Source: Escherichia phage EPFV3-03/2025
Strand: one strand, 5' to 3'
Length of the DNA stretch: 64,000 nucleotides
Sequence record: PV435126.1
Shown here in pieces: positions 1 through 64,000 of this stretch. The notes below the pieces were generated by a model. That model saw only the letters and a program-made list of their open reading frames with translations, ran no database searches and was not told the origin of the DNA. Numbering within the stretch: the first letter of the stretch is position 1; every line of letters starts with the position of its first letter. The position numbers and the translations under genes are program-made.

Positions 1-373
1 TTGTCACGGTCCGGCGGCGAAAGGATTCGAAATCGATGGTAAACTAATTATTGTCAATGTTGACGGGGAAGAGGTTGCAGTATATCCGGTGGCAGACGTT
101 AAAAGCCGTCTACAATGCCGCATGGATGTTACCGCCTATCAGCTTGATCCGGTCCGCATAGTTGCCCTGGTCCTGGAAGAAGAAATTAAAGCAATGCACC
201 ACAGCAACAAGTTTATTGGTGACGCTCAAGATAATATGAAGGTATGCCGCCATAAAGTTAATGAAGTGCTTAAAGAATATGGCTTTAAAGATCTGATGAT
301 CAAACGTGAGGAAAAATTCCGCTACCGTAACGACCTGGCAAATCGGATTTTTGAAATATACGAATCATTATAA
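1..373 (+). CDS. hypothetical protein, 5' partial (frame open to window start)
   Basis: ORF 89..373 has no in-frame stop upstream to position 2; followed by a hairpin plus T-run terminator. Confidence 0.5.
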   Translation, partial: CHGPAAKGFEIDGKLIIVNVDGEEVAVYPVADVKSRLQCRMDVTAYQLDPVRIVALVLEEEIKAMHHSNKFIGDAQDNMKVCRHKVNEVLKEYGFKDLMIKREEKFRYRNDLANRIFEIYESL

Positions 374-391
374 TTTTTTAACTGAATTATC

Positions 392-416
392 AAGGGGCTT
401 AGGCCCCTTTCTTTTT
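392..416 (+). terminator. rho-independent terminator
   Basis: aaggggc/gcccctt stem with ttag loop followed by T-run, directly after the stop at 373. Confidence 0.6.
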
Positions 417-1167
417 GTCTGCTCTTCCCCATACCATAAACGGCCCTACCTGACAAGTGGAATAATTGACGAGCCATCAATCCCGCACACTGTACAAATA
501 TACATGTAAAATAGCTATTGCATAACCTTTCATTGTGTGGTAGCGGTGCTATTTTTACCCGTTTTCTCTCCCAAAATTGCACGTAATGCAGCTATTGCAC
601 AAAATTTAACCTGATGCACATCTTCAGTATACTGTCAACAATTAAAAATCTTTATAAGTCATACACTTACACAAACCAAAAAGCGTGTCCTACGTGAAAA
701 ATCGGGTGTAACTATAGCCGACAGATCTCAGAATCCACGTACAATCACCATTCTATAGCCTGCAAAGTATTTATTCCAACCACAGAATAACGGAATAGTC
801 AATACTTGTATAAAATAATTATTCGTGTAAACTGCATAACATAAATCTTCTCATGTGTCAACATTTTTCGTAAACAGTCCGAAATTGTCACGATAGGTTA
901 CTATAATCAGAGAAATCTTTAGTCGTCTAATGTTTACTGTACATAACTATACTGACTGGAATCATTAGATGACTAAGAGAAAGATAAGAAATAATTAACA
1001 ATGTAATTGTTTTATCTGCAACAATAAGGCAACTATGCAAACGAATGGCATGGCGCGACGGAGTCGCGACATAATATAAAAGCAGTAACCATCACCCCCG
1101 TGATAGTTTGTCTGCAATCTATTAATCAGATCATAGTTGCCTTGTATTTAGTTAATCATGACATAAC

Positions 1168-1207
1168 AAGCAGGGCAACTATAGATCTTCTAATAGTTGC
1201 CCTGCTT
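1168..1207. repeat. perfect 15-bp inverted repeat with 10-nt spacer
   Basis: aagcagggcaactat / atagttgccctgctt arms around agatcttcta; the GCAACTAT core recurs nearby in both orientations. Confidence 0.8.
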
Positions 1208-2938
1208 TTATATTATGTCATATATTATTAACTTGTCAATTGTCACCTTGCTAATTGTTTTCATGCAAACGAATGTCATGGCTTATCATCTCTGTGTAAA
1301 CTGTCAATGTGTAAACAGTCTACGCAGGAACAATCTATACGTGAACAGTGAAACATGAAATAATAACAGTCGTTATTGTGTCGAAAGTGTCGTATTGTGT
1401 GACATTGTGTCAGACAAGTTTTTCTCCTCTTTGTCAAGTGCTGCATGGAAAATTTACAATCTGGTATGGTAGCATTTTTGCGGCCCCGTTTACATGCATG
1501 AGTGTATGTATAATCCTTGTTGTGTGGGCGTTTAGACGTCTGGACGGTCAGAAGTCCGCAGGTTAATATCTAATCTATTGGTCGCTAACTATATCCACCA
1601 CAAATAATAAGAAATACAATTGTTATATTCGTAAACAGTAACCCATGTTATCAATCCCTGTATGTATCGCCAGTGGTGCGCATAATGGGTATTATGTTAA
1701 ATTGCCCGTAATGATAACGATTCTCACAATGATAAGTATTCTCATTCATCCACACAAAATAGCTTGCAAATGTTGTGCCACTGTGTGAACGGCCTCGCCT
1801 ATTAATTTGCCTCACTGCCCCGATATTTGAGAATTGTTATAAGAATGAGAAGTATTCCCATTCCGTCCGCCTGGCAGCACTCCAGTCGCTACCGGCTCCT
1901 GACAGGGTAGCACTCCTGTAGGACAAGCACAAAATCTGGGCATAACTGGACCTGTTCAGATATTTCTGGCTGACTCTTCAGGTCTGTGTGGGAAAAGCCA
2001 ACCTCTCCGGCGGGGCAGGGGGGGTCTGCATGGCAGATTTCACCTGGAGCGAAACCCTTAAGGGTAAGATGGGGTGGTATTACAGGAAAAATTGCAGGTC
2101 AATTAAAAAATTTACGTGGTGTATGAAGCCCTCTTCAGGCAGGGCGTGTATTATGGGATGAAACCCTCTTCAGGTGATGATATTTGTGGGTGTGATATTT
2201 GCTGGAAAGCCAGATATGACGGGGCTCCCGGCGGGGATGGGGTAGTACAGGCAGGGAAAATGTGGGGATGTGGTGTGGTAAATTGATCAGGCAGGTAGGA
2301 TATGGAATATGTTACAAGTATGTTAAATATGGAGGTAGGATATTTGTAAGATTTGTGTGTAAAATCAAATACTTATGTGGTGTTGTGGTATTTTCTATAA
2401 ATAATTCAAGTTTAATAGGTGATATTTGTCTCCATCTACTTTGTGTGGTAAACAGATTCTAATTGAATTGGTTTACAAGTGTATATAAAGTATACAAATT
2501 AAAGATATAAGAAACCCCCCTCCCCCCTTCGGCTACCATTCACCTTTTCCTCTGACTGGTACTTAAACACTTATTCAGACTCTTCAGGTTATCACCCATA
2601 TATCATATGGCAGTGACTGGTGTCCTCCGGCCCCTCTTTCGTCACCCGTCCGCTTCGCCATGCTAATGCCATAGCTAACTGTTCGGTTGTTCACCCTGTT
2701 CACTCAGGTGTATCTCCATACCCCTTCAAACCGAAGAGAACAGAAAACCCGAATTACTCGGTAAAAGAAAAGAGAAGAACTTAATTTTATCAGGATAGGC
2801 AAGAATGTCAAGGCATGACTGCTCACTAAACAAGCAAACAGTCATGTGTGGGAGGTAAGTGATTGTGGTGGTAGGAAATTTAGTTGAAAGATGTGTTATA
2901 GGTGCTTCCAGCACTTTAGCCTGGCAGCTAATTGTGTG

Positions 2939-3154
2939 TCAGTCCAGCGGTTCATCCTCTACTTCACTGAAATCAATGTTCATGGTCTCTTCCCAACCAT
3001 CGATCTCAGCACAAGAGTGGAGTTCTTTAGGGTTTACTCCCAAAGCCTCAGCAACAGAGTCTATATTTAACACCTCTGGCAGGTATGATTCATCGAATTC
3101 AAGGTAAATCAGGCCACGAGTGTTGTCAGCTCCACCAAATATTTCTATCTTCAT
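2939..3154 (-). CDS. hypothetical small acidic protein
   Basis: 71-aa ORF starting MKIEI; last gene of the minus-strand block. Confidence 0.45.
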   Translation of the reverse strand: MKIEIFGGADNTRGLIYLEFDESYLPEVLNIDSVAEALGVNPKELHSCAEIDGWEETMNIDFSEVEDEPLD

Positions 3155-3274
3155 AAAATCTCCTCTGGGAATGAGAGTGTGAACAGGATTATACGTTCCA
3201 ATGCACTGGAATTTATATACGTTTGCCTCTTCAGGCCATGCTTTAGCATGATAAACTTGTGTGGGCTCGGTGCT

Positions 3275-3610
3275 TCATAGTCTGCCACCTCTGAACTCTT
3301 CGTTCTCAGGCATGATAGAGAACCAGATGGCTATGATGTCCTCCCACGTCAGGTCATCAGCCTCAGGGTCCACCTGGGACGGAGATAGAGAATCCTCAGA
3401 ATTGAAGTTTTTCTCTGCGGTCGCTTCTTCAGATGTCTCTTTAGGTGCATGTGTGTTGGTCATGTTCCACCCGTGAGTATTCCGGCAACAGCCGCTATGG
3501 ACGTAATGATCATCAGGATCACCACCAAAACCTCGGACAATGTTTTCATTGCGTATTCCATATTCTTCAAACGATGTGAGGATACTATCACAGGAGCTGT
3601 AATGTGTCAA
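3275..3610 (-). CDS. hypothetical protein
   Basis: 111-aa ORF; start uncertain (a promoter-like motif overlaps the first codons). Confidence 0.4.
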   Translation of the reverse strand: MTHYSSCDSILTSFEEYGIRNENIVRGFGGDPDDHYVHSGCCRNTHGWNMTNTHAPKETSEEATAEKNFNSEDSLSPSQVDPEADDLTWEDIIAIWFSIMPENEEFRGGRL

Positions 3611-3771
3611 CAGAAACGCCGCGAGGGTTGGTTAAAATCCGAGCGTATGGTGATTTGGGTCAAAACGGACGTGCGTTCTCGCTACGCTCGAAATAGAGAG
3701 TTGTTTGTAAGCAGCTCTTAAACGCTCTGTAATGATATTAACTACCTAAGGTATGGAATCGTGCACCAGAT

Positions 3772-3797
3772 AAAGAAAAGGACGCCACAGAGCGTCC
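3772..3797 (-). terminator. rho-independent terminator (minus strand)
   Basis: ggacgc/gcgtcc hairpin with T-run on the minus strand, just downstream of the gene ending at 3823. Confidence 0.5.
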
Positions 3798-3822
3798 TAG
3801 GTGCCTTAAATTTGATATTTTG

Positions 3823-4134
3823 CTATACCCATGAGGGCTTGTCTAGGTTGGAGTAGCTGAAGGGGGTCAAAAGGTGACTGTCAAAATCTTTCAAACTGTC
3901 CAAGTCTTTTTCCTCGTCCTGACACCATCTGTGCCTGCATTTATTGTTGTAGTGCATGGAATGCATAGCGTTCTGCAACTTAACAGGTACAAGTGATTCA
4001 GGAGTAGATAGAATTGTTGGGTATGCCAGGACTATCTCAAACAATGGAAACACATCGAAACTGAAGTCTATTTCTGCTGAGGTTGCTGGCATATAGGAGT
4101 ATTTAGCTGTCGTTGTAGACATAATCCACCTCAC
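3823..4134 (-). CDS. hypothetical protein
   Basis: 103-aa ORF, abuts the next gene. Confidence 0.5.
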   Translation of the reverse strand: MRWIMSTTTAKYSYMPATSAEIDFSFDVFPLFEIVLAYPTILSTPESLVPVKLQNAMHSMHYNNKCRHRWCQDEEKDLDSLKDFDSHLLTPFSYSNLDKPSWV

Positions 4135-4457
4135 ACAGGCTTGATAATACCTTCACCGAATAACTCTTCATATTTAATCTTATCAGGATCCCACTCCTGG
4201 ATAATTTCGAAGACAATATCCAGCCCAGGGATAATCACTTCTCCGGTATCAAGTCTGGCAAGAACAAAACCGGAAGGTTGAATGGTTTCCCAGTTGCGAC
4301 GATTAGAATAGATAACTTCGAAAATATCGCCAACCGCAATCTGTTGATCAAGGTGTTCAAGATTCTCTTTCATATAAACGCAGCGTATTTTCCGTGCAGG
4401 CCACAGGCCCCCTGCATCACGTTTATTTAGCTCTTTTACAGTAATCGGCATTAGCAT
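4131..4457 (-). CDS. hypothetical protein
   Basis: 108-aa ORF. Confidence 0.55.
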   Translation of the reverse strand: MLMPITVKELNKRDAGGLWPARKIRCVYMKENLEHLDQQIAVGDIFEVIYSNRRNWETIQPSGFVLARLDTGEVIIPGLDIVFEIIQEWDPDKIKYEELFGEGIIKPV

Positions 4458-4480
4458 TTCTGATCTTCTCCATAGATAGT

Positions 4481-4503
4481 AAAAAGAGGGGCCAAGACCC
4501 CTC
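4481..4503 (-). terminator. rho-independent terminator (minus strand)
   Basis: gagggg/cccctc hairpin with T5 run on the minus strand, downstream of the gene ending at 4511. Confidence 0.6.
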
Positions 4504-4510
4504 TTCGTTG

Positions 4511-4816
4511 TTATTCTGCAGAGCGTTTGAACAGAATGTCTGCTTCAGACATGTGCTCAACCTCTTCTTCGATTTTAGCTCGACGTTTTTCAGCTTCGTA
4601 GCGGATATCGAATTCGGTAGCCACCAATGACTTGATAAACTTAGGAGAATACAGGTGATCCTGTTTCTCGACAAGAATAATATCCTTGATAGCGTCTTTC
4701 AGATCTTTAATCTGAAGCTGAAGTTCCACCAGCTCTTCAATTGTTTTACGGAGGCGATCACGCTCTGCAGTGTCAGAAGGCAGAGAGGTGAACAGTTCAA
4801 CTTTAGATTTAGCCAT
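4511..4816 (-). CDS. hypothetical coiled-coil protein
   Basis: 101-aa ORF rich in E/K/L heptad-like sequence. Confidence 0.55.
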   Translation of the reverse strand: MAKSKVELFTSLPSDTAERDRLRKTIEELVELQLQIKDLKDAIKDIILVEKQDHLYSPKFIKSLVATEFDIRYEAEKRRAKIEEEVEHMSEADILFKRSAE

Positions 4817-4844
4817 AGTAAGAGTCTCCTTATATTGTTTTAAA

Positions 4845-5096
4845 TTAACGTTCTACAAAAATACCATTCAGTTCGATAACCAGGAATTTCTGATCTTCAC
4901 TATCGTCACGTGCTAGCACCTCACAGACGTAACGGTCATCTCCGTCATCATCACAGTCAAATACAAGGCTGAGGACTTTATCATGATAAATCTTCGACAC
5001 TACTGCCTCGTAAGTATTGCCGATTGTGAATCCAAGATAATCCCCGATGCATTTGACAACAACATGGTCGCCAGCATTTAAGTCAATCTTCGTCAT
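4845..5096 (-). CDS. hypothetical small acidic protein
   Basis: ORF 4845..5162 trimmed to the internal start MTKIDL, which has an aaggag RBS. Confidence 0.55.
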   Translation of the reverse strand: MTKIDLNAGDHVVVKCIGDYLGFTIGNTYEAVVSKIYHDKVLSLVFDCDDDGDDRYVCEVLARDDSEDQKFLVIELNGIFVER

Positions 5097-5251
5097 TACT
5101 GTGCTCCTTGGGTGATAATATGGTATGTAAAACTTTAACCAGAGATGTGAATAACGCCCCAAAACACACAGATAGCGCTAAAACGGATAAGGCCATCATT
5201 AAAGCTTCAGTAAAATCAGTCATTCCTCACCTCTTGTTAGTAACTATACTA

Positions 5252-5515
5252 TCATTTATCTTCGCCGTCAAGAACTTTTTTAAATATCTCAGGAATATCT
5301 CCTGTTCTTAGATAGCTCATGACCTCCCAAGGTTTCCACTTGAACTTCTTGCACAGTAAGGCAGCCGAGATCGTCTCGTTGCGAAAAGAAAGGATATTAA
5401 TATCCCACTCTGAGAACCCCAATTTCCGAAGAGTGGCTATAGAAATCCTCACAGCAACCCAACAAGAGAGGCACGCAACAAACGCCACTGCCACAACCCA
5501 CATCAGGATGTTCAT
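5252..5515 (-). CDS. hypothetical membrane protein
   Basis: 87-aa ORF with N-terminal hydrophobic segment WVVAVAFVACLSCWVAV. Confidence 0.45.
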   Translation of the reverse strand: MNILMWVVAVAFVACLSCWVAVRISIATLRKLGFSEWDINILSFRNETISAALLCKKFKWKPWEVMSYLRTGDIPEIFKKVLDGEDK

Positions 5516-5604
5516 ACAGCCCCCTTAATGAAATACAAGGCATAGTGTTAAGGTTGCTACCCAGCAAATAATTAACAGTGCCGTTGCAACCTTGGCAAGA
5601 TTTA

Positions 5605-5892
5605 TCATAGTGTCTCTAAAATTTCATACCCTTCGGGTCGGAAAACAAGCCACTCAGGTGCTCCATTTGGTCGATACGCTTTATACAGAACAACCTGATC
5701 TCGGCACATGCACATGGCTACATAGTTTTCATCAACACCTGCCTCCTGCATTGCATCTTCTTCTCCGGCAACAGCCTTGCTTACAACTTCCTTGGTAGGC
5801 AGGTGGGCGATCAGCTCGTCACCATCGTTAATTCCAAAATGACTGAGTTCTCCATTGGTATCTTTAATCTTGATCTTAACCAAATCTTTCAT
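5605..5892 (-). CDS. hypothetical small acidic protein
   Basis: 95-aa ORF starting MKDLVKIKIK; in tandem array. Confidence 0.55.
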   Translation of the reverse strand: MKDLVKIKIKDTNGELSHFGINDGDELIAHLPTKEVVSKAVAGEEDAMQEAGVDENYVAMCMCRDQVVLYKAYRPNGAPEWLVFRPEGYEILETL

Positions 5893-6221
5893 TAGTCTTC
5901 CTCCAGGTTCAAAGGTCCTAAGATTTCATATGCTAGATTAGAAGTTACCAGAGGGTCTTCTGCATCTTTAGTATTATACCATCCGTGAATAACCAGAGTC
6001 CCACTTTGCTTCATGTCTAACTGGAACTGTTCTGCCGTTTCCTCATCCATCTCCAAGATCTCCATGAGGTATTTGATGTTAGGAAGGTATGCAGCTGTTA
6101 CAGTCCCCTCTACCAGGCCTTCAGGCCAACCTACATCCGGATGACAAGTAGGGACCAGAGAGGTCAGCTTGATAGTGTATGCTTTTTCTGCACGAGCCTT
6201 CAGTAACGGATCAATTTTCAT
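5892..6221 (-). CDS. hypothetical small acidic protein
   Basis: 109-aa ORF; start overlaps previous stop. Confidence 0.55.
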   Translation of the reverse strand: MKIDPLLKARAEKAYTIKLTSLVPTCHPDVGWPEGLVEGTVTAAYLPNIKYLMEILEMDEETAEQFQLDMKQSGTLVIHGWYNTKDAEDPLVTSNLAYEILGPLNLEED

Positions 6222-6571
6222 TATTCTTCCTCCTCTTCGGTGCCTGCTTCCAGTAGTAAGTTAAGAACATCTTCAGCAGAAGGTTCGTAGAACTCTTGGC
6301 CTTCGTTGTCGATGATGCGATAGTCATCACCCCGAATAATCAGAGGATCGTCATCAAAACCTTCAAGACCTTTAACAACGACAACACGGTCGATTGCCAT
6401 CATTGTAAGAACTTTATCGACATCTTCCTCTGCTACACCATACTGCAGCAGAATGTCTTTGGTAGGAGGGACAGCATCCACCACAACACCGTTACCAAAA
6501 CCTTCCGGAAGTTTAGCTAAAATATCTTCCGGAACCACATTCATATCAAAACCTGTGATCTCTACTTTCAT
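6221..6571 (-). CDS. hypothetical small acidic protein (MK-V/I-E/K family)
   Basis: 116-aa ORF starting MKVEITG with poly-E C-terminus. Confidence 0.55.
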   Translation of the reverse strand: MKVEITGFDMNVVPEDILAKLPEGFGNGVVVDAVPPTKDILLQYGVAEEDVDKVLTMMAIDRVVVVKGLEGFDDDPLIIRGDDYRIIDNEGQEFYEPSAEDVLNLLLEAGTEEEEE

Positions 6572-6832
6572 TTACAGAACCTCTTCGTCAACTACTTCAT
6601 AAAAATGGCTTGGGATTGCAATGGCGTTCTCGCCTTCACCTAAGAACACTGTCCCACTAACGATTAACATTAGAAGAACGTCTGCGATACCTTCCTCGGG
6701 GACGTTGCCAAAACCTTTAATCAGCTCGTAGGTTGGAAGATTTACCTCTAAGATGTCACCATCTTTGGAGCGGAAATCAACACCATCCTGAATCTCTGCC
6801 GTTTCAAGGTTTTTCAATTTAATCTTCATCAA
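6572..6832 (-). CDS. hypothetical small acidic protein (MK-V/I-K family)
   Basis: 86-aa ORF starting MMKIKL, ending YEVVDEEVL; TTGACA-N17-AATAAT promoter-like motif upstream on the minus strand. Confidence 0.55.
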   Translation of the reverse strand: MMKIKLKNLETAEIQDGVDFRSKDGDILEVNLPTYELIKGFGNVPEEGIADVLLMLIVSGTVFLGEGENAIAIPSHFYEVVDEEVL

Positions 6833-6908
6833 TCAGTCTCCTGTCTTGTTAAGATGAAGGTATTATTGCACACAGGGTTGGTGTTGTCAACACCTGTGTG
6901 GAATAAAA

Positions 6909-7304
6909 TTACTGAAACAGTGCAGATAAATTACCTTCTGGTGGGAACTTATCTGCCAAGAACGGAGTCAGAACAGTGGCCTTCTGAAGATCTGGAGTCC
7001 ACTCGTTGTTCAGAACATCCCAGTAGTACGCAATGTTGCTGTGTGGGTGCCGCATTACGAACTTTTTCCCTTCGTAGTCAGTTGAAACCTCTACAGAAGA
7101 AATAACAACAGAATCTTCAAGAGTTTCTTCATAGAAAGATCCACCCTCGAATTTCCAACGAGATGCAAGAGCTCCTGCCTTAAACGCTGCAGATAACGGA
7201 CTGTCGGCAAGAACATACATTTCTTGCACTCTGTCGCTACGATCTTTGCTTCTTACGTTGTATACAGTATCTGAGCTATACTCAACACGGTATAGACTTA
7301 CCAT
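6909..7304 (-). CDS. hypothetical protein, paralog of 9107..9505
   Basis: 131 aa; shares HPxS..YW..WTP motif with the ORF at 9107..9505. Confidence 0.6.
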   Translation of the reverse strand: MVSLYRVEYSSDTVYNVRSKDRSDRVQEMYVLADSPLSAAFKAGALASRWKFEGGSFYEETLEDSVVISSVEVSTDYEGKKFVMRHPHSNIAYYWDVLNNEWTPDLQKATVLTPFLADKFPPEGNLSALFQ

Positions 7305-7636
7305 TACCGCACCTCCTCAATAACTTCCACATCTGAACCTACCACAAATGCAAAAGGGCAGGTTTCATGAAAGACATCCGGATCGCCGCCAAGCTTGCTA
7401 ACTATTTCTCCACCACTAATAAACACAAGCTCACCGATATTCATCAGATTGCTGAAATAGTATCCATAATGATTAAAGAATGCAGCAGGGTCAGGCAGAC
7501 TAGTAGCCTCAAGCTCTACATCGGTTGAGATTACTTTCTTATCATACCCTCTGGCCTTTTGAGATGCAAGATCTGCAGAATCCTCAGGCGACCGGAGATG
7601 CACAGGAATTGTTTCACCAATAAAGCGTACTTTCAT
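7304..7636 (-). CDS. hypothetical small acidic protein
   Basis: ORF 7304..7663 trimmed to internal start MKVRFIG to avoid overlap; ends VEVIEEVR. Confidence 0.5.
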   Translation of the reverse strand: MKVRFIGETIPVHLRSPEDSADLASQKARGYDKKVISTDVELEATSLPDPAAFFNHYGYYFSNLMNIGELVFISGGEIVSKLGGDPDVFHETCPFAFVVGSDVEVIEEVR

Positions 7637-7640
7637 ATTC

Positions 7641-7904
7641 TCACCCAACAACCATAGCTTCAAAAGGGGTCATAAACGAATAAACAGCATTATCATCTGC
7701 TTCAGGAAATGCCCCCAAAGACTTCATGTCTGAGCCCTTGACAAATACAAGGTTCTGATCAAAAGCTTCTTGTGGATCAATCCGATACATATTTCGTAGG
7801 GTATCACTTACCTCATCATCAAGAGGCGAGTATGCTGTGCACGTTTTTCCAATCAAGCTTTGAGAATCAGGGTATCCACCTGAAGTTTTAAAATAAACAA
7901 TCAT
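7641..7904 (-). CDS. hypothetical small acidic protein
   Basis: 87-aa ORF. Confidence 0.5.
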   Translation of the reverse strand: MIVYFKTSGGYPDSQSLIGKTCTAYSPLDDEVSDTLRNMYRIDPQEAFDQNLVFVKGSDMKSLGAFPEADDNAVYSFMTPFEAMVVG

Positions 7905-7992
7905 ACAGTATCACCTCTGGTAAGAGATGGGGATTCCTTTCCCACAAATAATTACAAACCTTTCTTGTCGAGGAAGTATGGCTAACCCAAGA

Positions 7993-8262
7993 TTACTCCT
8001 CTACAACCTCATACACATCCGGAGTTACAATCAACTCTTCTCCGTTGCCTGGAGCAACAAACACTACCAAACCTTCCGGTGTGTGCTTTTTAGCCATCTC
8101 GATGACATCTTCTCGCAGAGCTGGCTCCATCAAATCAAAACCTTCACCCAGAGCATCACGAACCACCTTCATGTAGTCCACTGGTTGTGCTTCAACGATC
8201 ATGCCTTCAACCAGTCCGCAGTTTTTGTCTGCCAGCTCAGTTTTGAATAATTTAATTTTCAT
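7993..8262 (-). CDS. hypothetical small acidic protein (MK-V/I-K family)
   Basis: 89 aa starting MKIKLF; GMIVEA motif shared with 13415..13648; ends YEVVEE. Confidence 0.55.
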   Translation of the reverse strand: MKIKLFKTELADKNCGLVEGMIVEAQPVDYMKVVRDALGEGFDLMEPALREDVIEMAKKHTPEGLVVFVAPGNGEELIVTPDVYEVVEE

Positions 8263-8399
8263 TTAGAGGTCTCCTCAATTATTTGATATTAATAGCCGTA
8301 ACCTAACACATTAACTACAACTGCGATTGCAAACATAATTTCAAAGCATGCAATCTCTACATTTGGGACTAATTTCTTAATCATACCCATTGTAGCACC

Positions 8400-8717
8400 T
8401 CAATCCCAAAAGTCAATCTTTACTTTACCTTTTCCCTTACCTTTCTTTCCACCGCATTTAGCCAACTGGCGTGCTGCAACATCCACCATACGGTCAGTTG
8501 CCTCGTAAGCATCGCTACCTTTAGCTTTGGCGATAACTTCTTTCCCAGAATTGTCAAAAATAAAAGCCATAACTTCCTGGTGATCATTTTCAACTTTTAC
8601 ACTCACACGTGCATAGTTGGCAGATGGGTGCAAACGCTCCAGTTTGGACATTTTGTGGGAAATGAAAGACACCATACCTTCAGTGATCTCTACGTTGCCA
8701 GTGATTTCAATCTGCAT
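8400..8717 (-). CDS. ribosome hibernation promoting factor / RaiA-like protein
   Basis: MQIEITGNVEITEGM...KLERL...VKVE...RQLAK resembles the HPF/YfiA family N-terminus MQLNITGxNVEITxA..KLE and C-terminal RQL(N/T)K, as recalled from the E. coli proteins; TTGACA-N17-TATCAT promoter upstream. Confidence 0.7.
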   Translation of the reverse strand: MQIEITGNVEITEGMVSFISHKMSKLERLHPSANYARVSVKVENDHQEVMAFIFDNSGKEVIAKAKGSDAYEATDRMVDVAARQLAKCGGKKGKGKGKVKIDFWD

Positions 8718-8798
8718 AACGTGCTCCTTTTAAAGAAGAGGGAACCAAACCCTCTTTGAAAATAATGATACTAAAGATCAAATGTTGTGTCAACAGTT

Positions 8799-9089
8799 TT
8801 ACAGCTTGTCGTCGATAGTTTTTAAAATATCTACTGCAAGATCTGCCATTTTACGAACATACTCTGCAAACTCAACAGGATCCTTGATCAATGAGTTCAC
8901 AGGGTCGTACCCTAGAGCGTTCAAAATGGCTGCAGCATCTACAACCTTCTCATCATTTGCGAAGATCTCTCCGTCAAACTTGTAGGTCCATTTTGAGTCA
9001 ATCTTGGCAGGGAAGGATTGGTCAACGCTTGTTACACCATCCTTTTTAAACGCTCCGGGGTTATCAGTGTCCAGAACTAAATCCATCAT
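8799..9089 (-). CDS. hypothetical protein
   Basis: 96-aa ORF. Confidence 0.5.
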   Translation of the reverse strand: MMDLVLDTDNPGAFKKDGVTSVDQSFPAKIDSKWTYKFDGEIFANDEKVVDAAAILNALGYDPVNSLIKDPVEFAEYVRKMADLAVDILKTIDDKL

Positions 9090-9106
9090 GTTAGTACCTC
9101 ACTGTT

Positions 9107-9505
9107 TCAGTTTAGCTTTTCTTCAACAACCCCATAACTTGGGGCAGAGTCAAGAGCTTTCTGGTTTAAAAGTGGCGTAGCAGAATCTGCAAACGGTGTC
9201 CAAGTTTTTGTTCTGGCATTCCAGTAATGCTTCACTCTAGAATCTGGATGCACTATAACAAAAACTTTTTCACTTGTCAACACATTAATTTCTTCCACAC
9301 CCTTGCTGATAATTTCTCCGTCATATCCTCCGGTCTGGTATCCTTCGTACCAGGTTCTTGCATAGGCATAGCCAGCCTGCCAGCATGCAGCCTCCTCCGA
9401 GGTGGAGACTACGTAGAAGTCTTTCTCAAATTCTGGGATACGCCCTTGCTTTACGCTCCAAGCTCCGCGAATTTTCATTGTAACTTTGAACAGTTTGTTT
9501 TTCAC
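9107..9505 (-). CDS. hypothetical protein, paralog of 6909..7304
   Basis: 132 aa; VIVHPDSRVKHYWNARTKTWTP matches VMRHPHSNIAYYWDVLNNEWTP in 6909..7304. Confidence 0.6.
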   Translation of the reverse strand: MKNKLFKVTMKIRGAWSVKQGRIPEFEKDFYVVSTSEEAACWQAGYAYARTWYEGYQTGGYDGEIISKGVEEINVLTSEKVFVIVHPDSRVKHYWNARTKTWTPFADSATPLLNQKALDSAPSYGVVEEKLN

Positions 9506-9517
9506 AACGGTTACCTA

Positions 9518-9772
9518 TTACAGCTCTACAATATCTGCATCTGACCCTGCCCCAAAGGCATAATAGGACTCTTTCCCGAAATAATATTCAGGTGCACCAG
9601 CGGCGATCAGGTCTGATCCTAAGATAAACACCACGTTGTGGCCTACATAACTATGATGTTGCCGCACAGGATCATCCCACGGTAACCCTTCAAAGTATAC
9701 CGCAGGAACGACCTTTCCCTTCAGGAAGGATTGTCCCAAGTAGACGTTAGAATCAAGAATTTTAACCTTCAT
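9518..9772 (-). CDS. hypothetical small acidic protein (MKVK-L family)
   Basis: 84 aa; MKVKILDSNVYLGQ..GKVV..DLIAAGA..IVEL, paralog of 9762..9989 and 13415..13648. Confidence 0.6.
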   Translation of the reverse strand: MKVKILDSNVYLGQSFLKGKVVPAVYFEGLPWDDPVRQHHSYVGHNVVFILGSDLIAAGAPEYYFGKESYYAFGAGSDADIVEL

Positions 9773-9989
9773 GATCGTCCTCCACTATCTCTACATCCTC
9801 ACCTAGGGCAAAGTTGTAGGTCCACTGACTGTCAAAGCAGTCCTGAGATGCACCAGCGGCAATAAGATCTGCTCCTTTTATTTTTAAAAGGTCAGGGTAA
9901 TCTTCGTTAGGGACAGCAGTAAACACTTTTCCTACTAAAGGCTCCTGACCAATATAGAAGCTTGAATCTAAAACTTTAACTTTCATCAA
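9762..9989 (-). CDS. hypothetical small acidic protein (MKVK-L family)
   Basis: 75 aa; MMKVKVLDSSFYIGQ..GKVF..DLIAAGA..EIVED; overlaps neighbour by about 10 nt. Confidence 0.6.
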   Translation of the reverse strand: MMKVKVLDSSFYIGQEPLVGKVFTAVPNEDYPDLLKIKGADLIAAGASQDCFDSQWTYNFALGEDVEIVEDDHEG

Positions 9990-10273
9990 CGGTCTCCATC
10001 AGGTGGTTGTGGGACGTAAACACTGTTACGAATATCGTCCGCAGTATAGTAATAAGTGTCTCCAACCCTATCTCTGGCTGCAATGTACTCTGCTATACCA
10101 ATAAGTGCCATTGATTTGGTGGCGTATCTTCCCAACTCGTTAGCTCCCCAGTAGAATTTAGACCAATAGGGAATAAGACCGAACAAATATACCTTTTGAC
10201 GAACTTCCCAGTAAGTGCCTTTCCCGACAAGTTTAAACTCGACTTCACCACTGTTAATCTTTTTCATTATCAA
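9986..10273 (-). CDS. hypothetical protein
   Basis: 95-aa ORF, start overlaps previous stop. Confidence 0.5.
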   Translation of the reverse strand: MIMKKINSGEVEFKLVGKGTYWEVRQKVYLFGLIPYWSKFYWGANELGRYATKSMALIGIAEYIAARDRVGDTYYYTADDIRNSVYVPQPPDGDR

Positions 10274-10566
10274 TCTCCCTCCACCGTGGTCGGATTGTCA
10301 GTAAGAAATTGAGCATTAGCTGGAGGCACACCTGACATTTTCCACACAACCATAAGTTTGTAACCCGGAACCCTATTAAGTGCAGATCGAGTAGAGTTTG
10401 TGCACGTATACTTTCGCTTTCCAAACCCGTTCTCCATCATAATCCAGTACCCAGTATCTTTGTCACCAGGTATCGGTAGACCACCTTCATCAACCCACTG
10501 AATGGACCACGGCACGATGGCTACAGCTTTATATTTAAACTTTTTAAACCACTCAAAAAGTTTCAT
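10270..10566 (-). CDS. hypothetical protein
   Basis: 98-aa ORF. Confidence 0.5.
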   Translation of the reverse strand: MKLFEWFKKFKYKAVAIVPWSIQWVDEGGLPIPGDKDTGYWIMMENGFGKRKYTCTNSTRSALNRVPGYKLMVVWKMSGVPPANAQFLTDNPTTVEGD

Positions 10567-10661
10567 AATTCAGCCCCGCATAGACATAATCACTATAAAC
10601 AGGCAAATAATAAATCCGAATGCCACGCCACCCATAAACGTTAATATTGATGCAATCATAG

Positions 10662-10847
10662 TCAATCAGCCTCGCTTGGCAACTCTTCTACCTTAACATG
10701 CCGAAAAGTGTTACCGTAATGGTTGATCCATGACATCAGCTCGCTTTCTTGCTCTTCCTCTGGGATGAACTCTCGAATGCTGACAAGTTTTAAGAAAACC
10801 CAATCACAATCTGCACCCATTCTACCAGACAGGCAATAGTGCTTCAT
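10662..10847 (-). CDS. hypothetical protein
   Basis: 61-aa ORF, weak. Confidence 0.35.
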   Translation of the reverse strand: MKHYCLSGRMGADCDWVFLKLVSIREFIPEEEQESELMSWINHYGNTFRHVKVEELPSEAD

Positions 10848-10865
10848 AAAACCCTCCCGCCTGGT

Positions 10866-11060
10866 TTAGAATATTGCTTCTTCCATTGCACCTGAGAGCA
10901 ACAAAGAGGTGATCTGGCTAACATTCATCTCAGACTCTACTTCCTCCCCTTTGAAAGGTTCGCGGCAGAATAGGACTGTTTCAGGACTTTTACTTCGAAC
11001 AATATAATACAAATCATTCAATGTGTTGTAGTAATAAGTGTTAAAACGTAAGTTTTTCAT
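10866..11060 (-). CDS. hypothetical protein
   Basis: 64-aa ORF. Confidence 0.4.
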   Translation of the reverse strand: MKNLRFNTYYYNTLNDLYYIVRSKSPETVLFCREPFKGEEVESEMNVSQITSLLLSGAMEEAIF

Positions 11061-11344
11061 TTTCTAGTCCCCTTCTTAGATTTTTGTGTAGAAACGCTTT
11101 CTGCAATACGAGACAAACGTTCTTCTGAAGCCTTGCCTATTCCAGGTTTTTTGAGTGGATTATCTTTATGACCACAATCCAATTGGATATTGGATACCTC
11201 TCCAACCTTGTAAGTCAATTCTAGCAAAAGGTTGTCGTCCTTGTCAAATGTTCTTACGATAAATTTTTTATCGTTCTCCTGAACTTCATATCTGGTACCT
11301 GCAGTATACAGCATGGTGCCATCAGCATAGGATATCCAGATCAT
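11057..11344 (-). CDS. hypothetical protein
   Basis: 95-aa ORF with basic C-terminus. Confidence 0.5.
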   Translation of the reverse strand: MIWISYADGTMLYTAGTRYEVQENDKKFIVRTFDKDDNLLLELTYKVGEVSNIQLDCGHKDNPLKKPGIGKASEERLSRIAESVSTQKSKKGTRK

Positions 11345-11706
11345 TGAGCCTCCTTCTGCTGCAACAGCATTAACTCTTTGTTAGAGATCTTTACTGCTGT
11401 TTTTATTGTTCCGTCTTTACGGAACCACGACCAGAACTCTACAGTGTCCCCACTATCAAGCAAAGCATACCCGTGGTAGAAGTCTTTGTCCTTAGACAGT
11501 TTCTCATCTATGTCTGCATCGACACATTCGTGATCCATAGCATTTTGCCTGAATGCATCGGTTATGCCAATGCACGCCTTGCTCTCAAGACTGGTATATC
11601 CGGTATCTTTTAATTCGGTTTCCCAAACCCAGTATCCTGCAAAAGCTACGACAGTTACCAGCCCCATAGCAGCTACCAACTTTAATACCGATTTAATCTT
11701 TGCCAT
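11341..11706 (-). CDS. hypothetical membrane-anchored protein
   Basis: 121 aa with N-terminal hydrophobic segment LVAAMGLVTVVAFAGYWVW. Confidence 0.5.
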   Translation of the reverse strand: MAKIKSVLKLVAAMGLVTVVAFAGYWVWETELKDTGYTSLESKACIGITDAFRQNAMDHECVDADIDEKLSKDKDFYHGYALLDSGDTVEFWSWFRKDGTIKTAVKISNKELMLLQQKEAQ

Positions 11707-11766
11707 TCTCTCTACCTCTTTCTTAACTTATTTAACTATGGCACATCCTTTGTGCCTCATTGCACA

Positions 11767-12228
11767 CTACTTAAACAACAATTCAAAATAGTGAAAAATT
11801 AACAGAAGTTGAATTACGCCCAGCACAACGGCAAGTATGTTAATCTTAGAATCAAAAAACTTCTTAACTTTTACTCTAAAAGGTTCCTTAATGTCCTTTA
11901 CGATCCTATCTATAGATGACCTCATATCTCTGATTACCATCCTGAACATTAAAGACGGATGATCCTTCTCTGTAACGGAATCGAAAACATACTCTCTTTG
12001 ATCATAAGGGCCGCCAGCTCTGCGTATTAACCTCTCCACAGAGACCTCGAACGTCACACCTGTAACGTAATCATCTATGACAAGTAGTGACGGGTCTTTA
12101 CCATCAAGAGGCATCAAAGTTATCTTTCCAGATTTTGTTAAAATTTCTCCTTTTTCAAGTAAGGTGTACCAATGCTCTCTGCCAAGGCTGTTGAGGCACG
12201 TTTTTACATATTTAACAAACATCGTCAC
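11767..12228 (-). CDS. hypothetical protein with C-terminal hydrophobic segment
   Basis: 153-aa ORF; C-terminal ILAVVLGVIQLLLIF. Confidence 0.5.
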   Translation of the reverse strand: MTMFVKYVKTCLNSLGREHWYTLLEKGEILTKSGKITLMPLDGKDPSLLVIDDYVTGVTFEVSVERLIRRAGGPYDQREYVFDSVTEKDHPSLMFRMVIRDMRSSIDRIVKDIKEPFRVKVKKFFDSKINILAVVLGVIQLLLIFHYFELLFK

Positions 12229-12428
12229 CCCTCATCGCACGTCTGATATAACCACTCTATGAAATCTTGATACCATTCGCCCTCTGAGCGCTCCGTAGGC
12301 CAATAATCTTCACCCTCTCGTGCATTAAAATCTGAGTATTCAACTTTCCACTCCTTTACCAGCTCGTGGAGAAGGTTTTCAGCCTGCTCTAAAGATTTAT
12401 TTTTTACCATTGCTGTCTCCTTTTTCAA
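12225..12428 (-). CDS. hypothetical protein
   Basis: 67-aa ORF. Confidence 0.45.
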   Translation of the reverse strand: MKKETAMVKNKSLEQAENLLHELVKEWKVEYSDFNAREGEDYWPTERSEGEWYQDFIEWLYQTCDEG

Positions 12429-12629
12429 GATAGTTATACATCAGAACTGCACCACCTAAGATGGCTACCAGTAACAATATCCCAGATAGCATCTCAATAA
12501 ACATGGCTTGAAACACTGAAAGGTCTCCCTAAATTAACGCACCATTTTAAATACATGCTCTTTTCCCATAAAGGTGCCTGGCTAAGATCTGCGTAGAACG
12601 CAATCTCTTTAAGAACAGTATAGATAGTT

Positions 12630-12857
12630 TTAGGTGCGGTCTCCATCCCTACTCTCCTTCCGGATATTCTTGTAGTAATCGACTAGGCACATTATTACGA
12701 TGAAGATAACAACAGGCCAAAAAGGTGCAGCAGTGATGATGGTGATAAAATCATCAAACTTCACCCTTCGTCTGGACACGATGCATATACCTGTCAAGAA
12801 TACCGCTGTTATAACGGATATTACCAAGTAACCTATTAGCACAACATTTATACTCAT
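12630..12857 (-). CDS. hypothetical small membrane protein (two hydrophobic segments)
   Basis: 75 aa; two predicted TM stretches then a charged C-terminus, a holin-like architecture but not adjacent to lysis genes. Confidence 0.45.
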   Translation of the reverse strand: MSINVVLIGYLVISVITAVFLTGICIVSRRRVKFDDFITIITAAPFWPVVIFIVIMCLVDYYKNIRKESRDGDRT

Positions 12858-12887
12858 TAGCCCTCCCTTTGTAGGTTAAATTTTATA

Positions 12888-13418
12888 CTACAGATGGTTG
12901 CTTATGGTGTCAAGAAAATTATCCCGTTCTTTCTTGGAGTTTTCACGGGTGTAGCTGAAAAACATATCTAGAATAACCTTATTGATATATTCCAGCTCCT
13001 CTGTGTTCAGGTACTTAGCAGGATCTACAATGACATCCCAAGTCTCATACAGACCGCACTCATGATAACCCCAACGCTGCTCAATTGTCAAGCTGAGCGG
13101 CAAATCTTTACCGTCACAAACAACCTTCCATCTACAAATGCTGGTATCTGGGCACACCTGTGTACGGTATACCTGTACAAAATCCAATCTGAATTTGAGG
13201 TACTCGTCATACAATTTAAGCACAAAGCTCTCGATTTGTGGAGACACTTTTGCAGCAAACTGTGCGTATTTATACTTGCACTGGATGATCTTTCTGCGTT
13301 TTGCAGTTAAATTTTTTGCAGCCAGTTGTTCTTCAGTGTATCTCCACCGATCAACAAACGCAACAGGGTCTTTGTCCCCATAAAGGTCTTCCCAGTTAAT
13401 CAGAAGCATACCTGTCAC
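12888..13418 (-). CDS. hypothetical protein
   Basis: 176-aa ORF. Confidence 0.55.
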   Translation of the reverse strand: MTGMLLINWEDLYGDKDPVAFVDRWRYTEEQLAAKNLTAKRRKIIQCKYKYAQFAAKVSPQIESFVLKLYDEYLKFRLDFVQVYRTQVCPDTSICRWKVVCDGKDLPLSLTIEQRWGYHECGLYETWDVIVDPAKYLNTEELEYINKVILDMFFSYTRENSKKERDNFLDTISNHL

Positions 13419-13648
13419 TCCTCCACAACTTCAAGACCTTTACCGCCTCGCTCTGGCAGATTACTTAAAGACAGGTAATACGTATAGTCAGGAGAGATCC
13501 TGCCAGACTCTGCACCTGCAGATAGTAAATCTTTTCCCTTAACCATGACAACATTATCGTTTGCAGATAGTCGTTTTGCTTCCACAATTTTACCAACGCA
13601 GTCAACCAAGGAAGGGTACCCTAAATCTGTAAGAAATTTAACTTTCAT
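13415..13648 (-). CDS. hypothetical small acidic protein (MKVK-L family)
   Basis: 77 aa; MKVKFLTDLGY..GKIVEA..DLLSAGA..LEVVEE. Confidence 0.6.
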   Translation of the reverse strand: MKVKFLTDLGYPSLVDCVGKIVEAKRLSANDNVVMVKGKDLLSAGAESGRISPDYTYYLSLSNLPERGGKGLEVVEE

Positions 13649-13687
13649 GCTACCTCCTACTTCTACCGTCCCTGGTAAGATAAATTA

Positions 13688-14086
13688 TTACTGAACAAAG
13701 CGCGGAGCTGGGAAGGATAACTCTTCTAAAGAGAAGATTTCATTCCCCACAATCCATGTTGCAGGATCATCTGGGTTGACTGGATAGATAATCATCACCT
13801 CGTCAGTGTTACATACCCGCTTTTTACCTGTGGAGTCATCAGCAACCAGCATGCGCGGTTCTTCAGAAATGCACAAGTATCCTCCTCGGCCCACTGTTCC
13901 TTCCACAGGATCTTGTCCTTTGATCACGATGATTATCTTCTCTCCTGAGGCGATATTACCTTGCACACTCACCGTTTGACCAACCTTGGATGTGCCAATC
14001 TTAGTGACTTCGAACATTACATCCCGAATTACTGTTGCATAATCGCCAGACACTTTCTTACCTTCTTTAGTGATCTCAATCTTCAT
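13688..14086 (-). CDS. hypothetical protein
   Basis: 132-aa ORF starting MKIEITKEG. Confidence 0.55.
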   Translation of the reverse strand: MKIEITKEGKKVSGDYATVIRDVMFEVTKIGTSKVGQTVSVQGNIASGEKIIIVIKGQDPVEGTVGRGGYLCISEEPRMLVADDSTGKKRVCNTDEVMIIYPVNPDDPATWIVGNEIFSLEELSFPAPRFVQ

Positions 14087-14322
14087 ACACTGGGCTCCTT
14101 AAATGAATCTATGTAATCAATTAAATCCCAAGCATCCCTATGACCTGTCAGAGGGTATACTTCTCCAAGAGGGATCATAGCAATAAGTCTATCAAAAACC
14201 CAGTCTGGACGCAACATTTTATGATGATATTCCCACTCACCTTCTACAGACTTTTTCTGAGTGATCAGAATCTCTGTGTAGTGTTTTGCCTGTCTTGAGT
14301 AGATTGAAAATGACTTGTACAT
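14083..14322 (-). CDS. hypothetical protein
   Basis: 79-aa ORF. Confidence 0.5.
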   Translation of the reverse strand: MYKSFSIYSRQAKHYTEILITQKKSVEGEWEYHHKMLRPDWVFDRLIAMIPLGEVYPLTGHRDAWDLIDYIDSFKEPSV

Positions 14323-14359
14323 AGATGACCCCCCCTCTTGTTGAAAACAAAATACACTA

Positions 14360-14644
14360 CTACCAGGTTACTGTCAAGTAGGCAACCGTGTTATTTTTCT
14401 CCGGAGAGATGCCAACAACATCCACCTGCAGACCTCCTGCCCTCAAATCCCCAACGATGTGTGGGAAGTAGTCTGAGAGGTGCGATGGGAGATTTATCGA
14501 AAATCCGCATCCCAGAAAGCCTGCTAACGCTTTATTTTGTATCTCCCCTACAATCGCATCATAAATGGAGTTAAGCTCGTCAGGGAGCGTTACAGGGCGT
14601 TTTAGCGCTAACTGGTGCAACTTGTCCTTAGCACTCATTTTCAT
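14360..14644 (-). CDS. hypothetical protein
   Basis: ORF 14360..14713 trimmed to internal start MKMSAKDK, which abuts the upstream stop. Confidence 0.45.
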   Translation of the reverse strand: MKMSAKDKLHQLALKRPVTLPDELNSIYDAIVGEIQNKALAGFLGCGFSINLPSHLSDYFPHIVGDLRAGGLQVDVVGISPEKNNTVAYLTVTW

Positions 14645-15174
14645 TTCAGGTCTACCTCTGGAGGTGCCAACCACATAAATGGCGGCAGGTCTAAACGGTT
14701 CTTCTTGTCCCACACAAAATATGCATATGCTTGCCCGTCAGTTCTGCCATTTGATTGGAATGATGGACGCTTAGATATTGTGATCACAGTGGTAGGTGCA
14801 TTATCAAGCCACCATTCAAATCTGGCTTTGCTTTCCAGAAAATTAAGACGCAAAAGCATAATAACTACGTCAGCATCTTTCAACGCCTTGTCTACAAACT
14901 CACGAGCCAGGCTGTACGGTGGGTTGGTGATAATACAGTCAACATGGTTGTATTCTGTATTCAGATAGTCAACACCTTCTTGGATTTCTCCCCATGCAGA
15001 TCCTAACGGCATACGGGAGTAGAACACACCTGAGGCGCTATTTCTGCAAGGCTCTAGGTAGGTCCAGTCTTCTGGGAACGGAATAAGGTCATACAGCCCT
15101 TCTGCACACCACTCCGGTGTCACATACTCGTCGTAAGCGTTACGTTGTTCATCAGGTTTTCTAGCACAAGTCAT
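14641..15174 (-). CDS. DNA methyltransferase (amino-methyltransferase, NPPY motif)
   Basis: 177 aa containing IITNPPYS, the motif IV of N6-adenine/N4-cytosine methyltransferases. Confidence 0.7.
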   Translation of the reverse strand: MTCARKPDEQRNAYDEYVTPEWCAEGLYDLIPFPEDWTYLEPCRNSASGVFYSRMPLGSAWGEIQEGVDYLNTEYNHVDCIITNPPYSLAREFVDKALKDADVVIMLLRLNFLESKARFEWWLDNAPTTVITISKRPSFQSNGRTDGQAYAYFVWDKKNRLDLPPFMWLAPPEVDLK

Positions 15175-15190
15175 GCAAATCTCCAGATCA

Positions 15191-15214
15191 TAAAAGCCCT
15201 CCGAAGAGGGCTTT
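15191..15214 (-). terminator. hairpin terminator (minus strand)
   Basis: gccctc/gagggc stem with cgaa loop flanked by A/T runs, downstream of the gene ending at 15226. Confidence 0.5.
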
Positions 15215-15225
15215 AGAATTAATGT

Positions 15226-16275
15226 TTAAGCTTCTTCGACAATTCCTGCACCCAGGATTTTTTCATTGAGCTCTTTTGCTGTTTTAATAATATTGTCCAC
15301 CAGACGCTTGCGGGTCTTATCTTTAACCTGAACTTCTTCACCTCCGTTCAGGGTGGTTTTCAATTGGGACAAAATGTCCTGAAGCTCTACCACAGAGAAT
15401 CGCTGCAGATCTTCCGAGGTAATCTCACCAAGTGCAATCTTAACGGTCTCACCGCTCTCCATCTGTAGATTCAGGAACACAGTGTGAACATCACCTTTCA
15501 CACCATTTGCTTTTGCAGACTCAACAGCATGAACCAGCTCGTCCAGAGATGTGCATTGGTGAATCTCTGGCAGGCCTGCTTCACCTAGCACACCTTCTTC
15601 ATCACTTTTTGCCAAAAGCTTTTTCGGTTTCTGTCCATTCTGAATGCGCTGAATGTTTTCATCGTCCAGAATGATAGCACCAGTTCGAGATGCCAGCTCT
15701 TCTCCATCTAACCACACTTCGCCACCAGCTGTGATGGATGCGATTTCATCTTCTGTTAACACCCCACCGTAGTATTTTTCAATCAGGCGTTCAAAACGTT
15801 TCTTCCAGTAGTTGATCTGGGTATTCATGTTCACACCGTTACCATAGGTGCCACCTTGATAGTAGTGGAACATAAATTCTGTGTCCGGAGCTACAGTTCG
15901 TTCTTTGCAACCCAGCCATAAGATTGTTCCTGCCGAGCAGCACATCCCTTCAGCGTGTACAACAACGCTTGCCTGAGACTCGCGGAATGCCTGCAAATAC
16001 GCCATAGCAATGTGAACGCAACCACCGGGGCTGTTAATGATTACACGGATACTTTCTTCTGGCTGTGCCATACGAATTGTTTGCAAACGGGACATATGAT
16101 CCTGCAAATCTTCAAGATCGTCAATATAAAGAACGTGGTCAACAACAGGTGTTGGGTAGCTGTATGTTTCCATAATACCACCCGGCATACCAAACATTTT
16201 GTTACTCATAGGTTCGAAACCGTTCTGTTTTTCTTTCATGCCGTGTACCATGGTGCTGCGAGGTGTTAAATTCAT
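15226..16275 (-). CDS. ClpP-like serine protease with C-terminal extension
   Basis: 349 aa; INSPGGCVHIAMAYLQ...HAEGMCCSAGTILW resembles the ClpP/S14 core; about 150 extra C-terminal residues. Confidence 0.7.
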   Translation of the reverse strand: MNLTPRSTMVHGMKEKQNGFEPMSNKMFGMPGGIMETYSYPTPVVDHVLYIDDLEDLQDHMSRLQTIRMAQPEESIRVIINSPGGCVHIAMAYLQAFRESQASVVVHAEGMCCSAGTILWLGCKERTVAPDTEFMFHYYQGGTYGNGVNMNTQINYWKKRFERLIEKYYGGVLTEDEIASITAGGEVWLDGEELASRTGAIILDDENIQRIQNGQKPKKLLAKSDEEGVLGEAGLPEIHQCTSLDELVHAVESAKANGVKGDVHTVFLNLQMESGETVKIALGEITSEDLQRFSVVELQDILSQLKTTLNGGEEVQVKDKTRKRLVDNIIKTAKELNEKILGAGIVEEA

Positions 16276-16335
16276 GAGAAATCCTTAATATTGGAAGTTG
16301 AAAGCTATTTATTTAAACCTGATTCACATTTACCT

Positions 16336-16695
16336 TTATTTAGCAATCACTATAGAATACTTACGATTGTCAGAAGCATCACAGCTCAATGATTGCCAGT
16401 CTACCACATACCACGTATCATTGTCAACAATTACTTTATCGCCTGTTCTGTAGCAGGTGCTGCTTTCAATAATCCTAGACTCGATAAAGAATCTGTGTCG
16501 GCGCTCACGTAGCAACGCTAAGTTGATTATATTACCACCACTGTCCTTGGTCCACACATTCTTGGATCCTTTATTTGCCAAAATTGTCTCGCCGTTATAT
16601 ACAAACAGGCAGTATATTTTATTCAGTCTCTCTTGTATTGTAGCCATACTGTGTCCTTCTCCTTGTTTTGTCCAATAATAATATCTAAAGCTCAC
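16336..16695 (-). CDS. hypothetical protein
   Basis: 119-aa ORF; TTGACA-N17-TATTAT promoter-like motif upstream. Confidence 0.45.
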   Translation of the reverse strand: MSFRYYYWTKQGEGHSMATIQERLNKIYCLFVYNGETILANKGSKNVWTKDSGGNIINLALLRERRHRFFIESRIIESSTCYRTGDKVIVDNDTWYVVDWQSLSCDASDNRKYSIVIAK

Positions 16696-16750
16696 CTGTT
16701 TGTCAACAACTGTTTTAGATATTTAAGGGTGGAATAACCACCCTTCTGTA

Positions 16751-17539
16751 TTACTCGGAAACAGGAGTCCAAATATGATTTGCACGATCCTCAATAAGAT
16801 TGAGTGCAATCTGACGGCCTAACCCGGAACGAACGACATCGTCTGGACTATCAAAGCTAATCATTCCAACCTCAGGATCTGGATGACGCGTAAAGAAATC
16901 TGTCACCCATGCAAGGCCAGATTTACCAGGGATGTCACGTTGGCTGTTATCGCCCATAATTACAAGGGTGGCCTGATCAGAGATCCTTGTGATAATTGAC
17001 AACATTTCTTCAGGATTGGTTTGCTGTGCTTCATCAATAAGGACAAAGCATCGTTCATCAAAACTACGACCACGAATGCTTTCAACCTCACAAATCTCGA
17101 TACGGCTGTTCTGACCGTCCCCAAGCATTGCTGCAAAAGCACCTTTGCCAACACGACGACAAATCGTGTCCATCATGCTTCTAAGATAGGGCCACAGTTT
17201 CTGCATTGCATTTCCAGGTTTAAATCCTGAAGTCTTTCCTGTCTGAACGTAAGGGCGTGCAACAATGATCTTATCAATCTCGTTCTTGCGCAGAAGATCC
17301 CCCGCATATGCAGATGCCATGAATGTCTTACCGGATCCAAACACACCGTTTACAATGATAATCTTACGCGACCCTAGATAATCAAGATACTTTTGCTGCT
17401 TTTTATTCATTGGTCGGAGAGCTGGAGCGGTGTGCTCTCGTTCGTCAGCAAATTTTTCAGCAGCCTTACGCAGGCGATCAGATTTGCGAGCCTCTCTAGC
17501 TTCATCACGCATGCGTTTTGTTTCTTTAGCTCGACCCAT
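16751..17539 (-). CDS. phoH: PhoH-like ATPase
   Basis: 262 aa; Walker A GVFGSGKT and overall PhoH-like organisation. Confidence 0.85.
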   Translation of the reverse strand: MGRAKETKRMRDEAREARKSDRLRKAAEKFADEREHTAPALRPMNKKQQKYLDYLGSRKIIIVNGVFGSGKTFMASAYAGDLLRKNEIDKIIVARPYVQTGKTSGFKPGNAMQKLWPYLRSMMDTICRRVGKGAFAAMLGDGQNSRIEICEVESIRGRSFDERCFVLIDEAQQTNPEEMLSIITRISDQATLVIMGDNSQRDIPGKSGLAWVTDFFTRHPDPEVGMISFDSPDDVVRSGLGRQIALNLIEDRANHIWTPVSE

Positions 17540-17577
17540 GTTGGGACTCCTTTCAGATTGAGATGTGCCAAGTACTT

Positions 17578-17928
17578 TTACTGCAATAGTTTTTCAATAG
17601 CCGCTTCCATGCTGCTTGCAACAGCCTGAACTCGGATATTCATCTCTTCTTGGTGGATCAGCTCCTTAAGCTCTTTAATGGTAAATTCTTTAGAGAAACC
17701 TTCCACCATAATCTTGTGTAAGGCTTCTTGCGTATCTACCTGCAAGAACTTTTCCAGTTTGTTGGCAGAGGCTTCTAAATCAGCCCGAATACGAGGGTCA
17801 TCTGTGCGATTCAGCATCAGGCGTAAGCCATCAAGATTAGTAGAAATAGCGTCTGCATGTTGAGTAACTAACCGTGGCAAAATGAGATCTACAAACTTAT
17901 TAGCCAAATCGATACGTTCTTGTGTCAC
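17578..17928 (-). CDS. hypothetical protein
   Basis: 116-aa ORF, probably GTG-initiated. Confidence 0.5.
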   Translation of the reverse strand: MTQERIDLANKFVDLILPRLVTQHADAISTNLDGLRLMLNRTDDPRIRADLEASANKLEKFLQVDTQEALHKIMVEGFSKEFTIKELKELIHQEEMNIRVQAVASSMEAAIEKLLQ

Positions 17929-18038
17929 TGTTGCACCCCCTCTTCATCCTCATGATGTTTCTTTTCACGCTTGTGTTTTTTCTTAAGCTCAAGCGCAATC
18001 TCTTTTTTGTACGCCTTCTTCAAGGCCTTTTTAGCCAT
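17926..18038 (-). CDS. small lysine-rich protein (about 37 aa, below the ORF-track cutoff)
   Basis: ATG preceded by gaggagg RBS; translation MAKKALKKAYKKEIALELKKKHKREKK..; consensus TTGACA-N17-TATAAT promoter upstream on the minus strand. Confidence 0.4.
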
Positions 18039-18100
18039 TTGGCACCTCCTCTGCTTTCATTACGCTAATTATAACCAACTTAACAAGACTTTGTCAACAA

Positions 18101-18592
18101 TTAGTCAACCTGAACCCAACCGCCTGCTACCTTTTTAAACATTCTTTGGTTATCGCTGCCTCGGAATGGTTTCTTGGTTGGTAAATCTTTTACATACTTT
18201 CCATCAATGACGATATCAGCCAGTTTAAGAACATCACTAGAGATATGCTCAAATGTGAACCCAGTATACACAAGAATAGTTTTCTTGTCACCAAACTTTT
18301 CCTTAATTCTCCTCATAAGGTCAATAATACCTGGCTCATTATAAGTAGCCAAAGGCTCTCCACCAAGTAAAGAAATACCGCATACAGATTCATTGTCTAA
18401 ATCCAACAAAATTTTCTGCAAATCTTCTTCGGTGAACTCTCTTCCTTTATCTTTTGACCAAAATGCTTGATTAAAGCAACCAGGACAAGCGTGTGGGCAC
18501 CCAGATACCCACAAAGCTGTCCTAATACCTGGTCCCTCGGTGTAAGATATCTCTGTATACCCGACAATATTCATACATACTCCGCATCGCAT
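18101..18592 (-). CDS. nrdG: anaerobic ribonucleotide reductase activating protein
   Basis: 163 aa; radical-SAM-type cysteine cluster GCPHACPGC; directly downstream of nrdD. Confidence 0.8.
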   Translation of the reverse strand: MRCGVCMNIVGYTEISYTEGPGIRTALWVSGCPHACPGCFNQAFWSKDKGREFTEEDLQKILLDLDNESVCGISLLGGEPLATYNEPGIIDLMRRIKEKFGDKKTILVYTGFTFEHISSDVLKLADIVIDGKYVKDLPTKKPFRGSDNQRMFKKVAGGWVQVD

Positions 18593-18750
18593 TTAGGACA
18601 ATGCCAAATAAAATCGTCCAGTGCCTTACACCAACGAAGATTGCAATGACAACCACACTTGCAAATTTTATAAATACCTGTAGACATACTGCACCTCCTA
18701 GTTTACTGTGTAACAACAATATGCCACATCCTTGTGACTTTTGTCAAGTA

Positions 18751-19713
18751 TCAGCAACCACAACTTCCGTAGTGCTTAACCCGTTCTATAACCTCCGCTT
18801 GCTTACCTTTATTGTAAGGACGAGAGTTTGGACTGGACAGATACCCGGATACGCGTCTGATCACACTGATCGTTCCTTCTTCATGGTTTCCACATTCTGG
18901 GCATACAAAGCCTTTAGCTGTTGCACTGAACTCACCAGAGAATCCACACTTAAGACATTTATCCACAGGCTGGTTAATACCAAAATACATAATGTGTTTA
19001 TATCCGAAATCAACAAGAGCTTCCAAAGCATCTAAGTTGTTTTTCAGATTTGGTGTCTCTATGTACCCAATGTTGCCACCAGAGGAGATCATAGCAAAAC
19101 CTTCCTCATACTTCCACTTATCAAAAGGCGAGCTATTGATCCATACTGGCTGATGGAAACTGTTGGTGAGGTATTCATGCTCGTGCTTCAACACTTCTGG
19201 GTATTCACGATCCAGACAGGTTGCAGCTTTATAGCATAAACTCTCAGAAGGTGTGCCGTACAAGCTAAATGCTAGTCCACTTTCCTTCTTGTATCGCTCA
19301 CAAGCATCTTTCATGTGCTGAAGGATTCCAAGAGCTAAAGCCTTGTCACCCTCTCTGCCCAAAATCTGACAGGTTTCATACACACCAATATACCCAATAC
19401 TGATGGAAGCGTACCCGTCATAGAAGAGTTTATCGATACTCTCTTCAGGATCCAGGCGAGCAAGAGCTCCTTCACACCACATGATAGGGTTCTGCCCTGC
19501 CTTTGTTCCTTTTAGACGGTTAACCCTTACAAGGTGAGCCTCATATGCCAAATCCAAATATTCGTCAAGAACTGCAAAGAAATCAACACCTTCCGTTTTA
19601 GCTTTTGCCGCAATCATTGGTAGGTTAAGGCTAACAACACCCAAGTTGAATCTGCCAAGGTATTTCTCCTCGCCTGTTACAGGGTCGCTATATTTCGATA
19701 AGAAACTTCTACA
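18751..19713 (-). CDS. nrdD: anaerobic ribonucleotide reductase, exon 2
   Basis: Begins at CRSFLS; C-terminal glycyl-radical motif RVSGY and cysteine tail CGC. Confidence 0.8.
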   Translation of the reverse strand, partial: CRSFLSKYSDPVTGEEKYLGRFNLGVVSLNLPMIAAKAKTEGVDFFAVLDEYLDLAYEAHLVRVNRLKGTKAGQNPIMWCEGALARLDPEESIDKLFYDGYASISIGYIGVYETCQILGREGDKALALGILQHMKDACERYKKESGLAFSLYGTPSESLCYKAATCLDREYPEVLKHEHEYLTNSFHQPVWINSSPFDKWKYEEGFAMISSGGNIGYIETPNLKNNLDALEALVDFGYKHIMYFGINQPVDKCLKCGFSGEFSATAKGFVCPECGNHEEGTISVIRRVSGYLSSPNSRPYNKGKQAEVIERVKHYGSCGC

Positions 19714-20475
19714 CATTATGTTCAAGGTGGTTCGCAAGGCCACCCCCGCACCTTTACGTGCTGCTGCATGTCCCCATGCAGATCAGACTATATCTTCACA
19801 CTTAGTGTGTCTACCATTTCGAGTGTCATCAGCTTACACCCTACACCGCTACATTCATCACGGTTAGTCGTTAGGCATTTCGTAACAGAACTCGTAATCA
19901 TAGTTATTAGGTGCACCACGTTTCAGGATAGCAGATATTCTTTTTCTATCTATTCCTAAAACATCAGCACAACATCTCAGACTCTTAAAGTGAATAACCA
20001 CACCAGTTAATTTGTGGGTGGCTTTCACCCCGTGACATCTTGTGTAAAAAGCATAACAGTTGTTGTCGTATCCTTCTTGAGTATTGTCTGGGCAAGCTCC
20101 CCACTCAAGGTTGTATACGCTGTTATCTTTCCTGTTGTCACCTTTGTGCTTAACATATGGTAAATTGTCTGGATTTGGTAAAAACGCTTCAGCAACAAGT
20201 CTGTGAACCCTTAGGCAAACAGTCTTTTTGTTCTTGCGTATCCTGACAAGACGGTAACCTGTGTTTATCTCTTCCCACGAATGAATAATTCTTTCATTTT
20301 CGTATCGGGTGCAATAAACATTGCCCATCTCGTCAATTTCATAACCTTCAAAATCACGAATTTGTTTTCTCATTTCAGGACTCCTCTTAGTCAGGAGTTC
20401 TGTTACGTTTAGCACGGGATTGTCCGTTCTGGAGTTTCCCCGTTTAGATAGATTTTACATGAGCAGTTATAGTTT
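19714..20475 (-). mobile_element. candidate group I intron in nrdD carrying an HNH homing endonuclease
   Basis: nrdD reading frame is interrupted; exon 1 ends in U (..atgggt) and the intervening sequence ends in G before tgt(Cys); free-standing HNH ORF inside; same arrangement as the T4 nrdD intron. Confidence 0.6.
19864..20415 (-). CDS. HNH homing endonuclease
   Basis: 183 aa; VHRLVAEAFLPNP...KHKGDNRKDNSVYNLEWG, typical HNH_3-type motif. Confidence 0.8.
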   Translation of the reverse strand: MLNVTELLTKRSPEMRKQIRDFEGYEIDEMGNVYCTRYENERIIHSWEEINTGYRLVRIRKNKKTVCLRVHRLVAEAFLPNPDNLPYVKHKGDNRKDNSVYNLEWGACPDNTQEGYDNNCYAFYTRCHGVKATHKLTGVVIHFKSLRCCADVLGIDRKRISAILKRGAPNNYDYEFCYEMPND

Positions 20476-21636
20476 ACCCATGCTTGTTACTTTGCCGTCT
20501 GTTGAACCTGTCACTTTACGATTCAGCGGAACAGAAACAAAGTCAGGATAAATCCGCTCTGCAGAACATTCTAGAGCCAATCGTTTCAAATCGTAGTTAG
20601 GATCCCCAGGGTTCATGTTGACACCCTCCTCTAAGAAGAACAGCACTTTAGGGAACACAGGTGTGATCCGTTCTTCACCAAGACCCATTTTGTGAACTTT
20701 CAAGTAGTTTTTGGTAATCATTCTACCAAAGACCGAGGTATCTAGCCCTAAACTTAATGTGATGAATGGAGTTTGCCCGTTGACAGAAGTTAACGTATTG
20801 ATTTGGTAGAGCAAAGTTTGCATACTATCAAACACGTCTTTATCTGTCATTTGCATTGCAACAGTCTCAGCATCTGGCAACCAATGTTCCTGACAAAATT
20901 TAAGGTTCTTCTCGTAGGTTGCTTCAGCATACTGTGCCAGATAATGATCAATATGGCTCATGGTCTGACCACCATATTGAGCACTAGCTACTGCACTAGA
21001 GATTTGGCTAAGGATTGTTGTTGCAACCCCTATTGACTTCGGCTTACTGACATGGGCGTTGCCAATGTTGAATCCGTTTTCCAGCATATCCGGATAATTT
21101 ACCAAACAACAGTTTGTTAACGGACTGATCAGGTAGTCAAGATCATGCACATGGATGAAGCCTTTGTTGTGCTCTTCGGAGACACGGTCTGGCAGGATCT
21201 GTGTTGATGCAAGATGTTTGCTAAGGATTCCTGCAAGCAGGTCACGATGAGTGTGTACATGATTAGTAGGCTTATTTGCGTTTTCTTTTGTAAATTCATC
21301 ACAAGTACGATCCAAGAAGCCGCTAATATCTGCAAGCAGTTTTCCACCTGCCTCTCTGTTATTATCCCTTGTCTGTCTATACTGGATGTATTCTCTGGCT
21401 GCACATTTTAAACCCATATCCATAAGAGCATCTTCAACAAGGATATGGATATTTTTTACAGAGATCGTGCACTGGTCAGTTGGCAGATTGTTGGCAACAA
21501 CTTCATTAACCGCACAGGCAATCCGGTAAGCTTCTTCTTCAGTATGTCCAGACTCAAGTAAGGCGGACTCTGCCGCCTTGATCACCTTAATTCCGTTATA
21601 AAACTCTTCTCTACCGTCCCGTTTTACAACTTTCAC
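20476..21636 (-). CDS. nrdD: anaerobic ribonucleotide reductase, exon 1
   Basis: N-terminal ATP-cone-like start MKVVKRDGREEFYNGIKV and GFIHVHDLD region; ends ..VTSMG. Confidence 0.8.
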
Positions 21637-21911
21637 TTTTTCTCTCCAAAACCATTCTTAACAAAAGAGATGAAATCGTCAGCACCACCTATGTGGATAC
21701 TGTCAAGGTTGCTTTCCAAGAAGATCTGAGGCAACGTTCTGGGAACAAATGGGCTACACTTCTCGATAAGCTCTTCTTTTGTGTATCCTTCACCTAGCGT
21801 CTTGTATACGAAAGGTATGCCTTTACTGACTGCAAATTCTTTTGCTCTTACACAATGTGGGCAGTTATCCTTACCGTAAATGATGATGAAAAAAGATTTT
21901 TCGCAGCTCAT
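21633..21911 (-). CDS. glutaredoxin-like protein
   Basis: 92 aa with CPHC redox motif (YGKDNCPHCVRAK); adjacent to nrdB. Confidence 0.7.
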   Translation of the reverse strand: MSCEKSFFIIIYGKDNCPHCVRAKEFAVSKGIPFVYKTLGEGYTKEELIEKCSPFVPRTLPQIFLESNLDSIHIGGADDFISFVKNGFGEKK

Positions 21912-21914
21912 ATA

Positions 21915-23003
21915 TTAAAACTCCCAAATTTCTTCTTCAGCGTCGTTAACAGTTGTGTTGACGCGGTAGTCAGTGTTCGACATTTCTTGGTTCGCCGTCT
22001 GTTGCAATGAAGGTTTCATCCACACCTGCATAAACGGTAGCGGGTCCTTTGTTGGCGGCACAAAGTCTTTGTCGATGTCGTAATAATCATAAATCGGTGA
22101 GCAGTTATAGTCAACCCATTCTTTAAGCAACGGTGAATTAAGACCTATAATCGCTCTTCCTTCGCTGAAAATATAGTCACTCCAACCGTACTCCTTGGTC
22201 CGCACTTCGTCAAGAATTTCTTTTAACTCACCCTTAATCTCAAGAAAGCTTTGCTCCCATGCAGGATCATCAAGCAGGATATCGATGATAGCAAAATCAC
22301 CTTTCGAATGCAGCATTTCATCAAGCATAATTTTTTGAACAAGTTGTGCCACTTGAACAAAAATACCTTGCTCAGCTACTGCGAACGTACATGCAAAACT
22401 TGCAATAAACTCAATACTTTCTAGAGCTAAAAGTGCAAAAAGTGCTCTAAGGATACATTTCCGTACAACATCTTCTTCAACACTGGAAGGATCCAGTCGG
22501 TATTTTGCACCAATAACCTCAAGCTCTTGCATATATTTGACAATAACTCCAGATCTGCTCAGCACGTTCTGGTTTTCCTGAATCTCTTCTATAATCTCGC
22601 GAGCATTAGGAAGGCATTGTCTAACAATCTCTGAGTAAGTTAGTGCATGAAGAACCTCAATCTCAGACTGCTTCATCAACAAGGTGAAAAGCTCACTGTT
22701 GGTGATAAATGGTGAAAACAGACAAATGATAGATCTTGCTGCAACACTGTCTGCCTCCCATTGCCACATCAGTGTCTGCACCATCACATCGTAAGTTGAC
22801 TTTGAGCATGTTACGAAATCAGAAATAGACTGTGACAAATCTACTTCGTCCTCTGCCCAATCTTGTTCTTTTTGTTTTTTGTATAGTTCAAACAGCTGTG
22901 GATACTTTTTGTTAATAGAGTCGTACATCCCCATCTGCTGTCCTAGAAACAGCGGATAATCACCAGTTTTATGAGCAGTGTTCTCAGTATTAAATACGGA
23001 CAT
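21915..23003 (-). CDS. nrdB: ribonucleotide reductase small subunit
   Basis: 362 aa, ferritin-like di-iron protein directly downstream of nrdA. Confidence 0.85.
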   Translation of the reverse strand: MSVFNTENTAHKTGDYPLFLGQQMGMYDSINKKYPQLFELYKKQKEQDWAEDEVDLSQSISDFVTCSKSTYDVMVQTLMWQWEADSVAARSIICLFSPFITNSELFTLLMKQSEIEVLHALTYSEIVRQCLPNAREIIEEIQENQNVLSRSGVIVKYMQELEVIGAKYRLDPSSVEEDVVRKCILRALFALLALESIEFIASFACTFAVAEQGIFVQVAQLVQKIMLDEMLHSKGDFAIIDILLDDPAWEQSFLEIKGELKEILDEVRTKEYGWSDYIFSEGRAIIGLNSPLLKEWVDYNCSPIYDYYDIDKDFVPPTKDPLPFMQVWMKPSLQQTANQEMSNTDYRVNTTVNDAEEEIWEF

Positions 23004-23013
23004 TATTCTACCT

Positions 23014-23036
23014 CTAAAATGGGGCCGAAGCCCCTT
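23014..23036 (-). terminator. intergenic hairpin (attenuator or terminator)
   Basis: ggggc-cgaa-gcccc hairpin flanked by A/T runs between nrdA and nrdB. Confidence 0.4.
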
Positions 23037-23041
23037 TTAAA

Positions 23042-25357
23042 TTACAGTGCACAACTTTCGCAATACGGATCTTCAACTGAACTATCTGCAATCAAAGGAT
23101 AGTTCTTTCTTGTTTCATCTTCAGCCTGTTTCTTCGCGTGAAGCTCCTCTGTCAAAGAGTCACCAGCACCAACCCTAGAGTTTAAGTAATACCATGTCTT
23201 CATCCCGAATTTAGTAGCACGGATAAGATACCCAAGCTGCTCCTTCATTGAAATTTTACCATCTTTCAACTTGGTGTAATCAATATATAGGTCAGCACTG
23301 ATTGCCTGTCCTGTGAATTTTTGAATCACAGCATACATATCAATCATGTCGTTAGTATCAACGTCCCAAGCCGAGGTATAATACTCTTTCAGTTCATCAT
23401 ATTCAGGAACGATAAACAGCACCTGTCCTTGTGGCGACTTTTTAAAGATAATGTGCTCACGGACAGGATAAACCCCGTTAGTTGTGTTTGTTGCCAACGA
23501 GGAGCTTTCATTAGGCATATATGCTTCAAGAACGCTATTACGTAGTCCACCGTTTTCAATAATTTCTTTACGTAACCCTTCCCAATCCTGCTTAAGAGAA
23601 GGATCTTTCACCACACTATCGACCTCTTTGTTATAAGTGTCGATTGGTAACCAACCCTCTGGGTATTTTGTTTTATGCATCCACTCGCAGACACCACGCT
23701 CTTTTGCCAATCGTAAACTTGCCTTATGCAAGCTGTAGCTGTGAAGCTCTGCAAGATCGTGAACAAGCTGTTTACTTTCAGGAGACCCGTAAGCAACCTT
23801 GTGGCTGGCAATAAAATGTGCAATATTGGTAAGGCCAACCCCGATGGATCTGCGTTTTTTAACAGTGCTCTCCATATTTTCATACGGATATGTCATGATT
23901 TCCATAACATTGTCAATCATAAGCACAGTGTAGTATGCAACATCCTCATACTCCTCTGGGGTAACCCTTCCAGCTACAAGGGATGATAGGAAGCACAATG
24001 CAACCTCACCATCATCAGCATCGTACTTGAAGATATTACGCATATCTGAATAGCCTTTTGTCGGAAGGGCTATCTCTGCACACAGATTACTTGAATAGAT
24101 TACATCTTTAAAAGGTGTATGCCTATTCATCTCATCTGTCCAGTACACATACAGCCTGCCTACCTCGGTACGCTGCGTGATCAGTTCAACAGCAAGGTCT
24201 CTAGCACGGATCCATGTTTTAGGAATGCTGTCATCTTTAGCGATACGATCAACCTCTGCATCAAACTCCTCCATAGACATGGTGAAGATACCCTCGTGCA
24301 GTTGAGGTGCGTGCTTATAAGAAACAAGCATCCAATCTAAATTCTTAGCCACACGGTTGATAAATGATCTATTAATACCTATAGAGTAGTCCATAGTGTT
24401 GATTCTTTTTGAAGCAACAGTCATAGGGTTTCTCAAACGGATCAGTTCATCAATCTGTGGATCTAGCGCAAGGAATGATACCGTTGCCGAACCTCCACGT
24501 GATTGTTGTCTATTCTCCTTAACCCCAGCATCAATACCTCGATAATATGGAAGCTTGCCCATATGTTTAATAGTGTTACCACGAACACCATCACCTGCAG
24601 ATCTTGATGATAGATAGTAGCCAATACCTGCTTGGTTAACCGTCATTGTGTACGCAACTTCACGTGCCACACCAATAGATTTTGCTGTATCGTCAGCTTT
24701 TATTACGCAACAAGATGCATACCCTGTCTTACCTGTGCGTAGACCGTTTAAGTACGGTGTCGGGGCATTAATCTTCAAGTCCGACAGATAAGTGTATAAT
24801 TTTACAACATCGTTGATACGACGTTCTTTCGGCATATTCTTCATGACAGCCATTGCTATCCCCATAAACATCATCTGGGGAGATTCAAACAGGGTGTCTT
24901 TAAGAGTATCCTTGATCCCGTATTTGTCGCGAAACTGTTTAAGGACTGCATAGCCATAACCGAGATCTTTACTGTGATCAACAACAGCGTCTAAAGTGTT
25001 TAACTCGGTAAAGCTATAACCCATATCCTCCCAATACCCTTTATCAACCATGGTATTGTAAAATGAGGGTAAGGAAGGGATCTTTGTAAATCCTCCAAAA
25101 GCCTCTTTATAAATCTGACCGATAAGAACACGACCAGCCATACGAGAATGAGCTTCGTCTTTACGGCTAACACAGGAGTCTATGATAGCTTGGTTAACTT
25201 CTTTGGTTGTACACCCATCATACAGCCGTTTGTATGCATCAAGTGCAATATGTGACCAATTGCCGTTACCGTCGTCACCGAAAATAGCTGCCTTATTTAA
25301 ACGTTCTGGGTCGAATGCCACTTCACATCCGTTGCTTTTAATTACCTTGGTGATCAA
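23042..25357 (-). CDS. nrdA: ribonucleotide reductase large subunit (class Ia)
   Basis: 771 aa; N-terminal ATP cone, C-terminal CESCAL tail. Confidence 0.9.
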   Translation of the reverse strand: MITKVIKSNGCEVAFDPERLNKAAIFGDDGNGNWSHIALDAYKRLYDGCTTKEVNQAIIDSCVSRKDEAHSRMAGRVLIGQIYKEAFGGFTKIPSLPSFYNTMVDKGYWEDMGYSFTELNTLDAVVDHSKDLGYGYAVLKQFRDKYGIKDTLKDTLFESPQMMFMGIAMAVMKNMPKERRINDVVKLYTYLSDLKINAPTPYLNGLRTGKTGYASCCVIKADDTAKSIGVAREVAYTMTVNQAGIGYYLSSRSAGDGVRGNTIKHMGKLPYYRGIDAGVKENRQQSRGGSATVSFLALDPQIDELIRLRNPMTVASKRINTMDYSIGINRSFINRVAKNLDWMLVSYKHAPQLHEGIFTMSMEEFDAEVDRIAKDDSIPKTWIRARDLAVELITQRTEVGRLYVYWTDEMNRHTPFKDVIYSSNLCAEIALPTKGYSDMRNIFKYDADDGEVALCFLSSLVAGRVTPEEYEDVAYYTVLMIDNVMEIMTYPYENMESTVKKRRSIGVGLTNIAHFIASHKVAYGSPESKQLVHDLAELHSYSLHKASLRLAKERGVCEWMHKTKYPEGWLPIDTYNKEVDSVVKDPSLKQDWEGLRKEIIENGGLRNSVLEAYMPNESSSLATNTTNGVYPVREHIIFKKSPQGQVLFIVPEYDELKEYYTSAWDVDTNDMIDMYAVIQKFTGQAISADLYIDYTKLKDGKISMKEQLGYLIRATKFGMKTWYYLNSRVGAGDSLTEELHAKKQAEDETRKNYPLIADSSVEDPYCESCAL

Positions 25358-25584
25358 TTTGCTTCCTCCACTTCATCAACGTATTTATCAAGGCAGGTAT
25401 CAGTATCTTGTTGGATAAAGGTATCCTCTTCTACAGAGATATTTATAATTTTACCTGTATATTCATCATAATAAACATCATCATACATTTTAATATCGTT
25501 TGTCAGACCGTTGAACCAAAGCCAACCAACATACTCTGCCCGACTTGCAAAACCAAGATCCTTCCACTTGGAGTTATGACTCAT
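25354..25584 (-). CDS. hypothetical protein
   Basis: ORF 25354..25662 trimmed to internal start MSHNSK, which has an aaggtgg RBS. Confidence 0.45.
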   Translation of the reverse strand: MSHNSKWKDLGFASRAEYVGWLWFNGLTNDIKMYDDVYYDEYTGKIINISVEEDTFIQQDTDTCLDKYVDEVEEAN

Positions 25585-25594
25585 CTTCACCACC

Positions 25595-26095
25595 TTAGCT
25601 TTCAATACCGAATAATTTTTCCAGGCGATGCAGATCTTCAAAATTGAAAGGTTCATCAACAATATGAATATCTTCAGCCTTTTCAGATTGTTTTGTATAC
25701 TTTCTCACATTAACACGATCTTCTACTGGGATATCATACGGAAGATCTTGAACAAGCATTGCCTCACCGGGTGCTTTATCTACATCTAAAATATCTACAC
25801 CGTTATACATCTGCGGGTATCTAAAGTCTGCACGCATGACACCAGCAAATACATCTGCCTTTCGATAATGGGTTGGCTTATTTTTGCATCTAACGTTTTT
25901 TCCACGAAGAACATCAATATTTTTTAAATCAAACCCTACGGCGAAGAGTGCAGCTCGGAGACCGTTTCGTGTGCGAACGTTAAATCCGGGAACAGTAGAT
26001 AGGAAATCTAAAGTAACTGAAATAAATGTCTTTTTAGGAATCATAACATTACTCATATCTGTCTCCATTTCTGGCTCACCAACAAAGTGAGCCAT
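25595..26095 (-). CDS. hypothetical protein
   Basis: 166-aa ORF; TTGACT-N17-TATAAT promoter-like motif upstream. Confidence 0.5.
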   Translation of the reverse strand: MAHFVGEPEMETDMSNVMIPKKTFISVTLDFLSTVPGFNVRTRNGLRAALFAVGFDLKNIDVLRGKNVRCKNKPTHYRKADVFAGVMRADFRYPQMYNGVDILDVDKAPGEAMLVQDLPYDIPVEDRVNVRKYTKQSEKAEDIHIVDEPFNFEDLHRLEKLFGIES

Positions 26096-26154
26096 TATTA
26101 TAGATTATCTGATGCTATTAGTCAACACAAAAGTTACCTATCGCTGTGATAGGA

Positions 26155-27138
26155 TTAACCTTTCATGAAGTGGTTATTAAGCAGCTGTCTGTGCTGAACC
26201 CACCCACAAAAGTTGGCAGACCAGAATTTACCATCACGGTCTTGATGGGTTACACCTTCCTGCCAAACACAGCTGTCCTGTGTGATTTCACATGAAGACA
26301 GGTAGTAGTTTAAACGTTCCATTGCGTTATCGTGATCCATAGGTGTTGCCTGATGCTCGTAAGGGCTTGCATGAATACGATCCCCACCGATCAATTTTTT
26401 AGCCACACTGTCTGCCTTTTCAAACGTGCTGTCAATATTGCGATAAGATACTTGTGCACAGCAACTAGCACTAATAGACAGAGCTTCTCCAGTGTCGAGA
26501 ATACATAGCTTCCCTTCTGTGTCACGTACAGCATAGTTAAACTCACCGTCCAAATAAACGTGCTCCACATATGGGGTGTGCCATTGACCCGGTTTAAGGA
26601 TTTCAGGAGTGCTATTTACAAGAGCCTCCCACATACAATTAGCCAACATCTGAATCGTAGGATCCGCATCGTGCCAGCAACGGAGGTGGAAAAAATTATT
26701 CCACTCGGTGCTTGTTACAACTGTTTTCATGCGTTGAAACGGCTCTACTAGGCGGTTACATACTTGCTTATGGTAACCAGCAAGGGCGAACTTCTCTGCA
26801 TGCCAAGCGGCGTTTTTTGCAGCTTCTTTCCAAAACTCTTCAGGGGTTAGCTCCATGTCAGTGTATTCTACACGGATCTTTTGATCGTGTTCCCCTCCAT
26901 CTTCCATTCCTCGCTTATTTACACCGAAGCGAACTGGCATTGCCGGATTCTCCACAATCTGCTGCAGCATCTTGCTGACAGGCACTGCACGAGAAGACAT
27001 AGCGTTTCGGCTGAACATTCGATGTGTCATAAGCTCTGAGTGAATAATTCGAGGATATTCTAGCTCAAAAGTGGTGATACGCTTACCTTTCTCTGAAATG
27101 CTGTCGGCAATAATCTTTGCAGTGCACAGTTTTAGCAT
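26155..27138 (-). CDS. thyX: flavin-dependent thymidylate synthase
   Basis: 327 aa; ThyX signature region RIIHSELMTHRMFSRNAMSSRA. Confidence 0.8.
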   Translation of the reverse strand: MLKLCTAKIIADSISEKGKRITTFELEYPRIIHSELMTHRMFSRNAMSSRAVPVSKMLQQIVENPAMPVRFGVNKRGMEDGGEHDQKIRVEYTDMELTPEEFWKEAAKNAAWHAEKFALAGYHKQVCNRLVEPFQRMKTVVTSTEWNNFFHLRCWHDADPTIQMLANCMWEALVNSTPEILKPGQWHTPYVEHVYLDGEFNYAVRDTEGKLCILDTGEALSISASCCAQVSYRNIDSTFEKADSVAKKLIGGDRIHASPYEHQATPMDHDNAMERLNYYLSSCEITQDSCVWQEGVTHQDRDGKFWSANFCGWVQHRQLLNNHFMKG

Positions 27139-27338
27139 TATTTAGCTCTCCTTGTTTTAATTTTGGAAATTTCGTCTGGGTTTATGTTGGCCTTAAATGC
27201 GAGGTATCTGTTAAACATATCGGAGCACATATCTTGGGTGATCCTAGAGGCATACACCAGCTTACCGCCCAGATCATACACCTCTAGCCAGTCACCGTAT
27301 CTGACTACAGGATCGCCACCTTTAGAACATCTGCCCAT
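27138..27338 (-). CDS. hypothetical protein
   Basis: 66-aa ORF. Confidence 0.4.
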   Translation of the reverse strand: MGRCSKGGDPVVRYGDWLEVYDLGGKLVYASRITQDMCSDMFNRYLAFKANINPDEISKIKTRRAK

Positions 27339-27339
27339 T

Positions 27340-27933
27340 TCAAATACCTTCTAAAAACTTCCCTATTTTATACCAGCTGTTAGCGGTATAGTCAACACTA
27401 ACCTTCAACTCCTCGAATTGCTCATAAGGAGTGTCTTTTAAGATTTTAATAACTTCAGGACGTGAAGCGAATTGGTTCAGGTATTCATGCCTGTCGTCAA
27501 TTATAACATCTACAGCCACATTACCTTTGAAATGTGTGGCGTAGAAGCCGTGACCCTGGGTGTGATCGTCCAGATCCATAAAATCGCTGGTCCAACGCTT
27601 TAAGAACCTTGATTTAGATGCAAGGTGACCTTTCTTACATACAGAGATAAATGCAAGCTTGTGACCACGAGCCACCAAATCTTTCATAACCTCAATAGCC
27701 CCCTCTTCAGGCTTAAGAAAGTCGTAGAGGAACGGGTCACTCCAGAAATCAAAAGGCCCTATGATGTTTTCTTTGGGGCGATCAGGCCAATACTTTGACA
27801 GATCGTAATACATCAGTCCGTTAGAAGGTTTAGCGACTGTCTTGCTGGCTGGACCATATAAACGCTCTAGCCACTCCCACCATGCTGTTCCTGAGTCTAC
27901 CAGTGTTAAATCTACATCAATTCCGATCAGCAT
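27340..27933 (-). CDS. HAD-family 5'(3')-deoxyribonucleotidase-like phosphatase
   Basis: 197 aa; N-terminal DxDxT motif (IGIDVDLTLVD) and later IIDD. Confidence 0.65.
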   Translation of the reverse strand: MLIGIDVDLTLVDSGTAWWEWLERLYGPASKTVAKPSNGLMYYDLSKYWPDRPKENIIGPFDFWSDPFLYDFLKPEEGAIEVMKDLVARGHKLAFISVCKKGHLASKSRFLKRWTSDFMDLDDHTQGHGFYATHFKGNVAVDVIIDDRHEYLNQFASRPEVIKILKDTPYEQFEELKVSVDYTANSWYKIGKFLEGI

Positions 27934-27938
27934 TGTTC

Positions 27939-28541
27939 TCAGCCCTCTTTAGCATCAATATACTTGCACACAATCTCAGATGCGCACTCCCAAGGAGCTC
28001 CCTCAGGGTTAATAACATCAAACTCGATACCTTTTATCCCGTTCTTCTCTAGGCTAAGGTAAGTTCTGGAATCATTTCCCCAATCATATCCTGCACGGTG
28101 GATACGGAACAGTAGAAGATCGCCACCTGTGCTGTATGCGTACTCGCCAAGGCATGCCAGCTCCTCTTTGAAGCCACCATCGGAGTAAACAACAACCCCT
28201 TTACCTTCAGGGAAATCTTTCTTCAAGGATGCGACTGCGGCCTTACCGAAAGCATCTTCACCAAAGATAGGTTTAATCAGATTTTCACTACAATGGATCA
28301 TCCATTCTCGCGGAGAAACATGCTTGCCGTCTATAATTAAGAACGGGCACGGTTCTTCTTTGTAGCGGCGATCATAAAGTGCATTCCACAACTGTGGTGA
28401 AATACCAGCTGCCTTAATTGCCACACTGAATAGCATTTCCTTTACCTCGCGGTGATGCGAGTTTGGAATGGCTTCCAACAAAAGATCTGCGATATGGTCT
28501 TTTCCAGAACTTGGTGGAGCATTAAGAACAATAATATCCAT
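27939..28541 (-). CDS. P-loop kinase, possible dNMP kinase
   Basis: 200 aa; P-loop LNAPPSSGKD near the N-terminus; sits among nucleotide metabolism genes. Confidence 0.5.
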   Translation of the reverse strand: MDIIVLNAPPSSGKDHIADLLLEAIPNSHHREVKEMLFSVAIKAAGISPQLWNALYDRRYKEEPCPFLIIDGKHVSPREWMIHCSENLIKPIFGEDAFGKAAVASLKKDFPEGKGVVVYSDGGFKEELACLGEYAYSTGGDLLLFRIHRAGYDWGNDSRTYLSLEKNGIKGIEFDVINPEGAPWECASEIVCKYIDAKEG

Positions 28542-28744
28542 TAAAAACCTCCGTGGTATTCTTCAACTGCATCAATAATACTTTTACACTTATCTACCAG
28601 CTCGTTAGCTACTACAGCATCGTCTTCCCAAACAGCCTCCTCAATCTGATCAAGCAATGATCGCATCTTATTCATCATTTCTGGGATAAAGCTTTCTGAA
28701 AAGCTGTCTGGAATTGTTAACTCTGGTGTCATTGCGGTCTCCAA
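28541..28744 (-). CDS. hypothetical acidic protein
   Basis: 67-aa ORF. Confidence 0.4.
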   Translation of the reverse strand: METAMTPELTIPDSFSESFIPEMMNKMRSLLDQIEEAVWEDDAVVANELVDKCKSIIDAVEEYHGGF

Positions 28745-28759
28745 TCATACTGTGCGTTA

Positions 28760-29218
28760 TTAGAAGTTTGTTTTTACACGTCCCTTTTCATCTACTTCGT
28801 TGTTAGCTAAAAGCGTTACAAAGTCTGTAAAACGAACATGAAGAACTCTTTTCTTATCCAGGTATCCTAAAGCCACACCTGAGAAATTTACCATCAAAGG
28901 TGCTAAAGAAGCTCTAGCACTGAAATGCTGCTGTTCCACTCTTCCAACACCCTTAGTATAAGAAGGGTTGAGATTGTAAGTTCTGAATCCAAGTTTTGTT
29001 GGGGCTTTAGAATTAAAAACAACTTTATAACGTTTCTTACTCAACTTATGTTCCAGAATAAGCATACCCTTTTCACCACGGATAAGCTGAAAATCTGTAA
29101 AATGCTCTTTTAAGACAAAAGGTAGTGCCAGCCCCATAGCCTGTCCCCTTTGCACGGCTGTTTCACCAAAAGCCTTTGCATCAGTAAGCTCTTTAGTCAA
29201 GTCTATACTTTTGATCAT
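28760..29218 (-). CDS. hypothetical protein
   Basis: 152-aa ORF. Confidence 0.5.
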   Translation of the reverse strand: MIKSIDLTKELTDAKAFGETAVQRGQAMGLALPFVLKEHFTDFQLIRGEKGMLILEHKLSKKRYKVVFNSKAPTKLGFRTYNLNPSYTKGVGRVEQQHFSARASLAPLMVNFSGVALGYLDKKRVLHVRFTDFVTLLANNEVDEKGRVKTNF

Positions 29219-29999
29219 ACCTGGTCTCCAAAATGTATTGTAGTTCTTTCTTGCCTATACTCTTCATTCCAGCAGTCTTACCTGCTTCTTCTTGAAAAGA
29301 AGAATAGCATTCAGCAAACACTCTGTCAACACCCTCAACTAAAGATTTTATGAAATATGTTGATTCTTCAGATTTTGGGTCATCATCTCCCAATACTTTT
29401 CCAGCATTATACCCAACACGTCTTATGCAGAAGTCGTAGTCATCCGGTGTGCTAAAAGAAAATAGCTTATTCTCTCCAATCTCTACAGGATCCCTATTGC
29501 ACACCTTTTTCTCCCAAATTTGGAAAACACATGGCACGTCATAAGGTTTGTCGTTAAGTAAAAACGAGTTCTTGGGGCACCTTTCGCTGTAGATAAGGTG
29601 CATTGACATGTCCAACTTGTTTGCAAAAAATATTTTTTCAAATGTCCGTGGCAAGATGAAGGCTATAGCCCCGCCAGGCTCTAGCAATGATGCACAGTGG
29701 TTAAAGAACTTGCAAGCTAAAGACGAATTTTTGCCGAATGGAGGATTACCTATGAAGACATCAGCCTTAGGGTACACCTCTAAGAAGTTTGCCTTAATAC
29801 ACGGTGTTGGGCCTTCAAATTCAGGATCTGGTACCAAATCGTACGACAGTATCTCTGAAAATAGTTTTGAAAAAGAACCCTTTCCAGCAGAAGGCTCAAC
29901 GTATGCACAATTCCCATACCTAGCTTTTACTTTACCAACAAGATATTCTGCATACTCAGGGTCTGTGTAATATTTGTCGTTGGACTCTTTCTTGCTCAA
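29193..29999 (-). CDS. DNA methyltransferase (NPPF motif)
   Basis: 268 aa containing VFIGNPPFGK, amino-methyltransferase motif IV. Confidence 0.65.
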   Translation of the reverse strand: MSKKESNDKYYTDPEYAEYLVGKVKARYGNCAYVEPSAGKGSFSKLFSEILSYDLVPDPEFEGPTPCIKANFLEVYPKADVFIGNPPFGKNSSLACKFFNHCASLLEPGGAIAFILPRTFEKIFFANKLDMSMHLIYSERCPKNSFLLNDKPYDVPCVFQIWEKKVCNRDPVEIGENKLFSFSTPDDYDFCIRRVGYNAGKVLGDDDPKSEESTYFIKSLVEGVDRVFAECYSSFQEEAGKTAGMKSIGKKELQYILETRYDQKYRLD

Positions 30000-30045
30000 G
30001 GTGCCTCCAAAATGAAAAGGGGAGGCGCAAGCCTCCCTCTACTTG

Positions 30046-31029
30046 TCAGATTATCTGAATCAGGGTGTTTTTCATCTCTTCTCGGGTACGGATGTTGTTA
30101 CGATCACGAACAACAGATCCACAACCTTCGCAGCGGTAGGTTTTAAATGCACTCAGTTGAGTATACGCCAAAGCCTCTTCCTCGTGAAGGTGTTCTCCAC
30201 CACAACGTGGGCAACGAACTTTTGACTCCTCATCTTGGTAGTACAACGACATGTTGGGGTGCTGCTTAGCAAACGGACGCGCCAGCAAATACAGACCTTC
30301 CAGAGACAAGATGTCCCCAACATTATACTCCCGCATCTGTTTAAACGCCTCAAGATCACCATGAACACACTTGATCCACATTTCAAATGTGTGGTCAATT
30401 AGTTTCTGTCGGGCCAGCTGGAAGTATTTACATGCATACTCTAACGTGTTTGCATTCAAACGGAATGCCTTTTTAATCATCTTGAGGGTGTCAACCTCTT
30501 TGTATGGGCTTGTTGGCGGCAAACCGTGAAATGCAAATCGTTGGTTGGCCCACCCACAGTCAAAACCAGAGTTGTGTGCTACTGCGACATCACATTTATC
30601 CAGATAATACCACAAATCTTGAATCAGCTCAAGATCGTTGTGGATATCCTCGCCCCACATTTTGTAATCAGGAAGAGCACAGTCAACCACACTGGGGCTG
30701 TCTAACCATTTACCTGCGAAAGTTAGCATATAGGGCATAATTTCAATACCGCAGGTTTGAATGTTGGTCTTATAATGCCCAAAGAACCAGCCGTTTGTTG
30801 GGGATGTCTCTGTATCATACACCCAAACTTTAGCACCTTTGTGTTCTTCAAGGAAGCGCTCCGTTGCCTCTCCTACAATCTCTGACATATTCTCTTGTGC
30901 ACGTTTAAGCTGTAGCCGGATCCAGCTCTCACGTGACTCACGACCTAGAAATTCACGAGCAATTTGTCTATTGGTGTATCCTTGTTGCTTTAGTGTTAAA
31001 ATTTGCTCAAGAGTTAACTTTGTCATCAT
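30046..31029 (-). CDS. DEDD-type 3'-5' exonuclease with N-terminal HTH and C-terminal zinc ribbon
   Basis: 327 aa; exo motifs VYDTETS, AHNSGFD, YNVGDI; N-terminal LEQILTLKQQGYTNRQIA; C-terminal CPRCGG..CEGCG. Confidence 0.6.
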   Translation of the reverse strand: MMTKLTLEQILTLKQQGYTNRQIAREFLGRESRESWIRLQLKRAQENMSEIVGEATERFLEEHKGAKVWVYDTETSPTNGWFFGHYKTNIQTCGIEIMPYMLTFAGKWLDSPSVVDCALPDYKMWGEDIHNDLELIQDLWYYLDKCDVAVAHNSGFDCGWANQRFAFHGLPPTSPYKEVDTLKMIKKAFRLNANTLEYACKYFQLARQKLIDHTFEMWIKCVHGDLEAFKQMREYNVGDILSLEGLYLLARPFAKQHPNMSLYYQDEESKVRCPRCGGEHLHEEEALAYTQLSAFKTYRCEGCGSVVRDRNNIRTREEMKNTLIQII

Positions 31030-31041
31030 CGTTAAGATTCC

Positions 31042-31263
31042 TTAGTAAAACTGAAGAATGTCTTTTAAAGCGAAGTCACGATATTCGCCCTTGTCTACAT
31101 CAAATGCATGCATCAACCACTGCTCTTCTTTATGATACTCTGTAGATCCAAACCATAAACTAGGCTCAGTAACGCAGCGATCTGCAACAACACCTTTCCA
31201 GTTACGGTATTTCATTCTGATCAGAACTGAATCGCAAGGATTGAATACCTTTTTCATCCCCAT
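31042..31263 (-). CDS. hypothetical protein
   Basis: 73-aa ORF. Confidence 0.4.
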   Translation of the reverse strand: MGMKKVFNPCDSVLIRMKYRNWKGVVADRCVTEPSLWFGSTEYHKEEQWLMHAFDVDKGEYRDFALKDILQFY

Positions 31264-31807
31264 AGAAATCTCTCTCCTCAGTTTTCTTTATAAACTCCTG
31301 CATGTATGCCTCAATAGCCTCATGCTTGGTGTACTCTGAATTAATGACAAGATCGAGATCCGATTCTGCCCGTGCAATAATCGTAGCCTTAGAGCATCTC
31401 CTCAAGAACTTTGTCATATCATCTCTGTAGTTTTTGTGGAGCGGGAAGTCGCTGTAGTCTTTCTCCAGATAGTCAGCCATCCGGCGCAACGCCTCTGATA
31501 AACTGCAATCTGTATACTCGTTACAGTATTTCATCCAGTATTTAAGCACATACCCCTCAAAGGTATTAGTGCATTGGGACAAAACACCTCTACAACGACC
31601 AGTCAGATGATCATGATCTAAACAAGGCTTACGAAGTGGTTCGCACAAGATCGGATCAAGACCATCCTGCTCTTCTGACAATTCTTTCCGAAAGTTGGCT
31701 ATGTCCTTAGAATCTTTTAGCCACCCTCTATTAACGGGGGCTTTGACAGCTTTCTTTCTTATTTTACGCTTTGCGATAATCCCTCCAGATGCGCCCTGCC
31801 TATCCAA
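31202..31807 (-). CDS. endonuclease VII-like junction-resolving enzyme
   Basis: CEPLRKPCLDHDHLTGRCRGVLSQCTN matches the T4 gp49 zinc/HLDHDH core; start uncertain because the ORF overlaps both neighbours. Confidence 0.7.
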   Translation of the reverse strand: MDRQGASGGIIAKRKIRKKAVKAPVNRGWLKDSKDIANFRKELSEEQDGLDPILCEPLRKPCLDHDHLTGRCRGVLSQCTNTFEGYVLKYWMKYCNEYTDCSLSEALRRMADYLEKDYSDFPLHKNYRDDMTKFLRRCSKATIIARAESDLDLVINSEYTKHEAIEAYMQEFIKKTEERDFYGDEKGIQSLRFSSDQNEIP

Positions 31808-32388
31808 TAAGCATCTGCGAGATCGGCCTTACCTTGTACCAAATTGATCCCATCTAGGAACCCAGGTTCAGATACTTCACAGGCCTTAACCATCAACTTT
31901 TTATCCATCGTAACAGGCTTCTTCACAGTATGCTCTTTACCCGTCCTTTTGTCAAGCTTTTTCTTCTCCTCAAAAGCAAGTTCTTCAGGAAGATGACTAC
32001 GAGCAAACTTTTTGGCAGTTGTTGGTGTCACTGTGTGGACCTTAAACAGGCCGTCATTTTCACAATCAGCTAAGGCATCCCAAAGCATAACTTCAAGACC
32101 GTAAAACAACCCAGCCAGTTCACGTGTGGCATCCCCGCGTGATCCAAAGGAAAGCCCTTCCATAACTACGGTGTCAACGCCGTGCGTGTGGATATAATAT
32201 CTGACCTGTTTGCAGATCCAGTCAATACGCTCAGCAGCTGTTGCAAAAGAAACCGTCCCTGGTTTCTTCTCTTTTGCAGATGAGCTTTGAGTTCGTAACA
32301 CAACCTTATGAACAGGCTTTCCATCGTCCCATACAACGCAAGCTGTGTGTGTCAACGACTGGTCTATGGATAATAGACGCTCTCTCAT
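31759..32388 (-). CDS. RuvC-like Holliday junction resolvase
   Basis: 209 aa; LSIDQSLTHTA, VVMEGLSFGSRGD and KADLADAYWIG resemble RNase H-fold resolvase catalytic motifs. Confidence 0.55.
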   Translation of the reverse strand: MRERLLSIDQSLTHTACVVWDDGKPVHKVVLRTQSSSAKEKKPGTVSFATAAERIDWICKQVRYYIHTHGVDTVVMEGLSFGSRGDATRELAGLFYGLEVMLWDALADCENDGLFKVHTVTPTTAKKFARSHLPEELAFEEKKKLDKRTGKEHTVKKPVTMDKKLMVKACEVSEPGFLDGINLVQGKADLADAYWIGRAHLEGLSQSVK

Positions 32389-32720
32389 GCTTCCTCATCC
32401 TCCTCTCCTTCATCAGGAGCATAAGCCTTATCTTTGAACAAGACGAGAGAGCAAAGCTTAACATCTGTTTCCACACTGGTGAACATGCATAACCGCTCGC
32501 CCTCAATCAGCTCACAATCCTCTTTTAAAACAGCAGACCATACACGGTCATCTGCGTAATCATCAGTGTACAGGATGTATGAAATGGTGTCATCTTCATA
32601 CAACCGCCACATACCTGTGGCAACAACGAATGTGTTTTTTGTTTTAAGTGTCCCTGTTGTATGATCATCCTCAAAAACAGCTTCCATAATTGCGTTATCT
32701 ACAGCATTTTTAGTCATCAA
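32385..32720 (-). CDS. hypothetical protein
   Basis: 111-aa ORF. Confidence 0.45.
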   Translation of the reverse strand: MMTKNAVDNAIMEAVFEDDHTTGTLKTKNTFVVATGMWRLYEDDTISYILYTDDYADDRVWSAVLKEDCELIEGERLCMFTSVETDVKLCSLVLFKDKAYAPDEGEEDEEA

Positions 32721-33856
32721 ATTGCTCCAACATTTCTAAGAACGTTAACAAGTTTTGTTTGATCATTGAATGTTCGCTTCATATACAAACAGTCAAAAAT
32801 TATACTCATCCATTGACCTACGGAAATTCTGCGATCAATACCATTGAAGTCAGTATACTTAACAACACCTTTCGGGAACCACTTCTTGTACTGATCAATA
32901 ATAGCCACCCACATCTCCTTTGGAGTGCTGCACTGAGACAGTAGGTAGAATGCTGAGGCATCCCCGAACTTACCCTTACCGATAAGTCCTTGATACGGCT
33001 TGATATTGTCAGCAGAGTCACCACACAGCATTTGGTATCCGAAGAACAGCATCCCGTAACCACCAACCTCTCCATTAGGCTTCATGAAGATGTTCCCCAT
33101 ACCGTTATCGATCAGCATAGGGGTTTCCCTTACAAAATCTCCCTTATCGTTTCGCATGGGATCGAACACAAGCCCCGGTAGTGTTCTTTGGTCCTTATCA
33201 ATAGAGATAATAAACTTGTTGAACTTACCCGTTTTTTGGTAGTGGTTCCAACCTTCAAATTGCTGGATAGCTAACCAGTCGTCAGCCTCGATACCGTTGA
33301 TCACTTGAGCATTATACTGCTTTTGGAGATACTGTCTTGCATCTCCAAGCAGCAGTGGTCGAAGAGTATTGTTACGGTTGGCTTTATATCTTTCCGGCAT
33401 GGGAAGATCTAGTCTGAAATTACCTGTGCCTCCAAGTACCCCCACGCACCGATCTTCCGGAATACCGAGATAATTAAGGACTGCATTAGCTTTACACTTA
33501 ATTGTGTGCAAGCAGTTCTCTACAGGATCAGGGGTTTGGATATCCAAGACATCGAAATCTTCTCGTGTCCACGGAATAAACTCCTTGCCAGCCTTTTTAC
33601 ATGCAGCTTCACGGTTGGTATTCTCAGCTTTTAACCAACCACCAACGGTGTTCTTCTGCCGCCCCCAGAACTCTGTTCGTGTTTTAAACATCTTCTTACG
33701 TCCGGAGGCTTTGTGTGTTACCTCAATTGTCCTTTTTTCACAACTTGCTGCAGCTTGATATGCAACCTGATCGAAGTCATAATAAACTATAGCGTCAGGT
33801 TCAAGAAGATCAGCCAGACAATCTATGGACTCAATAAGTGGATATTCTCTACTCAA
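32717..33856 (-). CDS. 5'-3' exonuclease / flap endonuclease (T4 RNase H-like)
   Basis: 379 aa; VYYDFDQVAYQAAAS parallels T4 RNase H CLIDFSQIALSTA; GDSADNI matches the FEN GDxxDNI motif. Confidence 0.75.
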   Translation of the reverse strand: MSREYPLIESIDCLADLLEPDAIVYYDFDQVAYQAAASCEKRTIEVTHKASGRKKMFKTRTEFWGRQKNTVGGWLKAENTNREAACKKAGKEFIPWTREDFDVLDIQTPDPVENCLHTIKCKANAVLNYLGIPEDRCVGVLGGTGNFRLDLPMPERYKANRNNTLRPLLLGDARQYLQKQYNAQVINGIEADDWLAIQQFEGWNHYQKTGKFNKFIISIDKDQRTLPGLVFDPMRNDKGDFVRETPMLIDNGMGNIFMKPNGEVGGYGMLFFGYQMLCGDSADNIKPYQGLIGKGKFGDASAFYLLSQCSTPKEMWVAIIDQYKKWFPKGVVKYTDFNGIDRRISVGQWMSIIFDCLYMKRTFNDQTKLVNVLRNVGAI

Positions 33857-34157
33857 AGACCCTCCTGTTAGTTATTCTGCAAGATGGTTGGATGCTGTAA
33901 TGGAATGCATCATCACTCTCTGCAATAAGTGACTCAACATCCCAATACTTTTCAAAAAGGAACGGATTAGACCCCCAGTGGTGGGTTATTTTCATCAAGG
34001 AGTCTGGTATCATATAACCACAGATCTTAATTACATCGCCAGGTTGAATTGTGTTTTCATGAAGGTTGCTTGCCTTCTTCAGAATCATACCTTTATGATT
34101 CTCGTTTGCATACAACTGGACAATATCTTTATCTTCAACAATAAAAATTTTAAGCAT
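33849..34157 (-). CDS. hypothetical protein
   Basis: 102-aa ORF. Confidence 0.45.
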   Translation of the reverse strand: MLKIFIVEDKDIVQLYANENHKGMILKKASNLHENTIQPGDVIKICGYMIPDSLMKITHHWGSNPFLFEKYWDVESLIAESDDAFHYSIQPSCRITNRRVFE

Positions 34158-34216
34158 ATCTAGTTCTCCTAGTTTATAGATATCTGACCGATAATATCAG
34201 ATTAATAACACTTTTG

Positions 34217-34510
34217 TCAAGACTTTTTAGTCTTTCTTGGAGAGCTTTTTGTTGATCTTTTCCTTTTGTGGTAGATTCCAAGTGCAGCGTTTTCTTGGGC
34301 GCACGTTTTAACAGTTCTCAGACAAGAACTTTCAGCTTTAGGCAGGTTTAACTCCCACCAACCAAGCCAGTAAAGTTCTGATTCAGACAACTGCTCAGAT
34401 TCAGCCTTACGATACAAGGCTTGCATACCTCTGATGATATCGTCCAGAGGTGTATCGAATACAAAAGCTGTCTTATCGAATTTCTCTTTTACAGGTTTCT
34501 TAGCCATCAA
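34217..34510 (-). CDS. hypothetical protein
   Basis: 97-aa ORF with basic C-terminus. Confidence 0.45.
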   Translation of the reverse strand: MMAKKPVKEKFDKTAFVFDTPLDDIIRGMQALYRKAESEQLSESELYWLGWWELNLPKAESSCLRTVKTCAQENAALGIYHKRKRSTKSSPRKTKKS

Positions 34511-34964
34511 GGTAACCCTCTATCCACGAAAAGTCAGTCTTCCATTCTGGAACTTTACTAAGCTCGCGCCACTCTGCAAAGCAGTCTCGGTAATACGCCT
34601 CTGCCATACCTCTGGTGATCTTATTCACCTTAGCCAACTGATTAACTGCCTGAGCATACTTTCCACGGATATTTGCTAACCCAGGATGCACCGATGTGTG
34701 ACAATCTGGGCACAACGCTATCAGTCCGACAAGCCGGATCACTCCCTCTTCGAAAGTGTAAAGTTCATGACACTCCACTGGGTGTTTGCTGCCTTTACCG
34801 CCGCACACCTCACAAGTGTAGTTGGCTTCTCTATAGCACTTCTTGCGGATCTTATCCCACTCACTCTTCTTCACAGCGTTTCGGAGGTTATTATACCAAG
34901 CTGTTTCTGGGATCAGTTGTACGATAAGCCTGCGTTCAGACTTCATTAAACGTCCGTCTTCCAC
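34500..34964 (-). CDS. HNH-like zinc-finger nuclease
   Basis: 154 aa; CEVCGG..HPVECHE..CPDCH. Confidence 0.5.
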   Translation of the reverse strand: MEDGRLMKSERRLIVQLIPETAWYNNLRNAVKKSEWDKIRKKCYREANYTCEVCGGKGSKHPVECHELYTFEEGVIRLVGLIALCPDCHTSVHPGLANIRGKYAQAVNQLAKVNKITRGMAEAYYRDCFAEWRELSKVPEWKTDFSWIEGYLDG

Positions 34965-34973
34965 GTATCCTCC

Positions 34974-35180
34974 TCATTCAAAGAAATGGGTGCGAGGGCA
35001 GGAACCTGCCTCACCTTGTTTCACAAGCTCATATAGCTCACCTTGGCTTGTCTCATAAAGGCAAATACGTTTACCATTGTCCCGATATACATCCACAAGA
35101 TACGCTGTTTCACCTGCAAACACGACACCACAGACAAGGCATGCTGCCATGAACAAAATTGCCAACAGAAAATCTTTCAT
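34974..35180 (-). CDS. small secreted or lipoprotein-like protein
   Basis: 68 aa; N-terminal signal-like LLAILFMAACLVCGVVFA; immediately downstream of the endolysin gene. Confidence 0.45.
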   Translation of the reverse strand: MKDFLLAILFMAACLVCGVVFAGETAYLVDVYRDNGKRICLYETSQGELYELVKQGEAGSCPRTHFFE

Positions 35181-35243
35181 GGTTAAACCCTCCTGAACAT
35201 TCTATGAGGCAACAATACCACGTCCGTGTGGTTATGTCAATGA

Positions 35244-35714
35244 TTAATCCAGGACAACGCCGCCTGACTTTTTGAACACCTCGATCAACTTTTCAATCTT
35301 CTGTTCGTGCTGACCGTACCCTGCACCTGGAAGGCTTGCCCATCGGGATCGGCAAAGATGGATGGCCTGGTGAATACGACCTTCATCAATATCATCGAGC
35401 GCCTTACACTCACGGATCAGTTGCAACGCAATCTTGTCCTGACTGGTAGGGCCAAAATCTGGTAATCCTAACTGCTCCATATAGTGTTTAGCAAACTTCT
35501 CCAAAATCTGGTAACGCCCAGCAGCAGAGGAGGTAAGTTTAGCATTTAACTTAACGTAAACACCTGGATGCTTACTGTAATCGCTAAACAGCTTGCCACC
35601 GACTATGACATCATAGCCCCGATCCTTGGTAGGTTGTCTACCGTTATCTGTACCTTCTGAATATGCGATCATATCCAAGAAAGCTTTTCGTTGAACATTT
35701 TTATCAAGTTTCAT
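35244..35714 (-). CDS. endolysin (lambda R-like lytic transglycosylase)
   Basis: 156 aa; QRKAFLDMIAYSEGTDNGRQ...YDVIVGG...AGRYQ...WASLPGAGYGQ closely parallels lambda R. Confidence 0.9.
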   Translation of the reverse strand: MKLDKNVQRKAFLDMIAYSEGTDNGRQPTKDRGYDVIVGGKLFSDYSKHPGVYVKLNAKLTSSAAGRYQILEKFAKHYMEQLGLPDFGPTSQDKIALQLIRECKALDDIDEGRIHQAIHLCRSRWASLPGAGYGQHEQKIEKLIEVFKKSGGVVLD

Positions 35715-35865
35715 TTTTCATACTCTCCAGTTCACTCATAACGAGCCCGATCAGCACCACTACATAGTGTGGCTATGTTGCACAGTGCATACATCAGAGC
35801 ATATGTAGGTGCCAATTGAAAACACTCATTCAATTGGCTACCGTTATCTACTAAACATACCTACA

Positions 35866-37149
35866 CTATTCCAGAACCTCCCAAGTGTCTGGATTAACAT
35901 TTCGGACGCAGATACCGACAGGGAATTGGTAGTTGTTGTCTTCTGTCCTTGCTTGATATTTAAAGGTGACAAACTTGCCGATCATTTCCTGCATCCTGCC
36001 ATAGCTACGCTCCTCGTGCGTGCCTTTCATCTTCATTTTAACAACGATGCCTTCCTTGTCAACGCAGATAAGAACACCCTCATCATTCTTATCTTTCTCA
36101 ACGTCAATAACTTTCACCTCTGCGTCGTTGAACTTTTTCCATTTCAATGCTTCAGATGTTCGCTGACCGTATTCGTATTTACCACAGAAGTTACGCATGA
36201 TAGTACCTTCATACCCTTCGGACATGAATACACCAACAGATTCTTCGCAATGATCAACTGTGTACGCAATCTCTGCGTCAACAACCCTGATATGGTCAAG
36301 CATCAGAGTGGTAATGGTATCTTCTGCATCCATAAGATCCTTGCAGCGTCCAGACTCTGTTTCTGGATCCCACCACACCTTGTCACTAGGGATATCAAAA
36401 ATGTGATACTCTAAGTCATAGCTACAGTACCCTCCGTAACGCAAATCATCACGAACAGGCTCAACATCAACAGGAATATCTACCTTATTGAAGTTTTTGT
36501 ATGTTGATAAGCCTGCCTTAATTGCGGCATGACGGCGTTTTTTATCTGCCTCGTAGTCTTTATCGATCTCGGCCTGAATCTCTTCCTGTGTGCGCCACCG
36601 TTTAGCAAGAGACACTATTTTCTGCAGAGGCAGACCATGAATATAGATCTCTCCGTCGAGCTGTTTAATCCCGGTGGTGAAGTGGAAAGAACGAAGTTGC
36701 TCCAGAAGCTTTCCTTGAATAGGGTAGGACTTATTACCACGGGAAATAAATTTAGGCTCCCCATTTTGGAAAACAACAAGTAGACGAAGGCCATCTAACT
36801 TACGCAAGATCCAGCAAGGTAATTTAAGTGCCTTTCCACGCTTCAGGTAGTCATGCACCAGCATGGGTAAAAGGTCAACGCCCTGCTCGCAATCTTCCAT
36901 ATTTTCAACATACCCCAGACGGACTTGTTTTTCCCACTTACTGATCGCTTCCAGCTCAGCCTGTTGCTCAGCTGTAGTTTCATTGGCACGACCCACGTTC
37001 TTAGGTGTGCAGATCGTCTCTTTGTATTGCAGTTTACCATCAAGCTTGCCAAACTCTACGATAACCTTATCACCATCCGTGAATACTTTCCACTGTTGGT
37101 AGCTGTCATCTTTGTTCAGTGCGTACAGTGTTGTTTTGATCTGATGCAT
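35866..37149 (-). CDS. ATP-dependent DNA ligase
   Basis: 427 aa; adenylation motif KLDGLR, EGTIMR and KWKKF-type downstream motifs. Confidence 0.75.
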   Translation of the reverse strand: MHQIKTTLYALNKDDSYQQWKVFTDGDKVIVEFGKLDGKLQYKETICTPKNVGRANETTAEQQAELEAISKWEKQVRLGYVENMEDCEQGVDLLPMLVHDYLKRGKALKLPCWILRKLDGLRLLVVFQNGEPKFISRGNKSYPIQGKLLEQLRSFHFTTGIKQLDGEIYIHGLPLQKIVSLAKRWRTQEEIQAEIDKDYEADKKRRHAAIKAGLSTYKNFNKVDIPVDVEPVRDDLRYGGYCSYDLEYHIFDIPSDKVWWDPETESGRCKDLMDAEDTITTLMLDHIRVVDAEIAYTVDHCEESVGVFMSEGYEGTIMRNFCGKYEYGQRTSEALKWKKFNDAEVKVIDVEKDKNDEGVLICVDKEGIVVKMKMKGTHEERSYGRMQEMIGKFVTFKYQARTEDNNYQFPVGICVRNVNPDTWEVLE

Positions 37150-37418
37150 TACTCAGCCTCTTCCTTAAAAATTTTAAACATCTCTTCTTTGCTCATTACC
37201 AACCAGTCTCCCATAAAGTCAACTAACCAATCCCCTTGGTACAAGACCAGGTTACCAAACGGCTCGACAAGCTCACACATGCGAAGAATATCTCTGGTTC
37301 GAACAGGTGACGATGTAAACACACCTGTATCAATCCACCGTTGCAGATCAGATACTGATGAAGAGCTTCCGTCAAACTGGTGTGCTTCTACAGGTTTAGC
37401 AAGATTAAATAACGGCAT
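37149..37418 (-). CDS. hypothetical protein
   Basis: 89-aa ORF. Confidence 0.45.
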   Translation of the reverse strand: MPLFNLAKPVEAHQFDGSSSSVSDLQRWIDTGVFTSSPVRTRDILRMCELVEPFGNLVLYQGDWLVDFMGDWLVMSKEEMFKIFKEEAE

Positions 37419-37713
37419 TGCAGTCCTCCTTCTCTAATAGGTCTTTTATCGGGTAAACAAGCAGGTGCGGATCGTAATAACTTATAGTCTTATTCTGCCA
37501 CACTATGAACTTAATTACAACTAAATTTACCACATCTTTATCCCCATGTAGTCCAACACACAAATTTGTCCATATTTTGTGGTTGAATACTTTGCTGTCG
37601 ATGTAGATCTTAGTGTCAAACTTATCCTCTATCCTACCTATAAGTTTAACCAATTCTTTCATCTGATCACCAAACACAGCATCGTTTTCAAGATCTCTAG
37701 AGTGCTTGTACAT
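37405..37713 (-). CDS. hypothetical protein
   Basis: 102-aa ORF. Confidence 0.45.
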   Translation of the reverse strand: MYKHSRDLENDAVFGDQMKELVKLIGRIEDKFDTKIYIDSKVFNHKIWTNLCVGLHGDKDVVNLVVIKFIVWQNKTISYYDPHLLVYPIKDLLEKEDCNAVI

Positions 37714-37777
37714 AACTTTCTACCTCACTTGCATACTTTCCGAAACAAGTAAAGCCGGGATCGCCCCGGCTATGTTA

Positions 37778-38491
37778 TTAAATATATTCTGTTACATCCT
37801 TGAAGCTCGAAGGCTTCATAATCTTACCTTTACTGTCGAGGAATATGATAACTTTATTTCCGTTGTAGAATTCTTCTTTAGCAACAAAACCTTCATAGCG
37901 ACCATCAAAGCGTCGCTCAAGATCTTTAATCTCCAACTCGATGAGTTGTTCAGCAGGCATATCTGCACTGGCACCGTGTGAATACCGCAGATGGTTGACG
38001 CGTGCAAACTTGCTGTCATTAGATTTTAGAACCTTCCGCATCATCCCGCACACATCACCGCGAAGCTGGAACAGCAAAGCTGTTGACAACTCTGCTAAGC
38101 GGTAAGCAGACGCTCTTTGCTTAGAGGTATTTTTCGCAGCGATCAGTGTATCATAAAATTCACCGATCTTAAACTTAAGACCTCGCGGATTATCAAACAG
38201 GTTTGACCACTTTTCATGGTTATCGTTAACAAGATAAGCGGCATAACTTGTGACAACGTGAAGATCGCAGGCCTCTTTTAGGAGATGATCCCCACCATCA
38301 CCTTTCTCCAACTCTTCCAAAACTTCATTGAACTCTTCCTCAATGAAACTCAGCTGAAGTTCGAATGGTGTGTATGATTTTTTCACTTTAGCTGCTACAC
38401 GGTTCCAATTTTCCACCCAGTTGGCAGACCAAAGGTAGTTTTCAGGCTGAGACAGTTTTTCCAGGTTGTCGATCAGTTTAGTATTCAGCAT
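37778..38491 (-). CDS. MazG-like nucleotide pyrophosphohydrolase domain protein
   Basis: 237 aa; EEEFNEVLEELEKGD...HLLKEACDLHVV resembles the MazG helical core; C-terminal domain unknown. Confidence 0.5.
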   Translation of the reverse strand: MLNTKLIDNLEKLSQPENYLWSANWVENWNRVAAKVKKSYTPFELQLSFIEEEFNEVLEELEKGDGGDHLLKEACDLHVVTSYAAYLVNDNHEKWSNLFDNPRGLKFKIGEFYDTLIAAKNTSKQRASAYRLAELSTALLFQLRGDVCGMMRKVLKSNDSKFARVNHLRYSHGASADMPAEQLIELEIKDLERRFDGRYEGFVAKEEFYNGNKVIIFLDSKGKIMKPSSFKDVTEYI

Positions 38492-38505
38492 TAAAAGGCC
38501 TCCGC

Positions 38506-39267
38506 TTACAGTTCCATAAAGTTTTCTACGATGTCAATAAATGTTTTATCAGAGAAAGCGTCAACCGCCCCGTTAAACCAAACTGGGATGCCGCGATCCT
38601 CATACTGGTAAATGTCACTACGTGAAATGCCATTCTCCCCTAAATGCTGTGAGTCGTATTTGTTAACGATCAGTAGTTTAGTCCCCTTATTACAGGCAGG
38701 GAATAGCTCCCAGTTAAAATTGATAACTGTGTTGGAGCACCCTACAAGGATAACCATATCATTGCTCGTCAGAGAAGTCAACAGGTCATACATGTCTACA
38801 TACTTTGGAGCTACTTCTCCGAAGAACACTACATTAGGCTTGACCCAAGTATACTCGCTTGCATCTACCTCAGAGTATCCAATGTCTTTAATTACGTCAT
38901 TCCCTTCATCATCCTCATAAACTATTTCTGGCAAATACCCGTGGACATGCAAAATATCTTCATGTTTTACACCAGCACGCTCCAGCAAATCATCTACATT
39001 GGTGGTCAGGTTGATCACACGACCAGACCAGCGGGAATACCACTCAGCGATCCGGAGATGTGCAAGGTTAGGCTCAACACTCCCCAAAGCTACACGCCGT
39101 GCATTGTAAAAGTCATGTACCTTATAGTAGTTCTTGGCAAAGGTGTGGATGTTACACACCTCATCGATGCTGAAATTCTCCCACATTGCAGTGCCACCAG
39201 ATCGGAAAGTTGGGATACCAGATTCAGCGCTCAAACCAGCACCGGAGATAATGATCAGTCGTCGCAT
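38506..39267 (-). CDS. Sir2-family (sirtuin-like) NAD-dependent protein
   Basis: 253 aa; GAGLSAESGIPTFRS, NLTTNVDDLLERAG..HVHG and KPNVVFFGE match the three Sir2 signature regions; no CxxC zinc module seen. Confidence 0.75.
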   Translation of the reverse strand: MRRLIIISGAGLSAESGIPTFRSGGTAMWENFSIDEVCNIHTFAKNYYKVHDFYNARRVALGSVEPNLAHLRIAEWYSRWSGRVINLTTNVDDLLERAGVKHEDILHVHGYLPEIVYEDDEGNDVIKDIGYSEVDASEYTWVKPNVVFFGEVAPKYVDMYDLLTSLTSNDMVILVGCSNTVINFNWELFPACNKGTKLLIVNKYDSQHLGENGISRSDIYQYEDRGIPVWFNGAVDAFSDKTFIDIVENFMEL

Positions 39268-39275
39268 AAGTGTCC

Positions 39276-39626
39276 TCAGTAGATGTTTTGTTTAATCTCT
39301 ATTCCAAACTTTTTAAACGAGTCAGCAGCAAGCATGAATTTACGAGCCGCTGATGGGTTAGAAGTATGCACGAAAATCTTCACGTTGTCAACTACAGGAG
39401 GCTTACCAAATACAAATTTTTCTTCCAGCATAGATAGGCAATCGTACCCTTCAAATACCTCTCCAAGGTCGTTGTCCATGTGCCACTCAGAAACGCGCCT
39501 GTAGAGCTTTCCCTTATCGTTAATAAAATCAATAAACTCAGAGGAATTCTTTAGCCAAAGAGCATCTGGGAGCCCATAATTTGACGGATCTCTCAAGTCA
39601 TCCAGCCACACAATCAACTTCTTCAT
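39276..39626 (-). CDS. hypothetical protein, possible receiver-like RNA-repair accessory domain
   Basis: 116 aa; N-terminal KLIVWLDDLRDP strand-loop; translationally coupled to the RNA ligase gene. Confidence 0.4.
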   Translation of the reverse strand: MKKLIVWLDDLRDPSNYGLPDALWLKNSSEFIDFINDKGKLYRRVSEWHMDNDLGEVFEGYDCLSMLEEKFVFGKPPVVDNVKIFVHTSNPSAARKFMLAADSFKKFGIEIKQNIY

Positions 39627-40558
39627 TGCATATAGTCCTCGTTGTGGAAATAGCAGTCAAGTATCTCACGGCGTTCCTGCTCCAGGAGGCAATTCCACAC
39701 ATCTTCTGTGTAGTTTCTACGAATGAAGTTTACCATGCCGTAAAACTCTTCGTCAACACGTTTAAAGATATCATCATCCCAAATCTTCCAAGCTCTACCC
39801 CTCATTACGACCTTCCGTGCCAGATAGTAGGGAGACTTGATCTTTAGTTGCAGGTCATAAGGGTAGTAAGACTTACGGATCATATACCCTTCGCCCCTTG
39901 TTTCTGCAGCCAACTCTTTTGCATAGCTGAACGGAATTTCACGCACAGTGTGAGGACGTTTTGCACCAAGGTATTTGGCAATACCGTCTAAAGCTGCTTC
40001 TGGTAGCATTATTCCAGAATCATTGTATCGGCAACCGATCAAATAGGCACCATGATCTTCCTGAACAATATGCGGGTCTGAAGGGTGACAAATTTCAAAC
40101 ATGAATGTCATGTTTTCATGGCCCATAACCTTCTTGATAAGATCTAAATTACCACATTGCTCCTGGATTGTTTCCTTTGCGAGGTTACAATATGGAGAAT
40201 CAAGAGACCCTGTTGTTGAGAACAACAGTTCACCTTTGTGAGATGATACCACACCAAGGAATCCGTTCTTTTTCTCTACCGCCGTCACAAGTTTATTGTC
40301 AGGCAGGTTGGTGGAATTTTCTCCCAAGTTAAATACTTTTGTGAAGGGCCATGCCACAACATTTCCTTCATTACCGACAACAATTCCTCGGCACTCTAGT
40401 AAACGCGGAGACAAATGCCATAGATTGTTGTAAAATACTTTTCTGGCATATTTATAGATCTTTAACCCAAGATCTGGATAATACCGACTGGTTACAAGAC
40501 CTTTATCCACTAAATCATCTGCATTAAAATACTTCATCATACATTCCTCGTTTGTCAT
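39623..40558 (-). CDS. RNA ligase-like nucleotidyltransferase
   Basis: 311 aa; candidate motif I KKNG, motif IV EGYMIRK, motif V LKIK; separate from the DNA ligase; next to the Pnkp-like genes. Confidence 0.6.
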   Translation of the reverse strand: MTNEECMMKYFNADDLVDKGLVTSRYYPDLGLKIYKYARKVFYNNLWHLSPRLLECRGIVVGNEGNVVAWPFTKVFNLGENSTNLPDNKLVTAVEKKNGFLGVVSSHKGELLFSTTGSLDSPYCNLAKETIQEQCGNLDLIKKVMGHENMTFMFEICHPSDPHIVQEDHGAYLIGCRYNDSGIMLPEAALDGIAKYLGAKRPHTVREIPFSYAKELAAETRGEGYMIRKSYYPYDLQLKIKSPYYLARKVVMRGRAWKIWDDDIFKRVDEEFYGMVNFIRRNYTEDVWNCLLEQERREILDCYFHNEDYMQ

Positions 40559-40601
40559 TTTGTCACTCTATCTTGCCACACAAATAAACTAGTGTCAACA
40601 C

Positions 40602-40630
40602 TTGAAATGAACAAAAGAGTTATGTATACT
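40602..40630 (+). promoter_or_regulatory. sigma70-like promoter
   Basis: TTGAAA-N17-TGTATACT upstream of the first plus-strand gene. Confidence 0.5.
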
Positions 40631-40658
40631 ACCATTAAAATTAAAACGGAGGATTACT

Positions 40659-41069
40659 ATGTCTAAAATGCTGTATATCGTGCGTGGTCTACCAGGTTCT
40701 GGCAAATCAACACTGGCAAATGCACTATCTTTAGAGGGGCTGTACCCACATTTTGAGAACGACATGTTCTGGTACGACGACGATGGAAATTACAACTGGG
40801 ATGCAAGTAAAGTAACACTTGCAGCAAAATGGTGCAAAGATAACGTAGAAGATATGATGCGTATGGGATACGACCGTGTCGTGGTAAGTAATACGTTTAC
40901 AAAAGAAAAACATGTGCAAGAATATGTTGACATGGCAATCAGTCATGGGTATAGTTATACTGTGATCGTGGTTGAAAACCGCCACGGTAATAAGAGCATT
41001 CATGATGTTCCAGATAGGGTTGTGGACCGTATGGAGCGTGAGCTTAAAAACTGCATTAAACTAAAATGA
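40659..41069 (+). CDS. polynucleotide 5'-kinase (Pnkp kinase-domain-like)
   Basis: 136 aa; P-loop GLPGSGKST and VSNT resemble the T4 Pnkp kinase domain. Confidence 0.7.
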   Translation: MSKMLYIVRGLPGSGKSTLANALSLEGLYPHFENDMFWYDDDGNYNWDASKVTLAAKWCKDNVEDMMRMGYDRVVVSNTFTKEKHVQEYVDMAISHGYSYTVIVVENRHGNKSIHDVPDRVVDRMERELKNCIKLK

Positions 41070-41076
41070 GGGATGT

Positions 41077-41631
41077 ATGAAATATTTTGTAACAAGCGAT
41101 ACACACTTTCTCCACCAGCGAGTCATGGAGTTTGATTCATGTCAAAAACACAGATCTCAGTATGATCACAATCTTGACAGTATGAACGAAGGAATCATTG
41201 CAGAGTGGAACTCTGTTGTATCACCAGAAGACACTGTGTTTCACTTGGGCGATATTGCATGCACTAAGGATAAGAATATCAACAACTTATTTCCAGATAT
41301 TCTAAATATGTTGAACGGACATATTATTCTTGTTCGTGGTAACCATGACACAAGGACGACTGTCAGAATTATGAAAGAGTTCGGTCATGAGGTTGTAGAT
41401 TATTACGAGCTTCGCCACAACAAGAATTTGATCTGTATGAGCCATTACCAGTTTGCAAAGTGGAACAGAAAGCCTCACGGATCAGTCCAACTGTTCGGTC
41501 ATGCTCACGGAACCACACAGCAGTTGTTTGGCAGGCAGTTTGATGTCGGTTGGGATGTGTGGGGGAGACTCTTACCATTAGAAGAGGCATACCGTATTGC
41601 AATGAGTCTTGCTATTGACAGCGGGGAGTAA
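41077..41631 (+). CDS. calcineurin-like metallophosphoesterase (candidate 2',3' end-healing phosphatase)
   Basis: 184 aa; SDTHF, GDI, GNHD, GHAH motifs. Confidence 0.8.
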   Translation: MKYFVTSDTHFLHQRVMEFDSCQKHRSQYDHNLDSMNEGIIAEWNSVVSPEDTVFHLGDIACTKDKNINNLFPDILNMLNGHIILVRGNHDTRTTVRIMKEFGHEVVDYYELRHNKNLICMSHYQFAKWNRKPHGSVQLFGHAHGTTQQLFGRQFDVGWDVWGRLLPLEEAYRIAMSLAIDSGE

Positions 41632-41678
41632 TCCCTGCTATTTTAAAGAAAATTGCCACACAAGGAGAATCAGGAGAT

Positions 41679-42029
41679 ATGAAAGAGGAGGATAAGCTGC
41701 CATACCTTAAAGTCCCATTTGGAATACTGTCTATGTCAAAAGTTTTGAATGATACAACTGGAGAGGTTGTTGTTCTTGACTTGTATGACAAGATCGTATA
41801 CTGCTACCTGCACAACTGGTATAAGCTTGGAGGAAATTCACGCTTCACACCCAGCACAAGGAAAATTGCAGCAGATGTTGGGATAAAGAAAACAAAAGCA
41901 GCAGCGTGCGTTAAAACTTTAGAATGTGCAGGCGTGGTTGAAATATCCACACAAGGGAGAGGTAAAAGATGCACATTTTCCAAAGTTTTGCCACCAGAAG
42001 AGGTTATTCGAATGTCAACAACTGGTTAG
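41679..42029 (+). CDS. winged-helix DNA-binding protein, candidate initiator or repressor
   Basis: 116 aa; STRKIAADVGIKKTKAAACVKTLECAGVV helix-turn-helix-like segment; followed by an iteron array. Confidence 0.5.
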   Translation: MKEEDKLPYLKVPFGILSMSKVLNDTTGEVVVLDLYDKIVYCYLHNWYKLGGNSRFTPSTRKIAADVGIKKTKAAACVKTLECAGVVEISTQGRGKRCTFSKVLPPEEVIRMSTTG

Positions 42030-42090
42030 ACCAGTAAAAACTTAAATATCTGTACTATAAGGATTCGTATGTTTTATGTCCATCCAAGAG

Positions 42091-42176
42091 CAGAGGGTAG
42101 TAACTGTCCGTAATACGGACACTACTGCCCGTCACGCGGACACATCTGCCCGTAATACGGACACTAACTGTCCGCA
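42091..42176. repeat. four tandem 21-22 bp repeats each containing the dyad GyCCG-N5-CGGAC
   Basis: taactgtccgtaatacggacac / tactgcccgtcacgcggacac / atctgcccgtaatacggacac / taactgtccgcaatacggacac, directly abutting. Confidence 0.85.
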
Positions 42177-42690
42177 ATACGGACACATAAAGAATATAAC
42201 TAAAATAACTAAATAATAAAAAATAAAAGATCTAGTACTTATGGTACTAAAGTACATATACTTAACTTATGTAGAATATACTAGATCCTAAGTACCATGT
42301 TTTAAATTTATTACTTACTATTGGTAGTGTCGGCCCTTCATTGGCACTCGCCTACGAGGGGCGAGATGCCGGGCCTCCATAGTGCACACAATAACAGGAG
42401 TGCATACATGCAGGACTGTTAACATGTGTGGGAGCGAAGCGATAGCGCAGGCCAAAGGCCGAGCACTAATGTGGACCACCGACGAAAGCTTGCCAGCGCC
42501 GTAAGGAGTCGGTTGAGAGCCTCCCGCGAGAGTTTAGTTAAAGTTTATGTGTGGAAACGGACAGGAAGGCCCCTAAATCGCCACACAGCTGCGTAAACTA
42601 TACCAAGTAAGGCAATCGCACCAGTTTGATAGAAAAGCTCGTTACAAAGCGATACAGTGAGTTTTTCTATAACTTGAAGAGGAGGCAGTT

Positions 42691-43269
42691 ATGAGTTCAC
42701 GCAAAGATGACCGCGAAAAGATTGCAAAACGTTATCAGAATGAAGAACAGATGGAGAAAACTTTCAAGTGGAAGCCAGGTTTCCAGCGTAATCATTCTAA
42801 CGCTCGTGATCGTAAGCATCCGGATAAGTGGCTAACACCGCCAAATGATGGCATGCAGGTTGGTGATGAGAAGGAGCTATCGCCTGGAAAAGATGGCAAC
42901 TACATTCGCACTAAGGACGCTGGTCCAAAGGATGACAGCTATCTTGTAGATAAGGTTCTTGATGGTATTGATGTAGATGTTGACACCACACGGAACTTTT
43001 TTCTTGGGTGGTATCGCACAGGTTTTTTCGACATCAAGGCCATTCGTCGTGTTTGTGATATTAAAAAGTCTGCATATGATGACGACTCGTTACATCGCAC
43101 CCTGAGGCAATATTCAGAAAGATATGGTCATCCGGTTATCACTCTTGACGATGTTGACGAAGTGATGTATCATGCAGAGGTTGTTGCAGGCAGATTTGGT
43201 GATGCATATCTTGATATCCTTTCTGCAAACGATGAGGTAATGTTGAATAAGATTTACTACGAACGTTGA
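42691..43269 (+). CDS. hypothetical protein
   Basis: 192-aa ORF with ggagg RBS. Confidence 0.5.
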   Translation: MSSRKDDREKIAKRYQNEEQMEKTFKWKPGFQRNHSNARDRKHPDKWLTPPNDGMQVGDEKELSPGKDGNYIRTKDAGPKDDSYLVDKVLDGIDVDVDTTRNFFLGWYRTGFFDIKAIRRVCDIKKSAYDDDSLHRTLRQYSERYGHPVITLDDVDEVMYHAEVVAGRFGDAYLDILSANDEVMLNKIYYER

Positions 43270-43279
43270 GGAGAGCTTA

Positions 43280-43468
43280 ATGAACAATCCGGTAGCAAAG
43301 AACTGTAATAAGTTCAACAAGTCTGCAATTCACACTGACAGGAAAAAGAGCTGGTCACCGGACATTGACGAGGAGCTTGAGAATTACTTTGAAGATCTGG
43401 TTACCAATGCAGGTGAGGTTGCGATTAAAGAATACGCAGACAGGAGGGATAAGGCCGGAATCTGTTGA
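43280..43468 (+). CDS. hypothetical protein
   Basis: 62-aa ORF. Confidence 0.4.
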   Translation: MNNPVAKNCNKFNKSAIHTDRKKSWSPDIDEELENYFEDLVTNAGEVAIKEYADRRDKAGIC

Positions 43469-43493
43469 CAAAAATAATGTTACCTGATAAGAT
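43465..43493 (+). promoter_or_regulatory. sigma70-like promoter
   Basis: TTGACA-N17-TAAGAT. Confidence 0.5.
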
Positions 43494-43544
43494 CTGCAAT
43501 ATGATGTGATACAATTTTAACTTACGAGGTCTACAGGTAATGCT

Positions 43545-43787
43545 ATGTTTAAGGTTAAGCTCGTTTTCCGTTCCATGAATGAGGATTATTTAGAAGATGA
43601 AGGTGAATTTCGTGCACTAGATGATGCAATAGATTTTGCCAACGACTTAGCTTGTATGAACACGGGTTATGGGTTGTGTTGTTGGGACGGTGGTATTCAG
43701 ATCGGTGATAGCAAAATCTTCTACTTCTACCCTGAGCCGGATAACAAACAAATTAAGTATGTTTTATTTATTTGTGCTTTACAATGA
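43545..43787 (+). CDS. hypothetical acidic protein
   Basis: 80-aa ORF. Confidence 0.45.
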   Translation: MFKVKLVFRSMNEDYLEDEGEFRALDDAIDFANDLACMNTGYGLCCWDGGIQIGDSKIFYFYPEPDNKQIKYVLFICALQ

Positions 43788-44074
43788 GGTTGTTTTCGTG
43801 TATCATGATGAATATCCAATTTAAAGATGAATTTGATGGCTTTATCTCCGGATGCTTTGAAACAGGGTTCGGAGAATGCTGAGTTCCCCTTAGAGGGCTT
43901 GATAGTGCACCACACTTAAAATGGTAGGGGCAGCCAGCACATGACGATGTGACCCCAGCCAACCTGTAATAAGGTCGAGCCAAAGCGCGGTAATGGGTCT
44001 CTGGTAACCCACTTGTTGGGTCTTGTGGTCCAGGACGCTGGGCAAGTCGCAGGGAATACCACCCTGCGGCGAAC

Positions 44075-44103
44075 TTGACAATCAGTATTTGCCGTGATAA
44101 AAT
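44075..44103 (+). promoter_or_regulatory. sigma70-like promoter
   Basis: TTGACA-N17-TAAAAT upstream of the gene at 44132. Confidence 0.5.
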
Positions 44104-44131
44104 CCACCTATCACGTGATAATGGAGGAAAC

Positions 44132-44470
44132 ATGGCGGATACAACTAAAAAGCGTCGCCGTAGAGGCAGACCTCTGAAAGAGGAGTCCAACGCCATTCAG
44201 CTAGAGAAGAACATTCTTGATATGAAGGAATCTTTTATAGCGATGGTTCCAGAAGCTCACAAAGTTTTAAGAGAGCTGATGTTGGATCCGAAAACCAAGC
44301 AAAATATTCGTCAAAGCATTGCAGAGTATGTCCTTGATAAGGCAGACCGAATGCAGGAAGAATATGATGAGATGTTTGGTGAAGAGGAAGAGGTAGTAGT
44401 AGAAGAGGCTGAAAAACCAGCACCTTTTATGCCATTTACCACAGAGATACAGCCTGTTGGCAATAGTTAA
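44132..44470 (+). CDS. hypothetical DNA-binding-like protein (basic KKRRRRGRP N-terminus, acidic C-terminus)
   Basis: ORF 44075..44470 trimmed to MADTTKKRRRRGRP, which has a ggagg RBS. Confidence 0.5.
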   Translation: MADTTKKRRRRGRPLKEESNAIQLEKNILDMKESFIAMVPEAHKVLRELMLDPKTKQNIRQSIAEYVLDKADRMQEEYDEMFGEEEEVVVEEAEKPAPFMPFTTEIQPVGNS

Positions 44471-44479
44471 AATATTTTC

Positions 44480-44508
44480 TTGACAAACTTTGCTTAACAG
44501 TGTAATAT
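44480..44508 (+). promoter_or_regulatory. sigma70-like promoter for the tRNA cluster
   Basis: TTGACA-N17-TAATAT about 60 bp upstream of the first tRNA. Confidence 0.55.
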
Positions 44509-44566
44509 TGTAAACATGGTCTCCCACCTTTTCTGGCGGCTCAGGTGTAAAAGAAAGCCACCCAGT

Positions 44567-44641
44567 GCCCTGTTAGCTTAGTGGATAAAGCAGCGGCCTT
44601 CTAAGCCGTTGACACTGGTTCGAGTCCAGTACGGGGTGCCA
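44567..44641 (+). tRNA. tRNA-Arg (anticodon UCU)
   Basis: Cloverleaf by eye: acceptor gccctgt/acggggt, anticodon loop cttctaa, T-loop ttcgagt, encoded CCA. Confidence 0.75.
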
Positions 44642-44645
44642 AATT

Positions 44646-44732
44646 GGGGAGTTATCCCGTAGAGGTAGCGGTGTAGACTGTAAATCTATTGTCATTGCGA
44701 CTCGGGTGGTTCGACTCCACCACTCCCCACCA
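44646..44732 (+). tRNA. tRNA-Tyr (anticodon GUA)
   Basis: Acceptor ggggagt/actcccc, anticodon loop ctgtaaa, long variable arm, T-loop ttcgact, CCA. Confidence 0.75.
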
Positions 44733-44856
44733 AATTTATATTTTTAAATGCATAAATCATACAGATAATGACATTGATATTTATCGTCGTTTATACTAGT
44801 CACTAACTGCTCGAAAATCAGTGTCATTATCAGTGTAATTTATAAAGGAGGGTAGG

Positions 44857-44947
44857 GAGCAATGGTGCTCAAGCGGTCTTGAAAACCGTCCCGTTGAGGA
44901 TGACTCGATGATGGTTCGATTCCATTACTCTCCGCCACATTGTTGAC
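44857..44947 (+). tRNA. tRNA-Ser (anticodon UGA)
   Basis: Acceptor ggagggt/actctcc, anticodon stem-loop gcggt-cttgaaa-accgt, long variable arm, T-loop ttcgatt, CCA; exact 5' end uncertain. Confidence 0.6.
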
Positions 44948-45035
44948 CTTGTAATTAAGCGAAAGCCGGAAGCAGAACCGGATTATCAAATGTTACAGTC
45001 GTCATCGCCGACTAGCCACATGGTCAACATATTGC

Positions 45036-45134
45036 GCTAGGTAAGCCCTTTGGCAAGGGCGAGGATTTTTAATCCTGAAAATAGACGAGGTAGTCGTTGA
45101 ATACATAGGTGGTTCGATTCCATCACCTAGCACC
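45036..45134 (+). tRNA. atypical oversized tRNA-like element (about 99 nt; anticodon uncertain, loop candidate tttttaa)
   Basis: Perfect 7-bp acceptor pairing gctaggt/acctagc, D-arm gccc-tttggcaa-gggc, T-arm ggtgg-ttcgatt-ccatc, but about 30 nt between anticodon arm and T-arm. Confidence 0.4.
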
Positions 45135-45139
45135 TTTTT

Positions 45140-45215
45140 GCTGATGTAGCACAATTGGCAGTGCAATTGATTTGTAATCAATAGGTTGCAGGTTCGAGTC
45201 CTGCCATCAGCACCA
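45140..45215 (+). tRNA. tRNA-Thr (anticodon UGU)
   Basis: Acceptor gctgatg/catcagc, anticodon stem-loop attga-tttgtaa-tcaat, T-loop ttcgagt, CCA. Confidence 0.75.
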
Positions 45216-45216
45216 T

Positions 45217-45291
45217 GGCCCTGTAGCTGGAAGGTTCAAGCAAGCGACTCATAATCGCCAGACGGTGGTTCAATTCCACCCAGGGCCACCA
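45217..45291 (+). tRNA. tRNA-Met or Ile2 (anticodon CAU)
   Basis: Acceptor ggccctg/cagggcc, anticodon loop ctcataa, T-loop ttcaatt, CCA. Confidence 0.7.
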
Positions 45292-45303
45292 AATAATAAA
45301 TAC

Positions 45304-45379
45304 TCCGCGTAGCTCAGCTTGGTAGAGCGCCTGATTTGGGATCAGGAGGTCGAGTGTTCGAATCACTCCGTGGAGACCA
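45304..45379 (+). tRNA. tRNA-Pro (anticodon UGG)
   Basis: Acceptor ctccgcg/cgtggag with C1-G72, anticodon stem-loop cctga-tttggga-tcagg, T-loop ttcgaat, CCA. Confidence 0.7.
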
Positions 45380-45425
45380 CCTTTAGTTATACTTTAAATA
45401 TATACACACAAAAGGAACCTTTAAA

Positions 45426-45695
45426 ATGTATACACTTAAAATTGTAGAGCGTGTAAATCCAACCCATACTGTAGATTTTCGTGACGATTTCAACCCTCTT
45501 GCTGTAAATCTTCGAGAGTCGTATCATGAACTAAGCTGCGATGCAGTTGTGGTCTTCTTTGAAGACAACTCTGAAGGGGCAGTGGCTTGTGTTGTTGATA
45601 GCGAGCAGAAGTTTTATATTTACAGAGATGTGGATGCTTACTTGATGAATGAGAATGCGGTTACTGTCAGAATCATCCACCGAGTGCCTCGATAA
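45426..45695 (+). CDS. hypothetical protein
   Basis: 89-aa ORF after the tRNA cluster. Confidence 0.45.
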   Translation: MYTLKIVERVNPTHTVDFRDDFNPLAVNLRESYHELSCDAVVVFFEDNSEGAVACVVDSEQKFYIYRDVDAYLMNENAVTVRIIHRVPR

Positions 45696-45751
45696 GTATT
45701 AGTCTCCTTTTAGTTAGTTTCGATCTATTTAGGTTACTCAATTTTAACCCG

Positions 45752-45783
45752 CCCCGTTAGCTGTATAGCTGCGGGGTTTTTTC
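45752..45783 (+). terminator. rho-independent terminator
   Basis: GC-rich hairpin ccccg..cgggg followed by TTTTTT. Confidence 0.6.
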
Positions 45784-45800
45784 GTTTCTGGAGCCTTAAA

Positions 45801-46199
45801 ATGATTTCAGTTTTAACATTGATGAGTAAATACAGAGGGATCATAAAAGGTTTAGTTTTTGCAGCTGCTCTAGGCACAGCATACTTGGGGGCCGTGTATT
45901 GGTTTAACTCTAAGCTCAACGCTGCTTATCAGGAAGGCGTAACAGCAACAGAGTTAAAGTGGGAACGGATCCTTGACCAGCAACAAAAGCAGGCCGACAA
46001 AATTAAAATGGGCCACGCAGAGGAGGTTAAAAACCTTGAAAAATCTCTTTCTGACCTACAGGATAAATTAAATATGGCTGAGAAGGCAGGTAAAGAAAAG
46101 CAGATTATCTACCTCCAATCACCTGAAGGTAAGAAGTCAACACTCCCTGACCAGCTTATAGATATCTATAATGAGAGCATTAATCAGGAGGGCAGATGA
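45801..46199 (+). CDS. i-spanin (Rz-like)
   Basis: 132 aa; N-terminal TM LVFAAALGTAYLGAVYWF followed by coiled-coil-like region; stop overlaps the o-spanin start. Confidence 0.6.
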   Translation: MISVLTLMSKYRGIIKGLVFAAALGTAYLGAVYWFNSKLNAAYQEGVTATELKWERILDQQQKQADKIKMGHAEEVKNLEKSLSDLQDKLNMAEKAGKEKQIIYLQSPEGKKSTLPDQLIDIYNESINQEGR

Positions 46200-46483
46200 G
46201 AGCCACCGTATTATTAGTTGCTTGCTTGCTGCTGTGCGGGTGTGCGACAAGTGTCGAAAAAGAATACAAGATTGACCCTCCGGATGTAGGAAGGTTGATT
46301 GTTAAACCTCCCGAGGGTGCTATGAAACCACCTGCTAAAGCTATCCCTTTGAAGAAAGGTGCGCCAGATGCGGTGAATTCTGGCATTATGAGGGATAATA
46401 ACCTGTCTTGTAGTAATGATAGAGCTAAATTGATCATTTTGCAAGACTATATAAGAACACTGTTTCCAAAGGAGAGAGGTTAA
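46196..46483 (+). CDS. o-spanin (Rz1-like lipoprotein)
   Basis: 95 aa; signal plus lipobox-like LLLCGCA, proline-rich mature region. Confidence 0.65.
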   Translation: MRATVLLVACLLLCGCATSVEKEYKIDPPDVGRLIVKPPEGAMKPPAKAIPLKKGAPDAVNSGIMRDNNLSCSNDRAKLIILQDYIRTLFPKERG

Positions 46484-48030
46484 TGTCTAAGATTTACGGA
46501 CCGTGTTCTGAAAAGCAGAAGATGATCCTTGAGAACGATGCAGATATTTTGGTGATCGGAGGTGCAGCAGGTTCTGGCAAGTCGTTCCTCTTGCAGCTAA
46601 TGCCACTTAAAATTATTGATGACCCACACAGCTCTGTGGTTATGTTCCGAAGAACAACTCCACAGTTGGAAGGTGAGGGTGGGCTATGGCCTAAAGCAGT
46701 AGCTATTTACAGTGATCTGCCTGAAAACATTAAACCAAAGTTCAGAGAGAAGGATCATAAGTTTATTTTTCCACGGTTTGATCCGAGCACTGGCAAGTGG
46801 GACAGGAGCAAAAAAGGGGCCGTTGTAAAATACTGCCACATGGAGTATGTCCAAGATAAGCTTAACCATCAAGGCCTTGAGTACACCATGGTTTGCTTCG
46901 ATGAAGGCACGCAATTCGAATGGGAGCAGATAGACTATTTGATGTCTCGTCTGCGATCTCAGTCAAAGTATCCATCAAGAATGGTTATCAGTTGTAACCC
47001 CGACTCAGAACACATGCTTGCCAAACTGGTTAGGTGGTGGTTGGACGATGAAGGGTATCCAGATCCGGAGAAATGTGGTAAGAAAAGATATTTTATCCGA
47101 CGCGACGGTGAGTTTATCTGGGGAGACTCTAAAGAGGAGTTAATAGAGAAATACACCACGGTTAACGGACTGGGTGTGGAGATCAAGCCAAGACCGTTGT
47201 CATTCTCGTTTATAGGTGCAACAATTTTCGATAATCCTGTCTGCTTGAGAGACAACCCAGAATACCTTGCTTTCCTTGAAGGTCTACCAGAGCTTGAAAA
47301 AGCCCAGCTTCTTCATGGCAACTGGTTTGCCAAACCTGAGGGTGCAAACTATTTCCAAAGATCTTTCCTTCGTGATGCCGATAGAGTACCTCTTGGATCA
47401 GTATCTTGCAGGGCATGGGATAAGGCAGGAACCGAGAGAACTTCCGGTAATAAATTTCCTGACTTTACTGCCAGTGTTAAGGTAAGTAAAGATAGCGACG
47501 GTTTTTATTACCTGTCCGGGGATTATTGTCCTGAGAACGTGGATGACGGTAGGTATTCCACAGGTCTGGAAGGTAAGTTCTGTAAAAAGGCTGGGGAACG
47601 AGATGTGATCATCAGGAAACAGGCGCAGTTTGATGGAGATGATTGCATAATCGTATTTTCTGTGGACCCCGGTCAGGCAGGTAAGAGTGAGTTCTTAACC
47701 TCGTCCAGATCCTTGCTCGCCGAAGGGTTCAGGGTTGAAGAAGATCCGATGCCTTCCAACAAATCTAAACTGACAAGGTTCTCACCTTTTGCCAATCTTG
47801 CCCAACAAGGAATGGTGAGGATTGTAAAATCCAGTTTCCATCCTGACACTCTGGAAGCATTTCTGACTGAACTTGAAAAGTTCAACGGGGAAAGATCAAC
47901 ATTTAACAGAAAAGACGACTGGGCCGACTGTGTAGCTTCTGCGATTAATTTCTTGGAGAAAGAGGAGGTAGCACTGCCTTGTGTGATTCCATCAATCTCA
48001 TCACCTTCTATGTTCAAGCGTTTTATCTAA
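46483..48030 (+). CDS. terminase large subunit
   Basis: 515 aa; Walker A VIGGAAGSGKS, Walker B-like MVCFDEG; followed by the portal gene. Confidence 0.85.
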   Translation: MSKIYGPCSEKQKMILENDADILVIGGAAGSGKSFLLQLMPLKIIDDPHSSVVMFRRTTPQLEGEGGLWPKAVAIYSDLPENIKPKFREKDHKFIFPRFDPSTGKWDRSKKGAVVKYCHMEYVQDKLNHQGLEYTMVCFDEGTQFEWEQIDYLMSRLRSQSKYPSRMVISCNPDSEHMLAKLVRWWLDDEGYPDPEKCGKKRYFIRRDGEFIWGDSKEELIEKYTTVNGLGVEIKPRPLSFSFIGATIFDNPVCLRDNPEYLAFLEGLPELEKAQLLHGNWFAKPEGANYFQRSFLRDADRVPLGSVSCRAWDKAGTERTSGNKFPDFTASVKVSKDSDGFYYLSGDYCPENVDDGRYSTGLEGKFCKKAGERDVIIRKQAQFDGDDCIIVFSVDPGQAGKSEFLTSSRSLLAEGFRVEEDPMPSNKSKLTRFSPFANLAQQGMVRIVKSSFHPDTLEAFLTELEKFNGERSTFNRKDDWADCVASAINFLEKEEVALPCVIPSISSPSMFKRFI

Positions 48031-48033
48031 GTG

Positions 48034-48062
48034 TTGCCAATCTTAATTAGATGTGGTAGAAT
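48034..48062 (+). promoter_or_regulatory. sigma70-like promoter
   Basis: TTGCCA-N17-TGgTAGAAT upstream of the portal gene. Confidence 0.45.
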
Positions 48063-48132
48063 AGAGTAATCGGAGATACTAGCCCTCTGACACGAGGGCT
48101 ATTTTGTTATACTGTTTTGAGGGGTAAAGCTT

Positions 48133-49689
48133 GTGTCCAAAAAGAACCGCAGGAAACACAACGCCACAGCCAAAACTGTGAATAAATCTGGGAACGCAGG
48201 CGCACCAACTCATAATGTTCGTATGAGTGAGATCGGTTCTGGCGCACTTTCCCAAATTATGGCAGAATCACAATCTATGATGGTTGAGGAATTGCGTTGG
48301 CCTCAGCTGATTGCCACAGTGGAGACTATGAAATGTGATTCCACAGTTGCTACTGCCTTAGATACAAAATATGTTTTCATCACGAAAGCATTTAATGATT
48401 TTAAGATCCTTTATAATGTTAAAAGTGAAGACTCTAAGAAAGCTGCCGAGCTTATAGAGTATTCTTTGCGTAATTTGGCAAACCAGCAAACTCTTCGAGA
48501 TATTGCAAGAAGCGCAGCTACCTTTAACGAGTATGGTTTTTCACTGTTTGAGAAAGTATACCGCAGAGAGAAAGAAGGTAAATATGCCGGGATGCTTCTT
48601 ATTGATAAAATTGCATTCCGACCTCAGGCCAGTTTGTCCAGATCAGAGCCGTTTGTCTTTGACAAGAATAGTAGAACACTGACAGGTATTTATCAATCAC
48701 CTAATGCATTTCTAAACACGCAGAATGCACGCTGGGCTGGCCCTCTTGCTGCAATGCCTTCAAAAGGCTTTAATGAGCCTGAAATTTTCATCCCTGCCAA
48801 GAAGCTTATGCTCATGACCTTGTCAGGAACAGAGTCTAATCCTGCAGGTGTGTCACCGATGATAGGTTGCTACAGATCTTTCCGTGAGAAAGTTCTGATT
48901 GAAAACCTTGAGGTTGTTGGCTGCTCCAAAGACCTTGGTGGTGTGCTTGAGCTGAAAATTCCTTCCAATATTCTGAACAAGGCCAGCATTGACCCGAATT
49001 CAATGGAAGGGAGAATGGTTGCAGATCTTATGCTTGACGCAGCAAATGCCCACAGTGGGGAGCAAAGTTTCTTTATACTTCCGTCTGATAGAGATAAGTC
49101 TGGTAAAGAGCTTTACTCCATGACCCTGAAGGGGGTTGACGGCATGGGTAAGCAGTATTCCACTAAAGATTTGATTGATGCCCGTAAGAAGGCGATTCTT
49201 GACCGTTTCGGTGCTGGCTTTATTAACCTCGGTAACGATAACGTTGGATCCTTCTCTCTGTCTGAGTCAAAACAATCTATCCATGGTCATTTTGTTCAGC
49301 GTGATATAGATATTATCACTGAGGCCTTCAATAAAGATCTTATTCCACAGCTTCTGGCATTGAATGGTATCATCCTTGAAGATGATGATATGCCTAAACT
49401 GAAACCTGGTCTGATTGAAGAAGTGGACATGGAGAGCTTCTCCAAGTTTGTCCAGAGGATCGGTGCTGTAGGTTACTTGCCAAAAACTCCTGCAGTAATT
49501 AATAAGATTCTTGAAGTAGGCGGGTTTGATGAAAGATTTGACGAAGACATGGATCAGGAAGAGCTGATGAAGCTCTTGGGCCAGGATATCAGCAGGGCTG
49601 GTGATGGTATGGCTGCAGGATCCACTGGCAACGGCACTTCTAAGATGTCATCAACCAGAGATAATTCCATATCTAACATGGAAAATTAA
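48133..49689 (+). CDS. portal protein (by position and size)
   Basis: 518-aa ORF, GTG start, immediately after the large terminase. Confidence 0.6.
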   Translation: MSKKNRRKHNATAKTVNKSGNAGAPTHNVRMSEIGSGALSQIMAESQSMMVEELRWPQLIATVETMKCDSTVATALDTKYVFITKAFNDFKILYNVKSEDSKKAAELIEYSLRNLANQQTLRDIARSAATFNEYGFSLFEKVYRREKEGKYAGMLLIDKIAFRPQASLSRSEPFVFDKNSRTLTGIYQSPNAFLNTQNARWAGPLAAMPSKGFNEPEIFIPAKKLMLMTLSGTESNPAGVSPMIGCYRSFREKVLIENLEVVGCSKDLGGVLELKIPSNILNKASIDPNSMEGRMVADLMLDAANAHSGEQSFFILPSDRDKSGKELYSMTLKGVDGMGKQYSTKDLIDARKKAILDRFGAGFINLGNDNVGSFSLSESKQSIHGHFVQRDIDIITEAFNKDLIPQLLALNGIILEDDDMPKLKPGLIEEVDMESFSKFVQRIGAVGYLPKTPAVINKILEVGGFDERFDEDMDQEELMKLLGQDISRAGDGMAAGSTGNGTSKMSSTRDNSISNMEN

Positions 49690-49744
49690 AAATTATCAAC
49701 ACAGGGGGTTGCAAAACCTCCTTTGGCGTGATAAAATAATCCAC

Positions 49745-50176
49745 ATGGGGAATAAGATGCCACAGGAAGAAATGATTTCCTACGAAATCATCTACGAACC
49801 TGACACTAAAGATGCTCACGGTGAGTGGATGAGTAAAGACACCATCAAAAAGGCTAAAGATAACTGGGACGCAGCATACGCCGCAGGCCTAGTTTCTGAA
49901 AACCTTTTTCACTTGACCTCTACAGATGCTTTCACCATTGAAAAGACGTGGATTCAAGAAGAGTTTGATGTTGTAGTGATTGGCACTGAGCAGGTCATCA
50001 AGGCTGGCTCTTGGGTTGCTAAAGTTAAATACAATAATCCTGAATTATGGGAAGCTAAGAAGGCTGGCATTGTTGGTGGCCTAAGCATTCAGGCAACAGG
50101 TAATGTTGATGAAGAGACTGGTGAAATTACCAACGTAAACTTCGGAATCAGTGTTGTAGAAGAGGGCAATGAATAA
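49745..50176 (+). CDS. hypothetical head-module protein
   Basis: ORF 49601..50176 trimmed to a start beyond the portal stop. Confidence 0.4.
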   Translation: MGNKMPQEEMISYEIIYEPDTKDAHGEWMSKDTIKKAKDNWDAAYAAGLVSENLFHLTSTDAFTIEKTWIQEEFDVVVIGTEQVIKAGSWVAKVKYNNPELWEAKKAGIVGGLSIQATGNVDEETGEITNVNFGISVVEEGNE

Positions 50177-51153
50177 TGTCTGAAAAAACGATTACTATTA
50201 AAGAGAAGGGGATTGCCCTGTGCCATAAGGCGCAAGGCTATAGCGCTAACAACAGACCTGTATCTCTTTTGATGAAGAGTGATCTTCAGCCTGAGCAGTT
50301 AACAGAAGATATTGTTAAGGCACTTCGCCAAGTTACTGTGGAGCTTAGTTTTGAAGAATACCTGCGTCGTTTCTTCGATATGTGGTATGACGATGCCAAG
50401 GCACTTGCACACATGCTTGGTTTTGAGGTTGAAGAGGAAGCTTGGGCTAAAGAGCATCCTGATTGGGAATGGGCGCAAGCTGACGCAGAGTCTTGTATTG
50501 CATGGCTGGAAGAGCGTTGTGATAACGTGACCATTCATAAAGCTGCAAAAGAAGGCAAGCAGCTTAGTGTGGTAGATCAGTACAGCCTGTTAAAAACACA
50601 ACAGATTTTTGAACAAGTAACCGCTGATCTCTTCGATAAAGAAGGGAACCTGATCAAGGCGGTACAGGAACCTACTGAGGTAGATAAAACTACCGAGGTG
50701 GATGATGTTGCAAAATCCGCAAATACCGAGGAGAATCCGGTGGACGTAACCAAAACTAAAGAGTATCTGGATCTGCTGAAGCAAGTAGAAGAGCTGAAAG
50801 CAACCCAGAGTAAAGCTGAAGAAATCATCAAGGCCCAGGTTGAAGTTGAAAAAGCTAAAATGCTGACTAAAGCTCAAGCTTTAAGCTTTGTTGGTGAAGA
50901 AGATCATGCAACCCTGGTTGACTTCATGCTGGAAAAAGCTAACGAACCTATTGTAGCTATGCTGGAGAAAGCTCAAGCCAAAATTGAAGAGCTGGAAGCA
51001 GAGGTGCATAAAACCAAAGAAGAGTTTGCCACCACTGAACATGGTAATGATGGCGAACCTGTTGTGGATGATATTGCAAAATCCGCAGAAGAAATTCTTG
51101 CTGAAAACGTTGCAAAAGCACTTGCTCGTGCACGTGCAGAATCTACCAAATAA
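50176..51153 (+). CDS. putative scaffolding protein
   Basis: 325 aa, acidic and helix-rich (EELKATQSKAEEIIKAQVEVEKAK); between portal and capsid genes. Confidence 0.5.
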   Translation: MSEKTITIKEKGIALCHKAQGYSANNRPVSLLMKSDLQPEQLTEDIVKALRQVTVELSFEEYLRRFFDMWYDDAKALAHMLGFEVEEEAWAKEHPDWEWAQADAESCIAWLEERCDNVTIHKAAKEGKQLSVVDQYSLLKTQQIFEQVTADLFDKEGNLIKAVQEPTEVDKTTEVDDVAKSANTEENPVDVTKTKEYLDLLKQVEELKATQSKAEEIIKAQVEVEKAKMLTKAQALSFVGEEDHATLVDFMLEKANEPIVAMLEKAQAKIEELEAEVHKTKEEFATTEHGNDGEPVVDDIAKSAEEILAENVAKALARARAESTK

Positions 51154-51173
51154 GACATTAACGGGGGAAATAA

Positions 51174-51563
51174 ATGATTACCGCTCAATATTCTGATATC
51201 GTGCTCGGCAAAGTTGATTCTAGCGATGCTGGCTACAATTTTAAAGAGATGGAAATTACACTGACAGAGCATCACCACGCTGGCACGGTTGTGACCAAAG
51301 ATGGTAGCATTGCCAATCAGGACGGTTCAGACGCTTACGGCGTTCTGGTGGATCGTGCTTTAATTCCAGACTCTGCTGGTAAAGTGCATATCGCTGAACC
51401 TCTTGGCACAAAGAAATATAAACTGGTTGTTGCCGTGCGTGGTGTTACTTTTGCCAAGGATAAATTGCTGGCAACTGGTGGCGCTAAAGCAGCACAGGCT
51501 GTGTTAGACAAGCTTGAGGCTCTGGGTAACAAGGTTCAAGTCCAGACCCTTGGTGATGAGTAA
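51174..51563 (+). CDS. putative head decoration protein
   Basis: 129-aa ORF directly upstream of the putative major capsid gene, as with lambda D before E. Confidence 0.4.
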   Translation: MITAQYSDIVLGKVDSSDAGYNFKEMEITLTEHHHAGTVVTKDGSIANQDGSDAYGVLVDRALIPDSAGKVHIAEPLGTKKYKLVVAVRGVTFAKDKLLATGGAKAAQAVLDKLEALGNKVQVQTLGDE

Positions 51564-51611
51564 GCCCTAAATTGTTCGGGAAAATATTTAAGTTTTACTT
51601 TGGAGAAATAA

Positions 51612-52622
51612 ATGATTACTCGTAAAGATGAATTTGGCATTGTTGATTTAGGTGCTACTCTGGACCTTGTTCCGCGTCAATTTCGCCTGATCACTGGTAT
51701 GGATCTGTTCGAAACCCGTCTCGGCACCTCAACAATTGCTCAGATCGAGCGTGTTGATGAAGTTGTAACCGACATTCCGGCACGCCGTCGTGGTGGTGAG
51801 CGTAACTACGTTGGTAGTGAACGTGCTCAGGTTAAAAACCTGAACATCCCGTTCTTCCCTCTGGACAAAGGCATCACTGCCGCAGATGTTCAGAACTTCC
51901 GTCGTTACTTCACCCCTGATGCTCCGAAAACTGTTCAGGACGTAGTAACCCGCGTTGTTCGCCGTATCCGTGTTTCTCATGAAGCACTGCGTGAGAAAGC
52001 GCTGTTCCAGGCTATTCTGGGTAAATCCTATGCACCGGGTGACACAACCTGTCAGTATGACTATTACACTCTGTGGGGTGTGACTCAGAAGTCTGTTGAG
52101 ATTGACCCTGCAAAAGCAGATCAGGATCCTATGGAGGTTCTGGAAGAAGCTCGTCTGCACATCGCACTGCAAGCTGGTGATAACGCAGCTGGCTATCGTA
52201 TTGTAGCTCTGTGCTCACCAGAGTTCTTCAGCGCTATTACCCATCACCCGCTGGTAGAACTGGCATACACCTACTACGGCTCTGCTCAGGAACCTCTGCG
52301 TCGCCGTCTGGGTGCTGGCGGTCAAGACAGCGTATACCGTGTGTTTGAACATAAAGGTATCACCTTTATCGAAGATATCTCTGGCAATATTCCTAAGAAA
52401 GAAGCTCGCATTCTGCCGATGGGTATTGATCAGATGTTCCAGCTGCACTTTGCTCCGGCAGATGATGTTAACGAAGCAAACACCCCAGCACAGGAACTGT
52501 ACATGTGGTATAAACACTCTGCATACCTGCGTGAAGAGAAGATTGAATCTGAAACTTCCATGCTGGCAGTTAACACCCGTCCAGAGCTGGTTGTTAAAGT
52601 AACTCTGAAAAACGGTGGCTAA
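51612..52622 (+). CDS. putative major capsid protein
   Basis: 336 aa; position in head module; codon usage strongly biased (ctg, cgt, ggt); followed by a strong terminator. Confidence 0.6.
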   Translation: MITRKDEFGIVDLGATLDLVPRQFRLITGMDLFETRLGTSTIAQIERVDEVVTDIPARRRGGERNYVGSERAQVKNLNIPFFPLDKGITAADVQNFRRYFTPDAPKTVQDVVTRVVRRIRVSHEALREKALFQAILGKSYAPGDTTCQYDYYTLWGVTQKSVEIDPAKADQDPMEVLEEARLHIALQAGDNAAGYRIVALCSPEFFSAITHHPLVELAYTYYGSAQEPLRRRLGAGGQDSVYRVFEHKGITFIEDISGNIPKKEARILPMGIDQMFQLHFAPADDVNEANTPAQELYMWYKHSAYLREEKIESETSMLAVNTRPELVVKVTLKNGG

Positions 52623-52646
52623 TCACTAAGGTGATTCATCCCATAT

Positions 52647-52679
52647 GGGGAGGGGGTTCTCCCCCTCCCCTTTTTATTT
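52647..52679 (+). terminator. rho-independent terminator
   Basis: Perfect 10-bp stem ggggaggggg/ccccctcccc with ttct loop, then TTTTT. Confidence 0.75.
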
Positions 52680-52703
52680 ATTAGGGTTTAACAGGAGTGT
52701 CCC

Positions 52704-53519
52704 GTGAAGAGAGCCGTATATCCAGTTGAGTATGATCCTCTATTAAGAGTTTTCAACAATCAGTTAAGTTTCTATCAATTTTTAGCACAATATAACCCAG
52801 AAATCAATGTTGGTTTATCAGCCCTGCTGCCACCAACAGAATTCGTTATTGGCAGTGTTCACTATCCGTGCAGAACTATTGTAGACTTCTTCGAGAAGAT
52901 TGCAAAACATACAGGCCTGCCAATTGATACTGGTATTTCAACTATCCGTATGGGTGTTATTCTTCTGTTCTTCACAGAGAACCTTGATGAAAGCACTTTA
53001 ACACTGCAAAGCGGGGATGTCAATATCACACTCACTCCGTCAGTGTTTAAAGAGGTAGATGCTGCTTTCAAAGTTTCCGTGGCAGAGGGACATCTGTGGG
53101 ACCCTGTAGGGATGCCTAAAAAAGTGACCATAAACGATGAGCAATGCAGCATTGTTTATGAAGAAGATACTCAAACTTTCACTATTGAGTGGCCTAAGAA
53201 ACGTTCTCAGGTTGTAAATCTTGGACTGACCTCTACAGTGGCTCCAGAGCCTGAACCTGAAGTGCCGGAACCACCTCTTGAGGGTGACAGTGAAGGTCCT
53301 GTAGCAGATCCACAAGATGTGGCTGTAGCCTCTTTCGCATCTGCAGCTGTTGAGAATAAGGATGAAATCCTTAAACAGGCCGCAGCTCTTAACAACGAAG
53401 ATGACAAAAGTGGTTCAAAAGATGCACTCCAAACCTTTGCTAAAGAGTACGGTGTTACCTTAAGTAAGGCAAAAACTTTCCAAAATATGATGAAAGATTT
53501 TGAGGCTGCACTGGCATAA
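52704..53519 (+). CDS. hypothetical structural protein
   Basis: 271-aa ORF with proline/glutamate-rich linker (PEPEPEVPEPP). Confidence 0.5.
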   Translation: MKRAVYPVEYDPLLRVFNNQLSFYQFLAQYNPEINVGLSALLPPTEFVIGSVHYPCRTIVDFFEKIAKHTGLPIDTGISTIRMGVILLFFTENLDESTLTLQSGDVNITLTPSVFKEVDAAFKVSVAEGHLWDPVGMPKKVTINDEQCSIVYEEDTQTFTIEWPKKRSQVVNLGLTSTVAPEPEPEVPEPPLEGDSEGPVADPQDVAVASFASAAVENKDEILKQAAALNNEDDKSGSKDALQTFAKEYGVTLSKAKTFQNMMKDFEAALA

Positions 53520-53578
53520 TTTTGTTAAGGCCCCTTCCAAATCAGGAATGGGGCTTTATTTTTACGAGGTATTTTCAA

Positions 53579-54199
53579 ATGGCATGGTATGAAGATGAAG
53601 AGATTATCCCGTCCCCGCCTAACCAGGATGGTGTAGTCGATACCCCAGAAGAACCACCAAAAGAAGATCCTGCACCTTCTGAACCTGATCCAGACCAACC
53701 TCTTATTGATATTATGAGGTTATTGCTTGGCAATGTTGATGAGGAAACACTTCCTGATGAGGTAATTAAAACATTCCTTGACATGGAGAAGCTGAAACTA
53801 AATTATCCGGCAGATCCTGATAAGCTACCTCTTCTTAAATACAATGTGCTTGTGCAGCTTGTGCGGTGGCTGATGATGCAGGAAGTGTCCAGCGGTAATG
53901 CAAGTATAACTTCTCGTCTGGAAAAAATAGGTGATGAGACCATAGAGATTCGTGGCGGGTCTTCTTACGCCCAGTGGAAAGATTTCCTTGATTGGCTGCT
54001 GGCACATCCGGATTATGTAGACTCTGAGCTAGACGCTTACAGCAGAATGATTATCATCGGTGGTGTTCGTGTAGACGAAGGTATTCGGGTTAAATTTAAT
54101 GAAAACAGTAACGGCCCGTTCGATGTTCAGGGAATTACACCTATCAGTGGTCTAAATAATCAACCTCCTCGCCACCCAAGACGCAAACGCAGTTTTTAA
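53579..54199 (+). CDS. hypothetical head-tail connector protein
   Basis: ORF 53522..54199 trimmed to internal start MAWYEDEE. Confidence 0.45.
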   Translation: MAWYEDEEIIPSPPNQDGVVDTPEEPPKEDPAPSEPDPDQPLIDIMRLLLGNVDEETLPDEVIKTFLDMEKLKLNYPADPDKLPLLKYNVLVQLVRWLMMQEVSSGNASITSRLEKIGDETIEIRGGSSYAQWKDFLDWLLAHPDYVDSELDAYSRMIIIGGVRVDEGIRVKFNENSNGPFDVQGITPISGLNNQPPRHPRRKRSF

Positions 54200-54205
54200 A
54201 AATTG

Positions 54206-54234
54206 TTGCTTTTGATGTATCTTTGTGGTAAAAT
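54206..54234 (+). promoter_or_regulatory. sigma70-like promoter
   Basis: TTGCTT-N17-TGgTAAAAT; the -10 context tggtaaaatac is shared with the promoter at 57727. Confidence 0.45.
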
Positions 54235-54252
54235 ACATTAGTGAGGAATATA

Positions 54253-54717
54253 ATGCTAAAGGTTAAATGTCAAACCAGGTTCAACCTAAAGCGTTTAGAT
54301 CGCTTTTACAAAGACCTTGTGAAACTCGAAAGCAAAACAATAACCTACGGCTTTTATGATGAACCTCACCCGTCAGGCTTAAATATGGCAACATTGGCAG
54401 CTATTCACAACTTCGGTTGGAACGGACTGCCTGTTCGCAATTTCATGGAGACGGCCTTTGCATTTCACAGCACGCAACTGCAGACCTTGACAGAAAAATT
54501 GTTGAGAGCTATGGCTAGAGGATCAAGTGCAGAGGCTGTTCTTAAGCAGATGGGAGACACAGGGGCCAAAGCTATCCAGTTTGTTATTGAGGCTGGGCAG
54601 TTTAGTAACCCTACTGTTAGTGAGCAGTGGGCACAAGAGAAGGGCTTCAACGAGGCTATGCGGCATTACGATGTGCTGCTGGAATCTGCAACCTTTAAAA
54701 TTGGACAGCAAAAATAA
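54253..54717 (+). CDS. hypothetical virion morphogenesis protein
   Basis: ORF 54241..54717, start probably MLKVKCQ. Confidence 0.5.
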   Translation: MLKVKCQTRFNLKRLDRFYKDLVKLESKTITYGFYDEPHPSGLNMATLAAIHNFGWNGLPVRNFMETAFAFHSTQLQTLTEKLLRAMARGSSAEAVLKQMGDTGAKAIQFVIEAGQFSNPTVSEQWAQEKGFNEAMRHYDVLLESATFKIGQQK

Positions 54718-54726
54718 GGGGGTTGA

Positions 54727-55152
54727 GTGGCAGCAGGTTATAAGCTGATAGGAAAGAACAGGCTAATACCCCGTAAAACATTCAAAGGTCGCCACAGAGT
54801 GTATAACAAAACAGTTGGTGGTCCTTTTGCTAACGAGGGGTTAGAACTTGAGTATGAAGAGTTTGATGTCTTAGAGTGTGTTGTGCAGCCGTTGACAGGA
54901 AGGGCAGCTAAAGACTACTCCTCTCAAATAAATCCTGAAGGTGACAGACAGTACGAGGCTTTTACGGTTTACTCCTCAACCAAGTTGTATAGTCCAGATG
55001 AAGGAACATATGCAATGGCTGATCAAATTCAACTACCTGACATCCGTGGTGACTTGAAATGGTTTACCGTTTTAAAATGCGATGCATATGTCACGTCTGG
55101 TGGTGGAAGATATAGATTTTTTGTGGTAGAAGAGCCTGAAGGAGAAAACTGA
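54727..55152 (+). CDS. hypothetical structural protein
   Basis: 141-aa ORF, GTG start. Confidence 0.5.
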   Translation: MAAGYKLIGKNRLIPRKTFKGRHRVYNKTVGGPFANEGLELEYEEFDVLECVVQPLTGRAAKDYSSQINPEGDRQYEAFTVYSSTKLYSPDEGTYAMADQIQLPDIRGDLKWFTVLKCDAYVTSGGGRYRFFVVEEPEGEN

Positions 55153-55703
55153 TGGAAGCTTTCGAAAAAGTTTTTTCTGATCTTGAAACAACCATTGCTA
55201 AGCTTGTCAAGGTTGCCACAGGAAGAACTGTAGTTCTGGCAGAAAGCTCTACCATACCGAAGCCGGAAGGTGAGTTTGTACTTTTACAAACCTTGGCGAT
55301 CAATCCCACCACTTGGGAAGATAATGAGTTTCAAGATGCGGAGGGTAATGCTTACGTAACACACAGTTACACTGTTACCTATCTGTTAACAGCTTATCGT
55401 GGCAGGGCACATGCTGCACTTAGCAGAGTATTGCAAGCAATAAATCTTCCAATGTTTTATGACAAGTATTTCCCTCTGGGATCGTGCTTTGCTTACTCTA
55501 ACAATTCAACAATCTCCCCTCAAAGGGTGCCGTTGAATAAGCAGACGTATGAAAATAGAGCCACGGTAATGCTGACATTTAACGTAAGGTTTGTTGAGAC
55601 AGACATTGGGGCTTTTGAGGATCTTCAGGGAATTAAGGCTGAAATAACCACGCACTTCCCTTCACCCAATTCTGATAAATCGGTTACAGACAGTGGTCAG
55701 TAA
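55152..55703 (+). CDS. hypothetical structural protein
   Basis: 183-aa ORF, start overlaps previous stop. Confidence 0.5.
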   Translation: MEAFEKVFSDLETTIAKLVKVATGRTVVLAESSTIPKPEGEFVLLQTLAINPTTWEDNEFQDAEGNAYVTHSYTVTYLLTAYRGRAHAALSRVLQAINLPMFYDKYFPLGSCFAYSNNSTISPQRVPLNKQTYENRATVMLTFNVRFVETDIGAFEDLQGIKAEITTHFPSPNSDKSVTDSGQ

Positions 55704-55775
55704 TCGTTATAATTGTGTAGTGTAATGATTACACTGCGTGTTTGATATCCGTGCACAGATATTAAGAGGAAACAA

Positions 55776-57152
55776 ATGCCATATTTAGATAAAGTGGTAG
55801 ATGTTACAGTTAACCTCGGAACCCAGCCTATTGACACTGTAGGTTTCGAAACCCCGCTGTTCATCGCTATCCACAACAACTTTACTGAGCGAGCTCGCGT
55901 ATATGCTGAGCTGGATCAGATGGTGGAAGACGGTTTCGCACAAGGCTCTGCAGCGTATGAGTTTGCAGCAAAAGCTTTTGGTGGTGTATTCCCTCCACAA
56001 TACGTTATAATCGGCAGACAGGCTAAAGAAAAAACCACTGTAGATTTTAAAGGTATTGCTGCCGCAGCTGATACCGATGTCGTAATGACTATTGCAAAAG
56101 GTAGCTACAATACTTCTCTGATAGTGCCTATCTCTGGTGGAACAGGTGCAACTCAGATTGCAGAGTCAATGAAGACTAAAATTGAAGCAGATGATAGCTT
56201 GAACGATATCACTGTAGCGGCTGAAGACGGTGTTCTCACCATCACGGGTGACTGTACTGTTGGTTATCATACTGGTAACTATACAATCAAAAATATCGCA
56301 AATGCTGAAAAACCTTCTACAGTAGTTGATAAGATCAATGCTGAGCGTGACAATTGGTACTTCCTGTGCCATGAAGACCACACCGACATTGAAGCATGTG
56401 CGAAGTGGGCTCAGGCTAACTACAAGCTGCATGTCTACTCTACTGCAGAAGATGTTACTGGTAAAGATAATAACATCGCCACCAAACTAATGGCTGCACA
56501 ATATGACAGTGTTGGCATGTACGATCCTCGTGCTGATAAAGATTTTCCAGAGGGTGGTATCGTAGGCGCTATGGCATCCAACGATCCGTCTTACGGTGAC
56601 AGCTTGCATTTAAAACAGATGCCAGGTGTGATTGCACCGTCTCTGACTTTAACTCAGCGTATGGCTATTTGGGAAAACCACGTTAACTTCTACAGAATGA
56701 TTAACGGTGTTGGCGCTTTCTGGGAAGGTAAGTGTGCTTCAGGTCAGTATGCAGACGCTATTCGTTTTGCACACTGGATCAAGTTCAGATCTGAAGAATC
56801 TATGTTTGGGTACATGCATCGTCGCTCCAACATGGGTTTAAGCATGAAGATGTCTGATGATGATCTTCCGGTTATCAAGTCTGTCCTGATGAACAACCCG
56901 ATCAACACTGGCATTAAGAATGGCGCGATCCTGACAGGTTTTGACGAAGACAACAATGTGTTCTACGACCCGATCATCACAGTTCCTAAACGTGCAGAGA
57001 TCCCAACCAATCAGCTGGCTGCTCGTGTTCTGGAAGGTGTGAAAGTAGAACTGGTGTATAACAACGCCCTGCACTTCGTTCGTATCCGGATCAACGTCCT
57101 CTTGGACAAAGTTGGTTCTAAATCCACCAATGCTGTTGCAATGACTGAATAA
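55776..57152 (+). CDS. putative tail sheath protein
   Basis: 458-aa ORF immediately upstream of a 157-aa tube-sized ORF, chaperone pair and tape measure. Confidence 0.55.
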   Translation: MPYLDKVVDVTVNLGTQPIDTVGFETPLFIAIHNNFTERARVYAELDQMVEDGFAQGSAAYEFAAKAFGGVFPPQYVIIGRQAKEKTTVDFKGIAAAADTDVVMTIAKGSYNTSLIVPISGGTGATQIAESMKTKIEADDSLNDITVAAEDGVLTITGDCTVGYHTGNYTIKNIANAEKPSTVVDKINAERDNWYFLCHEDHTDIEACAKWAQANYKLHVYSTAEDVTGKDNNIATKLMAAQYDSVGMYDPRADKDFPEGGIVGAMASNDPSYGDSLHLKQMPGVIAPSLTLTQRMAIWENHVNFYRMINGVGAFWEGKCASGQYADAIRFAHWIKFRSEESMFGYMHRRSNMGLSMKMSDDDLPVIKSVLMNNPINTGIKNGAILTGFDEDNNVFYDPIITVPKRAEIPTNQLAARVLEGVKVELVYNNALHFVRIRINVLLDKVGSKSTNAVAMTE

Positions 57153-57162
57153 GGAAGACTAG

Positions 57163-57636
57163 ATGGAAACTCAAATTTTAACTCCTTATGCGTATGACCC
57201 TAAAAAGGTCAAACTGTATCTGATGCAGCAGCGTGTCACTGGCTTCGCTGCTGACACCAAGATCGTTGTTTCAAGAAACGAAGACAACATCTACCCTCAC
57301 GTTGGTGTGGATGGTGAAATGTCTGCGGCACTGTCTCGTAACCAATCTGGTGTTATGACTGTATCCTTGCAGAACACTTCTGTATGGAACGCTTACCTTT
57401 CTGACTGGCAGAAACAGGCATCGATTACTGGTCTGGTATTCTTCCCGGTTCTGCTGGAAGGTAGCCAAGGCCCTGGTATTTCTACAATCGGTTGGATCCA
57501 GAAACAGCCTGACCTGACTTACGGAACCGAAGTAGGTCAGTTGGACTGGGATATCGGTATTCTGGATGCATGGCTCAACCGTGACAACATCACTGGTGCT
57601 CTCACTGGCCTCGCAGGTCTTGCAGGTATTATCTAA
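57163..57636 (+). CDS. putative tail tube protein
   Basis: 157-aa ORF between sheath-sized gene and chaperones. Confidence 0.55.
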   Translation: METQILTPYAYDPKKVKLYLMQQRVTGFAADTKIVVSRNEDNIYPHVGVDGEMSAALSRNQSGVMTVSLQNTSVWNAYLSDWQKQASITGLVFFPVLLEGSQGPGISTIGWIQKQPDLTYGTEVGQLDWDIGILDAWLNRDNITGALTGLAGLAGII

Positions 57637-57654
57637 GGGCACACTCTAGCATAG

Positions 57655-57685
57655 GCCTCACCTTCGGGTGGGGCTTTTTGCTTTT
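57655..57685 (+). terminator. rho-independent terminator
   Basis: gcctcacc-ttcg-ggtggggc hairpin then TTTTT. Confidence 0.7.
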
Positions 57686-57726
57686 AGGGTTTTGACACAC
57701 GTTCTTGAATTGCTTGAAAGGTTAAA

Positions 57727-57755
57727 TTGACAATGCACCATAATCATGGTAAAAT
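57727..57755 (+). promoter_or_regulatory. sigma70-like promoter with extended -10
   Basis: TTGACA-N17-TGgTAAAAT. Confidence 0.55.
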
Positions 57756-57798
57756 ACACAAATATGGTGCACAACATGACTAATAAGGATGCTATAAA

Positions 57799-58272
57799 AT
57801 GGCTATAAACTTTAGACCTACAACAGAGATTGATTTAGCAGGGCACAACTTTGTGATCACCCACTGGGGACCGATGAAAGCAATGAAAAACATGCCTAAA
57901 ATCGGTAAGATTGTAGCTGTCCCGCTAGGTGCTATCGGTGGATCTATTCTCTCAGGCGGTCAGAATATGGCAGAGGTCCTTCCTACAGCCCTGGCTTACC
58001 TGTTCCAAGAACTTGATGATAACTCTATCGAAGAGTTATTTAAAATCTTGTTCGAAGATATTACCGTGGATGGTGTGGATAAGCTTAACCCTGATGTTGT
58101 GTTTGCAGGGCATCTGCTGGAGATGATTAAGCTGGCAGGTAAGGTTCTGGAGGTTAACTACGGCTGTTTTTTCACACAAGACGGTTTAGGAAGCCTTCTG
58201 GAGATGTTACAGCAGATGGGTATGATTCAGCAGGTGAACAATCTGGATCAGACTCCGGAAGAGCAGGAATAA
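57799..58272 (+). CDS. tail assembly chaperone
   Basis: 157-aa ORF immediately upstream of the tape measure gene; contains slippery heptamer T_TTT_TTC at 58167-58173. Confidence 0.6.
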   Translation: MAINFRPTTEIDLAGHNFVITHWGPMKAMKNMPKIGKIVAVPLGAIGGSILSGGQNMAEVLPTALAYLFQELDDNSIEELFKILFEDITVDGVDKLNPDVVFAGHLLEMIKLAGKVLEVNYGCFFTQDGLGSLLEMLQQMGMIQQVNNLDQTPEEQE

Positions 58273-58532
58273 GCAAGGTTGTTGTGAGGGCCAGTGAGTG
58301 GGCAGCCAAGAACAGTTCACTCAACTGGTTCGACTTTCTTTGGTGCAGGGTGCTCAAGAATTTCAAAGGGGAAAATTTTGAATCGCTAAATCTTGCAGAT
58401 ATGGCGTATTTCCTGAAGCTCTGTGAGTATCTTGATATCGAAGAATTCCTAGATACCGTCCAAAACAGGGAAATGGAGCGGGAGCAGAAGGCTGCCGCAG
58501 CTGCTGCGAAAGCTAAGCGCAGGAGAGGATAA
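58158..58532 (+). CDS. -1 frame extension of the tail assembly chaperone (frameshift product C-terminal part)
   Basis: The -1 frame is open from 58158 to 58532 and overlaps the chaperone 3' end; slippery site 58167-58173 lies in the overlap. Confidence 0.55.
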   Translation, partial: LRLFFHTRRFRKPSGDVTADGYDSAGEQSGSDSGRAGISKVVVRASEWAAKNSSLNWFDFLWCRVLKNFKGENFESLNLADMAYFLKLCEYLDIEEFLDTVQNREMEREQKAAAAAAKAKRRRG

Positions 58533-58537
58533 TCTAA

Positions 58538-58573
58538 GGGCCGGATTCCTTTTCTGGGATCTGGCCCTTTTTA
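58538..58573 (+). terminator. hairpin terminator
   Basis: gggccggat..atctggccc hairpin then TTTTT. Confidence 0.55.
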
Positions 58574-58586
58574 TTATGAGGAAAGC

Positions 58587-60926
58587 ATGGCTACAAACAA
58601 AATAGTTGCCACAACAGTCAACAAGATTGGCTTTGAGATAGAGAACTCCTCCTACAAAAAAGCTGTAGAGAAAATTCGCAGTATTGGGAGGGAGTTCAGA
58701 AAACTGGGCGAGGATTTTAACTCAGCCAACCCAATGAGTAGATGGCAGGCAGTGGCTGTTAAAACCCAGCAAACAATGCAGCGGGTTGCCAGACAGCAAT
58801 CTCAGGCAAATGCTAAACTGCACAGGGAGAGCGTAGCACAAGCCAAGAAAGAGGCTGCAGTAAGGGCTGCAATAGAACGTAGGGAGAACGCAAGACGTAA
58901 ACAAGCTGTGGGTAATCTTACCGCTAAAAATCCAGAAATGGCTAGGATGCGTAAGTTCTACCAGCAGCAAGCTAAAGAGGCCAAAAAGGCTGCCAAATCT
59001 GCACCAGTGTCTTACGGCGGTTATAAGGCACCCAAGGCAAGAGTTTTGGCTAATGCCAAATCTTTCAAGTATATCCCTGGTAACCCTAATATGGGTGGTG
59101 TGGCTTCCGACCCTAACCTTGTGAAAGCTCAGACAGCTGCTATGAATCGTTATCATAGACAGCTAAGAAGAGACAGTAAAGCTGGTATGGATAATAAGCT
59201 TATGTCTGATCGTGAGGCAAGGAGAACCCACCTCTACAACTCTGCGATAAGACTTTCTGCCAAGTATGGAGCCGGATTCCGTGGAAGCTTGCCAGGATAC
59301 TCAGAGTTAGAGTCCAGGTTTGCTCGCGGAGAGATGAAAAAGTCAACCTTTAACGCCCACCTGTCAGCTCTGCAGTCTGGATTTAAAAGCGCCACCAGCC
59401 AAACGCTTACACTAGGCGATGCCATGAGAGACTTACGTAGATCTGTTATTAATGCAACAGCTGCGTATACGGCTTTCTCTGGATTTACTGCTGTGAACAG
59501 ATCTGGTCACATGATGGAGGGGGCAAGTGCTGCTCTTACTGCTGTTACTGGAGATCCAAACAAAGCCAACAGTGAGGTTGCGTTTGTCCAGCAAGAGGCT
59601 ATGCGTCTTGGTTTTGATCTCAAATCTGGTCTTCAAGGTTACGCCCAGATGGCGGTAAACGCCAAAAACCAGATGACAAATCAGGAAGTGCATGAGCTAT
59701 TCTCTGCATACTCACAGTATGCTGCTGCTTATGGTGCGGATGAGGTAAAATACCAGCGCGGTATTATGGCAATCCAGCAAATGCTTGGTAAAGGACAGGT
59801 AATGTCCGAAGAACTGAAGCAACAACTTGCTGAAGCATTGCCCGGTGCATACGAACCTTTTATCAAAGCCACCAAAGAGGCTTTTGGTCTTTCTGAACTA
59901 TCCATGGATCAGTTCATGGACATGATGAAGAAAGGTGAGGTTAAGACAGCCAAGATCATGAAGTATGTAGCTAAGTACATGAACGAGGCATCTGCAGCTG
60001 GTTATGAAAGAATGCAGAAGTCTAACGTACTGGCAGAAAACAGACTGAAAACCTTCATCGAACTATCTCGTCAGAAGCTGTTCACCCGTTGGGCTGATGA
60101 ATTAACAGAGTTCTATTATACACTGATTCGCACAGGTGAGACTTTGCAATTTGTGTGGGATGCCTCTGGTGATTTTGTTAGCGGTTTTGTGAGAGGTCTC
60201 AACTGGGTAGTTGGCGAACTAAACAATACCATAGTCAAGATCCGCATGTTTTTCCTTGAATGGGGGATTAAATGGGGATTCATAACAGCTAAGACGAAGG
60301 AATATTCTGAAGAGCTTAATGACACCTTTAGCTATGCTAAATGGGCAGGGTTTGCTGCTGCCATCATGCTGGTAGTGAACGCCCTGACAAAAGGTTTTGT
60401 CATGGCATCTATGCTTGTAAAAACCTTCAAATTCCTTAGTTCTATAAGAGGCGCAGCTGGAGCAGCAGGTGCAGGTGCAGCTACCACAGAAGGATCTGGT
60501 GGTGGTGCGGCAGGAAAAGGGGGAGGTGGCCTCAAGACACCTGGTGGTAAAGTTGGCCTGCTTGGGAAGCTTGGTATTATCGGTACAATATTAAGTGCCG
60601 GGGAGTTATTTAATGACCGTTTCAACCCGCTAAGTGAGAGAAATCAGCAACTGGATACTATCAGTGATATGATTCGCAAAGATATCATATCGGGAGGTAA
60701 CGGATTTGTTGATCCTTTGGACACCTTGCCGGGAGGAACTCTTCCGTTGCCGGGTGGTCCTGGTTTTGCTTCTCAATTAAGAACTATGGAAATGCTACCT
60801 TTAGAGATCAGCGATGGGAAAATCACGATTTCAATAGATGAGGGTGAGTTTAGCAAAATACTTGATGCAAAACTTGAGTGGGAGAATAACAAAGATATTA
60901 ACTTTATGTCAACAGATCTTTGGTAA
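58587..60926 (+). CDS. tail tape measure protein
   Basis: 779 aa; long helical N-terminal half, Gly/Ala-rich segment and hydrophobic segments in the C-terminal half; follows the chaperone pair. Confidence 0.75.
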   Translation: MATNKIVATTVNKIGFEIENSSYKKAVEKIRSIGREFRKLGEDFNSANPMSRWQAVAVKTQQTMQRVARQQSQANAKLHRESVAQAKKEAAVRAAIERRENARRKQAVGNLTAKNPEMARMRKFYQQQAKEAKKAAKSAPVSYGGYKAPKARVLANAKSFKYIPGNPNMGGVASDPNLVKAQTAAMNRYHRQLRRDSKAGMDNKLMSDREARRTHLYNSAIRLSAKYGAGFRGSLPGYSELESRFARGEMKKSTFNAHLSALQSGFKSATSQTLTLGDAMRDLRRSVINATAAYTAFSGFTAVNRSGHMMEGASAALTAVTGDPNKANSEVAFVQQEAMRLGFDLKSGLQGYAQMAVNAKNQMTNQEVHELFSAYSQYAAAYGADEVKYQRGIMAIQQMLGKGQVMSEELKQQLAEALPGAYEPFIKATKEAFGLSELSMDQFMDMMKKGEVKTAKIMKYVAKYMNEASAAGYERMQKSNVLAENRLKTFIELSRQKLFTRWADELTEFYYTLIRTGETLQFVWDASGDFVSGFVRGLNWVVGELNNTIVKIRMFFLEWGIKWGFITAKTKEYSEELNDTFSYAKWAGFAAAIMLVVNALTKGFVMASMLVKTFKFLSSIRGAAGAAGAGAATTEGSGGGAAGKGGGGLKTPGGKVGLLGKLGIIGTILSAGELFNDRFNPLSERNQQLDTISDMIRKDIISGGNGFVDPLDTLPGGTLPLPGGPGFASQLRTMEMLPLEISDGKITISIDEGEFSKILDAKLEWENNKDINFMSTDLW

Positions 60927-60939
60927 TAAACAGCACACA

Positions 60940-60965
60940 GGGGGCTCCGGCCCCCTTTATTTTAT
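60940..60965 (+). terminator. rho-independent terminator
   Basis: gggggc-tccg-gccccc hairpin then T-rich run. Confidence 0.6.
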
Positions 60966-61032
60966 CGGTGTTGTAAAAACGGCTATTTTATGATACAATA
61001 TTTAGATGGTATCGGAGTGTCCTGGAGAGGTT

Positions 61033-61917
61033 ATGCCAAGCAATATAGTTGATGAAAAAGACCTGTACAAGCCTCAAGAGGTTAAATCTCCAAAGGCTGA
61101 AAAGGCAGAGCAGCAAGCTGAAAGCGATGTAAAATACACTATGTTTGTCAGCGGTCTTAACTATGGTGGTCGCAATACGGAGATGAAGGGTAAAAACTTT
61201 ACTAACGATCTTGCCATCATCTTCGATCAGATTGAGAACTACTCTTTCAAACATACGGTTGATAAGACTGATTTTGCGGTGGAAGATAAATCTACCCTGT
61301 CAGACCACGCTGTAATTAAAGATGGTGTATTTTCTTTTACTGGTAGGGTAAATACATCACCACATATAATCTATGAGCAAAACTACATTGACAGGAATAC
61401 TGACTCTAAAAACCCTGCAGCATCTATGCGACCAGGCGCTGCACTAGAGGCTTTGACTGAGATCATTAATAAGCGCCAGTTGGTTTCTTTGGTTACCGAG
61501 GAGAGACTCCTTGAGAACTACATCATAACCAGCCTTTCTGCCAACAAGTCTGTTGGTGAAGGTGCTGCGATGGTGTTTGATGTAGAACTTACAGAGTTCC
61601 GCACATTCTACTTGAACAAGGTTGTTAATGCAACTGTATACAGCAACCCTAAGAAAGTAGGCAAGACCCAGCAAAAAGGTGCTGTCAACGACTGTAAGAA
61701 TGGCAGCAACGTAGGTAACAAGAGGGACACAGGGGCATTTGCAGACACTGCATCCACAAATGCCGCAGAAGAGTGGCAGCCATACAAATCTATGATGTGG
61801 ACGGATGAAAACGGTGTTACTCAATCTGCTGCGGATTGGTATTATCAGGAATATGGAAGACCTTCTACCATAGTCCCATCTGAGCAGGGAAACTACAACA
61901 AAGTTAACGGAAAATAA
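61033..61917 (+). CDS. hypothetical tail or baseplate protein
   Basis: ORF 61006..61917, start probably MPSNIV. Confidence 0.5.
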   Translation: MPSNIVDEKDLYKPQEVKSPKAEKAEQQAESDVKYTMFVSGLNYGGRNTEMKGKNFTNDLAIIFDQIENYSFKHTVDKTDFAVEDKSTLSDHAVIKDGVFSFTGRVNTSPHIIYEQNYIDRNTDSKNPAASMRPGAALEALTEIINKRQLVSLVTEERLLENYIITSLSANKSVGEGAAMVFDVELTEFRTFYLNKVVNATVYSNPKKVGKTQQKGAVNDCKNGSNVGNKRDTGAFADTASTNAAEEWQPYKSMMWTDENGVTQSAADWYYQEYGRPSTIVPSEQGNYNKVNGK

Positions 61918-61932
61918 TAAGGGGAGCGTGTA

Positions 61933-62313
61933 ATGGAACTTAAAGATTGGTGCATAATCACCTTTGTGTGGGACATTGACGGCTTTCCTGATCAAACCAT
62001 GCGTGTTGTTTTAGACAATGAGACGTATGAAATGCGTATGCAATGGAATGAGAGGGATGAGTCCTGGTGGTTATCTCTTGGTCCGGTAGGTGACAGCCCT
62101 TTAGTAACCAGAAAAGTAACAGCCTGTCAAGATATTTTAGACGGACTGCATTACAGAGACGATTTACCGAAAGGTAGATTGATGGCGCTGTCGTTTAAAG
62201 ACGATCAATATTGGGGAAGGGTTGGAAGATACAACCTTGGAGCAAGATCTGAGCTGCAACTTGTATACGGCACCCCAGTTGATCTTTACAAGGAACAGCA
62301 AGGGTTAGAGTAA
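61933..62313 (+). CDS. hypothetical tail or baseplate protein
   Basis: 126-aa ORF. Confidence 0.5.
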   Translation: MELKDWCIITFVWDIDGFPDQTMRVVLDNETYEMRMQWNERDESWWLSLGPVGDSPLVTRKVTACQDILDGLHYRDDLPKGRLMALSFKDDQYWGRVGRYNLGARSELQLVYGTPVDLYKEQQGLE

Positions 62314-63311
62314 TGGCAGAGTACAGACGTAGAACATGGCGATTGCTATTTGGTCGTCCTGTAGAGCATGGCGGTAAATCAAAAACCAATATCCCAAAAT
62401 CTGTTGAAAAGAAAGGAGAGAGTGATTCCGGAGTTTATGAGATTAGCTCGGACACTGGTGCTGCCAATATAGAGTTTGACATACAAAAGGACAATACCAA
62501 AGAGCCAAACAAAGGCTATGTGACAGTTTACAACCTGTCTGACGATACAGTTAACTATCTGGATATGCATCAAGCTGATGCTCTTGCAGTTATGTTTGAG
62601 GCTGGCTATGATAATGAGAACCAGTTAATATTCTCCGGAACTGTAGAGTTTGTTGAGGACAGATGGGAAGGCCCGACCAGAAAAACTAAGTTCATCTTTG
62701 GGGATGGCACTGAGAACATTATTAAGTGCCAAAGCACAAGATCTTATCAGAAAGGTACACCTCTGAACTCTGTGCTTAATGACCTGCTGAAGGATATGAA
62801 CTTGCCAAAAGGTAGGGTTGTTGGTTTTGGAAACCAGACTTTGCAATACTCTATGGCTTTCTCCGGAAACACCGCAGAAAACCTCCGCAGGTTTGCAAGG
62901 CTGACAAACTCAACATTCAGCGTTCAGGACGGTGCTTTATATTGGACCAAGGTTGGAAAAAGGTTCAAGGACTCTGTGTTTGAAATAAGTGCAGAGTCTG
63001 GGATGCACGGATCACCTACCCCTAAAAACCCAGAACCTGCTAAAAAGCGAAAAGCTAAAGCTGCTGCGAAAGGCGGCACAAGTAAGAAAAAGAAAAACCC
63101 GAGAGAGGATGTTGGTCTTACTGTAACCACATGTCTTAACGGGGCTATCCTCCCAGAGTCCACCATTTATCTTAAAAGCAGGCAATACACAGGCTTCTAT
63201 AAGGTGATCACAGTGCATCATAAGGGCACCATAGAAGGTGGTGATTACACTACGGAGCTTGGCCTTGGGGAAACAGTGGGTGGAGTTGTTGACAAAACTG
63301 AGGAGGTATAA
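62313..63311 (+). CDS. hypothetical baseplate or tail protein
   Basis: 332-aa ORF, start overlaps previous stop. Confidence 0.5.
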   Translation: MAEYRRRTWRLLFGRPVEHGGKSKTNIPKSVEKKGESDSGVYEISSDTGAANIEFDIQKDNTKEPNKGYVTVYNLSDDTVNYLDMHQADALAVMFEAGYDNENQLIFSGTVEFVEDRWEGPTRKTKFIFGDGTENIIKCQSTRSYQKGTPLNSVLNDLLKDMNLPKGRVVGFGNQTLQYSMAFSGNTAENLRRFARLTNSTFSVQDGALYWTKVGKRFKDSVFEISAESGMHGSPTPKNPEPAKKRKAKAAAKGGTSKKKKNPREDVGLTVTTCLNGAILPESTIYLKSRQYTGFYKVITVHHKGTIEGGDYTTELGLGETVGGVVDKTEEV

Positions 63312-63988
63312 TGGCAATAAATAGGAAAGATGCTGCTGTAAGATCCTTTATAGAAAAAATAATGAGGGACTACCACACCAGTATCAGGGCCAGAGTTGTC
63401 AGTGTAGATTACAGTATCCCCTCCGCAGCAGTGCAGCCAATAGCTGAAACCACGTTTGATGACGGGGATGTTGAGAGGTACCCTCTTATTTATGACGTTC
63501 CGATCCAGGTAATGTCTGCAAACAGCGGGAAGGCAAGGTTAACACTCCCTATTAAGGCTGGTGATGTTGTAGGGTTGCAGTTTTCAGAGAGAAATGAAAA
63601 CAATAACGACGATCAACAAACTCACGGCCTGTTTCCAGGGTGGGCAATAACCTCTGTTCATTCAGACTCGAACGCTCTGCAGATCGATCCTGATAATGTA
63701 GAGTTATGGAATGATAGGGTTTATTTTAAACTGACACCTTCTGGTGATTTTGAGCTTCAAACACCTGGTGGGACATTACGGTGCGACAGTAGCGGGGAGT
63801 TTTCTTTCACTAACGGGGCTGCCAATTTACGAGCTGCTGTGGATGGGAATATTAGAATGAATGGTGCCACAATAGACCCATCGGGTAGAATCATAACTGC
63901 TGCTGGTGTGGATTTGGACTCATTCTATGCAGAATATAAAGGTCATACCCACTCTTGCCCTGATGGTGAGACAAGTGGACCGCACTAA
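63311..63988 (+). CDS. putative baseplate spike/assembly protein
   Basis: 225-aa ORF in baseplate position. Confidence 0.45.
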   Translation: MAINRKDAAVRSFIEKIMRDYHTSIRARVVSVDYSIPSAAVQPIAETTFDDGDVERYPLIYDVPIQVMSANSGKARLTLPIKAGDVVGLQFSERNENNNDDQQTHGLFPGWAITSVHSDSNALQIDPDNVELWNDRVYFKLTPSGDFELQTPGGTLRCDSSGEFSFTNGAANLRAAVDGNIRMNGATIDPSGRIITAAGVDLDSFYAEYKGHTHSCPDGETSGPH

Positions 63989-64000
63989 TAGAGGGCTTGC

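Follow-up and report, generated by a model that had tools for sequence, protein, structure and literature searches.

Hundreds of large lytic phages possess a gene labelled "ATP-dependent Clp protease proteolytic subunit", among them the cholera phage ICP1, Pakpunavirus, T5-like phages, T4-like vibriophages and the Vequintavirinae that serve in phage therapy and biocontrol. One such gene lies in the 64,000-nucleotide stretch of Escherichia phage EPFV3-03/2025 (PV435126.1) analysed here (the window). The question that it raises is whether its product is what the label says, a proteolytic core for Clp ATPases, or a capsid-maturation protease, or a peptidase with some other role in infection. The gene itself is not new. 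The phage is an rV5-like Vequintavirus and the annotation is of long standing: the rV5 ortholog gp122, which is also 349 amino acids long (rV5 Table S3), has been called "ClpP ATP-dependent protease subunit" since 2013, and a gene of phage HMD-6 with 97.9% nucleotide identity is named 'ATP-dependent protease'. Functional, transcriptomic, essentiality or substrate data for free-standing phage ClpP-like genes were not found in the literature, and the gene is absent from the text of the LL12 host screen, the PAK_P3/PAK_P4 transcriptome studies and the CRISPRi-ART paper (EdH4). The gene and the codons of its catalytic residues, the latter located by alignment to ClpP, are:

15226..16275, minus strand: ClpP-like gene, 349 codons plus stop, with an ATG start and an AAGGA Shine-Dalgarno sequence upstream
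15934..15936, minus strand: codon of the catalytic Ser114
15865..15867, minus strand: codon of the catalytic His137
15718..15720, minus strand: codon of Glu186, at the third triad position

The initial annotation described a ClpP-type core with an SPGG motif and a CCSAG serine context. This description was borne out: SPGG occupies residues 82-85 and CCSAG residues 112-116, and the core is recognized both by Pfam CLP_protease (PF00574; residues 59-168, E=5.7e-13, 49.6 bits against a cut-off of 20.2) and by PHROG 5410 'ATP-dependent protease', which gave a full-length match (E=9.2e-155, residues 24-345 aligned with profile positions 4-322 of 323). The cut-offs of the NCBIfam ClpP models, all between 228 and 361 bits, were not approached. 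TIGR00493 scored 33.5 bits against 308.6, short of equivalog status, and the best model, PRK12553, 41.3 bits against 228. After its own family, the profiles closest to the protein were those of ClpP-related head maturation proteases, which are likewise phage ClpP-fold Ser/His enzymes, often with C-terminal additions. They comprise NCBIfam NF045542 'head maturation protease, ClpP-related' (E=3.2e-17, 63 bits, cut-off 120) and PHROGs 1684, 94, 2976 and 133, all named 'head maturation protease' (E=1e-15 to 1e-23); the model of a ClpP-like prohead protease/MCP fusion, NF045540, scored 54.7 bits against a cut-off of 475. Because the core scores 63 bits with a head maturation model and at most 41 bits with cellular ClpP, a capsid-related ancestry or role is possible. 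Assignment to the S49/SppA peptidases of the lambda gpC type, which have a Ser-Lys dyad, was rejected, as no Pfam S49 match was found at E values up to 1 and an invariant His at the position of ClpP His122 also counters a Ser-Lys reading.

Alignment to ClpP had been proposed as the check for a Ser-His-Asp triad, and two of the three residues stood. All 24 sequences compared, 17 from the family and 7 from distant free-standing phage homologs, have the same Ser, His and oxyanion Gly. The third position varies: the site of ClpP Asp171 is Glu186 in this protein and is always D, E or Q among the 24 sequences. Most Seunavirus-like and Hena1-like relatives have Gln there, and ICP1 is among the distant homologs with Asp. 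Gln is unusual as the third residue of an efficient Ser-His-acid triad, and this counts against the main reading, in which we have moderate confidence, that the protein is a catalytically competent ClpP-fold serine peptidase and not a capsid-maturation protease.

The domain layout was derived from the family alignment and an AF2 model:

16147..16275, minus strand: N-terminal region, residues 1-43, predicted to be disordered (pLDDT 30-40)
15616..16146, minus strand: ClpP-fold catalytic core, residues 44-220 (pLDDT >90)
15493..15615, minus strand: flexible linker, residues 221-261, poorly conserved, net acidic and modelled with low confidence
15247..15492, minus strand: C-terminal domain, residues 262-343, predicted as a beta-hairpin and three helices, with invariant F293, E297 and R322

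When the core was compared with the PDB by Foldseek, all of the top 50 matches were ClpP structures (target-normalised TM 0.61-0.71 over 153-173 aligned columns, E about 1e-9). A handle-region motif, H-x2-QGG-x2-G, is kept after the catalytic His, and we infer that the protein forms ClpP-like rings. The N-terminal region carries a conserved 'FG-MPG' motif with N25 and G29 and, by the family alignment and mapping onto E. coli ClpP, is unlike the axial loops of that enzyme. Similarity to ClpP stops near residues 197-200 of 349, in agreement with the C-terminal extension of about 150 amino acids described earlier; structure prediction, which had been suggested for this extension, gave a probably disordered linker followed by a small folded domain. 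The linker has pLDDT values below 50 at residues 222-242 and an identity of 0-67% across the family, and the sequence of its helix at residues 244-257 occurs in the family alignment only in this protein and its three closest relatives.

The residue set of the ClpX/ClpA docking pocket was taken from bioRxiv 10.1101/820209 and mapped by sequence alignment at about 20% identity, anchored on the SPGG and catalytic-Ser motifs. The IGF/LGF pocket residues Y60, Y62, F82, I90, M92, F112 and L114 of E. coli ClpP corresponded in this mapping to R77, I79, E99, H107, E109, T127 and A129, respectively. Five of the seven alignable positions are thus charged or polar (R77, E99, H107, E109 and T127), and all five are invariant in the family, which makes the 'ATP-dependent' label doubtful. 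At the level of sequence, the mapping suggests that the protein would have no docking site for host Clp ATPases. The inter-ring sensor R170 of ClpP is replaced by G185, which is also invariant in the family. Compared with bacterial ClpP (MEROPS S14; E. coli enzyme, PDB 1TYF/1YG6), the phage protein has the same alpha/beta fold, SPGG oxyanion loop, Ser and His motifs and Gly-rich handle motif, but differs in its overall sequence (about 20% identity), its polar pocket, the R170 to Gly replacement, its unrelated disordered N-terminus and the additional linker and domain of about 150 residues.

These data bear directly on the possibility that the label is right in substance and that the protein is an alternative proteolytic core, which makes a phage-specific ATP-dependent protease by docking either a host unfoldase (ClpX or ClpA) or an AAA+ protein of the phage. 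ClpP is its best structural and Pfam match, the handle motif is kept, megaphage G has a ClpP-ClpX pair and some phages use complete Clp systems. This possibility nevertheless appears rather improbable in view of the invariant charged and polar pocket residues, the predicted disorder and lack of sequence conservation at the axial loop and the NCBIfam ClpP scores, all far short of the cut-offs. Neither the neighbourhood of the gene nor the rV5 gene table yielded a homolog of ClpX or ClpA. A MoxR-type AAA+ ATPase, gp4, is encoded elsewhere in the rV5 genome and could be invoked as a partner. Some ATPase may dock in another mode. To our knowledge, however, MoxR proteins are not partners of ClpP.

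The following features were found around the gene:

16751..17539, minus strand: PhoH-like ATPase, upstream (NCBIfam PhoH, E=3.6e-40)
16678..16706, minus strand: sigma-70-type promoter, TTGACA-17-TATTAT (11/12 matches in a promoter scan, sequence read directly)
16336..16647, minus strand: small ORF of 103 amino acids, PHROG 5456, equivalent of rV5 gp121 (E=3.8e-39; AAGGAG Shine-Dalgarno sequence, ATG at 16647)
15190..15211, minus strand: intrinsic terminator GCCCTC-TTCG-GAGGGC-TTTTAT, equivalent of rV5 t122, directly after the stop codon (sequence read)
14641..15174, minus strand: small N6-adenine methyltransferase-like protein with an NPPY motif, downstream (weak Dam and EcoRI_methylase matches; DrSchubert annotation)

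The promoter, the 103-amino-acid ORF, the ClpP-like gene and the terminator follow each other in this order and make up a two-gene unit surrounded by nucleotide-metabolism genes. Both signals have counterparts in rV5 (Table S4): promoter P121 differs in one spacer base, and terminator t122 is identical in sequence (-14.9 kcal/mol). The PhoH-like gene is a separate transcription unit, with a hairpin and a promoter between it and the ClpP-like unit. An exact late-promoter motif was seen at two sites only, 54226 and 57747, both in the structural module, and the ClpP-like gene has none. From this arrangement the gene appears to be transcribed by the host RNA polymerase in the early or middle period. 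The upstream ORF has its ortholog in phiTE_143 of Certrevirus phiTE (E=2.3e-42), also located upstream of a ClpP-like gene. Another phiTE gene, phiTE_142, was rejected as its ortholog after a direct comparison gave only a marginal score (E=0.002). Neither the upstream ORF nor its phiTE counterpart had a match in Pfam or PADLOC. The methyltransferase-like neighbour is 61% identical to the product of the phiTE gene directly downstream of the phiTE ClpP-like gene.

The head module lies on the other strand:

46483, plus strand: start of TerL
48133..49689, plus strand: portal gene
49601..50176, plus strand: prohead protease of the Peptidase_S78_2 / XkdF type (Pfam PF14550, E=1.2e-17, 64.6 bits against a cut-off of 24)
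50176..51153, plus strand: putative scaffold gene
51612, plus strand: start of the MCP gene

As had been noted, the ClpP-like gene is far from the head genes: TerL, portal and MCP are 30-35 kb away and in opposite orientation. The slot between portal and putative scaffold in the order portal-protease-scaffold-MCP is filled by the S78 protease, which also matches PHROG 3017 'head maturation protease' (E=1.2e-13). The start of this ORF is uncertain, as it overlaps the portal gene by 89 nucleotides. The published virion data point in the same direction. The CB7 virion proteome of 26 proteins includes the S78 ortholog CB7_5 (21 kDa) and no ClpP-like protein, and rV5 gp122 carries no virion mass-spectrometry flag in the published rV5 data; the phi92 atomic models contain MCP, cement and portal proteins only. 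Absence from virion proteomes is, however, weak evidence, since a prohead protease has often left the particle by the time it is mature. Two virion proteins that might have been taken for the ClpP-like protein were rejected. Among the virion proteins of CB7, CB7_55 (26.5 kDa) alone has its gene outside the structural module, but this gene lies beside those of the DNA polymerase and is not the ClpP-like gene, and rV5 gp133, "one of the predominant virion proteins" according to the rV5 paper, is an unrelated protein of 151 amino acids with one predicted transmembrane domain. The phage's own S78 protease in the head slot, the sigma-70-type promoter and terminator and the absence from the rV5 and CB7 virion lists together give good support to the earlier opinion that a role as the prohead protease is unlikely.

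The protein could still be a second capsid or virion maturation protease, a ClpP-type prohead protease that has been exapted and is directed to procapsids by its C-terminal domain. Its best NCBIfam matches and the four head-maturation PHROGs would fit such an origin, and true capsid proteases are found among the distant homologs, in Gordonia, D3 and mEp460 phages. Prohead proteases with a helical targeting or scaffold module at the C-terminus are also a familiar design; no similarity between the C-terminal domain and scaffold proteins was found, however. Unlike the ClpP-related head maturation proteases, the gene is not in the head module, where a separate S78 protease is present, and has no late promoter; it is 30 kb away among early/middle genes, with a promoter and a terminator of its own, and its 63 bits fall well short of the 120 bits required by the head maturation model. 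T4-like vibriophages keep their ClpP-like gene among replication genes, and T4-like phages normally have a gp21-type prohead protease. Taken together, we consider a second capsid protease quite unlikely.

Finding orthologs inside capsid modules had been named as an observation that would speak for a prohead protease; the homologs in seven other lineages were all outside head modules. In ICP1, Pakpunavirus, phiTE, a T5-like Klebsiella phage, Barbavirus and a T4-like Vibrio phage they lie in replication or nucleotide-metabolism regions, and in a Schitoviridae phage the homolog is away from the capsid genes and divergent from the packaging genes. Barbavirus and the freshwater phage P26059A have separate head peptidases besides the ClpP-like gene. 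A conserved place in a nucleotide-metabolism/PhoH neighbourhood outside the structural module was seen in this phage, DrSchubert, phiTE, ICP1 and Barbavirus. PhoH recurs beside the ClpP-like gene in ICP1, Barbavirus and phiTE, and the Barbavirus gene order PhoH-ClpP-Dam is the same as here. The free-standing family of PHROGs 5410/1827 (rV5 gp122, ICP1 GP211, Pakpunavirus ORF46, Barbavirus gp072 and the proteins of T5-like phages and T4-like vibriophages) thus has in common the core with its invariant Ser and His and an early, replication or nucleotide-metabolism location, often with PhoH and a Dam-like methylase.

This recurrent company raises the possibility of a bulk 'auxiliary metabolic' peptidase that turns host proteins or peptides into amino acids and has been selected together with PhoH and the genes of nucleotide salvage. 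The neighbours PhoH, Nrd, DHFR and dNMP-kinase recur in unrelated phages, and phoH and clpP have been called auxiliary metabolic genes in the literature, if without a test (PMC5964084). Against this, the PhoH and ClpP-like genes are separate transcription units, and the fast-evolving orphan C-terminal domain suggests a specific interaction. Lacking an unfoldase, a ClpP chamber can break down only peptides or proteins without structure, which makes the bulk digestion of folded host proteins unlikely. We give the metabolic explanation as a whole a low probability.

The identity of the C-terminal domain across the family is 15-61%, compared with 56-77% for the core, and it diverges two to three times faster. 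It is limited to Vequintavirinae-like phages: a search of 1.84 billion proteins yielded no homolog outside the family, and no fold match was found. The C-terminal part is absent or a short tail in the Pakpunavirus, T5-like and Schitoviridae homologs and a charged tail in Barbavirus and the T4-like Vibrio phage D483. ICP1 GP211 has a C-terminal part of about 150 amino acids with a similar secondary-structure pattern and no detectable sequence similarity. Homology of this ICP1 segment to the C-terminal domain was not supported, as BLASTP and hhalign aligned the core only. Together with the missing docking site and the separation from capsid maturation, this tethered, lineage-specific domain suggests that the label is misleading at least in the Vequintavirinae branch.

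The most likely role of the protein is that of an early cytoplasmic peptidase independent of ATPases. The ring would work without host Clp ATPases, and every C-terminal domain, tethered by some 40 flexible residues, would leave the ring at its apical face, where the ATPase normally docks. From there the domains could recruit or gate substrates or control access to the pore. A precedent for the proposed regulatory role of the extension is M. smegmatis ClpP1, whose C-terminal extension at the apical face fills the docking pocket and blocks ATPase docking (PMC6889138). The two differ in several respects: the mycobacterial extension has about 12 residues and belongs to a canonical ClpP whose hydrophobic pocket is intact, whereas the phage extension has about 150 residues with a predicted folded domain, and the pocket of the phage protein is polar.

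Such a peptidase would act in the cytoplasm on proteins or peptides made by the host or by the phage early on, degraded either selectively (host or defence proteins) or in bulk for amino-acid recycling. Action on host or defence proteins, which the initial annotation had suggested, is speculation; in a PADLOC search the protein did not resemble known defence-system proteins to any meaningful degree. In its strongest form this idea would make the protein an autonomous, ATPase-independent chamber whose C-terminal domains are receptors that take hold of one or a few specific host proteins soon after infection begins; examples would be a sensor or effector of immunity, a factor that stabilises antitoxins, or one that serves the nucleoid or translation. 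It would then be a counter-defence or host-takeover protease, with the 103-amino-acid PHROG 5456 protein as its adaptor or inhibitor; we hold this version to be unlikely. A targeted early protease would represent a new proteolytic route of host takeover or counter-defence, and a peptide-recycling enzyme an ordinary accessory gene; the practical gain in either case is a corrected annotation.

The loss of the docking pocket has one further potential consequence. A phage subunit that co-assembled or competed with host ClpP would leave mixed rings defective in ATPase binding and could thus act as a poison or decoy disabling ClpXP and ClpAP, which might, for instance, keep antitoxins from being degraded or phage proteins from being turned over. 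Phages do inhibit host proteases, as T4 PinA inhibits Lon. A decoy of this kind is nevertheless very improbable: at about 20% identity to E. coli ClpP co-assembly is unlikely, and a pure decoy would not need the Ser, His and oxyanion Gly that are invariant in the family.

The open reading frame at 15226-16275 (minus strand) is a genuine gene. It begins with ATG, is preceded by an AAGGA ribosome-binding site and encodes 349 amino acids. Its DNA is 92-98% identical to that of more than 100 Vequintavirus (rV5/FV3-like) E. coli myophages, where the gene is labelled "ATP-dependent protease", "ClpP ATP-dependent protease subunit" or "ClpP-like protease". The rV5 reference paper lists gp122, 349 aa, as "ClpP (ATP-dependent) protease subunit" (PMC3606486, Table S3). 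The gene is not newly discovered and its annotation is more than a decade old; it represents a catalogued, functionally uncharacterised variant within a known enzyme family. Pfam CLP_protease matched aa 59-168 above the cut-off, and the profile of PHROG 5410, a family of free-standing phage "ATP-dependent proteases", matched over the full length (E=9e-155). The initial annotation had described a ClpP-type core with SPGG and CCSAG motifs, a C-terminal extension and a location far from the head genes, and was confirmed in all these respects. The motifs occupy aa 82-85 and 112-116, likeness to solved ClpPs stops at approximately aa 197 with about 150 residues beyond, and the TerL (46483), portal (48133) and MCP (51612) genes are 30-35 kb away on the opposite strand. 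Eighteen unannotated GenBank records (MG065653-MG065690, "Campylobacter phage", host C. jejuni) also carry the gene, and their protein is about 96% identical to that of the E. coli Vequintavirus phages; host mis-assignment or coliphage contamination of the preparations is the probable explanation.

An AlphaFold2 model computed from the 17-sequence alignment of the family divided the protein as follows:

aa 1-43, disordered N-terminus
aa 44-220, core, very confident (pLDDT >90)
aa 222-242, disordered linker
aa 243-343, separate small domain, beta-hairpin plus helices (pLDDT 73-92)

In a Foldseek search with the core, all of the top 50 matches were ClpPs (target-normalised TM 0.61-0.71, 153-173 aligned columns, 17-24% identity). 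Ser114, His137 and the oxyanion Gly85 were invariant in the 17 Vequintavirinae-like sequences and in seven distant free-standing phage homologs (phiTE, ICP1, Barbavirus, T4-like Vibrio phage, T5-like Klebsiella phage, Pakpunavirus and Schitoviridae vibriophage). A strict Ser-His-Asp triad was not found: Ser and His are always present, but the residue at the position of ClpP Asp171 varies, being Glu in the window protein (Glu186), phiTE and Pakpunavirus, Gln in Barbavirus and the majority of the remaining Vequintavirinae-like members, and Asp in ICP1 plus three further distant homologs. Since Ser114, His137 and Gly85 are invariant and the third position is Glu, Gln or Asp, the protein is predicted to be, very probably, catalytically active. 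That it serves as a poison subunit acting on host ClpP appears far-fetched.

The residues forming the docking pocket of E. coli ClpP for ClpA and ClpX were taken from the ClpAP cryo-EM paper (10.1101/820209) and mapped by aligning the sequences with the SPGG and catalytic-Ser motifs as anchors. The correspondences (E. coli ClpP to window protein) and their conservation in the 17 family members were:

Y60 to R77, invariant
Y62 to I79, variable (I or V)
F82 to E99, invariant
I90 to H107, invariant
M92 to E109, invariant
F112 to T127, invariant
L114 to A129, variable (A or S)

The inter-ring sensor Arg170 of ClpP aligned with a Gly that is invariant in the family, and the N-terminal axial-loop sequence was not recognisable in the alignment to E. 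coli ClpP. All NCBIfam ClpP models scored well under their cut-offs (at most 41 bits, cut-offs 228-361). No ClpX- or ClpA-like gene was found in the annotated neighbourhood or in the rV5 gene table. Judged by the pocket mapping, the protein is predicted to lack the hydrophobic docking pocket that defines a ClpXP/ClpAP core. A genuine ClpX/ClpA-dependent proteolytic core, as the existing labels suggest, is rated improbable. The protein is better classed as a predicted ClpP-fold peptidase than as a canonical ATP-dependent ClpP. For the Vequintavirinae branch the label "ATP-dependent" is probably a misannotation, and the evidence for this is a useful output of the analysis. The sole AAA+ protein in the rV5 gene table is gp4 (rV5 genome 2920-4104, outside the window), annotated as a MoxR-type AAA+ ATPase of 394 aa, whose gene is far from and unlinked to the ClpP-like gene. 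MoxR proteins are not known to partner ClpP.

When aa 240-349 were used as tblastn query, matches were confined to Vequintavirinae. A profile of the C-terminal domain, run against 1.84 billion representative proteins, gave seven matches, five of them family members or their fragments; the remaining two, long repeat proteins with repeat-inflated scores, were not taken as relatives. Identity across the family is 15-61% in this domain versus 56-77% in the core, and the linker is hardly alignable. F293, E297 and R322 are invariant and look like structural core residues. Unlike in the window protein, the tail is absent or short in the Pakpunavirus, T5-like and Schitoviridae homologs, and charged in those of Barbavirus and the T4-like Vibrio phage. 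ICP1 GP211 (L002 5932-6912, 326 aa), which has the canonical Asp in the triad and whose gene lies near PhoH and NrdAB, carries a tail (about 150 aa) whose hairpin-plus-helices pattern looks similar by eye; BLASTP and hhalign detected homology to the window protein in the core alone. The definition of the orphan C-terminal domain of the Vequintavirinae branch is a further useful output. In ClpP the C-terminus exits at the apical face, beside the docking pocket. In M. smegmatis ClpP1 a short extension at the C-terminus fills this pocket and blocks ATPase docking (PMC6889138). Each ring of the window protein would carry seven tethered domains, arrayed over the face normally taken by the unfoldase. 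Such an arrangement would fit built-in substrate recruitment, gating or regulation, and the domain could confer specificity or regulation on the peptidase.

The ClpP-like gene belongs to a discrete transcription unit, in the order promoter, 103-aa ORF, ClpP-like gene, hairpin:

16706-16678, minus strand, sigma-70-type promoter TTGACA-17-TATTAT heading the unit
16336-16647, minus strand, 103-aa ORF (PHROG 5456), AAGGAG ribosome-binding site, ATG at 16647
15211-15190, minus strand, hairpin GCCCTC-TTCG-GAGGGC-TTTTAT directly 3' of the ClpP-like stop codon

The rV5 authors independently list the promoter as P121 (one spacer base differs) and the terminator as t122 (identical sequence). They assign the late-promoter motif TGGTAAAATA to structural genes only; its exact copies in the window are at 54226 and 57747 only. 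A weaker promoter-like site (TGGACC-17-TATAAT, 16526-16554, minus strand), which precedes the ClpP-like start by about 250 nt, sits in the small ORF and overlaps a one-mismatch copy of the late motif, TGGTAATATA; it might yield a second, differently timed protease transcript. The PhoH gene lies upstream of the unit, with a hairpin and the promoter in between. This perfect 8-bp hairpin (AAGGGTGG-TTATT-CCACCCTT, 16721-16741, minus strand) is directly 3' of the PhoH stop, lacks a T-run and stands just ahead of the sigma-70-type promoter. The 103-aa ORF had no match in Pfam or PADLOC. A PHROG 5456 gene is also found just upstream of the ClpP-like gene of Certrevirus phiTE (phiTE_143). The product of the 103-aa ORF is a candidate adaptor, inhibitor or substrate of the ClpP-like protein. 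The NPPY-motif methyltransferase-like gene downstream is far better conserved (61% identity to its phiTE counterpart) than the protease (29%).

The PhoH/ClpP-like/Dam-like order is shared with Barbavirus (PhoH-ClpP-Dam). The other contexts are NrdA-NrdB ... PhoH-x-x-GP211 ... ligase in ICP1, PhoH-NrdD-NrdG-x-x-ClpP-MTase in phiTE, DHFR-ClpP-like-repair-helicase-NrdD in the T4-like Vibrio jumbo phage and dNMP kinase-ClpP-holin in the T5-like Klebsiella phage. In Pakpunavirus small early ORFs surround the gene, with ligase and dCMP deaminase near, and in the Schitoviridae vibriophage it is divergent from the packaging genes. We take the recurring PhoH contexts to mark a "metabolism" neighbourhood conserved among early or middle genes, and not as a sign that PhoH is the partner ATPase. 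A bulk peptidase for amino-acid recycling is considered unlikely. Somewhat favoured is an active early or middle ClpP-fold cytoplasmic peptidase that would work without host Clp ATPases, take no part in capsid maturation and draw specificity or regulation from its tethered, lineage-specific C-terminal domain. Host or defence proteins, suggested as targets in the initial annotation, are at most candidate substrates.

The head module of the window has the canonical order portal, protease, scaffold, decoration, MCP:

48133-49689, plus strand, portal gene
49601-50176, plus strand, small protease, Pfam Peptidase_S78_2 (XkdF type), E=1.2e-17, above cut-off
50176-51153, putative scaffold, 325 aa
51174-51563, decoration protein
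51612-52622, MCP gene

From its listed GTG the S78_2 ORF overlaps the portal gene end by 89 nt (49601-49689, plus strand); the Pfam match starts at aa 53, and the actual start codon probably lies further 3'. Virion mass spectrometry of CB7, a related Certrevirus, detected the S78_2-protease ortholog CB7_5 (21 kDa), and none of the 26 virion proteins was ClpP-like (PMC7344957). In rV5, gp122 has no virion MS evidence flag (PMC3606486, Table S3). The capsid-region models of the 2026 phi92 structure paper are MCP (gp124), cement protein (gp123) and portal (gp120) only. A separate head peptidase is also reported for Barbavirus and freshwater phage P26059A. No ortholog was found inside a capsid module, and in none of the seven other lineages is the homolog part of a head module. 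The early doubt about a prohead-protease role is supported by the separate S78_2 protease, the gene's own transcription unit, the CB7 and rV5 virion data and the homolog contexts; it is likely that the protein is an active peptidase of the ClpP fold and not the prohead protease. The top NCBIfam match was a "ClpP-related head maturation protease" domain (63 bits, cut-off 120). True capsid proteases occur only among remote homologs (for example from Gordonia phages, D3 and mEp460), which match in the core alone at <35% identity. A second, capsid-directed protease is rated a poor prospect. The large-terminase ORF (46483-48030, plus strand) matches PHROG 979 from profile position 147 on, and its N-terminal part seems to be encoded elsewhere, in keeping with rV5, whose terminase is reported to be split and to contain an intron. 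No Pfam match was obtained for the small ORFs upstream (45400-46483).

In the literature searched, no functional study on free-standing phage ClpP-like proteins was found. Published mentions repeat the annotation or call the gene metabolic or "auxiliary", and some papers presume, without evidence, that the free-standing protein is a prohead protease. Clp and Lon are unmentioned in the host-gene screen with V5-like LL12, as is the ClpP-like gene in the PAK_P3/PAK_P4 transcriptome papers; in Vequintavirus EdH4, the targets of the CRISPRi-ART study were limited to the MCP and rII genes.

The anaerobic ribonucleotide reductase gene nrdD (18751-21636, minus strand) is split in the window:

20467-21636, minus strand, ATP-cone and NRDD profile positions 1-263
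19864-20415, HNH_3 endonuclease-like ORF between the parts
18751-19743, minus strand, NRDD positions 263-562 and glycyl-radical domain

In contrast, nrdD of the relative DrSchubert is a single, unbroken 1.9-kb gene, and the split seems to reflect insertion of an intron or homing endonuclease.

Follow-up and report, generated by a model that had tools for sequence, protein, structure and literature searches.

The window, a 64,000-nt stretch of DNA from Escherichia phage EPFV3-03/2025 (PV435126.1), carries on its minus strand a very small open reading frame (ORF) behind a sigma70-type promoter and a Shine-Dalgarno sequence (SD), followed by a gene for a 116-aa protein (the partner gene) and a gene for a PhoH-like ATPase. 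In the order in which the minus strand is read, the features are:

18092 to 18097, minus strand: −35 hexamer TTGACA of a sigma70-type promoter, the equivalent of rV5 'P118'; 0 of 6 positions variable in 13 vequintavirus copies.
18074 to 18091, minus strand: promoter spacer of 18 nt; 13 of 18 positions variable among relatives, length constant at 18.
18068 to 18073, minus strand: −10 hexamer TATAAT; 0 of 6 positions variable.
18043 to 18050, minus strand: SD of the small ORF, AGGAGGTG (from sequence and conservation).
17925 to 18038, minus strand: small ORF with an ATG start, 37 aa and a TGA stop (ORF listing, homologs and coding selection).
17982 to 18038, minus strand: codons 1-19 of the small ORF, encoding the conserved N-terminal block MAKKALKKAYKKEIALELK, a predicted helix (alignment A5, dN/dS and AF2).
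17976 to 17981, minus strand: run of six A within Lys codons, where natural indel variants occur.
17935 to 17942, minus strand: SD of the partner gene, GAGGGGGT, inside the acidic C-terminal codons of the small ORF.
17578 to 17928, minus strand: partner gene, 116 aa, phrog_7650, with a GTG start in a GTGA stop/start overlap.
16751 to 17539, minus strand: gene for a PhoH-like ATPase, the third cistron in the conserved block (synteny in every lineage).

The product of the small ORF is the 37-aa peptide MAKKALKKAYKKEIALELKKKHKREKKHHEDEEGVQQ, in agreement with the peptide of about 37 aa proposed by an earlier, sequence-only reading of this DNA. The 18092 end of the span given there, 17926-18092, clips the −35 hexamer, which begins at 18097. 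ORFs of at least 20 aa number 104 in 6 kb, and a 37-aa ORF alone is thus no evidence of a gene. Conservation in relatives had been proposed as a check, with its lack counting against the gene; we find the 181-nt segment comprising the promoter and ORF in 118 phage records at 90-100% identity, and homologs of the peptide across lineages.

The window region shares 99.3% identity with Escherichia phage vB_EcoM_SYGMH1, 98.9% with FV3 and approximately 94% with the rest of Vequintavirus, identifying the window as an rV5/FV3-like Vequintavirus. The same gene is present as rV5 ORF118/rv5_gp113 (YP_002003615), FV3_00110, PVP-SE1 gene 144, KB57_139, Hena1 gp045 and phrog_7670, and the window peptide is identical to that of FV3 and differs from that of rV5 by one residue (H28Y). 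Residues 1-37 match positions 1-37 of the 46 positions of the phrog_7670 profile (E = 2e-20), a family listed with function unknown. The FV3 record labels the ORF 'hypothetical protein, similar to rV5', the PVP-SE1 record labels gene 144 'conserved hypothetical protein similar to rv5_gp113', and the rV5 record (NC_011041) annotates both ORF 118 (rv5_gp113) and a 'Sigma70-type promoter; P118'. In the 2013 rV5 paper, 33 promoters are predicted from a consensus search, Table S4 gives P118 as TTGACAAAGCTTTGTTAAGTTGGTTATAAT, and according to Table S3 gene 118 encodes 37 aa (4482 Da, pI 9.8) and has no homolog, and gene 119 encodes 116 aa (pI 5.1) (PMC3606486). A term search of the supplements of the same paper gave no mention of gene 118 in Table S5, which reports mass spectrometry on the phage itself (PMC3606486), and our literature search found no vequintavirus transcriptome and no ribosome-profiling or proteomic support for the gene. 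Given these records, the rV5 paper and PHROGs, the gene and its predicted promoter are already known and annotated as hypothetical. The window shares with rV5 the position of the gene between nrdG and the 116-aa gene and PhoH, and we see no structural difference between the window and the other gp113 family entries, all of which are called 'hypothetical protein', with P118 standing as a consensus-search prediction.

Both a scan for promoters and a search for the exact pattern locate hexamers with 12 of 12 consensus matches upstream of the ORF, separated by 18 nt, a length within the 16-18-nt range accepted for such spacers. The sequence-only reading had described a perfect TTGACA-N17-TATAAT; both hexamers are indeed perfect, but the spacer is 18 nt rather than 17. 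The optimum spacer is 17 nt, and that of the window promoter is one longer. This is the only 12/12 promoter in the 64-kb window, where 0.08 would be expected and where 8 of 100 shuffled sequences contain one. Promoter-like sites with at least 9 of 12 matches occur in the region at chance level (22 found and 21 expected). The strong gaggagg ribosome binding site that had also been noted corresponds to AGGAGGTG at 18050-18043, which is invariant in 13 vequintavirus copies. It is perfectly complementary over 8 nt to the 16S rRNA 3' end, ends 4 nt before the ATG (6 nt from the AGGAGG core), and is free rather than sequestered in the predicted mRNA fold. By itself the 8-mer is not rare (3 found and 1.8 expected).

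Variation at these elements was counted over 13 vequintavirus copies, 10 of them distinct. The hexamers have 0 of 12 variable positions against 28 of 49 adjacent non-coding positions (Fisher's exact p = 2e-4), and the 10-nt SD block AGAGGAGGTG has 0 of 10, with a single 1-nt insertion in one copy (L012); taken together, hexamers and SD differ from the adjacent non-coding positions at p = 9e-7 (Fisher's exact test). The surrounding variation is spread over the spacer (13/18), the 16 nt upstream (8/16) and the 15 nt between the −10 hexamer and the SD (7/15, plus indels). This pattern indicates selection on both hexamers and on the SD in vequintaviruses, where the promoter is very probably functional. 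Beyond them, an independent TTGACA-N17/18-TATnAT site precedes the small ORF in several lineages, with 11/12 matches in KB57-type phages, L006 and L020, and 10/12 in L016. The promoter search across lineages found none upstream of the small ORF in L013, Hena1 and L017, and in PVP-SE1/L021, where the small ORF abuts nrdG, the sole candidate site lies inside nrdG. Because the promoter is missing in L013, Hena1 and L017, the promoter-first position is not universal to the family. All 12 lineages sampled have a strong SD 5-9 nt ahead of the ATG.

A tblastn search of phage genomes with the 37-aa peptide returned no match, probably as a consequence of low-complexity masking. The family was found instead by anchoring on the downstream 116-aa protein and taking the small ORF directly upstream. 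Relatives of the 116-aa protein, 24-33% identical to it, occur in Mydovirus (KB57), Henunavirus (Hena1) and metagenomic lineages, and the small ORFs upstream of their genes include those of KB57, MSKKALRKAYTKELALELRGKKPKNKRSSDEELQQLAADAAARGGY, Hena1, MSKRTLRKAYQKELAMALRTTKRGRKDRRENDNSFVAAGERDGWEPTNG, and L006, MSKKSRKAKRAYDKEFKLEIKRLKKAAEERKRKEKEEEDEL. A divergent vequintavirus-like lineage, L013, has a partner 66% identical to that of the window and the small ORF MAKKLLKKLYKRELAMEHKKKRKQNDKSKDYFEEEFK. Searching 5.8 billion proteins with a family profile recovered 40 members, 37-65 aa in length. Two of them reach 65 aa because the gene call was extended upstream, and homologs are otherwise 37-52 aa, with the family carried on long phage contigs of approximately 130-150 kb. 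When 1.84 billion cluster representatives were scanned exhaustively with an HMM, only 8 clusters were returned, all of 32-49 aa, and therefore the motif never lies within a larger protein. With L018 corresponding to PVP-SE1 (Seunavirus, 99.7%), the family is present in Vequintavirus, Seunavirus, Mydovirus, Henunavirus and further lineages, hence at least four genera, and its phages infect Escherichia, Salmonella, Klebsiella, Proteus and Erwinia. As judged by these scans, the peptides form a stand-alone, clade-specific family of 32-52 aa.

Coding selection was assessed by Nei-Gojobori counting over codons 1-19 in comparisons between lineages. In these codons the synonymous proportion pS is 0.5-0.9, at or near saturation, while pN is 0-0.15 among Seuna-, Mydo- and Hena-like lineages, and dN/dS is 0.03-0.17 where computable. 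L004 and L021, for example, are separated in these codons by 12 synonymous differences and 1 non-synonymous difference, and L016 and L021 by 6 and 0. The same holds at close range. Across the 13 vequintavirus copies, of which 10 are distinct, there are 13 varying codons, 11 of them with synonymous changes only; all seven varying codons of the N-terminal block are synonymous, and amino-acid changes are limited to H28Y/R and V35A. Since synonymous sites are free to change, the constraint acts at the level of the protein rather than of an RNA or DNA element, and the substitution pattern indicates strong purifying selection on the amino-acid sequence, concentrated in residues 1-19.

Across larger distances, the N-terminal 19 residues of the window peptide are 53-74% identical to those of distant lineages, compared with 24-33% for the partner and 48-60% for PhoH. 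The block is thus conserved about as well as PhoH and about twice as well as the partner, and the peptide tail shows essentially no conservation across lineages. Alignment A5 (36 members) yields the block consensus MSKKTLRKAYQKELA[LM][EA]LR, and the window peptide fits the motif M[SA]K[KR]x L[RK]KAYxKE[LIF]Axx[LI][RK]. In this alignment every member has M1, K12 and E13, and 35 of 36 have A9 and Y10. Hydrophobic residues are conserved at L6, L/I/F14, A15, L/M16 and L/I18, and K and R interchange freely at the basic positions. This conservation is solid evidence that the 37-aa 'hypothetical' is truly coding and that its core is a predicted 19-residue helix. Invariant hexamers and SD amid mutating surroundings, together with purifying selection on the ORF, show that this is more than chance, and the micro-gene is almost certainly genuine and translated.

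The small ORF lies directly upstream of the phrog_7650 gene, with PhoH downstream, in every lineage, and is never found without its partner. In all 12 lineages the partner start falls close to the end of the peptide stop codon, from 11 nt before it to 10 nt after it. The junctions include GTGA, ATGA, TAATG and ATGnnTAA, and in two lineages there are gaps of 8-10 nt in which the partner SD overlaps the stop codon. Purine-rich SDs analogous to GAGGGGGT precede the partner start in all lineages. This geometry is kept although the junction sequences are unrelated, which indicates selection for translational coupling and co-production of the two proteins. The partner is acidic in all lineages (net charge −1 to −10, pI 4.6-5.6). 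A Pfam search found no domain in it, and phrog_7650 has no informative fold match; its AF2 model consists of four helices (pLDDT 94). The most conserved segment of the partner, LAxxFVxLxxPRL in helix 1, may represent a candidate docking site. In Seuna-, Mydo- and Henunavirus the pair abuts an endolysin gene, which prompted consideration of a holin or lysis regulator. This idea was rejected, since both proteins lack a hydrophobic segment and in vequintaviruses the endolysin gene is not a neighbor of the pair.

The window peptide is 35% Lys+Arg with a pI of 9.8, and its relatives are comparable, with net charges of +5 to +7 in all 12 lineages sampled and pI values of 9.8-10.6. The N-terminal block is followed by a K/R patch (residues ~20-27) and then an E/D patch (~29-32), giving a conserved charge layout of +4 to +6, then +3 to +4, then −2 to −3. 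AF2 with the family alignment predicts a single helix, with pLDDT of 88-90 over residues 1-20 and values of 66 and then 54 in the tail. Amphipathicity of the helix is not significant (muH 0.22-0.44, with the observed value reached in a fraction 0.08-0.54 of shuffles), so that the conserved residues are distributed over more than one face. An amphipathic membrane-active or antimicrobial-like helix was accordingly rejected, as the hydrophobic moment is no better than that of shuffled sequences. Searches of Pfam (E ≤ 10), NCBIfam, PDB sequences and PHROGs of assigned function gave no match to the peptide, and Pfam, NCBIfam, PADLOC and PDB-sequence searches with the peptide and the partner returned sub-threshold noise only, including Cas8g (E = 0.016-0.06) and calcyclin-binding protein (E = 0.33), both taken as chance.

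Several relatives vary at the run of six A. An A5 variant shifts the frame in P0040, L022 and L023, and P0015 has two additional Lys residues. Programmed frameshifting was considered and rejected for this run, which is not in the canonical X XXY YYZ register; the A5 variants are thus more simply explained as indels or assembly errors.

We propose that the micro-gene is the first cistron of a host-sigma70-driven unit that would run from P118 through the 37-aa peptide and the 116-aa four-helix protein to PhoH. Host sigma70 RNA polymerase would start transcription at about 18061, judging from canonical spacing, and the consensus SD would drive heavy translation of the small ORF. Ribosomes terminating there would re-initiate on the GTG of the partner, and with the partner SD placed within the last codons of the peptide, both products would be made together. 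The product itself would be a single helix comprising the conserved basic N-terminal segment and the K/R patch, followed by a short acidic patch with a variable tail. We hypothesize that this basic peptide (+5 to +7) serves as a small subunit or cofactor of the acidic partner (−1 to −10), forming a phage-specific complex tied to the PhoH/nucleotide-metabolism block, in which the K/R patch might contact RNA or DNA. In general, coupled gene pairs encoding small and large subunits offer a parallel, and like them the window family keeps a stop/start overlap or near-abutment and complementary charges; here, unlike in such pairs, the physical interaction is a proposal. Taken as a whole, the account of a coupled Vequintavirinae micro-gene working with its partner is our best explanation and, in our estimation, slightly more probable than all else combined. 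On its separate parts, action of the peptide in a complex with the partner is a tentative proposal to which we give somewhat less than an even chance, and nucleic acid binding by the peptide is rather doubtful. The A9-Y10-x-K12-E13 core, the conserved hydrophobic residues, the basic and acidic patches and the obligate coupling look more like a specific protein-protein module than like generic binding of a polycation to DNA.

Two observations sit uneasily with a complex. First, the N-terminal block is much more conserved than the partner, which fits a conserved host target at least as well. Second, the helix has no significant amphipathicity and hence no obvious single docking face.

The first of these leads to the alternative of a stand-alone host-takeover micro-protein, whose 19-residue helix would bind a conserved host machine (e.g., RNA polymerase, the ribosome, a nucleoid protein or the division apparatus), with coupling to the partner serving as an expression arrangement only. 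A host-sigma70 consensus promoter in several lineages is consistent with such a role, and conservation of the N-terminal block far above that of the partner, in phages of enterobacterial hosts, is what would be expected if the target were a conserved enterobacterial protein. The natural frameshift variants also retain the N-terminal block and replace the tail. Tiny phage host modulators are well known, among them T7 Gp2 and Gp0.4, lambda Kil, LUZ24 gp4/Mip and T4 Stp. The window peptide has in common with them its size class (26-64 aa), a largely helical single module and host-RNAP promoters, and they may serve as functional analogs for a conserved interaction helix of 19 residues. However, profile and sequence searches show no similarity of the window peptide to these or other characterized inhibitors. 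Such modulators are usually encoded in early takeover regions and lack obligate coupling to a partner, whereas the window gene lies within a nucleotide-metabolism/PhoH block, is never found without its partner, and has kept tight stop/start coupling in 12 lineages despite changes of the junction. We regard a free-standing host modulator as the main rival of the complex, but as unlikely. The same low probability attaches to a more specific version, in which the N-terminal helix would be a dedicated binder of a conserved enterobacterial machine, either the ribosome or an RNA-processing factor, given the PhoH/YbeZ neighborhood, or RNA polymerase, with the partner acting as its chaperone or regulator.

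The sequence-only reading had suggested a nucleic-acid-binding or histone-like peptide. A free basic peptide with non-specific affinity for DNA or RNA, acting as a histone-like, charge-neutralizing or nucleoid-compacting factor, would account for the Lys+Arg content, the high pI, the positive charge in all lineages and the tolerated interchange of K and R. The neighboring gene would also suit it, as PhoH/YbeZ family members are putative nucleic-acid-dependent ATPases. The peptide shares high Lys/Arg content and a basic pI with HU/IHF, H-NS and small basic ribosomal proteins, but it is much shorter than these, forms a predicted single helix, carries an acidic patch and is clade-restricted. No homology to any of them or to histone folds was detected, and for HU/IHF and H-NS the searches covered Pfam (E ≤ 10), NCBIfam and PDB sequences, so the histone-like guess finds no backing in what is a clade-specific peptide of 32-52 aa. 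The sole PDB-sequence resemblance, to the RXR DNA-binding-domain extension (E = 0.48), is not significant and was set aside as chance. Selection also acts beyond charge, on specific non-basic residues that are invariant or nearly so (A9, Y10, E13, L6, L/I14 and L18), and the basic part is followed by the conserved acidic patch. Non-specific binding is in our judgment improbable.

It is also conceivable that the act of translation alone matters, with the ORF serving as a starter uORF that delivers ribosomes to the GTG of the partner, or as a leader peptide for attenuation. The GTGA overlap, the non-ATG start of the partner and the location of its SD inside the ORF are all in keeping with such a role, as is the poorly conserved tail, which is partly dictated by that SD. 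The low dN/dS of codons 1-19, at saturated synonymous sites, shows the amino-acid sequence itself to be selected and contradicts a pure starter uORF. Folding of the leader and ORF is unremarkable (z = −1.4), with no terminator/antiterminator structure, a scan of the minus strand found no terminator, and an Rfam search of the leader and ORF gave no match. Conservation is moreover N-terminal, rather than C-terminal and tunnel-proximal as in a stalling leader. We consider this explanation very improbable. A chance ORF beside a chance promoter-like sequence, for which the abundance of short ORFs and the chance-level frequency of 9/12 sites might speak, is refuted by all of the comparative data (homologs, dN/dS, invariant hexamers and SD, and 118 records) and retains next to no probability.

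As a genome feature the micro-gene is ordinary, and it challenges no current concept. What is added here is the coding evidence, together with the recognition of a predicted 19-residue helix that is conserved like PhoH across at least four genera and is tied to an acidic four-helix partner. If the helix did prove to be a dedicated binder of a host machine, gp113-family peptides would constitute a new class of host-modulating micro-proteins, Vequintavirinae-wide. Vequintavirinae are widely used as therapeutic and biocontrol phages and form part of the BASEL collection. In light of this use, a subfamily-wide and putatively highly expressed micro-protein is a reasonable, cheap and modest target for functional study.

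The transcription unit predicted to start at P118, which comprises the small ORF, the gene for its acidic four-helix partner, and phoH, probably ends at a hairpin and a promoter-like site:

16725-16745, minus strand: hairpin directly 3' of the phoH stop codon
16678-16706, minus strand: strong promoter-like site, TTGACA-N17-TATTAT (11/12), downstream of the hairpin

The hairpin reads AAGGGTGG-TTATT-CCACCCTT and is not followed by a U-tract, and the promoter-like site is the counterpart of P121 in rV5.

Within the unit, natural variants are found in which the A6 run of the small ORF (17976-17981) is shortened to A5 (L022 1501-1638; L023 1501-1638). The A5 run shifts the reading frame downstream of the conserved N-block (MAKKALKKAYKKEIALELKKNTSVKRN...), so that the frameshifted ORF extends 28 nt beyond the partner GTG. 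Five contigs carry this variant, which occurs together with two distinct promoter-spacer sequences; another peptide homolog (P0015) is an in-frame variant with two additional lysines. These A-run variants could reflect true hypervariability, or they could have arisen from assembly errors in the homopolymer.

In lineages other than Vequintavirus, the partner likewise starts with MSKKA, MAKRT, or MAKK- (partner starts in L003 1965-; L004 1965-; L016, L017, L020, and L021), resembling the N-terminus of the small peptide itself. This likeness probably reflects a preference, common to highly expressed genes, for A-rich lysine codons following the ATG, and not homology between peptide and partner.

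Upstream of the unit lie a second mini-ORF and the anaerobic ribonucleotide reductase gene nrdD:

18571-18687, minus strand: Cys-rich mini-ORF of 38 aa
18751-21636, minus strand: nrdD region, two ORFs and an HNH ORF

There is an overlap between the mini-ORF and the start of nrdG, and a Shine-Dalgarno sequence that is a further, perfect copy of AGGAGGTG (18699-18692, minus strand) stands in front of the mini-ORF. Its Cys-rich product, MSTGIYKICKCGCHCNLRWCKALDDFIWHCPKCDAEYV, contains CxC/CxxC pairs that suggest a zinc ribbon; records of relatives annotate it as "hypothetical" or, in one record, "ribonucleotide reductase." An HNH homing-endonuclease ORF (19864-20415) interrupts nrdD, leaving two ORFs (20467-21636 and 18751-19743); FV3 has the same arrangement, whereas nrdD of rV5 is intact.

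Over the region around the small ORF, approximately 18-19 unannotated phage-database records named "Campylobacter phage" (MG0656xx) are 94-99% identical to Escherichia coli rV5-like phages; these are probably assemblies that were mislabelled or derive from contamination, and not genuine phages of Campylobacter.

Two further features were found in other lineages:

L013 1-2324 versus 2325-5345: mosaic junction in a divergent vequintavirus-like lineage
L003 ~1783-1807, L016 ~2450-2475, L020 ~2448-2478: GC-rich leader hairpins

Across nrdD-nrdG, L013 shares 88% nucleotide identity with FV3, whereas divergence is far greater in its peptide/partner/PhoH module, where amino acid identity of the partner is 66%. 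Megablast similarity ends at the nrdG 3' end, the expected place of P118, and the promoter is missing from L013. In Mydovirus-type and related lineages, the 5' leader is longer and, unlike the vequintavirus leader, carries a GC-rich hairpin between the promoter-like site and the Shine-Dalgarno sequence. These hairpins are alike in position and different in sequence (e.g., CCTGCCG...CGGCAGG and CCCGGCC...GGCCGGG), and could serve as a regulatory element or as the terminator of the upstream gene.

Follow-up and report, generated by a model that had tools for sequence, protein, structure and literature searches.

The intron in the nrdD (sunY) gene of phage T4 occupies the same host gene as the intron described here. 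It is 1033 nt long, is inserted after nt 538 (codon 180, phase 1), and carries an ORF for the GIY-YIG enzyme I-TevII after P9. The td intron of phages T4/RB3 lies in the thymidylate synthase gene, possesses P2 and the guide GCCUGAG, and encodes the GIY-YIG enzyme I-TevI in an ORF which sits in the P6 loop, with its 3' end running into P6'. The Shine-Dalgarno sequence of this ORF is buried in a hairpin, an arrangement known for I-TevI, II and III (PMC2988022). An endonuclease of another type, I-HmuI (PDB 1U3E), is an HNH nicking homing endonuclease, which is also intron-encoded, in the DNA polymerase gene of Bacillus phage SPO1.

The stretch analysed in this study, 64,000 nt of Escherichia phage EPFV3-03/2025 (hereafter the window), belongs to a Vequintavirus (rV5/FV3-like) genome with nrdD on the minus strand. 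The insert in this gene is very probably a mobile group IA2 intron of the T4 nrdD/td ribozyme lineage, splicing nrdD and homing via an I-HmuI-type HNH enzyme; its boundaries, its fold with covariation, the homology of its ORF and a population signature of spread were observed. Its ribozyme was 64% identical to that of T4 nrdD when the cores were compared with their ORFs deleted, and 80% identical within a 118-nt stretch of the 3' core. Both introns lack P2 and both contain P7.1/P7.2; their 7-nt guides (GCUCAUG) are identical, and so is their target word, AUGRGU. However, the window intron, in phase 0, lies 110 codons downstream of the T4 site, before the equivalent of T4 Cys290, so the first-pass annotation was mistaken in placing the T4 intron at a comparable position. 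It was right that the T4 intron carries a homing endonuclease, but that enzyme is encoded after P9 and is of the GIY-YIG type, whereas the window ORF encodes an HNH protein in the P6 loop. The td intron resembles the window intron in the location of its ORF and in the buried Shine-Dalgarno sequence; its 3' end is the same (..GAACAUAAUG) and its P3-P5 sequence is nearly identical, while it differs in P2, host gene, enzyme type and guide.

The interrupted nrdD gene

The anaerobic ribonucleotide reductase gene had been read as two ORFs about 760 bp apart, and this was confirmed, with exactly 762 nt between the exons (Table 1). Exon 1 starts with GTG, which overlaps the stop codon of a glutaredoxin gene, and contains the ATP-cone and the first half of the barrel. 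Exon 2 begins with TGT AGA AGT TTC TTA (CRSFL), whose first codon encodes Cys388, the cysteine of the Cys loop, which the alignment to 1H78 pairs with T4 Cys290. Once the insert is removed, the joined exons form a seamless class III NrdD of 2124 nt and 707 aa with a single terminal stop and contiguous domains, including both the Cys-loop cysteine and the glycyl-radical domain. The alignment of the joined exons to an intact NrdD, as the first-pass annotation had proposed, gave an end-to-end match to T4 NrdD (PDB 1H78; positions 103-701, E 2e-168) in which MGCRSFLS is aligned, and the Pfam NRDD profile runs on across the exon junction at position 263.

Alignment with phage S127 BCL3, whose nrdD has no intron, ended exactly at 20476 and restarted in register at 19713, past a diverged 35 nt, so that the insert could be fixed at 20475..19714 with no one-base slide possible in either direction. 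Relative to intron-less alleles, the insert precisely separates the codons of Gly387 and Cys388, in phase 0 and with the frame preserved. Exon 1 ends with ...ACA AGC ATG GGT, with U at -1, and the insert ends with ...AACAUAAUG, whose final base is G. These junctions obey the group I rules as first claimed, with U ending exon 1 and G ending the insert before the Cys codon of CRSFL, and both the U·G pair in P1 and a P10 are also present. The predicted junction of the spliced mRNA would be ...AGCAUGGGU|UGUAGAAGU. Ribosomes that read on from exon 1 into the unspliced intron would be halted by an in-frame UAA at intron nt 7-9. T4 Cys290 has a catalytic role.

Table 1. Features of the nrdD region in the window, including predicted RNA elements.
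Feature	Position	Strand	Remarks
nrdD exon 1	21636..20476	-	387 codons; Pfam ATP-cone and NRDD profile 1-263
ORF containing exon 1	21636..20467	-	389 aa; ATP-cone and NRDD Pfam positions 1-263
P1 5' strand CAUGGGU	20476..20482	-	last 7 nt of exon 1; splice-site U is 20476
Predicted group IA2 intron, whole	20475..19714	-	762 nt; missing as one block in intron-less relatives
P10 strand CUAUA	20468..20472	-	intron nt 4-8; pairs with first 5 nt of exon 2, UGUAG
UAA in frame with exon 1	20467..20469	-	intron nt 7-9; read directly from sequence
Internal guide sequence GCUCAUG (P1 3' strand)	20458..20464	-	identical to T4 nrdD intron guide
P3 5' strand UCUAUC	20447..20452	-	pairs with 19810-19815; compensatory changes in 5/6 pairs
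P4-P5-P4' domain ACGGGG / UCC..GGA / UCCCGU	20414..20443	-	RNAalifold and covariation; same in single-sequence fold of ORF-deleted core
P6 5' strand CGUAACAGAACUC	20395..20407	-	perfect 13-nt complement of 19881-19893; closes ORF-bearing loop
Predicted hairpin ACUCCU..AGGAGU	20381..20399	-	buries endonuclease Shine-Dalgarno
HNH homing endonuclease ORF, I-HmuI-like	19864..20373	-	169 aa, in P6 loop; PDB 1U3E, PHROG 59
P6 3' strand GAGUUCUGUUACG	19881..19893	-	within last endonuclease codons; kept in ORF-deleted AMO3598 intron
P7 5' strand GACUA	19865..19869	-	overlaps endonuclease stop; pairs with 19786-19790; invariant in 8/8 introns
P7.1	19845-19864	-	3 pairs with compensatory changes
P7.2	19821-19841	-	3 pairs with compensatory changes
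P3 3' strand GGUAGA	19810..19815	-	pairs with P3 5' strand
P8 hairpin CACAC-UAA-GUGUG	19797..19809	-	compensatory changes in 5/6 pairs
J8/7 and P7 3' strand AAGAUA UAGUC	19786..19796	-	guanosine-binding core; family-invariant; top-scoring part of Rfam alignment
P9	19764-19781	-	RNAalifold and covariation
P9.1	19748-19761	-	RNAalifold and covariation
P9.2	19724-19746	-	RNAalifold and covariation
ORF containing exon 2	19743..18751	-	NRDD positions 263-562 and Gly_radical
Intron terminal G (3' splice site)	19714	-	read at insert end
nrdD exon 2	19713..18751	-	320 codons and stop; Pfam NRDD 263-562 and Gly_radical
Exon tract moving with intron (apparent co-conversion tract)	19673..19713	-	first 41 nt of exon 2

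The predicted ribozyme and its putative endonuclease

Against the window, the Rfam model RF00028 gave 32.9 bits over the 3' half (E 2.5e-6 in a 1.2-kb search and 1.3e-4 in the whole window). The curated gathering threshold of this model is 50 bits, and at the gathering threshold only tRNAs were found in the whole window. The low score is due to the P6 loop, which with its ORF is 494 nt long and too large for the model to bridge, and the 5' half comes out misaligned. A same-site copy that naturally lacks the ORF, and whose core is 91% identical, scored 70.4, and the T4 nrdD intron scored 105.3. The covariance-model search suggested at the outset matched the 3' core, but with a score under the cut-off it would have been misleading in the form proposed.

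From an alignment of eight introns RNAalifold, with no structure supplied, recovered P1, P3-P6, P7.1, P7.2, P8, P9, P9.1 and P9.2. With P7 added there were 13 helices, in which 95.7% of cells paired (34-43% with partners slid) and 35 of the 68 pairs had changes on both sides; none of 500 shuffles attained any of the covariation measures. P7 was invariant in all eight introns, so its covariation is uninformative either way. An independent nucleotide profile (nhmmer) was built from five distant introns, with the window and its close relatives excluded, and found only two matches in the 64 kb, at 20482..20401 (E 2e-14) and 19891..19711 (E 1.5e-39), which are collinear and flank the HNH ORF on each side. 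Motif searches revealed no second copy of the intron core in the window.

P1 (CAUGGGU/GCUCAUG) is paired at 7/7 positions, with U20476·G20464 at the splice site, and its distal C-G pair is changed to G-C in phage REP9 and to U·G in phages F89 and T4. P10 is only 5 bp in the window and stands 3 nt away from the guide, whereas in the orthologous introns of REP9 and F89 it is 8 bp, abuts the guide and covaries, with different sequences each fitting its own exon 2. P7.1/P7.2, the IA2 hallmark between P7 and P3', were present and aligned to those of T4 nrdD and td. The first interpretation as a group I intron is upheld by the P3-P9 core with its strong covariation, the U·G pair of P1, the terminal G and P10, as well as by the exact insertion and the I-HmuI-type ORF. 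The core includes the P3/P7 pseudoknot, and the sequence comparisons support placing the ribozyme in group IA2, as a relative of those in T4 nrdD and td.

The ORF between the exons (20415/20373..19864, minus strand) matched I-HmuI over its full length (PDB 1U3E, E 6e-8; ORF residues 3-166 aligned with 4-172 of the 174 in I-HmuI) and PHROG 59 'HNH endonuclease' (E 4.5e-32). The match to Pfam HNH_3 was weak (20.0 bits, cut-off 24.8), and this and the I-HmuI_NUMOD-like match (18.5 bits, cut-off 27) were both sub-threshold. The two proteins are of similar size and share a layout of N-terminal DNA-binding strands, HNH motif and C-terminal helical NUMOD-like module, but their identity is low and they belong to different host genes and introns. 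The His and Asn of the HNH motif align with I-HmuI, and a Lys stands at the position of I-HmuI Asp74, a metal ligand; endonuclease activity is therefore not assured. The earlier reading of an HNH-type endonuclease gene in the insert is supported, with I-HmuI as the type, while the description 'free-standing' had to be dropped, because the P6 loop contains the ORF, of which the final 10 codons double as P6', J6/7 and the P7 5' strand.

The Shine-Dalgarno sequence of the endonuclease, GAGGAG, lies 7 nt before the AUG and inside a hairpin, whose stem covaries in phage nepoznato (ACUCCC/GGGGGU). This hairpin may have a regulatory role here. A scan of 19650-20600 for sigma-70 promoters and terminators revealed nothing above the shuffled expectation, including for the endonuclease.

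Distribution and apparent spread of the intron

The intron was found in 9 of 60 spread-sampled Vequintavirus records (about 15%). Its copies differed at 0-23 of 762 nt, against 4-10% in the flanking exons, and the window copy was identical to that of JEP1 although the JEP1 exons differed at 117 nt. The exon tract at 19673..19713 was identical in all six intron-bearing Vequintavirus alleles compared, and 15 (isim) to 16 differences between +3 and +35 separated it from four of five intron-less alleles, the fifth of which, FV3, had a different, third tract haplotype. Polymorphisms other than these tract differences were common to the intron-bearing and intron-less classes. Such a pattern suggests that the intron is mobile and has spread recently.

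Homologous introns occur at the same MG|CR site in Phapecoctavirus (nepoznato and AMO3598), Felixounavirus REP9 and Vibrio phage F89. The insertion point is identical (..AUGGGU|UGY..) while the NrdD proteins are only 26-68% identical, and the ribozymes are homologous to that of the window with 69-91% identity. The ORFs of F89 (50% identity to the window endonuclease) and nepoznato are also homologous, with the same ..EMPND* end overlapping J6/7-P7. AMO3598 has lost the ORF, leaving a 290-nt intron, and REP9 retains only a remnant of it. The intron is annotated in none of these four records, and no introns were reported in the Felix O1 paper. For related introns with HNH genes in Vequintavirinae, splicing has been demonstrated by RT-PCR (PMC7344957). 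The rV5 paper reported terminase introns only. No description of this nrdD intron was found in the literature on rV5, Vequintavirus, Phapecoctavirus or Felixounavirus; the insert is a known kind of selfish element at an nrdD site for which no earlier description was found.

Proposed splicing, homing and choice of insertion site

Splicing and cleavage are the two activities that we infer, and they could proceed as follows. nrdD would be transcribed through the intron and the RNA would fold into P1-P10. External guanosine would then attack after the U of the P1 U·G pair (CAUGGGU/GCUCAUG), P10 (UGUAG/CUAUA) would align exon 2, and the exons would be joined after the terminal G, which gives an mRNA for the intact 707-aa NrdD. 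In mixed infections the HNH enzyme probably nicks or cuts intron-less nrdD near the insertion site and 3' of it, and repair from intron-bearing genomes would copy the intron along with some 35-41 nt of the exon downstream of it.

Alternatively, splicing might have been lost, with nrdD a pseudogene and the phage depending on NrdAB and the host. The short and offset P10 would agree with this, as would the many relatives without the intron and the complete lack of nrdD/nrdG in some Vequintavirinae (PMC7344957). However, phages with the intron have both exons intact and keep them under purifying selection: between two such phages the differing codons were 93 synonymous and 10 nonsynonymous. Every core helix pairs in the window sequence with the invariant core bases retained, and the linked exon tract restores the P10 pairing, which the intron-less UGCCG would lack. 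Loss of splicing is thus considered very unlikely.

It is still harder to accept that an endonuclease cassette split nrdD into halves which are translated separately and assemble into an active enzyme with no splicing. Database records do annotate two separate CDSs, and the second takes as its start the AUG at 19716..19714, which consists of the final three bases of the intron and shares the frame of exon 2. NrdA of Aeromonas phage Aeh1, split by mobE, is a precedent cited in PMC3653736. Against this, the insert is a complete covarying ribozyme whose P1 and P10 fit both junctions, and copies without the ORF persist at the same site, which a split by an endonuclease cassette leaves unexplained. 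The Cys loop, within which such a split would fall, is buried (PMC13450708). That ribosomes start separately on exon 2 at the terminal AUG is itself unlikely, as no Shine-Dalgarno sequence stands ahead of it and the AUG belongs to the conserved intron 3' end that td shares. An intein was rejected, since the frame of exon 1 meets the UAA at once and the HNH ORF, which has an AUG and a Shine-Dalgarno sequence to itself, forms a separate cistron.

For the spliced and mobile intron, the guide offers a hint on the choice of site. The guide GCUCAUG is complementary to AUGRGU, and the 1702 nt of T4 nrdD coding sequence examined contain just two copies of this word. The first ends at nt 538, the intron site of T4 itself, and the second ends at nt 867, at Gly289|Cys290, the site used in the window, Phapecoctavirus, Felixounavirus and the Vibrio phage. 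One ribozyme lineage might have moved between the two nrdD sites with its guide unchanged, though this is regarded as a doubtful proposal. If it is true, the choice of site would be guided by the guide sequence, via reverse splicing or via strong selection for a guide match after ectopic insertion driven by an endonuclease, and unrelated endonuclease genes would have been acquired separately, GIY-YIG after P9 and HNH in P6.

The site is a third intron site in phage nrdD, besides the T4 site and the FV3-type site, and lies exactly at the codon of the catalytic Cys loop. Homing elements tend to settle in the most conserved and least mutable sequence, and this position fits that rule. In this phage and in about 15% of the sampled Vequintavirus genomes, nrdD is annotated as a pair of genes with a further ORF labelled 'hypothetical' or 'HNH', and several records from Phapecoctavirus, Felixounavirus and Vibrio phages show the same mis-filing; on the present reading the proper entry would be a single spliced, intron-containing gene. 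The records span all stages of the homing cycle at one site, from the empty site through the intron with endonuclease to the decayed or deleted endonuclease, together with the linked exon tracts. As these coliphages are easily grown, this series would be usable for studying how an HNH enzyme drives homing, possibly by nicking instead of cutting.

The divided nrdD gene and its junctions

The insert in nrdD of the window is a real, well-formed intron of group IA2 that encodes an I-HmuI-like endonuclease. As the first-pass annotation had described, nrdD was found in two ORFs (Table), and an ORF of weak HNH_3 match lay between them; the NRDD profile was unbroken across the gap, since the 3' ORF began at the same profile position, 263, where the 5' ORF ended. 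The alignment with the intron-less nrdD of phage S127 BCL3 ran to window 20476, diverged for 35 nt and was then in register from 19713, and the insert was exactly 20475..19714 (762 nt). Its placement could not be slid because the bases at its two junctions differ. Exon 1 ended in ..AUGGGU, the insert in ..AAUG, and exon 2 began with UGU AGA (CRSFL), which confirmed the predicted U at the end of exon 1 and G before the Cys codon.

The exon 1 reading frame met a stop (UAA) at intron nt 7-9, and the joined exons encoded 707 aa without internal stop. In the proposed comparison with an intact NrdD, residues 103 to 701 of the joined product aligned with T4 NrdD (1H78, E 2e-168), and Cys388, whose codon opens exon 2, was aligned to T4 Cys290, which we take to be the cysteine of the Cys loop on which the thiyl radical forms. 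In glycyl radical enzymes two half-barrels are set apart by the Cys loop (PMC13450708).

The final three intron bases (19714-19716) were AUG in frame with exon 2, and database records begin a second 'nrdD' CDS at this AUG. The td intron has the same ..AACAUAAUG end, therefore this AUG is an intron feature, not a start site.

Features of the split nrdD region and of T4 nrdD (window coordinates unless stated)
Feature	Position	Strand	Remarks
nrdD 5' ORF	21636..20467	-	ATP-cone; Pfam NRDD positions 1-263
nrdD 3' ORF	19743..18751	-	NRDD positions 263-562 and glycyl-radical domain
Endonuclease ORF	20373 (AUG) to 19864	-	169 aa; GAGGAG 7 nt upstream of AUG
Distant-intron profile match 1	20482..20401	-	E 2e-14
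Distant-intron profile match 2	19891..19711	-	E 1.5e-39
T4 nrdD ATGRGT words	T4 nrdD nt 538, nt 867		T4's own intron site; Gly289/Cys290 site of the window's intron

The ribozyme core and the intron-encoded endonuclease

No Rfam match was obtained at the insert at gathering threshold. At an E-value threshold RF00028 matched 19998..19764 with 32.9 bits against a cut-off of 50, near-perfect in the J8/7-P7-P9 part and with the 5' part misaligned into the ORF; the low score was due to P6 holding a 494-nt ORF-bearing loop. The covariance-model check suggested earlier thus fell short on the window itself and succeeded on the copy that phage AMO3598 carries at this insertion site with the ORF deleted (290 nt, core 91% identical); the score there was 70.4 bits, compared with 105.3 for the intron of T4 nrdD. 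The AMO3598 record is classified as 'Viruses' only, and its intron shared 99% identity with the Phapecoctavirus nepoznato intron.

Eight ORF-deleted cores were aligned (window, AMO3598, nepoznato, REP9, F89, T4 nrdD, Mosigvirus G2285 and RB3 td). Without any input structure, RNAalifold predicted P1, long-range P3, P4, P5, P6, P7.1, P7.2, P8, P9, P9.1 and P9.2, with compensatory changes in 37 of 70 predicted pairs. For pair counting the P7 pseudoknot was added and two spurious helices were dropped; 95.7% of cells paired, versus 34-43% with the 3' partners slid, both sides changed in 35/68 pairs, and none of 500 shuffles attained any measure. P7, being invariant, was uninformative. The ORF-deleted window core alone folded into the same helices, and a profile of five distant introns only gave exactly two matches in the 64 kb, flanking the ORF (Table). 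The suspected group I intron was upheld by P1 and the covarying P3-P9 core, from which we infer splicing.

P1 (CAUGGGU/GCUCAUG) was paired at 7/7 positions, the splice-site pair being U·G, and was changed in compensation in the Felixounavirus REP9 (GAUGGGU/GCUCAUC). P10 was formed by UGUAG in exon 2 and CUAUA at intron nt 4-8, a 5-bp helix separated from the guide by 3 nt; the P10 helices of REP9 and Vibrio phage F89 had 8 bp adjoining the guide, with sequences unlike the window's which fit the exon 2 of each phage.

The 169-aa product matched I-HmuI (PDB 1U3E) over full length (E 6e-8) and PHROG 59 'HNH endonuclease' (4.5e-32), while the Pfam HNH_3 and I-HmuI NUMOD-like domain matches were both under cut-offs; it shared 50% identity with the ORF of the F89 same-site intron. 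The HNH gene had been called free-standing. It does lie between the exons, but inside the P6 loop, and its final 10 codons (..EFCYEMPND and stop) double as P6', J6/7 and the 5' strand of P7, which explains the retention of this end in the ORF-deleted AMO3598 and decayed REP9 copies. In the fold, its Shine-Dalgarno sequence lay within a hairpin (ACUCCU/AGGAGU) that covaries in nepoznato (ACUCCC/GGGGGU). The same arrangement limits translation of I-TevI, II and III (PMC2988022), and a regulatory role may be inferred for the window's hairpin.

Distribution, apparent mobility and selection

The region 18000-22000 was 99% identical to Escherichia phage vB_EcoM_SYGMH1 and matched about 300 phage records, the majority Vequintavirus (rV5/FV3-like). 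The minus-strand gene order was nrdB, glutaredoxin, nrdD and nrdG. In JEP1 an extra insertion of ~1 kb encoding a 311-aa hypothetical protein lay between nrdD and nrdG (window-equivalent 18703 to 18722), the intergenic position of T4 mobC; the window has no such insertion. The MG0656xx records ('Campylobacter phage C2, A141, A135 ...') were ~93% identical to the window's E. coli Vequintavirus in the nrdD region, C2 being marked UNVERIFIED and lacking annotation, and their host label looks doubtful. Elsewhere, a plus-strand tRNA gene cluster was located at 44567-45376, in which six genes exceeded the Rfam cut-off for tRNAs; further matches at 44646-44728 and 44847-44933 had long variable arms but scored below it.

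Among 60 records sampled at even steps along the ranking of 118 matching ones, the insert was present in 9 and absent from 51; rV5 itself lacked it. JEP1 differed from the window by 0/762 nt in the intron and by 117 nt in the nrdD exons, and over five intron-bearing relatives divergence was 0-3% in the intron versus 4-10% in the flanking exons. Exon 2 nt 1-41 were common to 6/6 intron-bearing Vequintavirus alleles, and four of five intron-less alleles examined had 15 (isim) to 16 differences from this tract between +3 and +35, mostly synonymous, with amino acid changes in three codons. Polymorphisms outside it were common to both classes. Its first 14 nt equalled the Phapecoctavirus intron-bearing allele and give P10 its pairing partner, a role that UGCCG of the intron-less allele would not fill. 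The tract looks like a 3'-sided co-conversion tract, and by these comparisons the intron is apparently mobile.

The fifth intron-less allele, of FV3, was a different, third haplotype. Its homing site (equivalent of 20476/19713) read ..AUGGGA/UGU AGG UCG UUC CUU GGC... The allele is one codon shorter and is without the U that P1 requires; it could be a variant that resists cleavage or one left behind by intron loss.

The exons of intron-bearing phages showed purifying selection (93 synonymous versus 10 nonsynonymous codon differences), which argues that nrdD is still expressed. An NrdD made as genes in pieces, for which Aeh1 NrdA is a precedent (PMC3653736), is hard to reconcile with a covarying core, fitted P1 and P10, surviving ORF-less copies and constrained exons, and so is a dead intron.

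nrdD intron sites and related ribozymes

The T4 nrdD intron, cited earlier as lying at a comparable place, is a parallel in kind but not in position: it is 1033 nt, follows nt 538 (codon 180, phase 1), and carries the GIY-YIG enzyme I-TevII after P9, whereas the window's intron is 110 codons further downstream in phase 0. The guide GCUCAUG is common to both ribozymes, and in 1702 readable nt of T4 nrdD AUGRGU occurred only twice, at both intron sites (Table). Guide-directed choice of site is suggested by these words as a lead rather than a result.

FV3 and JEP1 had a different ~800-nt insert with its own HNH ORF at window-equivalent 20776/20777 (nrdD codon 287/288), with a weak Rfam group I match (25.1 bits, E 0.0067). 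It was absent from the window, and JEP1 carried both inserts. With the window and T4 sites, this brings the known intron sites in phage nrdD to three or more.

Motif searches of the window revealed no second copy of the intron core. The 3' core (P7 to P9.2) was 76-78% identical to inserts splitting terL of RudolfGeigy, another Vequintavirus, and nrdA of Certrevirus phiTE, thus one ribozyme family occurs in several genes of the phage subfamily. In Vequintavirinae, related introns that carry HNH genes and interrupt terL, DNA polymerase, nrdA and nrdB have been shown to splice (PMC7344957), and the literature search found no paper describing the window's nrdD intron. The intron type is classic and already known, while its site in nrdD is new.
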